From: Nageia nagi
Lineage: Eukaryota > Plantae > Pinophyta
DNA length: 64,000 nucleotides
Reading direction: 5' to 3'
NCBI GenBank assembly: GCA_050084985.1
Contig: JBITNC010000001.1
Coordinates: 143,344,001-143,408,000 of the forward strand
Positions within the stretch are counted from its first letter, which is position 1. Each line of letters begins with the position of its first letter. Shown here one piece after another: positions 1-64,000 of this stretch. The translations under genes were made by a program, and so were the position numbers. The notes under the pieces were generated by a model. The model was given only the letters and a program-made list of their open reading frames with translations. It had not been told where the DNA came from and ran no database searches.

Positions 1-1230
1 CTGAACTGCTTGGATCTCATATATACTTCTCATTCCATGCCCACCACTTCTAATGATATTATTCATGTTACTCCTTCACAACCTACTCCATTAGACTTCG
101 AGCTCATAGCCCAATTTACAAGCCATATAACAGAACATGCTTATCCTAATCTCCTACAACCATGATCAAGCCAAGGGGATTTCAATGGTCTTTTATGTCA
201 ACTCTTGGGGTAACTTGCTAATGAACCTCAAAATTTAGAAGTTTTCAAGAAATATCAAGAGCTCTCTAAGAGGGAGTAGGAATTGATTAGAAGGGAGAAA
301 GAGTTAGCAAGGAGGGAAAAAGAATAGAATGATACTAGAACCTTGTTGAACAAGTTAGAAAATATGGATCCTTCATAATCCAACATAGGGTTCAATTAGA
401 ATCAGACCCAAAAAAATGAAAAATAATATAATTGTAACTACTAAAGGCTAAACAAACCATGGAATACTAGCCTTAATAATGACATAGGTAATGTACCCAA
501 TCCATTGGCAATGGAAAAAAATTAGGTCCAATACAATTTCTTGTATTTAATAAGAATTCCATTGATCACCCAGTGTAGGGTTCAAAACATAATGAATCCT
601 AAATTCACAAGTCCCTATTTCATTTTTGCAACCAATATCATCCAATAAGAAATGTAACAACTCAAGAGAGATGCTAATGTTTGAGGTCTATGCAAGGAAT
701 GAAAAAAATCTAAAGGATGAGCTACCCAAACCTAAATATGTAGCTTCATAACCTATTTATGTTGCACTAGAGAATCTTAGAATATTTAGGTATACTTTTT
801 AGATAAGAGAACCATTGATAGAACCAAATCCTCCAAATAATTTGCAAGTGCTGCTAGACCTAGTTTCATCCAATACCCCACCTTTTCTTGGTCTAGTTCC
901 TCATGTTAGAATTGTTTAGCTCTAGCCAAAGAGGACATCTCCTAGGCTAGAAAAGGTACCTATCCAATAAAACAAAGATGTGGGGAAATGGAAGAAAACA
1001 ACTTCACTCAACAATGAGTTACATGACCTTTCTTATGATGTCATTGAGGTATTGAGGAATAATAAAGCTAGTATTACCTCATCAAAGCTATGGAGATAGA
1101 CTAAGTACATGACTAGTTCTTGGGTTACCTTAATGAAGTTAGTGCACACAAGCTAAAACAAGGCACATCAAATGTAACTCCAATTGTTCCCACAATAATA
1201 AATGAATAACCCACTCTATCATAGATTCAA

Positions 1231-1700
1231 ATGGCTGTTAACAAGGCCGAGACATACACAAGTAGTAAAATGATACCACCATTCTTAGTCACTATAAGAG
1301 TAACTAGGAAAAATCTATATAATTGTATGATGGACTTAGAAGCAGGTGCCAATATCATGCCCCTCAAAATTTATCAAGCCTTGAACTTCCTAATCATCGA
1401 GATCCTACAAGGGATCACCTAGTTAGATGAAATGTCTATAAAAGTCATGAGAATGATACATAACCTAAGAATACAAATTGCTTTAGTTCCCCATATCATA
1501 AGGGATATTAACATCCAAGTTGTGAAGATCCTACAAAAATATGGCTTGTTACTTAGTTATAACTAGTCATATGCCTTGAATGGTTACTGCTATATTGTTT
1601 TCATGCATTTGTGGCTCCCTCAAAAGGGAGTGTCTAATCAATTAAGGTTCTAAGTGACCATATATAATGAAATCTATCATAAGGTACAATAGAACCAATC
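1231..1700 (+). pseudogene. Gypsy aspartic protease remnant
   Basis: PPFLVTIRV...NLYNCMMDLEAGANIMPLKIY resembles retrotransposon PR (LDSGA.xNIMP); downstream YGLLLS motif; internal stops. Confidence 0.75.
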
Positions 1701-2068
1701 AATTGGCCTTGGTAGATGAAGTTCTAGGAGTTTATTCTCTAGATGTTGTTGACTCTTCCTTCCCAAATGATGATCATAGCTCTATTTAGCCTTCAACCTC
1801 TCAGGAAAAAAAGTCAAAAATGAAATATTAGAATATTAGGTTTTATGGATCTAAATCCAAAATATGAGGTGGAGCAGGGATTATACTACAAAATCATAAG
1901 AAGAAGAAGCACCAAGCTTCTTTCATACTAGAATTCCCCTGCACCTACAACATGACAAAGAATGAGGCTCTGATCGAAGGAATCAAGATGACAATGGCCA
2001 AAGGTGTGAAGAATCTAGTTATCATTGAAGACTTTGAATTGGTAATGAGGCAAGTTAGAAATCAATAT

Positions 2069-5000
2069 TGTTGGAAATTATAATGTAATATTTCTCTTTA
2101 ATATAAATTCACTTAATAATTAAAGTATTTTTAGATACCTTAAAACATTAAGAGAATAAAAATAGAAAGAGGAATAAATATAGAAACACATTCAACCTTA
2201 CCCTTGGATAAAAAGAAGGTTAAAGGGTGGGTTAGTTCTTATAAATAGAGAGGTACTCCTCTCATTATGTAACTTGGTGAAGCATGGTAATGCTTGTATT
2301 GAGAATTTATAGGAGAGTTGTATTCTGAGAAAGTAATAGAATGATGGTTCAAAGTAAATGTACTCCTAAGAGATGGAGAAACCACTATACATCGTATGTT
2401 AGATTTTTTATGATTGTTTCTTACCTTTGCTAGATGGATGAATGGCACATTCTTGTTGAAGAAAATCCAAGGAGATTTTGGTTATATGGAATCCTTGAAT
2501 TCCATCAAAGGTATCAGAGCCATTCTTGGAATCTCCACTTCAACAACCTTGAAAGTCCATTCCTCTTCTTTGTCCATCAAATGTTGAGGTAAAAAGGTTT
2601 GAAGGTATAATCTACCTTTTCTTGTTAGATTTTATCATAGTCTAACAAAATTTGATTAAAGAACATGTTAGTTCAATTTTTCTATGCATTATTTTTCTTT
2701 CTAACAATTTGTTAGTTGTAATTTTTCAATAAAATTGCTCAATGTGTAGTAATAATATGCAAATTTTAAGTAAATTTGCTTAAAATGAGTTGTTATAGCT
2801 TAAAATTGCAAGTTTCTATTTAGTATAGAAAAAGTCAAAAATCTTGCAATTTTTTTTTGTTTTTACAACATTGTTATAATGCTATTACATAATATTTTTT
2901 TTTTTTTTTTTTACAATAAGTTTGTAAAAATTAATATGCATGCAATTTTGTTCCATGCAAAATCTATTTAAAAAAAAAAGAAAAAAGTTTATTTTTTTTT
3001 AGTTACAATTTTTTTTGTAATTGCAATTTAAAAAAAAAGAAGTATGCATTATTGCATGCACAAGAAAAAAGAAAAAAAGGAAAAAGCATGCATTATTGCA
3101 TGCAAAAAAAAAAAAACATGCATGAAAAAAATCATGCATTATTGCATGCATGCATAACCTAATAAAAAATAAGGGAAAAGTTTTTAAAAAAGAAAGCTTT
3201 AGAAAAAAGAAGTTTTTTTTTTTAAGGAATTCAAGTGGATGATAAGTTTGCACTAACCTTTTATATCCTCTAATATAATTTAAGTGAGAATCCTTTTAAG
3301 AAAAACAATAACAAAAGAGGCAGTTTTTTTTTTTTTAAAGTAAAGGATTTTAAAAAGGGGAAACTTTTTAAAAAAGGGGCATGTTACCCATTTTTTAGCA
3401 CATAGGATATGGATTTTTTCTAAAAAAAATGTAAATGGGATATGGTTTTCTAAAAAGTAAACATTCCTATTGAATTATCCTATATTTACCAATTTTTGCC
3501 ATGTAGTAGTAAGTGTTAACATCAATTTTTATTTTTTTGGTAAAGTATTTGAATACAAATGATATTAGTTGGTTAAACTTACCATGTGCAAAATTTTGTT
3601 TTCCCACTTCATGAAAAGGAATGTGATCTTTCCTAATTTTTCTAAATCCTATATGAAAATTATAACTTTGATCTATTTTTAATAGCTTTAATAGCTTTTT
3701 TAAGTAATAATGTTGCAAATATAGTATTTGATAAATATAAAAATCTTTTCTTAAAGTTTTTGAATAAATTTTGTAGGTAAAATACTATTATAATTTGCAA
3801 ATCATATGCCTTGTTTGGTATTTTTTAAGAGAATGATGAAAGTTAATTTACAAAGCAATTAATTGCAACCATTATTGTGCAATCATTTTTTACATGTATT
3901 GCAATTTCTTTTAATGTTGGACATATAAAATCAATTTAATTAAGAACATTAATTGATAATGTCCAATATATTGATAATTAAATTTACACAATGTTAAAAT
4001 GGAAACTTTTGGATATGCATTATGATAATTTATCTAATTTTTATGCACTATCCTTTGGTTGCAAATTAAGATTAATTTATATTGCATAGAGATTTATTAT
4101 GTGCATTGAACTATGAATTGGCATTTGTTATATCAATGGTTAATATAAAATTTTTTAAATTTCCAAAATAATAATGTTATGCACATCATTTGAAGTAAAA
4201 GTTTGTGTAAGCTTTCTTCAAGCATTACTATCCTCATTTAATTATGCATATTATTTTTATTCTAGTTGGATTGATTTTTTTTTTGTACACATATTCTTGT
4301 TGGAGTAGAGTTTGTAAACTTACTCAACATTGAAATTATTGTGCATTAATCTTTAATTTTTTTTTCTTGTGCATTTTGATTAATATACTTGTTGGAGTGA
4401 AAAGTTTTTAAACTTTTTTCATAAGTCTTATTGAGGATATTGATAATGCAATATTAACCTTGCTTTGGAAAGGAAGTGTACAAGTAAGAAATATACATTC
4501 CTCTCTACATGTGTAGATATGAAGTTACCTTTAAGGGGGAGTAAAATCTAAGTATACTTCTATATTTTAGAAGAATATCCATGTTGATGGATTATGCTGC
4601 ATTGCTAGCAAAAATATAAAATCTAACCATCTTTTTATCAAGAAGTAAATTTTTTGATGGGATTTTGTGTTTGTTATCCATCAAAACAAGACTTCATTGA
4701 TAAATTTTACTCAAGAAGGAGCGAAGTAATCCTTACTTCATCCTTAGGAGGGTTGTCACTATGAGTATTAGCATGGTATCTTCATGATGACTTATAAGGT
4801 ACTATTTGTCACATTTTACTTCCATGTTGGGAAGTTAGATTCATGATAATAAATTTTTTACCACATTGCTTCTTATAGTGTATGGAGTGGTTAAAAATAT
4901 TTGACCTTCTCCATAACTATATTCTTAGAGTGGTTAAAAAGGTTTAACCTTATCCATGATTGTTGAATGTTAGAGTGGTTAAAAAGGTTTCTTGTTCTCC

Positions 5001-5487
5001 ACATTACAATTTTTGATAGAAAATTGCATCCTTATTGGATGAATGATACCTTTTTTATCATCATATAAATCTTAACTAGTAGCATGGTTAAGATGGCATC
5101 TTGACTCACTCTTGGTAAAGTCAAGTTTATTTGTTGTGGCATCTTGTCTCTCTCATGGTAAAGTAAAGTTTATTTATTATGGCATCATGTCTCTCTCTTA
5201 ATAAATTCAAGTTTATTTATTGTGGCATCTTTGCTCACTCTTGGTAAAGTAAAGTTTATTGAGTATGTGGTTTATGCTTTGTAAGTCTTAACTTTGTGTT
5301 TGGTCAAGTTCACATGTGTGTATTAAAAAATCTAAACATGTGGTTTACCTCTATTATTTTTTGATCATTTGTGACATGATTAAGTTAACATGGTCACATA
5401 AGTATTTCTTCGATGAAGTTATCATCAAAGGGAAGAATCAAATTATGAAATATTATGCTATGATGACACTTTCATATAATCTCAACA
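2069..5487 (+). mobile_element. Non-coding LTR-derived insertion (copia-type 5' LTR + PBS, no matching 3' LTR)
   Basis: Starts tgttggaaattata (2069) and ends tataatctcaaca (5487), flanked by aatat/aatac. LTR 2069-2507 ends CA and is followed by the tRNA-Met-like PBS aggtatcagagcc (2509-2521). The LTR resembles the 49399 copia LTR (ccttgg.taaaaag..gttaa.gtggg..tataaatag). Confidence 0.7.
5094..5260 (+). repeat. Tandem repeat, ~42-bp unit x4
   Basis: tggcatcttg.ctc.ctc.tggtaaagt.aagtttattt repeated four times. Confidence 0.85.
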
Positions 5488-6049
5488 AATACAAAATAAT
5501 GATCTAAACCAATATCAGTTGATGGTGTAGAATATCATAAAAGGATTCAAGACCATTAACATCAAGACTATTCTTAGGAAGTACAACATGGTAGTAGTCT
5601 CATTAGCAGTGGCTGCAAGTACCTTTCAACCTATAGAAGGGACTAAAATAAATAAGATCACTATCAGATGTTGTATACCCATACTTTGCTAGATAACATC
5701 AAAGCCATTCAAGTATTTTATGATGATAAGAAAATTAAGAACTTTATATCCAACCAAAAGATATTCACTTCCCAGCAGATCGAAGAAGAAAAAGAGTAAC
5801 TTTTTTGAATGATAAATTAGTTAAGCAAGATGAATATGTTGATGGTTACCTCCATCTTAAGACCAACAAAATTTCAAGAGGGGTTGTATAGCTAGAAAGA
5901 TTGTTTAGTTAGGATGTGATTCAAGAGAATAGACCTAAGGAATACATCAATGTAGAGGAAATAAACAAAGTCAACCTAGGGACAAAATAAGACTCAAAGT
6001 ATATGATTCTTGGGAAGTCTTATATAGGAAAATTAAGGAGTGAAATCAT

Positions 6050-8700
6050 AAAGACGTATCAAAAATACATTGACATGATCACCTAGACATATGACCAGTT
6101 GAAAACCTACAATCCAAGGATAATCACTCATACTATTCCACTCAAGATTAGGACAAGGTCATTTTGGTAGAAACAAAGGTTGTTGAATCCTTTATTAGAA
6201 CAAATGGGTTTATAAGAAATTTAGAAGCTACTTCAATCAAAGATTATTTTTCCCATAAGGTACTCGATATGGGTAGCCAATATTATCCCAGTGAGGAAGA
6301 AGTCTAGGAAAATCAGAGTGTACATATATTTTAAACATTTGAACAAGGCTTTAGAGAAGGATAACTATCAATTACCTTCCCTAGATGAATTGATACAAAT
6401 GGTGAATGACTCTCAAATAATGTCATTTCTATATGGTTATTTCAAGTATAATCAAGTTTCACTGGATAAGAGGGATAAACTGAAAACCACCAATACCACT
6501 AAATGGGGCACTTTTTCTTATAGTTGTGTGCCCTTTGGATTGATCAATGTTAGGGCCACATTTCAAAGAGCCATGGAATTTACTTTCAAGTGTCTATTCA
6601 ATAAAAACATATTCATTTACATGGATGACTTCACTATCTATTCCAAATATGTAAATGATCATCCTCGACACTTGAGATAAATTTTCCAAAGGTGTAGAGA
6701 ATTCAAAATTTCCCTCAACTAGAAAAATTGTATCTTTGGGGTTACAAAGGGTATGCTAATTGTCACATTATATTAGAAGGAATTTCCATTGATCCAAAGA
6801 GGGTATAATCCATCAAGAAAATTGCTTACCTTGCTACACCAAAGGAGCTCAAGTATTTCATACGAATGATCAACTTCATCCAAAAATTTATCACATTATA
6901 TGCTAAAATTATGAAACCAATCAATGAGATTATGAATAATGATGTAAAATAAAATGTATGAACAAATAAAAGAAAGTGTTTCATGACATCAAGGAGGCAA
7001 ATTCCAAGGCACTTGTTCTTACTAGCCTAGACTAGAAGAAGCTCTTCTACCTATACTCATTTTCTTCATAGCATTATTTGGCAAGAGTCATAACATTCAT
7101 GAGTTATCCTTTGTGGGATTTTGCATTAAGTATCCCATGATAGACAAGCAAGCTTATGCCCTAGTAAAAGTATTAAATAAGTTATAACATGACATCTTGT
7201 GTAGTAAAGTAATTGGCATTATCCCTAATCCAGTGATAAAGAATCTATTAGCCTAACAAGAAGTGGATGTTCAAAGAAGATACTGGGTCTCAAACCTCCA
7301 AGAGTTTGATTTGTTAATTAATCCAATAAGTATTATGAAAGGGAAAGAATTGACCAAGACACTAGCCTCTTATTGAGATGGCATACTATCATCATCATCT
7401 AATGAACCCATTAGCACATCTATCCAAGTTTATTAGATTGATATCCCATCAGATTCCTTGTATATAGACATTATTCATTACATGACTTGAGGTGATTATC
7501 CCTTGAATTTTATTTGAATACAAAAGAGAGATCTTTGGTATAGAAAATAAAGTTTATGATAAATAAAGGAGTTATTTATAAGAAGAACTATCATAGTGTA
7601 TACTTCATATGCCTAGAAAAAGATGAGGCTCACAAGATATTAAAGGAGTTTCTTAACCAAGAAGGTGGAATAGATAATGCATTGAGGAATGTTTTGGCTC
7701 ACAAAATCATCCATGCTAAATATTATTGGCCTTTCCTCTTTTGAGATGCACACCATTATGCAAAAACATATCATGATTACTAAACCACAGTACAAAGCGA
7801 GAAGTTTTCTAGCATTTTGTTATAGCTAGTATTGGAATCAAGCCATTTTCTAAATGGGGGAAATTTGTAGGGGTAATTAACCCTTCCTCCTCCATGAGAC
7901 ATCAATTCATCCTCATAACCATATAATACTATACAAGATGGATTGAAGCCATAGCTATTAGGCAAGCCACCTCTCAAGTGGTCATTCATTTCTTGGAGGA
8001 TATGATTTTGACACAGTTTCACTCTCCATTTTCTATAGTGTGTGATAATGGTCCTAGTTTTAGCTCACTCAAGATGACATAATGGGAATAGAAGAAAATA
8101 TTGACATCATGTATTTTGCCAACTATTATCCTTAAGGTAATGGCCTAGTAGAGTCAACCAATAATAACTTACTTACTTTCATTCAAAAGTTACTGAACAA
8201 AAATCTTAGAAATTTTGGCATAGCAAGTTGAAATATGCTCTTTGGAAAGACCAACTCATGGTGAAAAATGCACTTATAATAAGCCCATTTGAACTAGTCT
8301 ATAGAATAGAACTAATTTTTCTATCCTAGCTAAAAATTAGTATAATGTTATTCATGAAAGATTGTAGTCAATGAAGCTTTGGAGATAAGACTAGTTCAAC
8401 TTACTCATCTAAGGAGAAGTGAGAGCAAACATTTTAGAACTTAGATTAATACTAGAAGGATAATAAAATATGGTTTAATAAGAAAACTCAAGTGAAAGGC
8501 TTCAGAGTTGTATACCTAGTCCTTTTATGGGACAAGGCTCATAAAGATAAAGGAAGGCATGTAAAATTCAACAAACCCTAGCTTGGTCCTCTCCAAATCA
8601 CATCTTTCATGAGCCCTACTAAATTCAAGCCAAGATATTTCATAAGAGAAGAATTGCCATTGCTTATTGATGGAAAGCATTTGAATCACTATTTCCAATC
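6050..8700 (+). pseudogene. Gypsy RT-RNaseH-integrase remnant
   Basis: ORF 6291-6680 (KKSRKIRVYIYFKHLNKA..DNYQLP..KWGTF..PFGLINVRATFQRAM..YMDD) and ORF 7556-7744 (integrase zinc-binding region); multiple stops. Confidence 0.9.
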
Positions 8701-9033
8701 ATAATCCCCATCTTTAGATGTGTACCATATTGTAATTTATGCTTGTCAATATTTATTGCAAAAAAAAGAAGATAAAAAAATAAAAATATGAACTTTAAAT
8801 AATACCATTGGGAACACCTAAATAGAGTGACTAATCTTAGGAATAGATCATCCTTTTCCTTAGAGACTATAGTTAGAACAGACACTATGGTTGATATTGA
8901 CTTGGTTATTTTCTATAACAAGGAGCATATTCATAGAGAAATTGAGCTCAAGGAACGATGATCCTTTTCTTTAGAGACTACAATTGGAATAAACATGCTG
9001 GATGAACCTAATATCCTCAAACTTGGACTACAA

Positions 9034-12000
9034 TGTAGGTGCCTCGATGGCTACTTGATGATGAAATCATAAATGATAGTGCTAACATAGGCTCACTCCC
9101 TATGGACGATGCAAGTAATTATGTGTCCACATGTTTAGGTTGTGTACTAAGATGTTATATCATTATGTCCACCACTCAACTTATTATGTCATGTGTCAAG
9201 GTTTCTTCACCATTTTATTGTTTTGTTTTAGCTTATCTCATTATTTTTATTGTTATTTTGTTTTAGCTAATGTTATGCCCTAAATAATTCATCCCAAAAG
9301 CTCACTATTTTATGGATCCATCACAACTCAAGAATATGTAATTCCATGTTGTGTCTTGTCTCTTCTTATATTCATCTTAATGAGAGCCATATTTATCATC
9401 CCATCACCTAAGCATGTTTAACTATCAGATCTTACTCATGTCATAATGAAAGCCAAAATCCTTTGAGAAAATAACCATGGAAATCTAAGTTAAGCCTAGG
9501 TGAGATAGGGGAACTCGTGCCAAGTCTAATGAAGCCAATTGAACTTGGACCACCCCTAGGCTTGGTGCATGATTCATGAAGATAAAATCTTATCTTTTTG
9601 AGATATGCACTTGAATTAAGAAGATGTACAAATTGGAGTCTAATTATAAAAAATAAAATCAAGCCACTTACAACCCTAAAACATGCAATCTTATCTTTTT
9701 GATACATGCTTTAGGATCTGGGATACTCCTAGGTTGGAATGAAGGATGGAGAAGTTCAAGAGACATACCAAGGTTGGTGCATACCTCAAAAAGATAAATT
9801 TTTTACTTTGGGAGCATGTGCCTAATTGAGGAAGTTACCCTGATGAGTTTAAAGGTAAGAAAAGTGGAGCATACCCACCCATTAGGCTAGCATATTCCTC
9901 AAAAAGATAAAATCTTATCTTTTGGGAGCATGTGCTAAGGGTAGGAAGGCATCCAACTTGATCAAGGAAAAACATTTGGCTAAGGCATAGAGCCTTGAAG
10001 CTTGAATCCAACTTCAATAAGACTAGAGGGGATAGCACATGGTTCCAAAAGATTAATTATTGACTTTTGGGAGCATGCACTAGGCTTGTGAAGATAACAA
10101 GATGGAAAAAATACAAAAAAAAAGGTTAAGTCTTAAGAGTAGAAAGCTGTAATGCAATCAATTTGGCCATCTAAAACCCAATGCATTCCCTAGAAAGATA
10201 AAATCTTGAGTTTTTGTATCATGCACCTAAAATGGAGGTGTTAGAGAGTTGGATGCATTTTTTGAACTGACAAAATCCTATCTTTTGAAATCATGTGCTA
10301 AGCTAGGAAGTGTTATAGACCTAGTCCTTGGGCAAATTTAATAAGTTGGGACATAAAGAAGGGCAAAAATGAACAAGTGCAGTTCTTATCATGATCATGA
10401 AGGGTCAAAATAGATGAGTGGGAAGTATGAAGAAGTGAAAAATGAAGAGCAATCATCCCTAGAATGAGTGCATGCTCCATAAATATTATCTTTTCAAAGT
10501 ATGCACCAACCCTTAAAGAGTCCCATACCCCCTAAGTCTAGTTTTTGATGGCTAGGAAGGAAAAATTAAGCATACATGTATCTTGAGGTTGACCATTTGG
10601 ATGATCAAGATTAGTTCCTACCATGCCTAGCCAACTAGGGTTTCTTAGAAACCTAAATTTACCTATAAATACAAGTCCAAAAGCTCATTTTTTCCAAATT
10701 CAAATTTGATTCCTCTTCATATTTTGCACCAAACTCTAAGTTACAAGATATATTTTGAGTTTCAAAATCTATCATAATACTTAGGTAGGATTGCATAAGG
10801 ACTCAAGAAGGTAAGAATGGTAACATAGGAGTCATAACCTCATTAGGGAGTTAGGACATCATTTTGAGGAGCCTTTATCACTTGCTAGGGTATCATGAAT
10901 ACATACAAGAGTAGTTTAGCCAAAGAATTTATGAGGGATTTAGAAACCATTAGGTATGATTGTATAATTACAATTTGTGAGAGGAAAGAACCCCTACCCT
11001 AAGGGCCCAAGTTCTCCAAAATTGGGTTTGCCACAATTAGAGATACAAACTAGTAGAAGGTAGACCCCATGTAGATGAGGGATAAGATCAGGAACATATC
11101 AATCAATGAGATAAAATATGATATTATGTTATTCTCTAGGCTCTTAAACTACACCTTCATCCCATTTACAACTCCATTCTAATAATTTTTCTTAATGGTG
11201 AACCAACATTGGAATAAAGGAGAAAGAATGCTTTAGGATATCAAGGGAAATGTCATTATGGAATTCAATCCTAAAGCCATCAAGGTAGCATTTCAATGGA
11301 ATTTGGTGGATAGTTTTGGATATACTAAGGTGGAGTAACTTATGTGCTATTAGAACACCAACATGGTAGCCATGGTAATTAGAAGTTGGATGCTATATGA
11401 GCAACATAATCTAGAGGAAAATTCCCTCATTAACTCTCCTTCCTCCCACTTCTACCTATATGTGAAATTTATGATCCTAATATTATTGAGGATCCTTGGT
11501 AAAGAAGATTCATATAAGTTCTTTAGCTTCATTCTAGGTATTTTTAGAGGGATAAAAATAAGGTGGAGCAAGTTGTTGAGATATTGCATTGTAAATCAGC
11601 TATCATCTTCGAGGATCATACGTAAGTTCTATTCCAACTCTTAATGTATTTATTACTTCATGGAAAGTATAGACCTATGACTCTATGGGAGGTGAACTTG
11701 ATTTAAAAGGGAACATATGCTATGGGGAAGTGCTAACCTAAGTAGAGAATTGAAAGAAGATGAAAGAATTTCATGATGAAGGGTGTTGGATGGGAGTATG
11801 AGATCTATAAAGAGCTCAAGGGAGAGATCAAAGTTGTTAGAATCTCAAACTCAGCCTAGGGTGCACTAAGGAAGCATGGAGACTTATTAATCCATAATCA
11901 AAATTATTTCCTTGATATGTGAGAAAAAAATGCTCTTGATGGAGATCATGAGGTAGTTGACCCACTTGCATGAGGACATCTAGTAAAAGAAATGAACCAC

Positions 12001-15000
12001 CTCAAATCTATCGATCATAGTAGGAGAGTACCAATGCAAAGCATGGGAAAATATGAATTCCATGATAGAGGAGTTGGGATAGTATAACTTAAAGAAGATA
12101 CATTTTGCAAGTCACTATGATCCTAAGAATAAGATCCAAAAATTTTAAATGAAGGAGAGGAAGAAGACCTATGAACATAAGCCACTTAGAGATGAGGAGC
12201 CATTCAAGAATGTTAGTAATGAGGTGGAGATGGAGAGGATCCATGCTATGATGTAAGAAGAGGATCAAAAACAATAATAAGTAGTGGAGGCCACCATTGA
12301 TAAGAGATTATCACAATTGAAGGGGAGAAGACCATATGAATCTACATCCAAATTCACTCAATTTTTCTTGATGTTTAGGAGCATATTGACCACTACTCAT
12401 CCATGGAAAATAAGAATCCAATCAAGTAGATGCTGCAACAAGTTAGATATATAATTGATAAGCATGATATGAGAGAGTTAGATCATGTGGAAACTAACAA
12501 GATGGTGGGGTGTGTTAGAAATAGGGAAAAGGATCCATCACCACACCAAACACCACCTAAAGGATCAACTTCATGCCCATCCCAAATAATTGCATCATTA
12601 GAGTCTTTATCTTTTGGCCCCTTGTATGAGCCTAATGATATCATTGAAGGAGAATGAAAATATGAGTGTGAAGATGATGTCTATAAGAATGAACTTCAAG
12701 AAGGGGAATACAAAAGTTTACTTGGAGAAGAATTGAATAAGGAACATGTAGAAGAACTAGAGAATGAACATGTAGCTAGTTTAGGTCCTTGTGATGATAT
12801 TCCTAATTCTTAGAAGGATTATGAATCCTTAAATATTTTAGAGGTAGTCCACAAACTTGCTTCTTCAAATCCTTCAATATATCAAAGAAAAGGTAAAGAG
12901 GGATCAATTAAAAAGGGGATCTTAGTCTTGATCATCGACAATGTCTAGGGAGGTCACATAAGATGAAGATAGACCTTTGAAGAGGACCAAGAGGAATGTC
13001 ACCAACATTTTAGATACAATTATAGAAACCCACTAGCCTTAATCCAACCATGAATGGGATATGGAAATGGATGATTTCCTTGATGTTTTTAACATGGACA
13101 TTGGGGAAGGTTTTGGAGTAAGGGAAGCTAATGATTAAATCAAAGAGAGCTCCATTCACCTAGGGAAGAGTTAGACCTATGTACACATGAATGATAATGT
13201 ATTATACATCAATACCTTAATGGATAATAAGGATAACCCTCAATATCCCTAAGATCTAAAACACATTAATCAGATCATCAACATAGGTCGCATTTACATG
13301 ATTAGAAGGAAACATGTAATTATTTCAAATATTGAATCAATCACTGAGGATGGGATGCTAAATGAGAAAGAGATAAAGAGCATCAAGAAGGAGTTAGACT
13401 CCCAAAGGAGATTGAATGATGAGATTAAGTCAACCATAGTACAAATAAAGGAGCTCTAAAATGTAAAGCCTTTCAAAGAGGATATGATTGAAGTGAAGCA
13501 GGAGGTGATTGATGAGGTTTTGGAAGTTTTGAGGTAGTTCATTGATACCCTTCATAGATTCTCACTTGAAGAAGAGAAGTTGAAAAATATTATGATCCAA
13601 AGGGTCAAGCTCTTAAGGATTTTAGATTTCTATAAGCCTATGATATTTTGGTCCTAAAGATGCCAAATTTTGTGAAGACTATTGGTTCTACTTAGGTGTG
13701 ATTAATCATGTGATTTTTCATTTTGAGGAGACCTAGAAAGAGGTGACAATGATCAATGATAAAACCAACTCATGCCTTAAGTAGATAGATTTATAGGTCA
13801 AGCTCTTAGAGGAGGATACCACCATTAAAGAGGCTGACATAGTTGTGATAAAGGTTACACATCTTATTCATAGTTTGATTATGATAGAGGATGTGAATTC
13901 TTACCACTATGGAATTCACTTGATACATATATTGAGAGCTCATACATGGAAGAGTGATATGCAAAGGTTGATCAATGAGGTTAGGGATAGTGATGCTACA
14001 AGTAGGAAAAAAAATTTAGATATGCTATGTGGATTAGATCTTATAACAAGATTCTTAAATGATAATTTCAAAGAATGAGTTATAGGCTTGGGACAACCAT
14101 TGGCCTAGTCATTGTTTTTAGTTTATTTTAGTTTTAAAAAATCTTATTTATTTCTAGTAAAATATTTTATAATATCATTTTATTCCCAAAATTGTGAAGG
14201 ATGATGATTTGCTCCCACAAAGTTTGGAGGAAACTTTGTAATTCCATATGGAATATTTTATTGTACAACATTTCATTTTGTTAGTTAAGATTAGGAAAAC
14301 ATTGATGGTTTCTCTAAAACTATTTATACCCCATTTTGATTCATTTGTAAGGGGGATTGACAATTTTAGCAATTGAAAGAACTTTTATTTGCAAAGCTAA
14401 AATTTCTCTAAGTTATTCAATGTGGCGTATTTTAGTGCAATTGTGATTATATGCTTCTCATGTTGGAATGGTGAATGTGAATGAATGATTTATAGTGTTT
14501 TCTAGTTCATTTTATCTTTGCTTAGTGTTGGTTCAATTGCTTGGTACATCTTGTAAATTTCCTTGAAGTGGAAAAGAGAGTGTTTGAATATCTTGTGAAG
14601 TGATGGATTAGCATCCTGGTGATGATATTTTACCATTTGTAGTTTGGTTTGGATACTCCAAAATATCTCATTGATATCATTCATCATAATAACTTCACCT
14701 AGTTCCTTTAGTCTTACCTCTATCCCATCATACTTCATCCATGCCACAACTTCACAATCCATCTGCTAGGCCATTCATGTTGTTGACTAGTGGAATAGAT
14801 AAAGGGAGGTTATAACCTATAATGAGACCCAATGAGTTGAATTTAAAGGATATTGTCTCAATTCCATGAGTTAGCATACCCATAACTACATCTTACTACC
14901 CACATTCATTCAAAAAAATTATTTCTTTTATTTTAAATTTTTTTTTTTAGATTTTTGTACCTATAATTTCTCTTTTTAGCATTTTCCAAAAATAACCTAG

Positions 15001-15223
15001 TTTAAGCCTAAATATTGAACTTAGAGTCCCTTGAATCCACACATTATATTCATGTTGGTGGCATTTTTAAATATCTAAGCCATTCACTAAGTTATCCTTT
15101 CTAAGTCATGAAGTTAACCTTTATGGTAACTAGTACCCATAGCAGGATGGAGTAACTTCCCTTCACATGAGGTGTTGGCATTTTTCTCACTACTCTAAGG
15201 TAAGAAAGAAACACCACCTAACA
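9034..15223 (+). repeat. Putative very long (~6.2 kb) 3' LTR of the gypsy element
   Basis: Begins tgtaggtg (9034) downstream of integrase and a short duplicated 3'-UTR motif (8843/8957). Ends cacctaaca (reverse complement tgttaggtg), giving TG..CA with an imperfect terminal inverted repeat. The second LTR is not in the window, so this is unverified. Confidence 0.45.
9565..10507. repeat. Array of ~8 dispersed ~45-bp palindromic units separated by non-repeating spacers
   Basis: Units like gcatattcctcaaaaagataa-aatc-ttatcttttgggagcatgtgc at ~9565, 9680 (half unit), 9776, 9890, 10033, 10181, 10252 and 10467. Confidence 0.8.
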
Positions 15224-18200
15224 TATTATTATTCAGATTTTATTAGTGGAATTATTTAGTGATAGAAGTGAAAAGTCTAGTTTATAAGGCTTTCAAAAAT
15301 CCATTTTATTATATAAATCATGTAAATTTGATTTTCCTATTAAGAACATAACATAAATGAGTTTCTTATAAAAACAATTCATCACATATTTTTAGGTTAT
15401 TGAAAGGGACATTATTGTGAGGGATGTGAACCAATTTCATCATTTCAAACATGAAGAATGTTCTTATAGGGATTATTGTTGATGCAATATTCAAAGAGTC
15501 TTGCACAATGACATGGTGCATGCTTTTAGGTACAAAGGACACTATGTTTTATTTCATTTTTTGAAAAAGTTTTGTTATTGAATATTTGTATAAATAGATA
15601 ATGTTGTCAATTTCTAACATCATATTGCTAAGTAAATGTAATTGCCTATGTATATTGAAGTGGTATGTTTGAAAGTAGTATATAGTAGGCTATCTTGAGG
15701 AAGCTTATATTTTATATGCCAAGATACACATAAAACCTAAATTGGGTGTGTGGATGTATTTGCTTGGTGCTTGTAGATCACATAAGAATGTAGGAATATG
15801 GGAATTTGTGGAAATAATCCTTTTTTAATTGGAGCCTAAATATGCTCCATCTTATGTTCTAATTTTAAATATTTATGCTAAAGTGGGTAGCTGAGATGAT
15901 ATTATAAGAGTAATAATATTGATGAAAGATATAGGAATCAAGAAGACACCGAGATGTAGTTCGATTAAAGTTGATAAAAGGGTACATACTTTTCTTGTAC
16001 TTTGGTCTTTCTTTTATCATTTTATGCAAACATTTTATTTGGAGTCATCATATTATTTTGTTTTTATTTTTACATCAAACATTTTAGATTTATAGTACTT
16101 TATTTACATGTTGATGTAGATTTTTCAGAGTCCATGGGTATATATTACCAAGAATTATTTGGATGGAATTAGATCATGTTTTGTATATTTAACTACTAAA
16201 CATTATTATTCAAATTTTATTAGTGGAATTATTTAGTGGTAGAAGTGAAAATTCATGTCTATAAGGCTTTCAAAAAGCCATTTTATTGTATAATTCATGT
16301 AAATTTGGTTTGCCTATTAGAAAAATAACATAAATGAGTTTCTTATAAAAAATATTCATGACATGTTTCCATGTTGTTGCAAGGGACATTGTTATGAGAG
16401 ATGTGAACCAAATTCATCATTTCAAACATGGAGAATGTTCTTGTATGGATTATTATTGATGCAAGATCTAAAATGTATTGCATAATGACATGGTGAATAA
16501 TTTTAGGTACAAAGTAAACTATGGTTCATTTCTTTTTTTAAAAAAGTTTTGTTATTAAATATTTGTACAAATAGAAAATATTATCTATTATTGACATCAT
16601 AATATTAAGTGAATGTAACTGCCTACGTATATAGAAGTGGTATTTTTGAAAGTAGTATTGTCCAAGATAACTTGAGGAAGCTTTGATTTTATATGCAAAA
16701 ATACCCATAAAACTCAAATTAGGTGTGTGGATGTATCTTCGTAGTGCTTGTGGATCACATAAGAATGCAAGAAAAGGGGAATTTGTGGAAAAAAATCTTT
16801 TTTTTAGAGCCTAAATATGCTCCATATTATGTTCTTATTTAAAATATTTATGTTAAAGTGGGTTGCTAAGATAATGTTATAAGAGTAATAAGAACATTGA
16901 TGAAAGGTAGAGGAATGAAGAAGACACTAGGATGTAGTTGAATTGCAATTGATAAAAGGGTACATGCTTTAATTATACTTAGCTCTTTTCTTTATCACTT
17001 TTTGTAGATATTTTATTTGGATTCATTCTATTATTATGTGTCTAGTTTTCCATCAACCATTTGAGATTTGTAGTAATTTCTATATATGTTAATGTAGATT
17101 TTTCACAGTCTATGGGTAAAAATATGCAGAATATTTTTGATGGTATTAGACCATGTTTTGTATATTTAACTGCTAAACATTATTATTCATATTTTATTAG
17201 TGGAATTATTTAGTGATAGAAGTGAAAAACTTGGTCTATAAGGCTTCCAAAAATCCATTTTATTGTTAATTAATGTAAATTTGGTTTTCCTATTAGGCAC
17301 ATAACATAAATTGGTTTCTTATAAAACAATTTCATGACATGTTTCCAGGTTTTTGCAAGGGACATTATTATGAGGGATGTGAACCAATTTCATCATTGCA
17401 AACATGAAAAATGTTCTTTTAGAAATTATTGTTGATGCGAGATCTAAGGAGTCTTGCACAATGATATGGTGCATGCTTTTAGGTACATAGGAAACTATGT
17501 TTCATTTCATCTTTTCAAAATGTTTTGTTATTAAATATTTGTACAAATAGATAATGTTGTTAATTGCTAACATCATATTGTTAAGTGAATTAACTTTCTA
17601 TGTATATTGAAGTGGTATTTTTGAAAGTAGTATTATGTAGGCTATCTTGAGGAAGCTTTGATTTTATATGCCAATATACTCATAAAATCTAAACTAGTGC
17701 TTGTAGATCATATAAGAATGTAGGAATAGGGAAATTTGTGGTAACTATCCTTTTTTATTAGAGCTAAATATGCTCCATATTATGTTATTATTTCAATTAT
17801 TTATGCTAAAGTGGGTAGATGAGATGATATTATAAGAATAAGAACATTGATGAAAAGTAGAGGAATCAAGAAGATACCTGAATATAGTTGGATTGATGTT
17901 GATAAAAGGGTACATGCTTTACTTGTACTTTGCTCTTTCCTTTATCATTTTGTGCAAACATTTTTTTTAGATTCATTCTACTATCTTTTGTTTCTTTTTA
18001 CATCAACCATTTGAGACTTGTAGTAATTTATTTATATGTTGATGTAGATTTTTCATAGTCCATGTGTAAAAATACCAAGAATTATTTGGATGGAATTGTA
18101 TCGTGTTTTGTATATTTAACTACTAAACATTATTTTTAAGATTGTATTAGTGGAATTCCTTAGTAATATAAGTGAAAATTTTGGTCTATAAGGTTTTCAA

Positions 18201-19400
18201 AAACCCATTTTATTATATAATTTATGTAAATTTGGTTTACCTACTAGGCACATAACATAACTAAGTTACTTATAAAAAAATTCATGATATATTTCCAAGT
18301 GGTTGCAAGGTACATTGTTGTGAGGGATGTGAACTAATTTCATCATTTCAAATATGGATAATGTTCTTGTAGGGATTATTGGTCATGTAAGACATACAAA
18401 TTCTTGCACCATGACATGGTGTATGCTTTTAGGTAGAAAGGAAACCATTTTTCATTTTATTTTTTTAATATTCTTATTATATATTTATACAAATAGATAA
18501 TTTTGTTGATTGTTGACATAATATTATCAAGTAAACATAACTACCTATGTATATTGATGTAGTATTTGTGAAAGGATTGTTTTTAATTCTACAGAGTTAA
18601 TGTATTGAACTATTTCTCAAGAATCCTATACAATGCGAGAGTGATACAAATTTTGTATTGTCCATGGATAACCATACCAATAATATTTGGGTGAAATTAG
18701 ACCATCTTCTATATATTTAACTACTAAAAATTATTGTTCATATTTGATTATTGGGTTTCTTTAATGATAGAAATGACAAGTCTAATCTATAAGGCTTTCA
18801 AAGATTAATTTTATTATATAATTCATGTAAATTTAAATTTTTATGTAGGCTATCTTTAGGAAGCTTTATTTTCATTACCAAGATGCCTATAAAAACCAAA
18901 TTGGGTGTGTGGATGTCTCTTCTTGGTGCTTTTATATCAAATAAGAATGTAGGAATAAGGAAATTTGTGGTAATAATCTTTTGTTGTTGGAGCCTAAATT
19001 TGTTCCACCTTATTTTATTCTTTTAAATGTTTATGTTGAAGTGGATAGTTGAGATGATGTTCAAAGAGTAAGAACATTGATGAAAGATATAAGAATCAAG
19101 AAGAAACCTAGATGTAATTGGATTTATTATTTTCTAGATATGATTATTAGAATTTGTTAATGATAAAAGTGAAAATTTTGATCTATAAGGCTTTCAAAAA
19201 TATATTTTATTATATATAGTTCATATAAAATTTGTTTTATTTTATGTTTTTAAAAAATATAATTAAATATTTCTACAAATAGATAATGTTCTCGATTGTT
19301 GATATCATATTTTCAAATGAACGTAATTATCTATGCATATTGATGCAATATTTATGAAAACCTTATTTTTAGTACTATAGATTCATCATATTGAAGTGTT
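15224..19400 (+). repeat. Tandem array (~0.95-0.98 kb unit) built from PLS-class PPR E-domain and DYW-domain fragments
   Basis: The marker attattattca.attttattagtggaatt recurs at ~15224, 16200, 17177, 18128, 18728 and 19125. Units encode RDIIVRDVN.FHHFK..CSC.DYW (CSCRDYW at 18362-18382) and VWM.LLGACRSHKNV..LEPKYAP.YVL..NIYA..GIKKTP.CS.I.VDKRVH. Confidence 0.9.
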
Positions 19401-19687
19401 GTTCATGAATCATGTATAAGCATATAGTGAAGAGATGGAGAGGGAGCTACAAGAATCTCATCAAAATTGAAATACTTGAAGGAAATTTCATGAATCATGT
19501 ATAAGCGTAGAGTGAAGAGATGGAGAGGGAGCTGCAAGAATCACATGAAAATTGAAATACTTTAAGGAAAATGTTTTTTCAAGTATTTCAATTTTCATGC
19601 AATTCTTGTAGCTCCCTCTTCATCTTTTCATTCTATCCTTATACATTATTTATGAAGAACACTTCAATATCATGACTCTATAGTATT
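19371..19687. repeat. Foldback: two direct ~85-bp copies followed by an inverted copy
   Basis: ttcatgaatcatgtataagc..gagagggagct.caagaat..aaaattgaaatact occurs at ~19402 and ~19487; its reverse complement occupies 19574-19687. Confidence 0.9.
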
Positions 19688-20966
19688 TGAGGTTTTTATA
19701 TATATATTTTTATTGAAGTAGTAAAGTTTTGAGGTAGTTTTAAACTACATTTAAAGGTTTTTAAGGTAGCTTTTTTAAGGCAATTTTTCAAGTTTTAGAG
19801 GTAATTTTAAACTATCTCCATAAAAACTTTGTGTGGCAATCAATCCAATTCTCAACTAATTTTCATGGGTGGTTTTATATTTAATGTAGTTTTTTGGAAC
19901 ATATGGGGGCAATTATAAACTACCTTCATAGGGTATCAACTTTTAGCAACACCCACATAGATGGTGGCTAGATAATTTTCAATAAAAGGTTTAGGTAGTA
20001 GTTTAAATCCACTCCCAAAGGTCCTTTTTGGTCTATTACCATAAGTATTTTTCAAAACATGTCTTGTACCATTTCATTGAATGTTTTCAACATAATGTTG
20101 GGGGATTATTTGCATATAGTAAAAGTAATGTATAGAATGATAAACAAAGTTCCTAACAATATAATCCCATTTTTTTGCAATCATCCCCCATTAAACCCTC
20201 ATCATGACATTCACATAATTATGGTTTTTATACTATTTTTTAATGAATTATGTAATAGATTCAGAGTATGAACTTACCTACAATATGGCATACCAATCCA
20301 TCAATATTGACTCTTGAGGAGTCAAGTTTTTTCTAGACTACAAGGTATACCTCAATGGTAGTTATCTAGTGGGAAACCCCTCAAGATAAGGGTATAACTT
20401 ATGGACCTTATGAGAAATCATATAACTCCCTTCTATGTCTTATGCTATTAATTTATTTTATGTAATTTGAATTATCCTCCCATAAGTATAATGAGCTTTC
20501 AAATAATTTTTTTTAATTTGAAGAAATAATTATAGACATACCTATTAAATCACAAAAAACCAATTACAAGCATTCCCATAAATGGTAGTGGTTATAACTA
20601 TGACTCCATAACTAGGACTGACCTATGCAGTAAGAGGAGTTTGATGGTGAATAATCCTCTTGATTACATAGGAATGTTGAATCCCTATGTGCAATAGTTC
20701 ACTCCAATTTTTTATACACCCTAGATGCCCATCTCCATTTTCATGTCTATCTTTGCATCTTTGTCAAATCCTTATGCTTCATATTTATCTCCACTATCAT
20801 CGATTTATAATACACCTTCTAAACTTTCATAGAATTGAATACATCATCAATTACATAAACTATATGTATAAACTATATTCCTCCAATAGCTCCACCGCTT
20901 CCACCTCCCATTCCTACATTCTATTTAATCTAGTTAGTGTTCCTCTAATATCATTACCCTCTCTTG

Positions 20967-21032
20967 TTTAGGGTTTAGGGTATAGGGTTTAAGGTTTAGA
21001 GTATAGGGTATAAGATTTAAGGTTTAGGGTTT
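20967..21032 (+). repeat. Interstitial degenerate telomeric repeat (TTTAGGG)x9
   Basis: tttaggg tttaggg tataggg tttaagg tttagag tataggg tataaga tttaagg tttaggg ttt in exact 7-bp phase. Confidence 0.85.
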
Positions 21033-22199
21033 GATATTATTGATTAATTTGATATAATTTATTTAAAATAGGATCCCCTTTTAATAAATTAGGATCTAAT
21101 TTTATAAAAAAACAAGATCCTAATTATGTTGGGTTACTAAAGCATAACGAGATCTTGATTTAAAAATTGGGAACCCATTTTTTTTTTTTGGATCAAGAAT
21201 CCCAAGCTAAATAGGATGCCATTTTTTATAAAATAGGATCCTATTTCTTCTAAAATCACCAACCAACTTGTCCATGTCCAATTTTAGTGGATCCAACTTT
21301 GTGCATATGCCCAAATCATAATAATTTCTCAATTATATTCATCTATGGTTTGGATAAAATTTTGTAATGGTAGATCTCATCAAATTGACAAAATGAGCTT
21401 CAAAATATAGGGTTTTCTTCAAAAATTGAATTCACCAAAAATAAATATTTCTCAAATATAATAATTTTCAAGAAATAAAAATTTCTAATTCAATAAAAAA
21501 ATTATCACAAGCAAACAAGAAACAAAACTATGTTTATCAATGAAATACTCCACCAAAAATGTGATTCCCTAAAATAAAAATTCTAGTATTTGTAAGATAC
21601 AAATGGGTTCACCATTTTTTAATACTAAAAATAATATTACTTATTTTAATATTAGCATTAATTTAATATTGACTTACAACCAATAATAGTAGAATTCAAA
21701 CATCACAATCCTATTATTGGCTAAAGCAATATAATATGAAGGATTATAATGATTAATAATTTTTCATTAACCTTATCAAATATAGATTCAAAATGAACTT
21801 ACAAAAATATTACTTTGCCTATCTAAAGATCCTAGCTCATAGCTAACTCAAAGAGGTAAACATTAGTTGCAAACTAGATCACCAAGTTTATCCTCTATGG
21901 AGTTTTGCCACTCAGGTTGGAGCATCATTGCTCAACAATCTCCATAATATTAATTAAAACATTCATTTATCATCAAGCACTCTTCCAATCTAGGTTGCTT
22001 ACATATAATGAATTGAAATATCATAATAATATAGTATTTAGAGTATAACAAAATATAGGAATGTAGTATTTAGAGTTTAACTCTTTATCATCAGCCTTCA
22101 CAATATTCAACACAACTAAAATAATTCCAATAGTTAAATGTAAATAAAATTATTTTAGATAGAAATACAAAACATAATATAATTTCATTGAAAAAAATT

Positions 22200-24420
22200 G
22201 GTATTTTTATCCATGTACTATGTAAAATCTACATCAACGTATAAATAAATTACTCCATATAATTTATGATGGGATAGGTGATTAACTGCCTTATTGAAAA
22301 AATATTTCTTAAAGTCCTTCAATAACTGAAACATAATTTCCAACTTTTCGCAATGCTATCACAGAAGCAATTATTTATTATAAGCCTCCACATATTGGAA
22401 CATAGGTATTGTATTTGGGATATACCCCATTTTGTTCATCTTAGTTGATATGTTTTTCAATTTTTCATATATGTCCTCTACTTATGGGTGTGATTTGTCT
22501 CCTATAAGAAATGCATGTATGCTTTTATAAACTTAAATCCAAATAAATACAAGTATCTTCTTAATTCCTCTATCTTTGATGAATGCCATCACTTTTTAAA
22601 CATCATCCTAGTTACCGAATTCAATATAAATATTTGAAAAAAGAACATAATATGAAATATTTTTAGTCTCTAATAAAAAAGGATTGTTACCATAAATTCT
22701 TGTATTCATTATTATGTGATCAAAGAGCATTTACAGCCCTCATCCACTAGACCTACATGGTTGCATGCAAGTGTAACAAATACAAAGGTTATGCTATTCG
22801 AATTGGTTCCCAAGTGCCTTTTCAAATCAAAGAGTTTAAGGGTATCCTTGTTGCAGCCATGAATTATATATCATCTAATCATTGGATGTCCCATGGTAGC
22901 ATATACTAGAAAAATTATAGAAAAGGTTCAAGAGTTTGGCTTTAGTCATGATAATTTCATTTGCTTAATAGCCCCTAGAGCCTTATTAGGAAACACTTAC
23001 ATATCATGCAATTATTTGAGCATATGAGACTACATATTAGTGAGGTATTTTGTCAAATAATTCATGAAACCTTTAAACATATCTATTTTATTCATATCTT
23101 ATGATAATTGCAGTCAATGAGATTACATCTCAATGAGGCTTTTTATAAAATAATTCATATACCATTTCAATGTATCTATTTTATATATATCATACAATCA
23201 TTTTAGTCCATGATACTACATCTCAATGAGGTATTTTATTTAAAAATTCATAGACCCTTTCAATGTAAACATTTTATGCATATCCTATGGTCATTACAAT
23301 CCATAAAATCATGTCTCTATTATGCATCTTTTCAAATAATTTAGCTACATTATCTACACTTTCAAATTTTACATACATGTCTTATAGAACACTCATAATC
23401 ATAACATCTAATAAAAATATGCTTTTAAAGAGTTTTTTGTTACCTTGCTAATGATGTAGGATTACAAGAGTTGAACATACATATAAGAGCACATAGAGTA
23501 ATGAGTATGTAGTAAAAATAATATGCATTATGTCAATCAACTATCCATCTCTATAGAGTTGAATGAAACTAATATTCATATCATTTTGGTGGGTAAGTGA
23601 CAAGATTGCATGATTATGAAAATGAAAACAATAAAAACCATGGCCTTAAAAAGTAAAAGAAGGTGGATGTGGGTCTTATGGCCATGTATTTCTACCTTTG
23701 TTAATATATAATTTCGATTGTAAAGATTTAAAAAAATGTGAAGAGGATTTATTTGATGAAATGATGTCAAGATTCAAGGGTGCATTTTGTGATAGTGGTG
23801 GATTCTACCTCTATTAATAATATAATTTTACTTGTAGAGAGTGAATGGAATGTGAGGAGAGTTTCATTGCTAAAATTATATGAGGTTTTAAAGGTAAGGC
23901 TTCATAAGCATTATGATAATGGTGGATTCATGTATAATGATTCATGTTAGATATAATGTAATAAGAGATCCACCATTATAGGATCCACCTGTAAAGGATG
24001 CTCATGCCTTCTTCTAAGGATCCCATGGTGGTATCTGTTGGAAGAATGCCAAAAAAGGTTACATAGCTTGGCTTTACACTTGAGGCTTGCATCTACTTAA
24101 AAGTATCTAAAGCCTTCAAAAAATCCATCTTATACATATCTTAGTATCATTTCAATCAATGAAATTAGATATGCATCGATGAAATTGAGAGATGCATCTA
24201 TAATCATGGCTATCAAAGCACTCACAATCATAAGATTTGATGAAAAGCAATTTTCAATTACTCTTTAATAGAGGTTCATACATTCTTCTAGGGCTCCCAT
24301 TATGGGATATTTTGGAAGAATTTCACTAAAGGTTGTAGAGATTTAATTTACACTTAAGACTTGCATCTAGAGCCTTCAAAAAATCTATTTTGTGCATATA
24401 TTGTGATCATTACAATCTAC
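22200..24420 (-). pseudogene. Highly decayed PLS-class PPR (E/E+/DYW) gene fragments
   Basis: The minus strand gives P/L motifs (ALDTFK*MQASSVKPSYVTFFGILP, ~24040-24120), 93-bp tandem S motifs (KIPH*DVVSWTKMI, ~23000-23330) and E/E+ sequence (GIKK..IHAFLIGDKSHP*VEDIYEKL..GYIP..HCEKL, 22330-22600). Confidence 0.8.
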
Positions 24421-24699
24421 AAAACTATATATATGCATTGTTGAAGGTTGTAAAAACACGTCTCACCCACACATTTCCCTTCCCACTAGTATTTTTCTTC
24501 TTTTTTGACATTTTAAGGATGATTTTTTGGAAGAAATTTGTAAACCACCTTTTTAGGGTTTTTAGATGGCAATTTTTTATGATGGTTTTAAGCTTCCTTC
24601 CATAGGATTTTAAAGGTAAATTTTAGACCATAACATAAAACCATCTCCTTAATGGTTTTTTTAAGGTAAATTTCAACCACCCAAATAAAACCATCATAA

Positions 24700-27130
24700 A
24701 TTTATCATTGTCTAAGCCTAATTTTGGTGTAGTGAGAGAAGGGAAATCTATGCCTTTCTAGGCTTTTTGGTTTAGAGGAAAACCAATTAAAATAAAGTAT
24801 CATTCCCAAATTTTCCATGCTTCTAAGACTTTTAGAGCTTGAATGATCCATTTGGCATAAAGAACCATACCTTTTTGTTTGCAGTCTAGTAATCCCATAC
24901 CACTTAACTCCCCAGGGATGTAGCAACTATGCTAAGCAACTTTATGAAATAATTTTTTCTTAGTGCTATTAGATCATAGGAAGTATCGTAGGAGCTTTTC
25001 AAGCCTATTATAACATGCTTGTGAAGGAAACCAACAAGAAAAATAGTATACATGGGAGGAAGCTAACACTTTCAAATATATTTACATAGGATTTTGTAAC
25101 TAAGGAAAGGTTATTTGACTTTCAATAGTCTAAATATTTTTCACCTTGTTGGTTACATAACTTCACAATTGGGAAGGAGATCAATAAAAAGAAAATAAAA
25201 TCCTAAGCTATTTAATTTTTTTTTTAGGGAGAATCCAATTCCATTGGAATAAAGTGAGCCATATGGGCTTGGGAAAAGGAGACTATTTATAGCAAAAGGT
25301 CTTCTTCTATTGAATGCTAGAACTGGAGGCCTTGCAAAAGGTTTCTAAAGATACTATTTCTTTAGAGATAGATTGCTCATGTTCTTGGATGGTAAGGAAG
25401 GATTCATCTATAAAATGACTATCATTGAGTTGAACATGGTTATTAGGTAGGGAAATCCCTTGAATATTTTCTTCAAAGGAATATCAGGCAAGGAGGTAAC
25501 CAAAAGATTTTGCTACTAGAATGTAGAGAGAGGATGCAAGAGGATAACTTTGTATTACACAGCAATTAATCCGTATGGTTTTTATTAAATGGTAATTATT
25601 CAAACAAAGGATTGTTTATATGTCATGAAATAATATTTGAACTACATTGATGAATTGAGGTCCATAACCCAAGCACTTCAACATGGAAAGAATGATCACC
25701 CAGTCAATTTGATCATAAGCTTTCTCAAAATAGATCTTAATAAAGAGGCCATGTCAATTATAAATGTGAGCCTATTTTATACCTTCCCATACTACAATAA
25801 CATTATCCAAGATGTATACATTTTAAATGAATCTAGTTTGCTTCAAGTGGACAATAATAGAAAGGAGATGTCGAAGAATTAAGTTAAGTAATTTAGCAAT
25901 AATATAGTTAACATTCAAGAGAGTGATAGGCAATAAATTGATAATGAGCTTTAGGTCCCTTTGCCTAGGAATAAATTTGATGAACACCATTATTGATGAG
26001 GTTACCAAGAGAGCTTGTGTGTCCTAGGGGATTCACTTTTTAAAAAAACCTTCAAAACACATGTGAATATGAGATTCTTAAAAAAACCCTATTTTTAAAA
26101 TTTATCACCTCCCCTTTAAATTTATTAAACCGCTAATGATAAACCCCTATATAATAAATAATAACCCTTTTTTAAAACTTATCAATTTTTTTTTTTTAAA
26201 AAAGAATCAATTTTTAATACCCACCACCATCAACTATGGACCCCCGCCCCCCTTAACCACTCCATCCCCTTTTTTTTACCAGTATAATATTTTGCATGAA
26301 TTTTAAATAACCTTTCCCCCTCCTCTTACAAAATACATTTCGATATACCAATAGCTCATATAGATATCAAAAATAGCCCTTATATTTTCACATGTGGTAT
26401 TTACCATTTCCTAACGATGAATCCCTCGGGTTGTGTGTAAGGCATCTAGATAGACATTGTGTAAATTTGGACCAACAAACTCCCTATAGGAAATGTAGAA
26501 TTCATAAGGGAAAGCATTTAGACCAAGGGCCTTACAATCCACCATTTGGTAAAGAGCTTTCTCCAACTCTTTAAGGGAAATGGGTTTGTCACACTCAATT
26601 TGAAGAAATAATAAGAGACGAGATGCTACCACATCTTTACATCAATGCAAAGTCAAATATTTTTCTAAGGTATACGATTGAATTGCAAACACTTGCACAT
26701 AGTGTTGAATGAAGGAATTGGCTATCTCAACTAGAGAGGTCAACCTGATACCATTTTCATAAATAGCTTTGAATTAGATAGCTTGCGTCGAAGGTCTTAA
26801 TATCTGAAAGAATTCATTAGAGACCTTATCTTGAATCTTGAGCTAGTGCAAGCGAGCCTTACTTTGAGTTCCCTTGGCTTCATATAATTCCACCAACTTG
26901 AGCTCATGTTTGATTTGTACAACATGGGATTACAAGTGATAGCTTAAAGGATATGACTCTAGACAAATAGAAGCTTTGACAAGCTCATTTGTTAGAGTTG
27001 AGGTGGAACGATAATAGAATTGAAAAATTTCTTACATAGCTTGCAAATAAGAGGAGACATGTGAAAAATTGTATCATTCGACCATGCAATCTATCGTGTC
27101 TCTTTTGAAGTTCTGGGGACTAGGTTCTAC
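24700..27130 (-). mobile_element. Degenerate L1-type LINE ORF2 (RT) remnant
   Basis: PISLKELEKAL..KALGLNAFPYEFY..FVGPNL (26411-26632), LPITLLNVNY..IAK..QTRFI, ILDNVIVVWEG and FIKIYFEKAYDQIDW are L1 RT motifs. Confidence 0.85.
26023..26430. mobile_element. Non-autonomous DNA transposon (MITE) with 8-bp TSD
   Basis: Perfect TSD ttgtgtgt at 26015-26022 and 26431-26438. TIRs are cctaggggattca / tgaatccctcggg (10/13 match). It interrupts the L1 RT reading frame. Confidence 0.85.
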
Positions 27131-29089
27131 ACTCTTGCACAAATTATCGTACATCCTAATAATATCGTAGTTCTATTAAAAATGATAAAAAATCAATTCA
27201 ATAGTATGCCAACTTCATCTCTATAAAACCAAAGAAAAATGGAAATTCTCATAGTTATACTTTGTACTATTTTCAACCATTTTTAATAAATTCTTGATTG
27301 TTCAAATATATGAATTCTTTTCTCATCAAAACTCTTTAATTAAATATAAATTAATATGATAAATTTTCAATTTTAAAAATATAACTACTTTATCTTAAAA
27401 CTAAAAAAATAAATAATTATTATATATAATATAATATTTATTCAATTAATTTATAAAAATAAATTTATTTTGTTTGATCATCATTCTTTTATATATATAT
27501 ATATATATATATATGTAATACTTGTGAATAGAAGCTTCTCCTTAACCACTTTCTTATGGAGAGTAAGTAGCAACTTAATTTTATTAACACGGTGTACAAA
27601 ACTCTTTTTTAACTTGCGAAACTCAGTGACTCCTCATCTTTTTCTATGTAAAACCCTATTTTCGTCGGTAGCACCTAAATCTATCACTTAATAAAAGGAA
27701 ACGTAATGACATGAAATTCCCGCAATGCGTGGCTTACAGGGAAGCATATCCAGCCTGTGCATCTTGAAAGCTTCGGACAAAGATTGTGCGATTTTTCTTA
27801 AGATTTTTTATTCATTAAACCTGAATTCTGAATTAGCAGGCTGGATATGCTTTACATGCCGTATATGCTCATGTGTTGGGGATAAGATTTTATGTGGGAA
27901 GATGCGATTGTCAAAAAGAGAACTACGCAAGTTTCCTGTCAAATAAGATTTGTCTTTCGTCTTTTTCTTCTCCAAATTTCTGAATGGGACACCAACTGTT
28001 CGACCTGAGTCAAGTGCATATACTTACCCACGACGCGCATTTGACAAATTTCTGAATTGGACACCAAAGATGCAAACAAGGACCACAACATCGTAATCGT
28101 GGGAAGGCAATTGAAACATTATCCTTCTTCTTCATAGCAAGATGGGGCTTCAAACGAAGGGAAGGCATTGTTTTGCAGGTTCAAATCATGATGTGCTGAT
28201 TGGACTCAAGAAAATAAAAGGCAAACTTCACCGTGAAAATCAGTTGAACACAAGGCATACGCTCGACAGTCTTCAGGCAGTCGCATTCACTGAAACGTAC
28301 TGCTATGACGGTCTCCGGCCCAACAGTTTCCGTAAAAATTATGTGTTGTTCTAATAACATAAAAAGTACTGGGCTGTTGGTGTCTTGTGAGGTATTGGAC
28401 TGTTTTACAATGAAATGGGTTTTGTTTTTTAACAGTGGAATCCACTTCTATCATATTACAACTCAATTTGAGGTCCAAATAATATAATGCTTATATTGAA
28501 CAAGATAATGTTGTATATAATACATATCATAAACTATGAAAAATAAGTAATAGGTTGAGTACTAGCTTAGCTTAAAAGTGGATTCGTGTTATATGGATGG
28601 TAAATTTAATGATCTTGGAAATTAATAATTTTATTTAGTGTGAGCAAATTAAATTATTATAGTAGAAATAAAATCAAGCATGTAACATAAGAAGAAACAT
28701 CAAGATTTGATGAGGTTCACGCAATATAATTTGAGTTATGTTTCAGAGAAAGCATCAATATTATTTGTAATTATTGCATTCACAGCAAATATAGATCTTG
28801 TAACAAAAATAACTGTAACACCCTTTTCCCATCCATTTACAAACTTCTCAAACATAAGTTTCTTCTCACTCACAAAACCATAATCACTCAGATTACAACA
28901 TTCCTCTTTTTCACTCAACAGAAGGAATACACAATTACCGGTTTACAATTCCAACATTACCATACAGTTGCATAAACGTACACAGTAGGTTAATATTTAT
29001 ATTTCACATCAATAACAATAATGATCTATTGTTAGAACAAACTTTGACATTTTTAATCAAATTTTGCAAAACCACCACTTAAACCTGCC

Positions 29090-29223
29090 AGACTTCACCG
29101 TTTTGCCTTGATTGTTCTCAGCGCGCCATTAAGATACTCAAGACCGCGTGGTGATTGGTGATTCCATTTAGAACATCCCTTTAGTGGCGCGCCGAGAACA
29201 ATCAAGGCAAAACGGTGAAGTCT
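29090..29223. repeat. 43-bp near-perfect inverted repeat upstream of the LecRK gene
   Basis: 29090-29132 agacttcaccgttttgccttgattgttctcagcgcgccattaa matches the reverse complement of 29181-29223 at 41/43 positions. Confidence 0.95.
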
Positions 29224-29459
29224 AAATGGAAGAAATTATAGAAAACTAGTGGTCTTATTGAGGAGTTAACAACTAGCTTGCTGACTTGTCGATGTTGTTT
29301 TGGATCCATCTGGCACTCTACGTGGAGGTTCAAAGTTAGGGTGCACGACTATATGGCCCTCTCGCATAAATCGGTCACTTAACATACTACTGTCCATGGA
29401 TTACGCCATTAAGTTATGCCCGCCATTCAGTTTTCTGGACCTCTTTTTTTTCTGGAAGA

Positions 29460-31604
29460 ATGTTGGTGGAGAATCGGGCTTCACAAACACAACAATCTAG
29501 AGCCAGAACATTAAAGTGTTCGAGCATTGGGTTTCATTTTGTTTTAAAAGAGATAATGCCGTCTCTTAAGAAATTGATTACATTTTCTGTTTCGCTGATG
29601 CTGTCATGGCCGTTGGTTGCCACCAAGACCTTCATCTTCAATAAGTTCAACAAATCAAGTATATTGTTGATAGAGGATGCTTTGATAAAATCTGAACAAG
29701 TTCTCACCCTTACAAATCATTCTGGGCTTTTACTTGGTCGAGCTCTATACCCTACCCCAATAACACTGAAGACAAGTAATTTTAGTAATACAGTAGTTTC
29801 TTTCAGCACTACCTTTGTGTTCTCAATTGTGAGTCCTCCTCCAGGCCCTGGTGGGCATGGGCTGGCTTTCATCATGACTCCTTCCAAGTCTCTCAATGGC
29901 GCCATGAAATCCATGTACCTTGGATTATTCAATATTACGACCAATGGACTTGAATCGAACCATTTATTTGCAGTGGAGTTCGACACACATTTGGACGTTG
30001 GATATGGGGATATCGATGACAACCATGTTGGCGTGGATCTTAACAGCCTTACGTCATTAGATTCTCAGCCTGCAGGCTATTGGACTGACGGAAAAATTCA
30101 GAAATTGAATCTAAAAAGTGGAGAGAATATGCAAGTCTGGATCGATTACGAACATTTTCGGGACCAGCTTACTGTCACTCTTGCGTTAGCCGGGATGGAG
30201 AAGCCTACCAAGCCACTGCTATCACTACGAAATTTCAATCTTTCTGGAGCTTTGACAGAAGAGATGTACGTGGGGTTTTCGTCTTCTACGGGATCCACAA
30301 ACGTTGAAAATCATTATATTCTCCGCTGGAGCTTCAGCTTGGACGGTGAGGCGCCGGTTCTTGATCTCTCCGGTCTCCCCTCTTTTATCAAAAAGAAGCC
30401 CATCACTGAATCCGGCAGATTCAAAGCGGGTATTGCTCTAGCATCCGTTATTGCCCTTATGGTCCCTGTTTTCTATCTATTCTGTTGGCTGAGGAAGCGG
30501 AGGATCAGAGAATCTATTGAGGCGTGGGAGTTGGAGTATTGGCCTCACAGGATTTCCTACAACGAGCTAGTTGCCGCCACACAAGGGTTCCGAGATGGGC
30601 AGATCGTGGGTTATGGGGGTTTCGGTCGTGTTTACAAGGGCATTCTTCCCAGAAAAGGCGTCGAAGTTGCAGTGAAATGCATCACGAAGGATTCCACGGA
30701 CGGAATGAAGGAATTTATCGCTGAAATTTCCAGTGTTGGTCGTCTCCAGCACAGGAACCTCGTCCAACTACGAGGATGGTGCAAAAAGAATAATCAGCTC
30801 TTCCTCGTCTATGATTTCATGCCAAACGGAAGCCTTGATAAGATGATATTCGGGAACCCAAAGGAAGTTCTCCCCTGGTCTCAACGCTACTCTATCCTCA
30901 AGGATATAGGGACGGGGCTCTTGTATCTTCACGAGCAATGGGATCAGAAGGTTGTTCACAGAGACGTCAAGTCCAGCAATGTGTTGCTTGATTCGGACTT
31001 CAATGCCAAGTTGGGGGATTTTGGGCTTGCTCGTCTATATGACCATACCCAAAATCCACAAACAACTCGGGTAGTTGGAACTGTCGGATATATTGCACCG
31101 GAAGTTACCAGCACAGGCAAAGTATCTTCGAGCTCTGATGCATTCAGCTTTGGGATCGTTGTACTTGAAGTTGCGTGTGGAAGAAGACCGATTGATCAAT
31201 CCAAGGGTCCGGACGAAGTTGTTCTGCTAGATTGGGTGAGGTTTTTGCATAAAAGGGGAAAACTGCTGGATTCTGTGGATCCAAATCTCAATGGAGACTA
31301 CGACACAGAGGAGGTGGAGAGAGTGCTGAAAGTGGGGCTTTATTGTTCTCATCCTCAAGCGGAATCAAGGCTTAGCATCAGAACAGCGCTACAGATACTG
31401 GAAGGGGAAGCTCCACTTCCAGGCGATGAGATCCCCTCCCCATCTCCATCGGGAATGAATTCTGAGCAATACGGCTATATTTTCCATGCAAGAGATGAGG
31501 CCGAATCATCAGTATTACAATTTGCTCCGAAGTTCGGAGATTGCGAAACCAGTTCAGCAAGCGGAGGTTATATGGAAGATTCCGATTACCAGGTAGGCAG
31601 ATAG
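29460..31604 (+). CDS. LECRK: L-type (legume) lectin-domain receptor-like Ser/Thr kinase, LecRK-S.1-like; intronless; probable true start ATG at 29556
   Basis: Intact 714-aa ORF with a signal peptide after M33, lectin motifs (SFSTTFVF, GHGLAF, AVEFDT, HVGVDLN, YVGFSSSTG), a TM helix, WELEYWPHRISY, and kinase motifs GYGGFG, VAVK, HRDVKSSN, DFG and GYIAPE. CpG is retained, unlike the flanks. Confidence 0.97.
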   Translation: MLVENRASQTQQSRARTLKCSSIGFHFVLKEIMPSLKKLITFSVSLMLSWPLVATKTFIFNKFNKSSILLIEDALIKSEQVLTLTNHSGLLLGRALYPTPITLKTSNFSNTVVSFSTTFVFSIVSPPPGPGGHGLAFIMTPSKSLNGAMKSMYLGLFNITTNGLESNHLFAVEFDTHLDVGYGDIDDNHVGVDLNSLTSLDSQPAGYWTDGKIQKLNLKSGENMQVWIDYEHFRDQLTVTLALAGMEKPTKPLLSLRNFNLSGALTEEMYVGFSSSTGSTNVENHYILRWSFSLDGEAPVLDLSGLPSFIKKKPITESGRFKAGIALASVIALMVPVFYLFCWLRKRRIRESIEAWELEYWPHRISYNELVAATQGFRDGQIVGYGGFGRVYKGILPRKGVEVAVKCITKDSTDGMKEFIAEISSVGRLQHRNLVQLRGWCKKNNQLFLVYDFMPNGSLDKMIFGNPKEVLPWSQRYSILKDIGTGLLYLHEQWDQKVVHRDVKSSNVLLDSDFNAKLGDFGLARLYDHTQNPQTTRVVGTVGYIAPEVTSTGKVSSSSDAFSFGIVVLEVACGRRPIDQSKGPDEVVLLDWVRFLHKRGKLLDSVDPNLNGDYDTEEVERVLKVGLYCSHPQAESRLSIRTALQILEGEAPLPGDEIPSPSPSGMNSEQYGYIFHARDEAESSVLQFAPKFGDCETSSASGGYMEDSDYQVGR

Positions 31605-34600
31605 GCGAATCATTAAGATAACAGATGGTTTTGTAAATGTCTCTTCTGTTTACATTCTTCTTGTACGTTAGATTTAGTTAAGCTTCAACATTCCCTTGGT
31701 TTAGGAGTTTATTAACAGTTTGATACGTTTTCCCCCTCGGCATGCAAATATTAGATGTTTTTATTTTTAAATATGTGTTTTTTTTTTTTTTAAATGTGTT
31801 TTTTTTGCATGTGTAATAGCTTTTTGCATTACTTAATTTCTGGTTTGTATTCTATACAGTTACTTTAGAGTGTTATAATTAGATTGATTGATTAGTTTCG
31901 AATTTAATAAAAAAAAGGTTAACAACATATATTTAGTTGATGTCGAATGTGAGGGAGTAATAGTCAAAGGGAGAGATGATATAAACTAAAGGAAGGTTAA
32001 TCTAGGTCTTTGTGTTCATAATTGAGTTTATCTTAATAAGTATTCAGATTTGATTGGAATCATAATTGAATTTATCTTAATAAGTATTCACAAATTTTAT
32101 TGGAATCATAAATATTGATTTTAAAAAATAAATATTTAGTAAAAATTAGATGTTAAGTTTTATTTTATATTATTTTAGATTCAAAAAAAAATTAATAAAA
32201 TTCTTAGATAAAAAAAAAGATATATATATAAGGGGAGAATAGATAATTAGTTATGGGTGCAAGTAAGAAGTTGGGTCCACTTTGAGAGGAAATGTAGAGT
32301 AAAAATTCGAGGTCAAAAATATCGAGATCCCGATATAGGTTGTCAACTAAGCCTATATTGGGATCTTGATATCTTAAAGATAGATCCCTGTCATAAGTTG
32401 TGAAGCTCATTTTTCAGCTCTGCGACCTGCAGCTCCCAACGACTGTGGAGATGACCTAGCGATTTCAGGCTCCCAATTTTGTTGCTTCCAGAGCCACCAA
32501 CTATCTCCAAATTCTCCCTACAGTGTCCCGTTAAGTGCTCCAACACATTTATTTATTTATTTTTTGTTCAAATCCACTTATTTTTCATAGTTTAGTCAAG
32601 ATAAAATAGTAGAAAGTAGGGTTTTTTTTGTTAAAATGTGTAGTTTTTTAGGAATCTTGTATAATTGTTAATTTATATATATGGTATTCAATATACCAGT
32701 AGTAACCATAGTTAGAGGTGTAAACACAATTAAATGTCAAGAATGTTTACCTTAGAATCAAAAATGTAAGTAGTGATATTGATGTTAGACTAGAAGGAGT
32801 TATAGCAATCAAAAAGGGATTGTAGGATCTCTTTCAAACCTTTCCACACTCTAAAGGCATCAACAATATAACATTTAAATCAAATAATTTCTCAAAAATA
32901 TGAGGGATTTGGTAAAAAACTTGCAACTCAAAGTATAAAAGAAAAATATAGGCATATAAACAAATGCAAAATTACTACTCAATACACTACATCTTTTTTC
33001 TTATAATATTTTTAATCATTAAATCTAAGTCTAAAATGCCTTATGAGGACTATCCTTCCTAAATCCAAAATTAACTCTATCAATCTAGGTCTAATTTACT
33101 ATTGATAAAATGTTGAAGAGCAATCACTTCTATAGGAATGCCTAGGTAGAGTCATTCAACAACAACTGTAAAAAGAATATAGTTTAAAGGAAAAGTCTTC
33201 TCATGGAGGATATTCATCAAGGTCAATGAATCATGTGTATGGGTTTATTTCTCTAACAAAATTAGAAGTGGTAATGAAGCCATTTGGATATAGGATCAAG
33301 TTTTATGTATCCAAAATAAGAGAAAATGGCTCTACCCTTTATAGGTTGCTTGTGTACCTTTGGAATGAGGTAAAATGTGTAAACTTAGGTAATGAAATTT
33401 TTTATTTTCAACAACTATTTTATCTCATTTTCGAAGATGAATGCCAAAATATAGTCAAACTAGAAAAGGTGGCTACATTTTTATCTTTCAATATGCATAA
33501 AATTTTAATAAAAAAATGAATACCAATCTTGTACATATTTCTTTAGTATATTTGGATTATCTAGGAAAAGAATAGTATACAAAGACAAGGGGTCTAACTT
33601 TAAAGGTAGAAAGAAATAAGCATGTATCTTTTATCATATTGGTTGTGCTTTAGGATAAAACTAAAATAGAAATAACACTATATCTAAAATAAGATTTTAA
33701 GGATAAATATGGTTTGAAAAATAATGGACTTAATATAGTACAATAAATATTTTAATATTTGTATATAGTAACTTTGAAAATCAAATGGTTTTCCTAGGAA
33801 TCAAAACATTTCAAACATATTATATTATTTTTTCAATAAAAATATATTAAAAAAGAGGGAATGTATAAACTAACACAAATAGAGAGATTTCTTCCACTAG
33901 ACATTTGAGCTAGATGCAAGATAAAATGTGTCTAAGCAATGCATTTCCTATTTGACATATTCTTCATAGTAAACAAGCATAGAGATATAATCATTTCCAA
34001 AGAGATCATTGATGATTTTATATTAATATTTAGGAAGGGAGATGCCTTTCACAAGGTCTAAAGAGGCTTGGTGGGTGAAGAGATAGCTAAATCCTTTAGA
34101 ATTATTGGCATAAATAAAGGGATCTAAGGGAATTATTTATAAGATTGAATAAAAATATCCAATAGCCTTATATTAGGATTTTTTAATTATGTATGAGGAT
34201 ATTAAAACTTTTCATTTGTGAAGAGAAACTTAAAAATATGAAACCATGGCTAAAATCTAATTATTTAAGCTCAAAAAATGAATAACTACTCAATATGATG
34301 AATGTTATTTTTAAATAAATTTTTGAAAAAACATAGTTGATAAATTAGACTTTCTTTCCTATTTTATACTCTTTGGGATAGCATAAATATTTTTTTAAGT
34401 TATACATACTTTTGAACTATGTTTACAATATTTTGATAATAATAGGTAGAGGATATTGAAAATATATGGATATATATTTGGTAATAATCATATATAACCC
34501 ATTAACAATGTTTCTTGCACAAACAAAGGGGATAACAAGGGATTATACAATCTTTCTTTTTAATGAGGTGGTCCTCAATAAGATTCAATCTTCTTCTTTA

Positions 34601-35260
34601 ATTGGATCAAAACCAAATGATTCTTGCATAATATTTTATCTTAAATTTATGTCTTCTTGCTAAATAACTAGTAAAAAGATATATTTAAAATAACATGGCT
34701 ATTATGCCTAACACAATAAATATTTAAAACATTCCTAGATAGCTTAAATCATTACATGATAGTTCCTTTTTTTTATCAATCCAACAACAAAAATTAATAT
34801 TGATTAATTGGTATTAATCTTTACCATCATTTATAAATCTTATTGTAATGCTTGCAAACTTCATAAAAGGATTAAAATAACCACATTCAATGTTAGTTTA
34901 GTGATAAAATTGTAAATAGAACATACACATAATAGTAATATCAATAAAATTACATAATAAAAGCAATCAATTCTTCATTTTTATTAATCTAAATGTTTTA
35001 AAAATACATCACCATCTTGCACAAACTATTTAGAGAGATATCAAAATGTCTTCACCTCCCTTTTATAAGACTTAAGGGAGATGAAAAGACTTAACTTTTT
35101 TCATACTCTATTTTAGTTAAAAAATATTTTCTCAACTTATGAAGGCTCTTCAAATTATTTTAACTTTACTGATGTTAGAACTTATATTGCATTATTGTGC
35201 AAATAACTTAGGTATATTATTTCTAATTAACTAAAAATAAAGGAACATATACAATACTTA

Positions 35261-35848
35261 AGTTAGAAGGAAAATATTTTGTAATATGGAATAATCCATT
35301 TATTATGTGGATTATCCATGTATGCAAATATGGATTCCCATCTATTTTATATTAGGGGTATATTCACATATGCATGTAGTCCCATATACTTAATATAAAA
35401 GTATAGACATATGTAATAGGTATGGGTAAAAAGCCTTCCACCTACCATTCTCACCTAATGTGAGGATGTGGATATCCTATGGATGTTGGTATTCTTCTTG
35501 TATAAAAGGATGGACCAAAGTAGGAATGAAGGCTAGGCTTGTTGTAAAATACATGCATGTAGAGCTATTGTTATGTTAGTAGTTTAGATATCTAGGTGAT
35601 AGAAAGGTTGTAAGAGAGATTTTGTCTTGATAAGCAATATAATTAGATTCAAGTGGATGTAACATCTTAGAGAGGAAGTACTATGGTTTTTATATTTCAA
35701 TTTATAAGATTGGTTATTATTACATTTTTTGAAATATTATTATTTTGAGAGTGTTATTTTGAGAGTAATTTGAGTGTTTCTTTACTGGAAGAGCACAAAT
35801 GATCTTGGTTTATGGATTACTACAATTCCATCATGTGGTATCAAAGCC
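35261..35848 (+). mobile_element. Copia-type 5' LTR with tRNA-Met PBS (truncated element; left boundary approximate)
   Basis: Ends aattccatca (35833), as does the LTR at 2069-2507, followed by tggtatcaaagcc (35836-35848). TATA-like tataaaag at ~35501. Confidence 0.7.
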
Positions 35849-37160
35849 TCCTTATGATCATCTCCTTCAAATTCTAGCTCGATTATATTGATGTAATTCT
35901 ACACAAATTAAGGTATATCTCACTTGTAAATTTATTTATTTTTTTTCAAAACTTCAACGGTTACTCAATTTCAATCTCTTGTTTTGAATTTAAAATTTAA
36001 GATCTATACTAACATTATTTATGGTTGAGTAATGGGCTAAAATCTAACATTTTATGATAGTTACATGATTGTAGTATATATATATATAAAAGAAGGGGCT
36101 ATTTTTAATTTTTTTAAATAAATTTTTTATTTTATTTTAGAGGGATGTGGACATTTAGGGGGCCACCACCTACCCCAAGGGGGACCAACCATCCTTGGAG
36201 GTTGCAACCACCATAAGGGGAGCGAAACCCTATTGGGCCCATGTACCCTAAGGGATGACTATGCCACTTAAGGGGGATGCGTACCCATAAAGGGGATGTG
36301 AACACCCTATAAGAGGTCACTTAACCCCAAAAGGAGGTATGTGATGCCTAAGGGTTTACGTGATGCATGAGGGATTATGTAATCCTAATGTGGACCCAAC
36401 CACTTCTTAAGGGACTATGTAACCCCAAGGGGGGCATGTGCCACCCAGGGGGCTACTCAGTAAAGAAAGTAGAGCATTAACACTATAAAAATTATTTGCA
36501 CACTACCAGCACCATACATAGAACACCCATAACATTTTCAATTTTTGTACCTACATCAACAAATTGTAAGTGGATTCCAAGATCTATGCAGGTACACTAT
36601 ATTGTTTGCTAAATATAAAAAATAAAAAAAAAATCAAATACACCATGTAAATTATAGTGTATTTTATGTTTTCCATTTTTTATATTTTAATGCACTTTTT
36701 CATTTTTATAAATGCTTTGTTATGTTACTAGGTTAATAATCTTCAAGTTGTCAATAGATTTTTCTTTAAAATTTATAAAATTATATGACATGGATACTGT
36801 AAGTCTATTGGTAGGCATCCATGTCATGTGTTTCCTAGGATAGAAAAGAAAATAAAAATGCACTATGTTTCTATCTTTTATTTTAAATTATTTTAGGTAT
36901 ATGTTATGGGGTTTTAAGGTTGTTCACTTAGAAAAATATAGCCATGTTATGAATATTAAGAATTCTTGTCAAACTTGTCAATATTTTATGACTTATTAAT
37001 AATTAATTTATTTTTACATTATTGATTGCATATTATATGTTTTACAATGAGTATTGATAAATTCATTTTAATATATAATTAATAAGACTTAATTTAATCA
37101 ATAGATACATACATAAATAAAATTACACAATCATACATAACATTTTGAATAAAATGAATA

Positions 37161-37651
37161 AAATTATACTATTGTAAAATTATAATGTTATCACTCATAG
37201 CTTCCAAGAACAACAAAAAAAAAACCATAGAAATAATGTTTCAAAGTTTCAAAAAGATGTAACAACTAAATTTTCTATTGAAGAGGAAAATTTACAAATT
37301 CTCAAAAAATAGTGGTTCAAAACTAGTTTTGCCTCATACAAGGCTAATTAGTTGAACTGAATGTGAACTACTACACATATATGCATGTTTGAAAAAGTCA
37401 AAAACACTCATTCATAATAAAATAATAATATATAATTTAAATTTAATAAGATTTATAGTATTTAATATTTAAAAATATTCTTAAGAACATTAGTAAATCT
37501 TAAAACTATGAATGGAATTAAATTAGATTAAGTCTTTTCCTCATGATGAGGAATCCAAGCTTGCTTGGGTTTCTCTAGCAGATAGTGTGGAGAGAAGATA
37601 ATAAAGTATTGAAACTTATTAGTAGCAAGGTGAAGATTAGGGATTAGTGAG
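37161..37651 (-). repeat. 3' pseudo-LTR of the PLE
   Basis: Direct repeat of 47341-47863 (aaattatactatt.taaaattataatgttatcac ... aagattagggattagtga); contains the ORF 3' end. Confidence 0.9.
37315..37357 (-). ncRNA. Decayed minimal type-I hammerhead ribozyme (3' pLTR copy)
   Basis: Minus strand reads gttcaa-ctaatta-gcct-tgtatg-aggc-aaaa-ctag-tt-ttgaac. Stems I and II are intact; the CTGATGA and GAAA cores are mutated. Confidence 0.75.
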
Positions 37652-38836
37652 CCCCCAATGTTCAAGTCCATGAATGATCAACTATGGTGAAGCTTGAAAA
37701 TAAAGGGCATCTAGTTACTCCTTTTCATAGTAGGACACATATGAAGGAGTAACACTTCTTTATCTCACTAAGAAAATTTGCTAAAATAGAATCAAACAAA
37801 ACCGATGGGATAGCCTCTAGATTTCAAACATTGGTAAAAAGAGTCTCTTCATCTTACAAATATTGCTAGCTTAGATACCCAAAGTAAGTAGCATTTGATC
37901 TTAGTAATTACAAAAGAATTTTTTTAAAGAATAGGATGCCATGAGTGAAAAGGAATATATTGATAAGAATTTAATGGTTTCTAATAATGTTTAGTGTACA
38001 AAAAATCTATAGATCCAAAATCATCACCTAAAGAATGAGACATCAAGAATATCCATAGGTGAACTAGACATGCACAATGAGATTTAGATCTTTGGATAAA
38101 GGCTTTAATAGTGATCAAAGAAGCACAACAAAGACTCTTTATTACTGGACCAAACTCCAAAGGTGTCATCTATATACCTCTTAAAAATTAAGAGAGAAGA
38201 AAAATCAAAACTATCCTTAATCCATTTTTCCAAATTTCTACCCATAGTTATTCCACAGATCTATTGATAATAGGATCCATGGAATTCTAGATAATGTTAG
38301 GTAAGGATGAGCTCAACAAGATGCATAATTAGATCAATAATAGTTTGATCCAAATTGTTCATAGTTACAAACTCATAGAGAGTTGAATGGAGGGTTAAAA
38401 GATTAGTAGTTGTAGGGATATTGGGGTAAAGGGATTCCAAAACAAAGGTAAATAAAAAATAATCCAATGATAATTCATAAGAGTAAACAAAATTGAATAA
38501 GGATATAGAATTAGAGATATGATTACATTGTGAAAGAAGCATAGGAAATAATAATCTATGAACAAATAGGTCATCCTACAAGAATAGACTTGTGAAGCTT
38601 CAAAACGAGATAAAAGGCATAAGGGCAAGTTTTATTAACAAGAAGTCTTAAAAGGAAATCCTTGATAGACTTAAACAGAATGTATTTACTCACCAATTCC
38701 ATCAATTTACTCCAAAGTAGCAACCATGGTACATGGAAAATAGGGGATTAGACAACAGCATCACAAAGTTGAGGATAACCTTCATTGATATACCAATAGC
38801 GGTCTATGATGACTACACATAATTTTTTGTTAGTCA

Positions 38837-39799
38837 TGAAGATTTTGAAGAAAAATAAACTATAATGTGTATAACCAAAGCACAGTGAGGTTAACCATAG
38901 GTAGAATAAATAGCAAGATATATAAAAGACCAAAATATATTGTTTGTATTGTAAAGAAGTTAAATTTTTACAATGCTCTCTTAGAGCTAACAGGAAAAAC
39001 ATACATAGTTCTTTTAATCTAATCCTCCATTCATAGCTTACAAATAGGCTATCTAGACTTATATTAAAAATAAAATATTACATATGTGCTACTTGGTCAA
39101 AATATAATTAAATGTAGCATGGCTCCATTTTGCATAGAGTAGAGGAAGCCCATACCCTTGTATACATGATGTTTAAAACACATTAAATGGTTGTAGAAGG
39201 TAGATCAACCATTTTTTTACAAAAAAAATTAATGTCAATGTTCAAGAATTCATGTCATTAGTTGAGCATTTAATTTTGGGGTAGAAATCCCTTAAATGAA
39301 CATTTTCAAAGTGTAAATCTAGGTGTCAAAGCAAGAGGGATGTAATAGCACAATACTACTTGGGAACTTGCCTCTAAAATGGTGAAATCACTTACCAAAA
39401 ATTAAGGGGTATTATCACTACTTGCAATTCAGAAGGAAAAAATAGTTCCTCAAAATAGATAGAGCCTGAAAAAGATGTCCCAAAGAATTAACACCCAAAG
39501 AAGATGTAGTTAAATCCCAAAGTTTGAGAAGTAATAATAATGTCCAAAAAATAAATTATAGAAGCATAGTTAGTAGTTCCCAAAGCACAAGATGCCAATA
39601 GTGCCTAGGACTTGGAAGGCCTACAAATACAATAGTGCTCAAATTTCAAGAGATAAAAACTCCAATCAATAAGTCCCAGAGCATGAGGTCAATAAAGGCT
39701 AGAGAAGATGTACACTAAGGAATGGAGATAGAGCCCAGGATGGAGGAAGAGAGCCCAAATACTAAAGTAGATCCTAGAATGGAGATTAAAAAATTTTCA
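38837..39799 (-). repeat. 3' LTR of the minus-strand copia
   Basis: Direct repeat of 43937-44935. Confidence 0.9.
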
Positions 39800-42700
39800 A
39801 TTGGCCCCTTAATCTCCATGACAAAATGAGAACATTTTCTCTATTTACCAAAAAAAACACAAATACAAAGAAAAATAAAGTTAATATGTAATATAGTCAA
39901 AATTTGCCAACATTCACCCCTTGAATGTCTAGGATTTAGACTCCAAGTTGGTTCTAAATGTAGTAAAAATGATCCTTAGGCAATTGCTTAGTAAAGATTT
40001 TCTTCAACTAAATCTCTTATAAAGTGATGGCATATATCAATCTACTTTGTCGTGCTATGAAATATAGGGTTTTTGGTCATGGCAATCATGCTGAGATTGT
40101 CATAGTGCATTGAAATGGAGAGATCAATATCCATGCCCAAATATTCAAATAGATAGGCAAGCCAAATGCTTGTGTGCAAGTGGTAGAGGTAGCAATATAC
40201 TTATCTTTTGTTGATAAAAGTGTAATAGTGGGTTACTTCTTGCTACTCCATGAGACTAAAGATTCTTCAAAGAAGAATATAAACCTTGACATGCTCTTTC
40301 GACCATCAATACATTTAGTCCAATCAAAATCTATATAGGCATGTAACATTTCTTGTTCTAAGGATTTATACCAAAGCCCATATTGACATGTGCCACTCAA
40401 ATAGTGTAGGATCCATTTGGTTGCAATCCAATGTGTCTAATGTGGTGAGTGTATGAATATATCTACTTTGTTGATAGCAAACATGATTTTTGATTTGGTA
40501 GTAGTAAGATACATAAGGCTACCTATTAAGGATCAGTACATAGTGATACCAACATGTGGAAAGGATTCTTCAACAATTTGGCTTTGATAATAGTTAGTGT
40601 ATTAACAAGGCTACATCTTTGCATCTTGAAGTAGGCCTGCAAATCTTCCAAATATTTGGATTGAGTGATCAAAATTCCATTGGAGGATTGCCTTGTAGGC
40701 CAAGGAAATAATTCCTCTTTTCAAGATCACTCATCTCAAATTCACTTATAATAACATTTTTAAATTGATCTATCATAGTATCAGAGGTGCTAGTAAAAAT
40801 GATATCATCAACATACAAGTACAAAATAAAGAAGTTGCTACCTTCAACCATTATGTACAATATGCTTTCCATTGAGCATCTCTAGTAACTATTTTTCTAA
40901 AGGTAACCATTAATCCAGTGTACCATGCTCGAGGTGCTTATTTAAAGCCATAGAGAGCCTTTTTGAGTTTACACACCTCATCTACTTGATCAAGAATAAT
41001 ATATCATTCATGATGATTAACATAAATAACCTCCTTTAAATATCCATTTAAGAAAGTGGATTTGACATCCATCTGATAGATTGTTAATCCACAATGAGGT
41101 AAGTGCAAGCATAAATCTCATCGTCTCTAGCCTAGCCACTAGTGTAAAAGTCTCATCATAATCTAGCCCTTCCTTTTGAGCATATCCTTTAGCAACTACA
41201 TGGGATTTGTGCTTTGTAATACTCCCATTAGGATTATGCTTCAATTTGTAAATCCATTTAACACCAATTACCTTTTTTTCTCTAGTAGAAGGTACAAGTT
41301 CTTAGGTGTCATTCATCTAGATTTGCTCAATCTCATCTTCCATGGCTTTCTTCCACTTCCTCATTAGCAATAGCTTCAGTATATGAGGAAGGTTCAACAA
41401 ATGAAGCCATTAATGCATAAGAGATATGTATCTCTTAATTTTTAGCTTTGGTTTGTGATAAGGTAATTCTTTTATTAAGCTCTTTATCTAGCATCAATGA
41501 TGGAGGATGATAACAATCACTTATTCACTTATTCTTGGCTAGTGGAGTATAAGCACTAGGAGACTGATTTGGATATGACTACTATGGTGAGCTAGTGGAT
41601 GGTGAATATGGTGATGAAGTTTGAGGAGGAGGAGGTGCAATAGTGTGAGAAGGTTCACTATATTCATCAAAATGGAACTTAGCAATGGTGTCTTCAGCAC
41701 CATTTTCTTGATTGATTATGTCTTCTTCAAAAATCACATCTTTGTTGATGTGTATCTTACCAGTTAATGGATCATAACATATATAGGCCTTAGATGCTTT
41801 AGAGTATCCCACTAAAATACATTTGATGGATTTCTCATCAAGCTTCTTCCTATTTTCTTTTGGCACATTTACAAAAGAGGTTGAGCCAAATATTTAGAGA
41901 TGAGAAATGTTTGGCTGCACACCAAACCAAGCTTCATAAGGGGTGGTATCCTTTAAAAATTGAGTGGGACACTTATTTAAAATATAAATTGCAGCATGTA
42001 CTGCTTCACCCCAAAAACTAGTGGGATGGCCCTTTTCTTTTATCATGCATCTAGCCATCTCAATAACTATCTAGTTTTTCCATTTAGCCACTCCATTCTA
42101 CTGTGGAGTGTAGGTAGTTGTATATTGCCTAACAATATCATGCTAATGGAAGAAGTTCTTAAACTAATTTGAAATAAATTCTCCTCCTCTATAAATTTTA
42201 AACTTCTTGATAAAATAGCTAGATTATTTTTTAATAAGAGTTTTAAATTTAACAAAACTCTCAAAAGAATCTAACTTATTTTGTAGTAAATAAAGCTAGC
42301 TCATCCTAGAAAAATCATCCATAAAGATGAGCGTATATCTTGACTTACCACCTTGGTTGGGATTCTACATTAGTCCACACAAGTCTGTATGCACTAGCTG
42401 AAGTGGGTACTTGGCCCTATATTGGTGTATTTGAAACTTCACTCTGTGTTGCTTGCTTGCCATGCAACTTTCACAAACCTCACTAGGTGTATGGGAAATG
42501 GCAGGAAGGCCTCTCACCAATTTATGTAGACCATTGAATGAGTGAAAATTTAAATGAACAAATCTCCTATGCCATAACTAGGTAGAATCAATGGATGATT
42601 TTAAACAACTTACTATAGGTTTCATCTTAAGCATATACATCTTGTTTTTAGTCATATGGATGTTGGCTATAAGTTTGTTATTATCATCTTTTACAATAGT

Positions 42701-43936
42701 ACACCCTTTCCTTTTGAAGGTGGTGACATAGTCCCTTATACTAAGTTGGCCAATACTTAACAAATTATGCTTAAGGCTTGGAACAAAGAGAGTGATATGC
42801 GTATAAACTATCTTACCAGCTTTAGAATTAAAGGTAGTAGTTCCTCTACCATGGATGTTGACACTTTTGTTATCACCAAATCTAACTTGGCCTATGATAG
42901 AGGTGTCAACATTATGAAATAAGGCTTTGTTTCCAATCATGTTGTTAGAGCAACCACTATCCAAGTATCATACATCTTCTTCTTCAACTTGGAAACTACT
43001 ATAGGTGAGAAACATGCTGCTCTCAACTTGATCCTCAACATATTGAGCTTTGAGATGGGGATTCTTTTTCTAATAATGTGATTCTATGTGACCATGTTTA
43101 TTATAAAATTCAAGATATCTAAGGGTGTCATTTTGTGATCTTCCCCTAGAACAGCCTCTTCCATGACCTCTTCTACCTCTTCCATGAGAGGATGAAGAAG
43201 AACTACGAGTTGATCAAGAGGGCTCTCGACCCATTATTATCAACTATCCTTGGAAAGCTTGGTCCAAAGACTCGACTCTATCACTAATTTTATACTCATT
43301 GGTAGTTAAACTATCATGCAACTTTGCAAGCGTGAGTTGGGATAGGTACTTTGCTTCTTCAATGGAAATGTTGATGGGATCAAACCTTCTTGACAAGCTC
43401 CAAAGCACCTTTTCAACAATTATAGTGTCTTCCATCTCTTCACCGTGTGAATGAAGGGCATTTTCAAGATCTTGGATCTTGGAAAAGAAGAAACTTATAT
43501 TTTTTTCCTCTCTCATATGGAGATATTTGAACTCCTTCCTTAACATCTAGAGGTTTGCCATACGGACCTTAGCTGATCCTTTGTATGCGATCTCCAAGAT
43601 CTCCCATGCTTTCTTAGAAGTCTAACACTCTATAATTTTAGGGAAGATGGACATATCTATCCTATACTGGATGGAAAATAATGCCATGGCATCCTTCTTT
43701 TGATTCTCTAACACTTCTTTCTTCTCATCTATAGTCATGGATGCAAAGGTGACTTCATCTGAGTTGGTAAATCCCTGGGAAACAAATGTCCACAAGCCTT
43801 ATGAGATAAAAAATGTTTGCATCTGAATGCACTAGTATTCATAATGGTCTTCACTAAAAATGGGAATATACAACTATAGTGAATTTCTTTGCTTGAAATC
43901 TATTTAACCCAATAAATCTTCTGCTCTGATACCAAT

Positions 43937-44935
43937 TGAAGATTTTGAATGAAAATAAACAATAATGTGTATAGCCAAAGGATAGCGAGGTTAACCACAA
44001 GCGGAATAAACAATGAGATAAATAGGAGACCAAAATATATTATTTGTATTATAGAGAAGTACAATTTTTACAATGCTCTCTTGGAGCTAACAGGAAAAAC
44101 ATACATGATTCTTTTAATCTGCTCTTCCGTTCATAGCTTACAGATAGGCTATCTAGACTTATACTAAAAATAAAATATTACATACATGCTACTTGGTCAA
44201 AATATAATTAAATGTAGTATGGCTCCATGCATGCATTCTATCATTCTTTCTGTAGAGAGTAGAGGAAGCCCATGCCCTTGTATGCATGATGTTTGAAACA
44301 CATTACATGGTTGTAGAAGATAGATGAACCATTTTTGTACAAAAAATGTTAATGACGATGTTCAAGAATTCATGTTGGTGATTGAGCATTTAATTTTGAG
44401 GTAGAAATCTTTTAGGAGGACTTTTTTAGAGTGTAAATTTGGGTTCCAAAGTAAGAGGGATGTAATAGAGCAATAATACCTATGATCTGGGCTCTAAAAT
44501 TGTGACATCACTCACCAAAAATCGATGGGTGTTATCACTCCTCGTAACTTAGAAGGTAAAAATAATTCCTAGAATTTGTTACTGCTCGGAAAAGATAGAG
44601 CCTAGAAAAGATGTTCTAGAGAATTAACACCCAAAGAATATCTAGTTAAATCCTGAAGTTCAAGAAGTAATAATAATGCCTGGAAAACAAATCCTGAAAG
44701 CGCAAGTAGTAGTGCCCGGAGCATGAGAGGCCAATAGTGCATGGGACCAGAAAGACCTGTAGATACAATAGTGCCCAGATTTCGGGAGATAAAAACTCCA
44801 ATCAATAAATCCCAGAGTGCGGGGTAAACAGAGGCCGGAGAAGATGTACGCCAGGGAATGGAGATAGAGCCTGGGATGGAGGAAGAGAGCTCGGAGACTA
44901 TAGTGAATCCCAGAATGGAGATTAAAAATTTTTCA
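43937..44935 (-). repeat. 5' LTR of the minus-strand copia
   Basis: Adjacent to the PBS; direct repeat of 38837-39799. Confidence 0.9.
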
Positions 44936-47340
44936 AATCGGGCCGATGAAAATGGAATTATCATATGTCAAAAGCTTAAGGCTTTTCATAAGCAACCGAG
45001 GAAGGGGAGGTTTAGTAGAAAAATCACAGAAAGCTAATAATCCAAAAGTTCAAACTTGCTTATCTTGATAAAAACCTTTAATTATGGGCAAAAATCAGTA
45101 AGCTACCAGAAAGGATTAGATAAAGTAAAGGAAAATACCGAAAAAAGATCGAAGATCTCTACAGTTTGGAGTGTCAATGAGTTGGTTTGGCATGAAGAAG
45201 AAGCAAAGCCTAAGATGTATCACAAAAGCTTAAAAATCATAATGTATATCTGAAATAGACTTAGAAGAAGGCTTGGGGATGAATTTTATTCCCAAACTTA
45301 GCAACTTTTTCTCATTGTAGCTCAGTCTTCTCAAAGATAGATTATGAATCGCAAAGTTTAAGATTTGATAATCAATTTTAGAGGGAGTTTTCTTGGTAAA
45401 GAATATGAGTGAAAAGAGTGCTGAGTTAATCGCCACATCCCATCAAGTTATGTGGAAATGTGGTCGAAGGTGCCCAATGTACGTGCTTTTTTGCAAGCGC
45501 TCAGGGACGTCATGTTGAAGTTTATCCATTCGTTGAGGGTGGAATAGAATTACGTTTCATGGAGGGAGCTTATCAAGGTTGAGCATGACAATCCCTTGGA
45601 ATGGAAGAAGGCCTATGAGGAGGGTAAGAGTGGCAAATTGGATATGTTTGGTCTCGAGAAGCTAATGGACTCATATTCCGTTTGGATGATAGATGGTTGT
45701 GTAGGGAAGATAGGTTACAAGTAGAAAGAGTCCCATGAGATCTAGGAGGAGGGCGTTTCTTTCCTACATTGGATTCTCCATACACTCCAACAGATTAGAT
45801 AAGACATTAATTTGGTTGGTACTATGATCTTCCCCTTGAGCACGATGGTCCAAAGGCATTACGTGTGATATTTTGGGGAGGAGCCTCGAACAGAGCCTAT
45901 TTTTTGGCCGCCATGTAGGCGTATATGTATTCAAAGAAGGATGGCTTGTAATATCTAAATGAACATCCTTAAGTTCCTTCTAAATGGTAAAATACTTTTC
46001 CTTAAGCTTCTCATGGATGATTTGAGAAATAGACTATTCCTTGGGTAACTCGTCAGCTTCAACCATGGCTGTATCCCGAGAAGCTTGATCTGCAGATGGA
46101 GGTTGCTCCTGCACACTTTTATTTAAATCATGTTGGACGAGATAGTTATTTCATCTGATGTAAATACAATTTGGTTTCTGCAAACCAAGAAGTACAAGGT
46201 ATAGAAAAGGAGCCAATGAAAGGAAGATCTTTTACGACATTTGAAGGGATCTTGTGAAAGAAGTGATAGCACCACCAACTACAACAGCATGGTTGGTTGA
46301 TGTCTTTTCCATAGAGTCCACATAGGTTGAAAGAAAATGGGCATTGGCTTGAGATTGAATATAATCCAACTTGGAGGTCAACAAAGCCTATTCATCTGGA
46401 TCATTGATAACAATCTTAGGTGGCTTAACTTGCAAATTATTGGGTAGAGTTCTAGCCTCTTCAAAGTACTTGAGCATTAGAATATACTCAGAATATCTTT
46501 TCTCAAGTTGGTGGTAACGCTTATATTCATTAAAAGCTAAGGTGGTTAGTGAAGAAATAGATCCTAGGAATTTATCAACAAAGGATACCTGTTGATCAAA
46601 AGTCATCTAGCTGGAAAGAACGTCCAAAGGTTGAGCACCACCGATAGGAGCATCGAGCGGATGCGAAACATCAAGGAATATGTTAGTTTTATAGGTTCCT
46701 AGAGAGGGCCAATAGTGTGTACCTCAAAGGATGAAGGACTAGCAGCAACATGCGCTCTAGGACCAACAGTAGTATGAGTATTAGTAACAAAAGCGCTACA
46801 GGAAATAAACATATGACGTAGTAGTTCAGTGAGGCTTTCAAACTGAAAGGTGCAACATTCCTCAATCCATGAGAAATGATCATCATTTTGAGCCTCTAGG
46901 CTTGTAAAGCAAGCTTCATGAAGAGTAATATGATAATTTGTAAATTTTTGAAGATCTATGAATCCTTTTCGAAAAGTTTAAAATTCAAAGTTGATAAGAC
47001 CAAACGCTTGAATAGTCATTCTTGAAGAATCAACACGAGGAGCATTCAAAGGAGAAGAATGGTTATGATGTTCTGAAGGTGAAGTAATTCCAACGGGACA
47101 TATAACCATAGCCATCGTGTAATAAGAAACTCCACATCAGTCTATATCTGTGCGAAGGCACTTACGCAAAAACGAAGTAGAGAAAGGGAGTTCATCCTCG
47201 ACATGGAGAGGTGCAGTAAAAAATGGTGGATTGTGATTAATAAATTATTCTAGTCCATCAGTCGACAAAGGAGCACATCCATATGGAAGAGAAGCCAAAC
47301 CTTGCAAGTTTATGTTGGTGGCCATATTTAAGGAGAACAA

Positions 47341-47863
47341 AAATTATACTATTATAAAATTATAATGTTATCACGAGCAGCTTCCAAGAACAAACAAAAA
47401 AAAGTATAGAAAAAAGTTTCAAAGTCTCAAAAAGTTGCAATAAATAAATTTTATATTGGAGAAGAAACTTTACAAATTCTTAAAAATTAGTGGTTCAAAA
47501 CTAGTTTTGCCTAATACAAGGCTCATCAATTGAACTGAATCAAAATTGATACACATATAAACTCTTAAATATAAAGAATAATGTTTGAAAAAGTCAAAAC
47601 ACTCATTTACAATAAAATAATAATAATCATCAAAAAATGACTAATATCATTTAAATTTAATAATATTTATAGTATTTAAGATTTAAAAACATTCTTAAGA
47701 ATATTAATAAATTTAAAACTATGAATCAAATTAAATAAGATTAAGTCTATTCTTCATGAGGAGGAAGCTAAGCTTGCTTGGTTTTCTTTAATAGATAGTG
47801 GGATGAGGTAAATAATGAAGTATTTGAATGTGTTAGTAGTGATGATAAAGATTAGGGATTAGT
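47341..47863 (-). repeat. 5' pseudo-LTR of the PLE
   Basis: Direct repeat of 37161-37651; the ORF ATG lies 15 bp beyond it. Confidence 0.9.
47493..47535 (-). ncRNA. Decayed minimal type-I hammerhead ribozyme (5' pLTR copy)
   Basis: Minus strand reads gttcaa-ttgatga-gcct-tgtatt-aggc-aaaa-ctag-tt-ttgaac. This is stem I / (C>T)TGATGA / stem II / (G>A)AAA / palindromic stem III / GUH / stem I. Confidence 0.82.
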
Positions 47864-50340
47864 GATTAGTGAAATATATCTATACAAAGTCTCATGAGTG
47901 GTTACCCTTGCTACCGCTCTTACTATCTACCTTACAACTCTTGGAAGCCTCACTATCTAAAGACATGCCCAAGGACCTTGATATACCACTAGCTATGATT
48001 CCATGGGTTTCCAAGAGTGTCTTAGCCTTCCTATATTTGTCCTTGAGATCCTCTATCTCTTAGTGCAGTTGTTGATTTAACTCCATCTGCTTGGATGTAA
48101 ATGCCCAAGAATCATTAGGAGGTGGTATGGTTGACTGCTTCTCCATCCTCTTATTAACCTTATCAAGGATAATAATATAAGCATCCCTTGTAGGTAATGT
48201 AGCTTGTATCTCACTAACACTTCTCCTAAAACTAGCCACCTTGGTCTCTATGGGCTTCAATCTATCAACTTTAGCCTTAAAAGGTTGAAGGATGGCAATA
48301 TCCTCCTTAAATGTAGCTATCCTAACTATTGTATCCTCTATAAATATAATAAAAATTAACATTAATACATAAGCAAATAAAATAAACATGAAAAATATAA
48401 CAAATAAAGTTTAACTTAAACTTAAAAATTATACTTGAAGGGACTAATGGGATGGGCTCTATAAGCAGGTCTATCCCAGCTACATAGGTCCTTGAAGTTG
48501 GGGGCATCTGAGGGGGTGGCTTGTCAAGCACTATATCGATGTCCTCCTCATCATTATCATTAGATGACTCCTTGGTAGATACCTCCATACCTTCCTCCTT
48601 GCCTAACATGAGAATCCCAAGTGGGAAAGGTATGATTCCTGCACACCATACCTCATATCTTGGAATAATATTGAGGGAAAATAAGATGGCTAATGGACCA
48701 TCTACCTTAGCTGGCTTCCCCATATGCTACTCTACATGGGTGTCACTAATGCATCCTAAGGTGCATCAACCTTATATCTCTACCTCAAATACAATCTTAG
48801 TCTAGCAACTGATGTAACATTCATCTAAGATAATATGGCTCCACACCCTACCACCATGTCTATAGGAAGAAGTGCTATCTCACTTAGGAAGTTTGATGTG
48901 CATCCTCATCCCACACATAGTATTGATAGGCTAACCACTCAATATCATTATCTTGAATTCCATTTATCTCTCTCCTTTGTACCTTGATAGTGTATGGTAC
49001 CCAAAAATAACCTAAATTGAACACCCAATAATACATAATGGGATAGATATTATCATTTTTCTTCCTTGCTAGTGCAACCAACTTGAATATAACAATGTGC
49101 TTATATTCCCACACTTGTAGGAAAGAAGCATGGGCCACCATCACATTTGACTTACCCATGAACAACACATGGTGCAAGTCATAATACAACTGAGCAAGAA
49201 TGTAGGATCCCCAAGCATATGATATTCTCCTAGCATAAATATCCCTAACAATCCATACTAATCTAAGAGCAAAAATAGAGTTATTCTTATTTGAGCACAA
49301 GAACATGATAATAATGGATGTAACAAGCAACTGAAGGGTTCTAAATCCTAGATCATACTGGTAGATTGAATGCCATAGGAAGCTTGGTATTCCTAATCTA
49401 TTAGAATTTCTAATGCATTATTTTTTGGTATAAAAAATGTAACTCACTTAATTTATCTAAATACTAAAAAGTATTTATAAATATCTTTTAGTATTTATGG
49501 AATTAAATAAGTACAACTTGATCATTCTTACCTCATGTAAACCTTGGGTAAAAAGGTGAGTTAAGGTGGGGTTCCCTCCTATAAATAGAAGGCTTGGCCT
49601 TATTGTTACATACTTTGTAGGTTTATAGGATGAAAGAGAGGTTGTAGTCATTACAAGAATTATCTTTGAGAAGTAAATATCTTGAGTTAAAGTGGCGTAC
49701 TCTAATCCTTGAGAGGAACCACTATACATGCTAGTATTACTGTATGAATGTGACTGTGTTTGTGTTGTTATTGTGTGAGTTTTATTGTGGTTATGAAGAG
49801 GATGCTTCAAGGTTGATCTTGGGTAAAAGAGATTCTCCTCCTTTCAATTGGTATTAGAGTCTTCCTTGGAGGATATTTCCACTACATTTTATGAGGTAAT
49901 ATCTTTAGTAGGTATACCTCCTCCCCCTTCTCATATTTGAGTTATTTTGTATTACTATTATAATTATTATGTTAGTTCATTCTTTTTTAATAATTACTTC
50001 AAAATAACAATATTATATTGTTATAATTTTGTAGCATTAATTTGATGAAGTATAAATTATATGTATATATATTTTCTTTACAAATTATATATATTTATCA
50101 TATTTTGTAAGAAAATATATATAATTTGATGAATTTCTATAGAACATTTGCTCAAAATAACATTTTTTTTATGCTAACATTTTATGTTAGTTTTCATTTT
50201 TTGGAAAACATGCTTAATTTTCTATTCATAAATTCTTAATTTTTTGAAAAAAAAAGAGGAGTGAAAGTTCTACAATTATTTTATATGTATTCAAAATGAA
50301 TTTGTTTTCTTTAAAAAAATGTTTTTTTATTTTTTTCTTT

Positions 50341-50342
<2 letters not shown>

Positions 50343-50376
<34 letters not shown>
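50343..50376. repeat. (AT)n microsatellite
   Basis: Pure AT dinucleotide run. Confidence 0.9.
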
Positions 50377-50379
<3 letters not shown>

Positions 50380-51022
50380 GAGAAGAAAAACATATAGGAA
50401 AATATGTTTTTCTACTGATGTATATAATAAAAATGTAAATAAGAAGGTTTTTTTATATATTTGGACGACTCTCCTCATTCATCGTCATTGGGGAGGTGCC
50501 AACCCCAACCCCCCCCCCCCCCACCACCATGATCACCTTCCATAGTCGTGTCTGACGACACCACCCCGCCCCCTCTCTCCCATCCACCTCTGACCAGCCA
50601 AGGAGCCACCACCACCATTGTAATTACCACAGCTGATTGGAGCTCTGCTCTCCTCCCATTTATCAATTTTGGATGGACTTCATCGTTATTCCCTGAATGG
50701 AAAAGTATCACATAGAATGTCAATTCATTCCCTAATGTTCTTTCTATATCATTGGCCACTTGGCACATCTCCTTTGGCCATAATGGAACTTCGTTCGATC
50801 ACTCCACCTTGCACCACCCAATAGGCAACTTACCTCCCTTCTACGCGGTCAATTGCCTTCACTATCCATCCTTCATGTTGCTTACTCAGTACCCCCTGCC
50901 ATCGCTGCCTCCTCCCTAAACTCTGTAACCTTTGACAACATTCTTTTAGCTTGTGCCACCATGTGTTCTCTAGTATATGGTATGGACATCCATTTGCAAT
51001 GGATATTGTGGTTGTGAGTGGC

Positions 51023-51159
51023 CTGATATGTAGAATGTGGAGCAATACTATAAGCTAGAAATTATTTAACATGATATATGATGCAAACTACTGATATGTA
51101 TAATGTGGAGCAATACTATAAGATAGAAATTATTTAACATGATATATGATGCAAACTAC
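51023..51159 (+). repeat. 68-bp tandem duplication in the copia leader
   Basis: ctgatatgta.aatgtggagcaatactataag.tagaaattatttaacatgatatatgatgcaaacta x2. Confidence 0.9.
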
Positions 51160-54100
51160 CTTTGGCGGCATCCTCCCCTCTACCCATATGAATCTTACCT
51201 TTATTGGCTCCTCTCAGTTTTTTTGAAATTTTAACCATTGTTTAAATTAAATTCCCATCCCTTGATTTAATTTTATTTTTTATCCTCATTCTTTCAAATG
51301 GTTGCTACTTGATGTGTAATTAAACATTTTCCTTAATGAAAATAGTAGAGTTAGTGGATCAAATATTTAATGATCATTACTTATTTTTTTTGTTGCTTAG
51401 TTTTTATTTGCTTTTTGCAAAGGAGAATTTTTTTAAATGTAATTTTTTTTTCAATTAAAAGAGGGAATATTTTTATATATAAAAAAATAATGGGGAGTTA
51501 TTTGAAATTTTTTGAAATTTGGAGTATTTTTTTTGAAAAAAAGAGTTTAAGTTTAGAAAATTCATCCTCTAAGGTTATTTTCTAAAGAAAAAATATAGTT
51601 ATTATGTCTTTCTTCTTTAATGCCTTAAATAAAGCTATTTACCATTTTTTAAATAAAAGGAGGAGATTGTTTATATGTATTTTTGTTTAAAAAAGAGGAG
51701 GAGATTAAACCTTTTCATAAAAGATACTTAAATATGTGCAAATATTTTCTTTTTACTCCTTCATATAATCCTTTTTTTTTAATGGAAATAGTCTTTCCAT
51801 GTTAGCTTCTAAGCATAGGAAAGTAAGGATCCCTATTGCAAACATGGAGACAAGTGAGAAGAAAAAGAACATGCTTTGGAAGAAAGGAAAGAAGATATAA
51901 TATGAAGATAAAATGCTAAATTGGTCAATCCTTTCAAGATAAAGAAATGAAGTCATAACTAGCATGCTTCATTTTTAAGCTTGCTATGCAATGGACTCTA
52001 ATGCTTTTATGGTTGAGGAAATGATAATTCCTCTTGAACTAAGTATTCTATAAGCAAGTTTATGTTAGTTTAACCTTGCTCTTATGATGAGTTTTTAGGA
52101 ATTATGTTAACCTTAAGCATGATTTAAAACTCCTAGAGTCTTGTTATGTAACTAATCCAAAAATTGAGGAAACTATTAGCCCTTTATTATTTGGTTATCC
52201 TTATTTTTGTGGTTAATTAATAAATGTTCAAATTAAGTTAATGGTAAAATGTGCACTAACTTCAAATACTACCTACAAACACTAAACTCAAATGCTAACT
52301 ACAATTATAGATTAGGGATTACTAACCTTAAACTTAGTGTTAAACAAAGTGCGCTAAGATGATTTACAATATTCTAACACTAACAACTTACTAACTACAA
52401 AGCTGCTAACCTACAACTTGTAAATTTTTTTAATACAAAATTATACAAATTTCTTTCAATTGCACCAATATTAAACATTATTAGTTTATATTGTTTGGAT
52501 ACTTATAATTCCTATGATAATTGTTTAAATTCTTAATGTTTAGTTAAATGTTTGTTAGTTACATGATTGAATAATTTTGCTACTTGCATTTGTAATCATA
52601 ATTGAAAAATCATATGTTGTTTCTTCTTATGCTTTAATCAATTAACATTTTTTTGTAGAGATGAAAGATTATTTTGCACAAAAGCACATCCTTGATGGTT
52701 TCAACTATGGTGTTTGGGAACCAAGGATGAAAGAGGAGCTTTAAGCACATAATCTTTGTAAAATAGTGAGTGAGAATCAAGTTATCCCATCAGAAGTAAA
52801 AGCACTAGAAGTTTATAACAACAAAAATGAGTTAGCAACTTCTATGATCTTTAAGGTAGTTTTAGATGAAGTTCTTATTATTTCAATCTCAACATCCACC
52901 ATAGAATCCTGGTATAGGCTTAAGAGGATCTACTTTGGTTTTAAATTTTTTAAATGATTTATCATCCTTCAAAAGCTCTTGCAATATTTTCAAAAGAAGG
53001 ATGAAGGCATAGCAATCTACTTGAATAAGACCATTGATCTAAGGACTTAACTTGTGATTTATGGGTGTAATTGGATCAATGATGAATTCATGGTGTTCAT
53101 CATCTTACAAATCCTTTCAACAAAATTTAATCACTTTGTGATTGTTATTAAGACTAAGCTTGATGATGAAGAGGAAGTCTTCTCATTAGATAATCTTTCT
53201 ATACTCCTCTTGAAGCATGAAGAGAATATCAATAACAAGGTGTTTATTTCTTTTCCAAAGGAGTAAAACACTTCTTTAAGTACAACTAAGATGACTCACT
53301 TCAAGAAGAAGTTCAAAAATCATAAAAAGACCCCTCATGCTCATCTTAATAGAAATGGAAAAAAGTATGACAACAATTATCATGATCACAAAGGTACGTA
53401 AAAGAAATCTCATATACCTAAGGAAATGTTTGATGGAAATTGTAACTTTTATGGCATCTATGATCACAAAGAGAACCATTGCTTCAAGAAAAAGAGAGAG
53501 TAAAATGGACAAGAAAAAGAAAATATCAACAACTTTAAAGAAAAGGAGAATAAGAAAAGTGCTTATGTTTGTGATATTTATTCTAAATCTCATATTTTTT
53601 TAAATAATTAGGTTGTGGATTTAGGTTGTAGTAATCATATGAGATTTGAAAGGAATACGTTTGAAAAGTTTCACAAACATAGGAAGGATGTGATAATAAT
53701 AGGATATAACTCTATAATAAAAGTTCATGGGATTAGAAATGTCTTGATGCATCGGAAGGTGATCTAATATGTTCTTTTTATACCTAATTTAGGAATGAAT
53801 CTCTTATCAATTATTCAAATTGTAAGAAAGAGATACAACTTTGAGTTCAATTTAAAATCTCAGAGTTTAAAAAAAGGGTTTTCCATCTTGATAAAAGTTT
53901 CAATCAAGTTTGACCTTTACATAGTTGACCAAGTGTCTACTATGTTGTGTCTTGCTTCAAACATTTTTTCTAAAAGAAACCTTTGGCATCAACATTTAGG
54001 TCACCTAAAACATAATATATTTGACTCATGAAGGATTGAGATCTTATTAAAGGATTACCTCTTTTATCATCCTCCATTGGCCTTTGTGAAAATTGCATCT

Positions 54101-57100
54101 TAAGGAAGATAAAAAGGTAAACAATTTAGAAGGATGAGGTAAATAGGGCATCTCAACCTCTCAAATCAATCCACTTAGATTTAATTGGTCCATTTCAAAC
54201 TAAATCACTTAAAGGAGCATCTTATGTTCTTACTTTTATTTATGACTTTATTTGGATGAATTTTGGGTATCTAATAAAGCATTAAGATCAAACCTTTGAT
54301 ATGTTCAAGGAGTTCATGACCTTAGTTAAAAATTAAATAAATCTAAAGATCTAGATGCTAAGGTCAGATAATAGGGGTGAATACATTAGTAATGAGTTCA
54401 ATGACTTTTTTGTGAATTATGGGATCAAAAGGTAGTTTACTATCCCTTATAATATGCAATAGAATAGTGTTATAGAGAGGAAGAATAGGACCATAATAGA
54501 GATGGATAGATGCATGATGGAAAATATTTCTAAGTATTTATGGTATGAAGCAATAAGAACTTCAATATACACTTTGAATAGGTATCTTAAAAAAGAATTT
54601 GAAGGATAAAATTCATATGAGGCATGGAAAAAAAAACTTAATATTTCTCATTTAAGAATCTTTGGATGTGAAGCATTTTTCTCCATAGTTTCTAAGAAAA
54701 GGAAGAATATGAATAATAATTTAGAAAAATACATCTTTATGGGATATGATAGTAAACAAAAAGGCTATATACTATATTCTCCTTCAATAAAGGTAGTTAT
54801 TATTTCAAGAGATATCAAGTTCAATGAAGTTCCTAATGGCTCTTCTTTAAGTGAAGTTTTTATAGACTCTTTATTCATTCCTAAGTGGTTGGATATCTCT
54901 TGAGATAAGTTTCCTCAAGATAAAAAATATCTAACTTAGAGAATAACTAGAAGCATAACTTTGAATAGGTCTCTACTTGATAAACTAAATAATCATAATA
55001 ATCTTTCAACCTTTAAGTATGCATCTAAACATTATTGTTGGATGGATTCTATGAAGTTAGAATATAAAGCTCTTATGAAAAATTGAATTTGGAACTTAGT
55101 TTTAGATTCATCCTCAAAGAATGTAATTGGAGATAAGTACAATTTAGAGGGTGAAATTGAGAAATATAAGGTAAGGTTGGTGGCTAAGGTTTTCACTCAA
55201 AAGTAAAGAGTTAATTATGACAAAACCTTTGTACTAGTAGCAAAGATGAATGCGATCAGATTGAACCTTGCCCTTTCTACAACTCAAGGTTGGAAGGTGC
55301 TTCAACTTCATATGAAGAATGCATTTTTCAATGATGACTTAGATGTTAAGATCTACATGAGTCAACTAGAAGGGTTTGTTGTGCAAGAAAAAGAGTCCCA
55401 TATATAAAAACTAAAGAAATTTTTATATGGACATAAGCAAGCATCAAGAGCTTACTACAATAATATTTCAAAAAACTTTGACTCTTGGATTCTTCAAATT
55501 CTACTTGGATTTAGATCTATATGTGCTCAATAAAAGAAAAGATTTAGTATTAATTATTCTCTATGTGGGTAATATTTTAATCATGAGGAATAATATGGTT
55601 TTTAAAAATGAGTGCATAACCAAATATAAGTTAAAATATGAGATGAATGATCTTGGTCTCTTGTACTACTACCTTGGTATGCAAGTGTATCCATGTAAGG
55701 ATTGTCCCTACTTTAGTCAATCCAAATATGTCTTATATGTATGAAAGAGTGTACCCCTTTGGATACTCCCATTTCTCTTAGAATCAAGTTTGATTCTAGA
55801 TTAAACTCTCAAATGGGAAATGCTATAGAGTACAGGCAACTTATTGGTAGTCTTATTTATTTAGCTATTTTGCTAGGCTAGATATTACCTATGTAGTGAA
55901 TTCAACCATAAGGTCTATGTAAAATCCTTATGTTGAGCATATCATTATACTAAGAAGATTTTGAGATATATTACAAGCATAAAGGATCTTGCCCTCAATT
56001 TTTTCAAGTTGCATTATTTTGTTCTCTCAGTAAAAACTCCACTTCTAATTATGTATTTAATATTGGATCAAGTGTTATCTCTTAGTATTATAAGAGGAAT
56101 TCTATAGTCACTTTGTCCACCATAGAAGCATAATATATAGCTATGACTAATGTAGCCTAGGAAGCAATTTGGCTTAGGCATATTTTGAAAGAAATTGAAT
56201 AGTAGTAGGTTGGTCCATCTTTGATATCTTTAGACAATAAATTTGCCATTGCTTTTGACAAAATATCTATTCCATCAAAGACTAATATACATCAAAATAT
56301 AAGCACATTTCATCAGGGAGAAAGTTTTGGATGACAGTTGTAGCTTTAGTATTGTTTATCAAATAAAAATGTCACTAATTTATTCACCAAGCCCCTTTTA
56401 GACTCTTATTTCTACAAGCTTTGGGGGTCTCTCAAGCTAGTGAGGTTTCCCTCAATGGGGAATGGAGTTTGAATTATTATTGAATTTATTTTTTTGTGAT
56501 GATAACTTCATTCTTACAAGGATATTTTGGCTATAAAGTGTTTATTGCTATGTATATGTTCCTTTTTCTTTTTCTTTTAATTCTCCATGTGTGAGGAACT
56601 AGTATATGCATGTTGGCATTATTTAGTAATGCACATGACATGAAATTATTTATACCCTTATTGCACTATTTAGTTATCCAAGTGTGAGGAACTAGTATGT
56701 GCATATTAGCACTCTTTAGTTATCCATGTATGAGGAACTAGTATGTATATGATTGGATGTATATCCTATTTTTTTATAATAATGATCAACACATGTGTTT
56801 ATTATATAGTAGGTGACTATGATTTTTCTTAGCATATTTGTGATGACTTATAGTGCACCATTTGATCAATTTATGGATGGAATTATTTGATTCATTTATA
56901 TAATATTGATATGAATGTATATTGCATTTAACTTATTTTGTTTATAAATTGCTTGTATCTTGCAAGTTTCTTCTTGAGATTGCAAGTTACTTACTTTGAG
57001 TATGTAGGCTCATGGAGGCTCATCATGTCAATTTTTTATTGAAGACTACTTATACATTGAAACTATTTATAGTTAATGGTTATTTTATTATAAACAATTT

Positions 57101-60100
57101 GTTAAAATGGTTAAGTAGTTGAGCCTTATCTAGGATCTATTACTTCTCAAAATGTAAAGTTCTTATCTTTGATTGTATCTATTATGGAGGAAAACTCTCT
57201 TATAATCTCTCTATCTATCTTATCTACTCTCAATCTAATATTGCATTAACAGGGAGTGTTAGAATTTGTAATGCATTATTTTTTGGTATCTAAAATGTAA
57301 CTCACTCACTTAATTCATCTAAATACTAAACATTATTTATAAATACCTTTTAGTATTTAGAGAATTAAATAAATGTAACTTGACAATCCTTACCTCATAT
57401 AAACCTTGGGTAAAAAGGTGAGTTAAGGTGGGTTTCTCTCTTATAAATAGAGGTGTTATCTTTGTTGTTATACACACTTGAATAAAGCAAAGTTATGTTA
57501 ATACTTTATAGGTTGATAGGATGAGAGAGAGGTTGTAATCATTGTAAGAATTATCATTGAGAAGGAAAAATCTTTAGTTAAAGTGGAGTACTCTCATGCT
57601 TAAGAGCTCTAGTGTAAGTTTCATTATGGTTAAGAAGAGGATACTTCAAGGTTGATATTTGTAAATGAGATTCTTCTCCTTTAATAGTCATGGTTCTCAT
57701 TGGTTGTTAACTAGGAAAATAGTCCCTCCCTCTTCTATTGGTTGTAAATGGAAGTATGTGATACCAACTTCCCTCAAATAGGAATTTTCCAAATCCTATA
57801 AACATCTAAGAGGATAACTATCATCTCGCAAATAGGAGATGGAATGTGTTGGCATCAGGATCCCAACACTCTACTAATACTATCAATAGGGAAAATTAAA
57901 GCTATACATTATAGAATCTCATTATCTTGATTGGATCTAATCCAACCTCAAGATCTATCTAAAGAATTCAACTTCATGGACCACCTCAAATTAAATGATT
58001 TTGATTCTATGAATAGCATTAAAATAACATAATTAGTTTGATATCATATAATATATATAGAAATAAATGCAAAAATCAATAAATAATATCTATATTAATT
58101 CAAAAATATCGTAAATTAATTTCTTCTCCCTTTCCATATTAGAAAACAAAATCGATGGGTCGGGGAAAAGTGACTCAATTAATCCCTTTTCTTTTTAAAT
58201 GGAGAAAAAAATGATAGATACTAGGGGCATATAATCCAAACATAAAGTAATTAAAACTATTAATCCCTATGGTATAAAGTTAAATGTAATTAAACAAATA
58301 GGGAATGATTTGGAAAAAAACCCCTCCCCCATGCTTTCATTAAAATGAATGGATTACATAAAACTTGGGTTTAAAAATAAAATATATTTTATAAAAATTA
58401 AAATCAAATAAACATTCCTCCCTTAGTTTGGTGTGTTTTTCATAGGTACAAATGGGGGTACCCTAGGTTTTATTTAAAAGATATATACATGCAAAAAAAA
58501 AAAGAAAAACAAAGTGATACTATAAAATAAGTAATCACCACATGGTGAGTTGGTAAAGTTTGAATATACTTAGCCACATGATTGTATCTCCTAGCCAATG
58601 GTCCTTTTATACCTAATTGATATGTCATATCATTCAAAAATTTGTAAATTAAATGGTTAAGAGGCAATTTGTGGGGCCCATGTCTCCAATCACATGACAA
58701 GAAAATGATCATAGAGAGTGCACAATCAATAGATAGGTAAGAGTTGGTAGGGTGAAAATGATCTAGGAAAGAAAGAATAAAAATAGTGAAAATAACATGT
58801 TGCTTTTCCTTTTTATTGATTTTGATCTCAAACCCTAGGAATACAACTCATTTAAATTTTCAAAATGGATGCAAGTAAATTTCAATTTAACATTTTTCTA
58901 AGTTTTAAAATATAGTATATTTGTCTAATTTTTAAAAAAAAATTAATTTTGCAAATTTCAAAGTGTCCATGCCCTTAGATTACATGATATTTTAAGTTAA
59001 AAGGGAAAATAATTATTTTCACATATATTTATTTGAAAATGCCATTATTTTACAAATATGCCCTCTGCTGATGATCATAATCAAATTTATAAAAGGCAAC
59101 TTTTGCTAATTCTATGAAAATTAAAGCATTAGCGATGTGCCACTATTATCTTTAGGGTGCTAATGTTATAAAATCTATATGAATTTTAATTACAAAATCT
59201 ATGTTATTTGATGAATTAATGCCATTAACTTTTTAAAATATGGTATACGATGTTGACATTGGATATGTTTATATCATGACTACTTTTTCACAAGAATACA
59301 TCTTGTACTAATGATATTTAAAGGTTTTAAGCCATGGCAATCCCATGAATACAATTCTCAAAATTGTAGGTCAATGTAATTGTAGTTTTCCTCTTACAAT
59401 ATTGGGGCATATCATTACCTCATCAACTTGATATTCATATTCTATGAGTTGCAATGAAAATGGTCTACCAAAAAATGTTATATTAATTTTATCCTTGCTC
59501 TTTACTTTTAATATTTTTATTATGATATGATTTATGTGGATATTATATCCTTTATTTCCACATATCATCCTAAAGATTAAGACCTCTATGGTACCTAGTA
59601 CATCACTCTACACATAGGATGCCATTTGGCTTAATTACCCTATAAAAGAAAATGTGAGAGGTATTCCACAACCAAAAGAGAGAAAATGAGATTACATACT
59701 AAACATACAGATTATGAAAGGTAAGTTCAGTTTGATTCTAAAAATTGTTTTTTTCTCTCAAAACTTCTTTAGATTATGTAATGTCACTACTTTTCATTTC
59801 ATATACAAAGAGGGGCAAAATGTAAACATCTAGAAGTGATTTATTATTTATTTAATAAATCATTATATTAGACTTCTTTACATATTAAACGTAATATTAT
59901 ATATATCAAGATAAAAGTTGATATTATAATGTAATGCCATGCATTATATTAAATGCAATATCATTTACCTTGGATCATATTTTAAAGTATCTTGAATACA
60001 ATAGAGATTATATTATTACTATAAGTCATCTTCCACTCCTTTCTATTTCCTTAAAGGTTATGCTATGAGCTTTATTACATGTCATGTTTTGTATAAAATA

Positions 60101-60785
60101 TAAATCAATAGGTTCCATGACATCAACATCGTAGAACTCACACGCTGTAAATAATGTGCATATATTAATCCAAAACTATAAACATAAGAGGAAATGATAG
60201 TTGATTTGCATGATTTATTATCATCAAGTTCATCTCTAATCCAATCCAATCCTCTGCACACCCTTGCGTACCTTATGGATTGCTATTTTACAATTAGGTA
60301 CACACTTTTTATTCATTTATCTATATATTTGAATAAGTATCATCCTTGTAGAATTATTTATGTTTATATTTATTATTTAAATAAGTTATCCTCTATACAT
60401 AGATTATAGGTGGTAAGAAAATAACACATTGTTTTCATAGAGAAAATCTTTTTGTAGAATCATTAGAGGCATAAATATTGGTAATACCCAATGTTATTCC
60501 TCCATATCCTCTAGCTAAACCTAAAGTTTTTTGTTCAAAGGGAATCATGCTATTTAGCACTAATGAAAATGATAGCTCCCCCTCTTCCAAAGGTATGATA
60601 TGATGACATAAAACTAAATACCTAGATATAGAAATGAATAAGTAATCCATATAATAAAATAAAATAAAAAATAACTTCTTAAAGATAGAAATAAAGGATA
60701 GGGTTATTGTATCATTGCAAGAATAAAGAAATCTCATTTTAGACCATGTACTTTTAGACTAGATTTGTCATCTTACATTTTTGGA

Positions 60786-60791
60786 TATATA

Positions 60792-60864
<73 letters not shown>

Positions 60865-60875
60865 CACACACACAC
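60786..60875. repeat. Compound (TA)n(CA)n microsatellite
   Basis: Long TA run followed by a CA run. Confidence 0.9.
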
Positions 60876-61848
60876 TTATTTTTTGAGAAAGACTATAATT
60901 GGTAACATGTTCATGGTTCCAACATAAGAATCTATGTAGAAATATTTATTAGTATGTGAATTGGAACCTCTATGGGCCTGTAAGATTGCCAACCATTAAG
61001 TGATACTCATGTTGGTGATGCTTCCTTTAAGAAGATATGCATGAGAATAGAAAATGCAAGAGCATTTGTAGTAGAATAAACCATTGAAAGAGAATAATCT
61101 CAATAGATAATAGAGTCACAAAGGTTATCAAAGAAGATAATAAGCTTTGGTTCCAACATTTATGCTAGGTTTCTTTTGAGGTCAATTGGAAACATGTGAG
61201 CATTTAATAATTAAATACCATTTTCCCCTTCAAGTCTTGGATTTTATTTAATGAGAAACTATTATTACACCATGCAATACATGAAGTATCCTAAAGATTA
61301 CAAAATAATAATTCTAAATGTTATATATATATTATTAAATTAAATAGGACAAGTTATAGGATATTTAGTTGATATAAGATTCAATTATTTTTAACATATG
61401 AAATAGGATTATGTAATAGTAGAATAGTTTAAATGATTGTGATTCCAAGTTTGTTAATTGTTTAGCAAGTACCATAAATTATATTATGGCTCCTTAAAAA
61501 TTATTGTTTACTACTTTAATTTCTTAGGGAGAAGATATTATTGTAAGAGGCTTTTAAATTATGTAATTTCAAATTAAAGAATCATCCTAATATAAATAAG
61601 TGTAAATATGTTATAATCTATTATATATAAATATTGTTATAGTAATATTTTATTGATAAGTATGTAAAAATGACTATTTATATTTTAAATATGTTTTTAC
61701 TAACACATGTATTTAGATGTATGTATTTGATAATTTAATACTACACATAATTTATATATTATCTTTGATTGAATCGATTCTATATTATTCCCTTACTCAA
61801 AAGCTCATTTGTAAAGTCCTTACAATTTCTACCTAAAAATTTTAATAC

Positions 61849-61850
61849 AA

Positions 61851-61890
<40 letters not shown>
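61849..61890. repeat. (TA)n microsatellite
   Basis: TA run with one interruption. Confidence 0.9.
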
Positions 61891-61892
<2 letters not shown>

Positions 61893-64000
61893 TGCATTAT
61901 TTTAACATTTTTAAACTTAACAATAATGACAACCAACTCATTTAATAAAGCATAAGAATGAAATGTTAAACACATCTTTTCATATTTAGAATTCGATACA
62001 TAAATCATAACTCATTTACATTGAATATAAATATTTACATAATAAAGTCTTCATTCTTCTTCCACATTCCTGTTTGGTATTAATATTTGAATTTTGAGAT
62101 AAGTAAAGTTTTTGGGATCATAACTATCTCTCTCTATGAAATGCATAACTAATACTTAAATGAGAACATATGCATTCAATTCGAAGATGCAATAAACATA
62201 TAGTCACTTTTTTACTTAAAAAGTATCTTTATTTATCTATGCAATCTAAATAAGAAACATCTAGGGTACTTATTCAATTTCAAACATGTAAAGTTCATTT
62301 CATCAAACATATTCATATATACAAACCCTTAATCAATAACCAATAAGAATATTTCATGAACTCAATATCATGATGTCAAAACACACATTCTTTCCACCCA
62401 AAGGTATATAAAATGCATAAAAATGTAATCAAGATTATTCATTACGTAAATCATAAAATAATCTTTGATATTTAGAATCACATGCTAGTGAAATCCCCTG
62501 TCATCAGCATACTACCTTATACTAGTGAAACCCCCATGTCTCTCATATTTAATATTAAACATTCAATACTCAAGGACCTATCATCAACAATAAAGTTCCC
62601 TATGCTAATGAAGACATATCATCCTTACATATGTAATAAATCCTATTTTTATGCTTATCCATGTAAGAATATTTTCTCACTCTTGTCATAATCAAATAAT
62701 TCAAAATAATCATTTCCAATATGGTTACTCATCCATTCCCTCACACTAAGGTATTCCTAACAAAAACATATAACTTATTCATTTCCATTTACCCTCATAG
62801 TTCATTCAATGAACAATAATGATTAGTAACAATCAACAAGAATAAGACAAATAATTCTCATAACACTAGACCAAAAATTTACTTTGGGGCATGCAATTTA
62901 TGGCATTTAAAAAGTACCTCGATTTTAGATTTTAGTGGTGGATTTAAACCACACCCAAAACTTTAAGGAGGTGGTGAAAAATAATCCTTAGTGAAAACAA
63001 AAAAAATAATTACAAAAAAAAACTCATGGAGAGCTTAGACAAGGACTTGGAATATTATCATCATTTTATGTTTTTTGAGTTTGTTGATTGAGGGGTTAGA
63101 GGAGAGAAAGGATCATTTTTCAAGGTTAGATGAGACGAGATGAGATAGGGCAAGACAAGGTGAGATGAGGTTCAAGAAGGTATTATTGCATAGTTCATGA
63201 TGTTTTATTCTTCTTCATTCTACATATATATCTATGCCTTGCATTTGTTTTGCATTATTTTAGAAAATCCCTTTTGTGTGTATCTTGTAATCATTAGAAA
63301 ACTTGAAATTATTTTTTGTATCATGTATCTTATCAAATAATTTCATTAAAGGGTAGTTTAAAATAGTTTTTCATCAAATGTTTTGGTTGTGATTGCTTTG
63401 ATAAAAATGTATGCAAAATATAGAAAAATACACAAGGGTGACCTTAAACTCTTTGATCTAATGGAGCACTTGGAAATAACCCTTATAATATAACCTTTGT
63501 ATATGTTCTACTTGCGTGTAGGTCAATTGTATAAGGGTTGTAAATCCTAATAATATGAGTGAATCTTATTGTATTATTAATGGGATGAAAAATTATACAA
63601 GCATTTTTTGAACTTCTTATCCATGTATGCATCACTATCAACCCAAGATCCTCAATTCCTTCATTTCATGAAAGTAATCCTCTTCATTGTATGTAATCAA
63701 AATCATATATTAACATAGAAGGAGCTTACAACATATTAACATAGGAGAAGCTTACAATATATAAAACTCCAAGTCTTGCCACCATGTTGAAGATTTTAAG
63801 GTTAAAAATTTGATGAGCTTCTCACTTGCACTTTGTGTACCATTTCTTTATCCCTACATTCATGACTATTCTCTTTTCCATAATAACTAATTTATTGATA
63901 GGATTGAACACAATAGAGAAGGATGGATATTTGACATCTCCAATTGAATCTCCACTAAAATTGGAGTATAGGTCTAATGTGTGGATAAGCACACCAATTT

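What the first reader, a model, noticed from the sequence alone, without database searches (positions are those of the whole stretch)
37161..47863. Hidden Penelope-like retroelement with pseudo-LTRs but no GIY-YIG endonuclease in a seed plant
Seen: removing the copia (38837-44935 plus one TSD copy) rejoins NSIFIGP|TNKKLCVVIIDR..YINEG, a decayed DK(N)LG version of the PLE DKG motif. This gives a ~4.6-kb element with ordered PLE RT motifs (FY..KLHK..G*PICS, SLYPNIP, GITMG, YIDD, KPLNSYQYIPFHSWHP, RGYP). The ORF stops right after RNPSKLG..RLNLI, at the same position in both pLTR copies (37518 and 47731), followed by an AT-rich UTR, so there is no room for a C-terminal GIY-YIG. I saw no convincing N-terminal one either. 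Known: conifer Dryad PLEs carry a C-terminal GIY-YIG, and endonuclease-less PLEs (Athena, Coprina types) are typically telomere-associated. Inference: this may be a distinct, little-described EN-minus PLE lineage that inserts at interstitial, non-telomeric sites, with a ~2-kb N-terminal region of unknown function.
Basis: partly seen in the sequence, partly recalled or inferred. Interest (0 to 1): 0.9.

Follow-up and report, generated by a model that had tools for sequence, protein, structure and literature searches.

The report
Dead endonuclease-less Penelope retroelement, copia-split
This is a real but long-dead copy of a Penelope-like retrotransposon that naturally has no endonuclease, split by a copia element; it belongs to an old plant lineage already recorded from spike moss and conifers, so it is a well-preserved example and not a new kind of element.

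Summary
On the minus strand, 47865-37160 is one Penelope-like element (PLE). It consists of a 526-bp 5'-truncated copy (the pseudo-LTR) followed head-to-tail by a roughly 4.08-kb unit, which a 6.1-kb Ty1/copia cuts exactly at the DKNLG motif.

A 604-aa relative (P0001) aligns colinearly across the copia. The ORF ends at TAA 37520-37518, within one codon of the natural stop of intact Cryptomeria and other relatives. None of these relatives has a GIY-YIG domain, while an EN+ control does.

- The "2-kb N-terminal region" is a separate, family-conserved ORF1 with a long-helix core and a basic tail.
- Both pseudo-LTRs carry a fossil hammerhead ribozyme.
- A second, 5'-truncated copy lies at about 33441-32014.

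In trees the element sits in a gymnosperm clade (Cryptomeria, Ginkgo), nested among Selaginella and Closterium EN-minus elements and apart from an EN+ animal clade. A 2022 review already lists EN(-)PLEs for Selaginella, Pinus taeda and Picea abies.

This copy is interstitial and has no telomere array. No Dryad reference could be obtained. This scan has noted the same family before on other DNA of this genome.

The parts
47340..47865 (-). Upstream pseudo-LTR. It is a 5'-truncated partial copy holding the last ~45 codons of ORF2, its stop, and the 3' UTR.
   Evidence: Direct repeat with 37160-37650. Its ORF end reads RKPSKLSFLLMKNRLNLI-stop.
47478..47545 (-). Fossil hammerhead ribozyme in the upstream pseudo-LTR. 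The core reads UUGAUGA...AAAA, i.e. C3>U and G12>A.
   Evidence: Covariance model R1, built only from relatives' hammerheads, scores 34.5 bits, E 3.3e-7. Rfam itself gave nothing at E<=10.
46538..47339 (-). 5' UTR plus the variable N-terminal part of ORF1. No homology was detected here.
   Evidence: It lies between the pseudo-LTR end and the ORF1 core. No Pfam or tblastn match was found.
45920..46537 (-). Remnant of the conserved helical core of ORF1, read in one frame with 3 stops.
   Evidence: L002 ORF1 residues 121-330 align here, 26% identity over 214 aa, E 1.9e-13. Ginkgo P0002 residues 26-85 align to 46150-45971. The ORF1 core occurs upstream of the RT in about 40 related loci.
44939..45436 (-). 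ORF2 (RT protein) N-terminal part, running up to the DKNLG motif.
   Evidence: P0001 residues 1-173, 40% identity.
38837..44935 (-). Nested Ty1/copia LTR retrotransposon, itself decayed.
   Evidence: LTR pair at 83% identity, K2P 0.196. Pfam finds RVT_2, Retrotran_gag_2, Pol_BBD and SH3_retrovirus on the minus strand.
37518..38843 (-). ORF2 continuation: RT fingers and palm (SLYPNIP, GITMG, YIDD), thumb (YQYIPFHSWHP, RGYP), C-terminal linker and the natural stop TAA at 37520-37518.
   Evidence: P0001 residues 171-600 map to 38843-37633. P0014 residues 605-622 of 626 map to 37583-37530.
37160..37650 (-). Downstream pseudo-LTR copy, i.e. the 3' end of the full unit.
37300..37367 (-). Fossil hammerhead ribozyme in the downstream copy. 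The core reads CUAAUUA...AAAA, i.e. G5>A, G8>U and G12>A.
   Evidence: Model R1 scores 24.1 bits, E 3.9e-4. The next best hit in the whole 64-kb window is 15.4 bits, E 0.15.
32014..33441 (-). Second, more decayed, 5'-truncated or interrupted copy of the same PLE lineage (RT residues ~225-461 plus a weak 3' UTR match).
   Evidence: tblastn with P0001 and many relatives hits 33441-32742. A weak 3' UTR match lies at 32202-32014. It groups with the main copy in the tree, on a long branch.

Best explanation
The region is an old, inactive insertion of a two-ORF, endonuclease-deficient Penelope-like retroelement. It belongs to the streptophyte EN(-) lineage, the same lineage as the Selaginella EN- PLEs and the EN(-)PLEs listed for conifers.

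Anatomy, shown here:
- ORF1 is a long-helix protein with a basic tail.
- ORF2 is a PLE reverse transcriptase that ends in the linker, at the point where EN+ PLEs continue into GIY-YIG.
- The 3' UTR carries a type-I hammerhead ribozyme.
- The copy is a partial tandem: a 526-bp 5'-truncated copy sits directly upstream of a near full-length unit.
- A copia element later inserted into ORF2, and the whole structure decayed by transitions, frameshifts and a small deletion.

Mechanism, inferred from what is published for EN- PLEs:
- Having no nuclease, the RT primes cDNA synthesis on a pre-existing free 3'-OH. This could be a telomeric G-overhang, a telomere-like seed or a broken end.
- The hammerhead processes the multimeric or read-through transcript.
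- The partial tandem arose either by template jumping or by a second terminal addition.

Whether this site was a chromosome end or an internal break at the time of insertion is not settled.
For: - PLE-type RT: a phmmer search with a 92-aa piece found P0001 at E 7e-14, and P0001 aligns colinearly over 600 residues. P0001 is 33% identical (E 9e-67) to P0097, which carries RVT_1 plus GIY-YIG.
- EN absence is a family trait: P0014, P0016, P0017, P0019, P0021, P0022, P0023 and P0024 all end 10-15 aa after ICWRNPRKLGSFLxRSR, and the window stops at the same place. Pfam finds no GIY-YIG in 9 relatives or in 5 ORF1 sequences, but does find it in the control.
- Phylogeny: the main copy sits inside a Cryptomeria/Ginkgo clade (SH-aLRT 97-99). 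Unnamed metagenome relatives come next, then Selaginella (99), then Closterium. A 100% branch separates all of these from the EN+ animal clade.
- ORF1. The AF2 model is all long helices, pLDDT 84.
- Hammerhead: 37 of 65 related loci carry the core (36 of them on the sense strand), and Rfam HH9 scores E 1.7e-4 in three loci. The model built from relatives hits only the two pseudo-LTRs in the window.
- Telomere link in relatives: CCCTAAA arrays or dense CCCTAA lie 150-600 nt 3' of the hammerhead in L010, L011, L013, L030 and L038.
- Literature: PMC9033089, PMC4209133, PMC8557442.
Against: - This copy has no telomere array at any junction. There are only single 1-mismatch heptamers near two junctions, each about p 0.03-0.05 and noticed post hoc.
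- It lies next to an intact lectin receptor kinase gene. According to the scan index it is more than 140 Mb from another noted locus on the same sequence, so it is not terminal today.
- No target-site duplication or empty site could be examined.
- The clade name (Coprina-like) rests on published descriptions. It does not rest on a tree with curated Coprina, Athena or Dryad references, because none could be fetched.
The ORF1, hammerhead and telomere-tail evidence therefore comes from more distant metagenome relatives.
Confidence: 0.88

Rival explanations
1. The gymnosperm branch of this EN- lineage has a genuinely different, genome-wide integration mode. It would insert at internal sites by some route that needs neither its own nuclease nor telomere ends, for example by using breaks, replication intermediates or another element's nicks.
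For: Two independent copies lie within 15 kb in a gene-bearing interstitial region, and neither is joined to a telomere array. Most related loci with enough 3' sequence also lack CCCTAA clusters. EN- PLE-X families with genome-wide distribution are reported for Chara (PMC8557442).
Against: Two decayed copies cannot show an insertion preference. Relatives of the same clade end in telomere arrays. Single telomere-like heptamers sit at two junctions. EN-independent insertion at breaks is a known side route for retroelements and would not need a new mechanism.
Confidence: 0.25
2. The structure is a relic of a terminal or subterminal chain. A full-length unit was added to a chromosome end, a second 5'-truncated unit was added on top of it, and rearrangement later internalised the chain.
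For: The head-to-tail pair of a short 5'-truncated copy and a full unit is the pattern formed by successive terminal additions. CCTTAAA sits 5-6 nt after the 3' end of the upstream copy, and an extra CACTAAT unit sits at its 5' boundary. A degenerate TTTAGGG array in the matching orientation lies at 20967-21029.
Against: The same architecture is the ordinary pseudo-LTR of all PLEs (PMC8557442). The heptamers are single and imperfect. The telomere array is 16 kb away with no PLE sequence next to it. An intact gene and other TEs lie between.
Confidence: 0.15
3. It is a degraded Dryad or other EN+ PLE whose GIY-YIG was lost in this copy by truncation or decay.
For: Dryads are the best-known PLEs of conifers (PMC8557442, PMC9370799). 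No Dryad reference was in the tree.
Against: Both copies stop at the same codon, and so do at least 8 intact relatives. A conserved 3' UTR with a hammerhead follows directly. The nearest relatives are EN- elements of Selaginella and Closterium, not the EN+ clade.
Confidence: 0.02

Closest known systems
EN(-) PLEs of Selaginella moellendorffii (Gladyshev & Arkhipova 2007; hammerheads described in Cervera & de la Pena 2014, PMC4209133)
   Same: There is no endonuclease. The RT is homologous: Selaginella protein P0026 is 44% identical to P0001 and branches just outside the seed-plant-containing clade. A type-I hammerhead lies in the pseudo-LTR.
   Different: The Selaginella elements are reported as telomere-associated, whereas this copy is interstitial. 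I did not confirm that P0026 is the published element.
EN(-)PLEs listed for Pinus taeda and Picea abies (review PMC9033089, Table 1, citing Lin et al. 2016)
   Same: They are seed-plant hosts and EN-minus PLEs. This is most likely the same lineage as the Cryptomeria and Ginkgo relatives found here.
   Different: The primary paper (PMC4860704) is not held, so sequence identity, ORF1, hammerhead and genomic distribution could not be compared.
Coprina and Athena EN- PLE clades
   Same: They have no EN. A hammerhead lies next to reverse-complement telomere repeats at the 3' end in several relatives. They form head-to-tail chains of 5'-truncated copies. An upstream ORF has long helices.
   Different: This copy has no telomere repeats at its 3' end. 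Clade membership was not tested against curated references.
Dryad (conifer EN+ PLE, Penelope/Poseidon group)
   Same: It has a gymnosperm host, a PLE RT, pseudo-LTRs and a hammerhead.
   Different: Dryads carry a C-terminal GIY-YIG and are attributed to horizontal transfer from arthropods. This family stops before the EN position and has relatives throughout streptophytes.
Chlamys-derived EN- PLE-X families (Chara, Selaginella; PMC8557442)
   Same: They are EN-minus PLEs of the green lineage with canonical hammerheads. Some have genome-wide distribution.
   Different: PLE-X proteins keep the CxC motif and an N-terminal CxCX1-8C extension. No conserved CxC is present in the alignment of this family, and the DKNLG motif is of the canonical DKG kind.

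Membership tests
Penelope-like elements (PLE) | RT of the PLE type, including the N-terminal motifs and the DKG motif | tested here: met
   The window is colinear with P0001 over 600 residues. ADKNLG is invariant in the family. The family is homologous to RT+GIY-YIG proteins (P0097).
Penelope-like elements (PLE) | Pseudo-LTR formed by a partial tandem copy | tested here: met
   47865-47340 repeats 37650-37160 and lies directly upstream of the full unit.
Penelope-like elements (PLE) | Hammerhead ribozyme in the pseudo-LTR | tested here: met
   Model R1, built from relatives, hits both pseudo-LTRs and nothing else. The cores are mutated, so these copies are predicted to be inactive.
EN+ PLEs with C-terminal GIY-YIG (Penelope/Poseidon including Dryad, Neptune, Nematis, Hydra) | GIY-YIG domain after the RT thumb and linker | tested here: not met
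   The natural stop is at 37520-37518, and intact relatives stop at the same position. Pfam finds no GIY-YIG in relatives, while the control is positive.
Dryad | RT groups with conifer Dryads and arthropod Poseidon-like elements | not testable with these tools
   No Dryad sequence could be obtained. The only EN+ clade retrieved is an animal clade that includes a sponge protein.
Naiad/Chlamys | N-terminal GIY-YIG and a CxC linker motif | tested here: not met
   No GIY-YIG was found in ORF1 or ORF2 of relatives or in the window pieces. No conserved CxC occurs in alignment A1.
Telomere-attaching EN- PLEs (Athena/Coprina type) | Absence of any endonuclease domain | tested here: met
Telomere-attaching EN- PLEs (Athena/Coprina type) | Reverse-complement telomere repeats at the 3' end, next to the hammerhead | tested here: inconclusive
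   They are present in relatives L010, L011, L013, L030 and L038. They are absent from this copy's 3' end. Only single near-matches occur at two other junctions.
Telomere-attaching EN- PLEs (Athena/Coprina type) | Location at chromosome ends | tested here: not met
   The copy is flanked by a PMD-type element and lies about 5.5 kb from an intact lectin receptor kinase gene. No telomere array adjoins it.

The most novel reading that the evidence does not exclude
In gymnosperms this ancient EN-minus, two-ORF, hammerhead-bearing PLE lineage has left the telomere and spreads through chromosome interiors without a nuclease of its own. It would use short telomere-like seeds or breaks as primers. If so, it would be a natural system for studying nuclease-independent retrotransposition and the step from telomere-attached RT to dispersed element.
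Probability: 0.2. Interest if true: 0.6.

Novelty: new member of a known kind. Interest (0 to 1): 0.35.

Why it matters
EN-minus PLEs are the closest mobile relatives of telomerase, and in plants they are known in detail only from Selaginella. This locus gives a nearly complete anatomy for a seed-plant member: ORF1, an RT ORF with its natural stop, a hammerhead and a partial tandem. It also shows that such copies occur inside chromosomes next to genes. That is useful for annotation, because the Cryptomeria and Ginkgo relatives are currently 'uncharacterized proteins' or gene models, and because conifer 'Penelope' counts are usually equated with Dryads. It also frames a testable question about nuclease-free insertion. 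It does not overturn anything known.

Tried and rejected
- Pfam on ten stop-free pieces of the element gave nothing useful because the pieces are too short and decayed.
- A word-indexed protein search with the 92-aa piece was blank.
- Rfam found no hammerhead in the region or in either pseudo-LTR at E<=10. It found none at gathering score in 20 related loci. Only permissive thresholds and a purpose-built model showed it.
- The third protein search, with EN+ P0097, returned a single animal EN+ clade and no Dryad.
- Gladyshev 2007, Lin 2016 and Arkhipova 2017 are not held.
- A profile search of PDB sequences gave no hit.
- Foldseek of the ORF1 model gave only generic long-helix proteins, best E 0.18.
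- The look-up of sequencing runs gave two coded runs holding 6% of the words.
- A 124-row tree did not finish, so smaller sets were used.
- I looked for a PLE 3' end next to the telomere array at 20967-21029 and for ORF1 or DNA homology between the two copies. None was found.
- The read-through of the broken ORF, with X at every stop and join, was made only inside a script for the tree.
Full report
**Observation.** The feature lies on the minus strand. Repeat finding and self-BLAST show a direct repeat at 47865-47340 and 37650-37160. It is 79% identical over 530 columns by blastn and 86% in a global alignment (K2P 0.15). Between the two arms sits an LTR retrotransposon with LTRs at 38837-39799 and 43937-44935, K2P 0.196. 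Its minus-strand ORFs hit copia-type gag, Pol_BBD, SH3_retrovirus and RVT_2 in Pfam. The 5-mers flanking it, AGTCA and AATCG, differ by two transitions, which is acceptable for a duplication of that age.

**Homologues.** Pieces of the frame were too short for Pfam and for the word-indexed search. A full phmmer search with the 92-aa piece 38575-38300 found 12 proteins, the best being P0001 (604 aa) at E 7e-14.
- P0001 aligns colinearly across the copia. Residues 1-173 map to 45436-44939, 171-262 to 38843-38568, 277-468 to 38566-38027 and 469-600 to 38028-37633.
- A search with P0001 gave 583 relatives. They include Cryptomeria japonica 'uncharacterized proteins' (59-66% identical), two Ginkgo gene models, a Selaginella moellendorffii protein (44%) and Closterium proteins.

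**No endonuclease.**
- Eight intact relatives of 602-626 aa end 10-15 residues after ICWRNPRKLGSFLxRSR.
- The window reads IC*RNPSKLGFLIMRKRLNLI-TAA, with the stop at 37520-37518. The upstream copy reads RKPSKLSFLLMKNRLNLI-stop.
- Pfam finds no GIY-YIG in nine relatives. It does find one at residues 710-793 of the EN+ control P0097, which is 33% identical to P0001.
- No GIY-YIG appears in five ORF1 proteins of relatives or in the window's upstream pieces.

Absence of the nuclease is therefore a family trait and not damage to this copy.

**The upstream 1.9 kb is ORF1.** A scan of metagenome contigs with an alignment of the family returned 65 loci.
- Several loci are head-to-tail tandems with two ORFs per unit.
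- ORF1 of locus L002 (residues 121-330) aligns to window 46537-45920 in one frame with three stops, E 1.9e-13.
- The same ~210-aa core occurs upstream of the RT ORF in about 40 loci.
- The N-terminus of the Ginkgo model P0002 matches its end.
- ORF1 has no Pfam family. An AlphaFold model of the core is confident (pLDDT 84) and made of four or five long helices. Foldseek gives only generic long-helix proteins.
- In L002 the core is followed by a strongly basic Q/R/K/G-rich tail.

A role in oligomerisation and RNA binding, as for ORF1 proteins of other retroelements, is an inference.

**Hammerhead.** Rfam reported none in the window.
- In the relatives, a hammerhead core lies a few hundred bases 3' of the RT stop, or in upstream partial copies, in 37 of 65 loci, on the sense strand in 36 of them. 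Rfam HH9 reaches E 1.7e-4 in three of them.
- A covariance model built from 21 distinct hammerheads of relatives was run without filters over all 64 kb.
- It gave two significant hits, both on the minus strand and at homologous places in the two pseudo-LTRs. These are 47545-47478 (34.5 bits, E 3.3e-7) and 37367-37300 (24.1 bits, E 3.9e-4). The next hit scores 15.4 bits.
- Helix I (GUUCAA/UUGAAC) and helix II (GCC/GGC) are intact. The catalytic core is mutated: UUGAUGA and AAAA in one copy, CUAAUUA and AAAA in the other.

This agrees with a separate first-stage note on the same window.

**Phylogeny.** For the tree only, the broken ORF was read through inside a script with X at each stop and join.
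- In an LG+G4 tree of 54 rows and a mixture-model tree of 34 rows, the main copy falls with P0001 inside a clade holding the Cryptomeria and Ginkgo sequences (SH-aLRT 97-99).
- Unnamed metagenome sequences come next, then Selaginella (99), then Closterium.
- An EN+ animal clade (P0097, and a sponge protein) is separated by a 100% branch.
- These are quick-search supports. The careful run did not finish.
- No Dryad, Coprina or Athena reference could be fetched, so the named clade is not established by a tree.

**Telomere link.** In relatives L010, L011, L013, L030 and L038, dense CCCTAA or perfect (CCCTAAA)n arrays follow the hammerhead by 150-600 nt on the sense strand. Locus L039 begins with such an array. 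Most other loci with enough 3' sequence have none. In the window the 3' end at 37160 is followed by unrelated AT-rich DNA. The only telomere array (20967-21029) has no PLE sequence beside it.

Two small coincidences remain unexplained:
- The 5' boundary of the upstream copy falls on CACTAAT-CACTAAT-CCCTAAT, and the first unit lies outside the homology.
- CCTTAAA lies 5-6 nt beyond that copy's 3' end.

With 1.9 near-matches per kb per strand, each has a chance of roughly 0.03-0.05, and both were noticed post hoc.

**Context and age.**
- The upstream flank is a plant-mobile-domain ORF that ends 27 nt before the element.
- An intact 714-aa L-type lectin receptor kinase gene lies at 29460-31604.
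- A second, more decayed and 5'-truncated copy of the same lineage lies at about 33441-32014. It has no detectable DNA similarity to the first copy.
- Pseudo-LTR and copia LTR divergences (K2P 0.15 and 0.20) indicate tens of millions of years under commonly used gymnosperm rates (my assumption). The element's CpG observed/expected ratio is 0.38.

**Literature.**
[quoted passage not shown] It also states that EN- families arise within EN+ clades, and that some EN- PLE-X families of Chara are genome-wide.
- PMC4209133 describes canonical type-I hammerheads in Selaginella EN- PLEs.
- The review PMC9033089 lists EN(-)PLEs for Selaginella, Pinus taeda and Picea abies.
- The primary papers (Gladyshev 2007, Lin 2016, Arkhipova 2017) are not held.

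Earlier notes of this scan describe the same family elsewhere in this genome. I treated them as leads and re-derived the points I use here.

**Verdict.** It is wrong on 'N-terminal extension' and overstated on novelty. The interstitial position is real for this copy, but it does not by itself show a new integration mode.

Noticed in passing
window 32014-33441 (minus): A second, more decayed, 5'-truncated copy of the same EN- PLE lineage lies 3.7 kb downstream of the first copy and in the same orientation. No hammerhead or ORF1 is recognisable in it.
   Followed up: partly
window 29460-31604 (plus): An intact, intronless 714-aa L-type lectin receptor-like kinase ORF (Lectin_legB E 9e-75, Pkinase E 1e-49). 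This is a host gene in an otherwise TE-rich, AT-rich window.
   Followed up: partly
window 20967-21029 (plus): A short degenerate interstitial array of about nine TTTAGGG units. Its orientation would fit a minus-strand EN- PLE attached to it, but no PLE sequence is detectable next to it.
   Followed up: partly
window 47851-47871 and 47327-47333 (minus): Telomere-like heptamers sit at the 5' boundary of the upstream partial copy (CACTAAT CACTAAT CCCTAAT) and 5-6 nt after its 3' end (CCTTAAA). The element-internal units encode the conserved peptide (T/S)L(N/I)P(K/N)L.
   Followed up: partly
window 48060-49330 (minus): Plant mobile domain (PMD, E 1.8e-9) ORF fragments lie immediately upstream of the PLE. 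The PLE starts 27 nt after the stop of the last ORF.
   Followed up: no
L018:2028-10331; also L011, L013: Metagenome relatives are head-to-tail tandems of ORF1+ORF2 units. Their ORF1 carries long Pro/Asn-rich low-complexity stretches.
   Followed up: partly
P0002, P0004 (Ginkgo gene models); P0014-P0020 (Cryptomeria RefSeq proteins): Public annotations treat members of this retroelement family as host genes or 'uncharacterized proteins'. P0004 fuses the PLE RT to an unrelated N-terminal part that has a weak RT_RNaseH_2 match.
   Followed up: no
whole window: GC content is 31% and the CpG observed/expected ratio is 0.21. Copia LTR differences are dominated by transitions (121 ts against 41 tv), consistent with heavy methylation-driven decay.
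   Followed up: no

Follow-up and report, generated by a model that had tools for sequence, protein, structure and literature searches.

Two short motifs on the minus strand of the window (the whole 64-kb stretch of DNA that was analysed), one in each of a pair of direct repeats, are very probably the inactivated relics of a type-I hammerhead ribozyme located in the 3' UTR of endonuclease-less Penelope-like elements (PLEs) of a plant lineage. The motifs are homologous to intact hammerheads of related elements and occupy the matching position, a PLE reverse transcriptase (RT) lies between the repeats, the repeats form a partial tandem, and core bases that are invariant among the relatives have been lost. 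The two motifs are:

47493..47535, minus strand: hammerhead relic of type-I topology in the 5' repeat, with C3>U and G12>A in the core, 2 mismatches to our descriptor
37315..37357, minus strand: hammerhead relic of the 3' repeat, with G5>A, G8>U and G12>A in the core, 3 mismatches to our descriptor

The 5'-repeat motif (minus strand 47535-47493, 43 nt) reads GTTCAA TTGATGA GCCT TGTATT AGGC AAAA CTAG TT TTGAAC, and the 3'-repeat motif (minus strand 37357-37315, 43 nt) reads GTTCAA CTAATTA GCCT TGTATG AGGC AAAA CTAG TT TTGAAC. Both have the type-I layout, in which helix I is open while II and III are closed, and the same order of parts: helix I, the position of the CUGANGA box, helix II with a 6-nt loop, the position of the GAA box and then, in the 3' half, A15.1-C15.2, a 2-nt loop, G16.2-U16.1, H17 = U and the return strand of helix I. 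All 6 bp of helix I and all 4 bp of helix II (from G10.1-C11.1) are perfectly paired in both motifs, each of which contains GCCT/AGGC in helix II and the ACTAGT palindrome of helix III plus loop; the 10-nt palindrome around helix III is AAACTAGTTT. The core (C3 U4 G5 A6 N7 G8 A9 / G12 A13 A14 / A15.1-U16.1 / H17) is incomplete in both, and position 12 is A in both (AAAA, versus GAAA). The sequences read exactly as given, at the same coordinates, in a preliminary description of this DNA, and the perfect stems I and II and palindromic stem III reported there are seen in both copies. Its statement that merging the copies restores CTGATGA holds, but GAAA is not regained, since AAAA stands in both.

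The host element and its reverse transcriptase

The element that carries the motifs can be followed over more than the two repeats, P0001 being its best protein match (see below):

47340..47871, minus strand: 5' pseudo-LTR, a 5'-truncated upstream copy with the last ~40 ORF codons, the 3' UTR with the hammerhead and a ~155-nt tail
45437..47339, minus strand: 5' region of the full-length unit, in which amino acids 26-85 of a Ginkgo relative (P0002) match 46150-45971
44939..45436, minus strand: N-terminal part of the PLE RT ORF, matching P0001 aa 1-173 (tblastn), with the motif NLS..LS..E..LL..G..F.P
38837..44936, minus strand: nested Ty1/copia LTR retrotransposon with gag, protease, integrase and RT pieces, splitting the PLE ORF
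37528..38843, minus strand: remainder of the PLE RT ORF, matching P0001 aa 171-600 (at 38843-37633) and ending in a short tail
37160..37650, minus strand: 3' pseudo-LTR, the true 3' end of the full-length unit and a direct repeat of the 5' pseudo-LTR

The locus is thus one full-length unit (47339-37160, minus strand, ~4.1 kb without the copia element) behind a 5'-truncated partial copy (47871-47340), which is the partial-tandem pseudo-LTR arrangement of PLEs. Because the partial copy precedes the full-length unit, the 3' end with its hammerhead is present twice, as pseudo-LTRs. As direct repeats (37160-37650 and 47340-47865), these are 86% identical over 487 aligned bases (K2P 0.153; 38 transitions and 29 transversions), the 3' repeat starting within the last ~40 codons of the PLE ORF, and low-stringency blastn within the window found no further copies of the repeats or of the 5' region. 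An imperfect, hairpin-forming palindrome of ~85 nt lies upstream of the hammerhead in each pseudo-LTR (47655-47736 and 37440-37524). The colinear match to P0001 breaks exactly at the copia insertion, whose LTRs (38837-39800 and 43937-44936) are ~80% identical, with a tRNA-Met-type primer site just after the 5' LTR; despite this identity, the numbers of CpG in the two copia LTRs are 14 and 0.

Frameshifts near 38567 and 38028, along with several stops, disrupt the remainder of the RT ORF; its reading frame extends to ~37528, with no GIY-YIG or other domain after it. A Pfam search with ten stop-to-stop ORF pieces gave no match, the pieces being too short. When a 92-aa piece (38575-38300) was compared by phmmer with 1.84 billion representatives, 12 proteins were found, the best being P0001 (604 aa, E 7e-14). 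The relatives of P0001, all uncharacterized, come from Cryptomeria japonica (59-66% identical), Ginkgo (53%), Selaginella moellendorffii (44-46%; LOC112343723) and Closterium (34-37%), and also include many metagenome sequences. The domain set of this family is DUF8422 / HTH_animal / RVT_1, and its consensus contains the N-terminal LS..E..LL..G..F.P, ADKN, FY.LPKIHK, FDVESLYPSIP, GTAMGS and RYIDD, which we take to be PLE motifs. RT followed by GIY-YIG is the canonical PLE architecture, and a family member of this build (P0097, 811 aa) matches P0001 at E 9e-67, while the nearest relatives of P0001 are 489-658 aa long and do not contain PF01541. Rotifera, Chordata and Arthropoda are the main sources of the nearest protein-atlas clusters, and a PDB sequence search with P0001 returned no match. 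Judged from these comparisons, the RT between the repeats is of PLE type, a placement made by motifs and homology, and the host element is a decayed PLE of a plant lineage, like the endonuclease-deficient Athena/Coprina type in lacking GIY-YIG. A second, shorter dead PLE RT fragment (32742-33414, minus strand) matches P0001 aa 234-461 with 32-51% identity; neither a hammerhead nor a repeat was found near it.

Intact hammerheads in related loci and decay of the core

Related loci, 80 in number, were taken from metagenome contigs scanned with the family protein alignment. Of these, 14 contain an intact hammerhead by a strict descriptor, in every case on the ORF strand; that of the closest DNA relative (L001) reads TATCA CTGATGA GCCC GATCTT GGGC GAAA CTAG TT TGATG and is position-for-position like the window motif. 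A covariance model (R1) was built from four clean intact hammerheads of related PLEs, without window sequence, and was restricted to these four because a MAFFT alignment of nine diverse hammerheads misaligned the variants with a long helix II. In the related loci, R1 gave 57 matches in ~50 of the 80, every one on the ORF strand, and all 57 were used for a second model (R2), again without window sequence. Loci with two R1 matches each include L064, L076, L059, L005 and L019, and in L064 and L076 the two flank the ORF. In 38 loci, the distance from the stop codon to the start of the hammerhead ranges from -24 to 1273 nt, with a median of 319 nt; in the window it is ~171 nt.

In the alignment of the relatives 92% of cells are paired and 9 of 11 pairs have compensatory changes. 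None of 500 shuffles reached the observed structure score, and slid controls also came nowhere near it: the hammerhead structure of the relatives is under real constraint. Among 35 distinct sequences, there is no variation at C3, U4, A6, G8, A9, G10.1-C11.1, A13, A14, A15.1 and U16.1; 33 have G5 and 34 have G12. In each of the 35, helix III and its loop form a palindrome, and 7 distinct palindromes occur; a palindromic helix III is what is predicted if helix III forms between two motifs (PMC4209133).

With filters off, R1 scored the 5' site of the 64-kb window at 36.3 bits (E 4e-10) and the 3' site at 27.5 bits (E 6e-7), the next-best match reaching 14 bits; with R2 the values were 35.3 bits (E 6e-9), 27.6 bits (E 2e-6) and 10.4 bits, respectively. 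The E-values are rough, coming from a short calibration, and the score gap is large. Both sites thus rank first and second in the 64-kb window by the covariance models, and we take the homology of both motifs to intact PLE hammerheads as established. Run in the same way, neither model found a credible third hammerhead beside the RT fragment at 33414-32742 or beside a telomere array at ~21000. Models of intact relatives and a PLE-type RT between the repeats therefore agree with the earlier reading of a decayed hammerhead in both PLE terminal repeats. The claim that the hammerhead backs the PLE assignment independently is also sound: the pair confirms on its own account that the remains around it are those of a PLE. 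Since most PLE clades are known for their hammerheads, a decayed pair in a dead copy adds little alone.

Four of the five core deviations are transitions at CG or CWG sites, in the direction of methyl-C deamination, the fifth (G8>U) being a transversion. C3 and G5 correspond to the two cytosines of a CTG/CAG site, and G12, following C11.1, lies in a CpG. The transitions noted earlier in the core of the 5' copy were accordingly recognized as such, C3>U and G12>A lying in CTG and CG contexts, both of which are scarce in the window. Its GC content is 31%, CpG observed/expected is 0.21 and CAG/CTG observed/expected is 0.33-0.35, and the pseudo-LTRs retain 1 and 0 CpG in ~500 nt. This base composition indicates very strong CG and CHG deamination decay in the host gymnosperm genome. 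The relic pair shows why a hammerhead core decays fast under CG and CHG methylation, the CUG of CUGAUGA and C11.1-G12 both being targets.

The A12 common to both motifs reflects either parallel CpG decay or a state present at insertion, and with G12 found in neither copy an intact core at insertion is presumed. If A12 was already in the template, the inserted copy would have been ribozyme-dead, a relic at the time of transposition. This is a possibility we hold to be rather unlikely, though far from negligible: A12 in both motifs would require one event instead of two, but G12 sits in a CpG, nearly all CpGs are gone from both repeats and the ratio for the window is as low as given above. Moreover, G12, conserved in all but one of the distinct relatives, has in that single exception (L066) undergone a CpG>CpA change independent of the window.

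Tandem origin and telomere-like repeats

The 5' copy opens with the heptamers CACTAAT CACTAAT CCCTAAT (47871-47851, minus strand), and the 3' pseudo-LTR opens with CACTAAT CCCTAAT (37649-37636, minus strand), inside the C-terminal codons of the ORF. The truncated 5' copy therefore starts exactly at the heptamer block, with one extra CACTAAT compared with the 3' repeat. In L001 (~2180-2200) the corresponding codons are two perfect CCCTAAA units, and the in-ORF heptamers may be a built-in telomere seed or a stop point of cDNA synthesis. Arrays of (CCCTAA)n or (CCCTAAA)n occur in more than 25 relatives, the ORF-sense strand invariably bearing the C-strand, and in the loci checked these repeats lie ~160 to 1,300 nt past the hammerhead, not adjoining it. 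At the ends of the window copy, which is interstitial, there is no telomere array, only the degenerate CACTAAT/CCCTAAT heptamers. Mixed (CCCTAA)n and (CCCTAAA)n arrays around endonuclease-less PLE units were observed in L008, L009, L030, L032 and L066, among others. The window itself contains an interstitial telomere array (20967-21029, minus strand) of about nine CCCTAAA units, some of them degenerate, with no PLE RT beside it; a weak R1 match (21350-21314, 10.8 bits, E 0.56) lies ~285 nt upstream of this array.

We consider it somewhat doubtful, at perhaps one chance in a few, that the repeats, instead of being pseudo-LTRs from a single insertion, mark the ends of two retrotransposition events that occurred separately and were stacked head to tail, as happens with endonuclease-less PLEs at chromosome ends. 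Many relatives do stand in chains between C-strand telomere repeats on the ORF-sense strand, and the start of the 5' copy at a telomere-like block with one extra unit would fit such stacking, but the junction of the partial copy with the full unit (47340) has no telomere repeat, and partial tandems from one integration are the usual PLE structure (PMC8557442). Were the events stacked, the 14% divergence of the repeats would not date one insertion, and the hammerhead reading would be unaffected.

More tentatively, gymnosperms might hold an old and possibly still active lineage of endonuclease-less, telomere-attaching PLEs, in which a dimer-type hammerhead and an in-ORF telomere seed cooperate; we regard this as a speculative option. 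If it is true, truncation at the seed would fit cDNA synthesis that stops there and leaves a telomere-like 3' end. Some copies may be alive, given the intact ORFs in Cryptomeria and in a Logan assembly. In the literature searched, the only PLEs of seed plants are the horizontally acquired, endonuclease-bearing (EN+) Dryad elements, and an endonuclease-less telomere-attaching lineage is not described there (PMC8557442, PMC10473749). Such a lineage, with hammerheads and telomere repeats in gymnosperms, would be of wider interest for transposon and telomere biologists.

Activity, chance resemblance and known systems

Two hammerheads would fold in any transcript of a live element that spans both repeats. 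Helix III of each, 2 bp with a 2-nt palindromic loop, would not close in a monomer and would instead pair between the motifs, giving a dimer; if each repeat were then cleaved after H17, unit-length RNA with 5'-OH and 2',3'-cyclic phosphate ends would be released, and this RNA, perhaps circularised, would be the template of the RT. For the element we infer self-cleavage, the use of dimers and a part in RNA processing, along the lines of a published PLE hypothesis in which cleavage at the hammerheads of both repeats yields a unit-length, possibly circular template RNA (PMC4209133). Another proposed role of the hammerhead, in endonuclease-less PLEs, is the shaping of a 3' end able to anneal to telomeric overhangs (PMC6431247, PMC8557442).

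In the hammerhead reaction G12 acts as general base and the 2'-OH of G8 as general acid (PMC6155905). Because neither copy has G12, both window hammerheads should be catalytically dead now, and each has additional core loss, with U3 opposite G8 in the 5' copy and G5 and G8 lost in the 3' copy. That one or both motifs still cleave as tolerated core variants is very improbable. A U3-A8 covariant core does exist in Schistosoma PLE hammerheads (PMC4209133), but in the window U3 faces G8 and, in the 3' copy, C3 faces U8, neither change being compensated. The uncompensated changes together with the missing G12, to which the 3' copy adds the missing G5, rule against a still-active variant core, and the ORF is dead, so there is no selection for function.

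Chance hammerhead look-alikes in AT-rich repeat DNA are less probable still, to the point of being negligible. Our own type-I descriptor, allowing up to 3 core mismatches, found only these two sites on both strands of the 64-kb window, where first-order Markov simulation (n=60, a rough estimate) gives expectations, per 64 kb, of 0.03 matches when up to two mismatches are tolerated and 0.22 when up to three are. The latter figure leaves some room for chance, as do the fold z-scores of the motifs, unremarkable at -1.4 and -2.3, which is expected because the motif is so small. Rfam was likewise silent: no hammerhead family was found in the whole window at gathering threshold, and searches of 151-nt stretches around each site with E up to 10 gave chance sRNA/snoRNA matches and no hammerhead. 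This silence weighs little because the intact relatives also fall below gathering, their best Rfam match being Hammerhead_HH9 (RF02275) with 32.5 and 28.5 bits versus a gathering threshold of 52. Against chance stand the family models, with E-values of ~1e-9 and ~1e-6 for the two sites and a top site >20 bits above the best background match, and the features that the motifs share with the intact relatives, namely strand, distance from the stop codon, helix lengths, G10.1-C11.1 and the ACUAGU palindrome. In our view the family-model scores and shared features together rule out chance resemblance. The relics are thus invisible to Rfam and also, as the preliminary description had anticipated, to exact-motif searches; family-specific covariance models found them, and such models can recover ribozyme relics that those two approaches overlook.

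In Selaginella moellendorffii, the pseudo-LTRs of PLEs lacking an endonuclease contain canonical type-I hammerheads (Cervera and De la Pena 2014, PMC4209133). Compared by description, both these and the window hammerheads lie within the terminal repeats of a PLE without endonuclease and have type-I topology, with 6 bp in helix I, 4 bp in helix II and a helix III that is short and palindromic; the window differs in its gymnosperm host, in the loss of core bases from both copies and in an outer extension of helix I that is not evident. This extension, present in the relatives L001 and L008, was absent when 81-nt window contexts were folded. The helix lengths and core of Rfam HH9 are also like those of the intact relatives, which score below its gathering threshold, the window copies being unmatched. 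The minimal hammerheads of metazoan EN+ PLEs (Penelope, Poseidon, Neptune, Cercyon) share the pseudo-LTR position and a palindromic helix III that implies dimers, but differ from the window in a helix II of 6-8 bp, a shorter helix I, an extra base before stem II and the frequent absence of helix III, and their elements encode a GIY-YIG endonuclease (PMC4209133). The 'minimal' type invoked earlier for PLE terminal repeats therefore does not apply to the window motifs, their build being the canonical type-I one of the endonuclease-less plant lineage.

Endonuclease-less PLEs of rotifers, as described in a 2017 study summarised in PMC6431247 and PMC8557442, resemble the window family in that there is no endonuclease, the hammerhead is near the 3' end and many relatives have C-strand telomere repeats on the sense strand. 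In the rotifer elements, the reverse-complement telomere repeats are immediately downstream of the hammerhead, whereas in the relatives of the window element they are ~160-1,300 nt downstream. Dryad, a conifer EN+ PLE gained by horizontal transfer (Lin et al. 2016, cited in PMC8557442 and PMC10473749), is alike in being a PLE of gymnosperms, but belongs to the Penelope/Poseidon clade and has a C-terminal GIY-YIG (PMC8557442), while the window ORF and its nearest relatives are without endonuclease. Identity with Dryad was rejected, as there is no C-terminal GIY-YIG in the window ORF. Finally, a plant retrozyme or other non-autonomous hammerhead element as the source of the motifs, instead of a PLE, is hardly credible: plant retrozymes do bear hammerheads in direct terminal repeats (PMC4918200, PMC6155905), but those hammerheads are of type III and the elements are non-coding, whereas the window motifs are of type I and their repeats enclose a coding RT of PLE type that extends into the 3' one.

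Elsewhere in the window, a further pair of direct repeats (49401-49715 and 57259-57606), 79% identical and 7.9 kb apart, probably represents the LTRs of another retroelement. The only intact gene, a lectin receptor kinase (29460-31604), points to a gymnosperm host that is close to neither Taxus, Cryptomeria nor Ginkgo, its protein being 64% identical to one of Taxus and 63% identical to proteins of Cryptomeria and Ginkgo.
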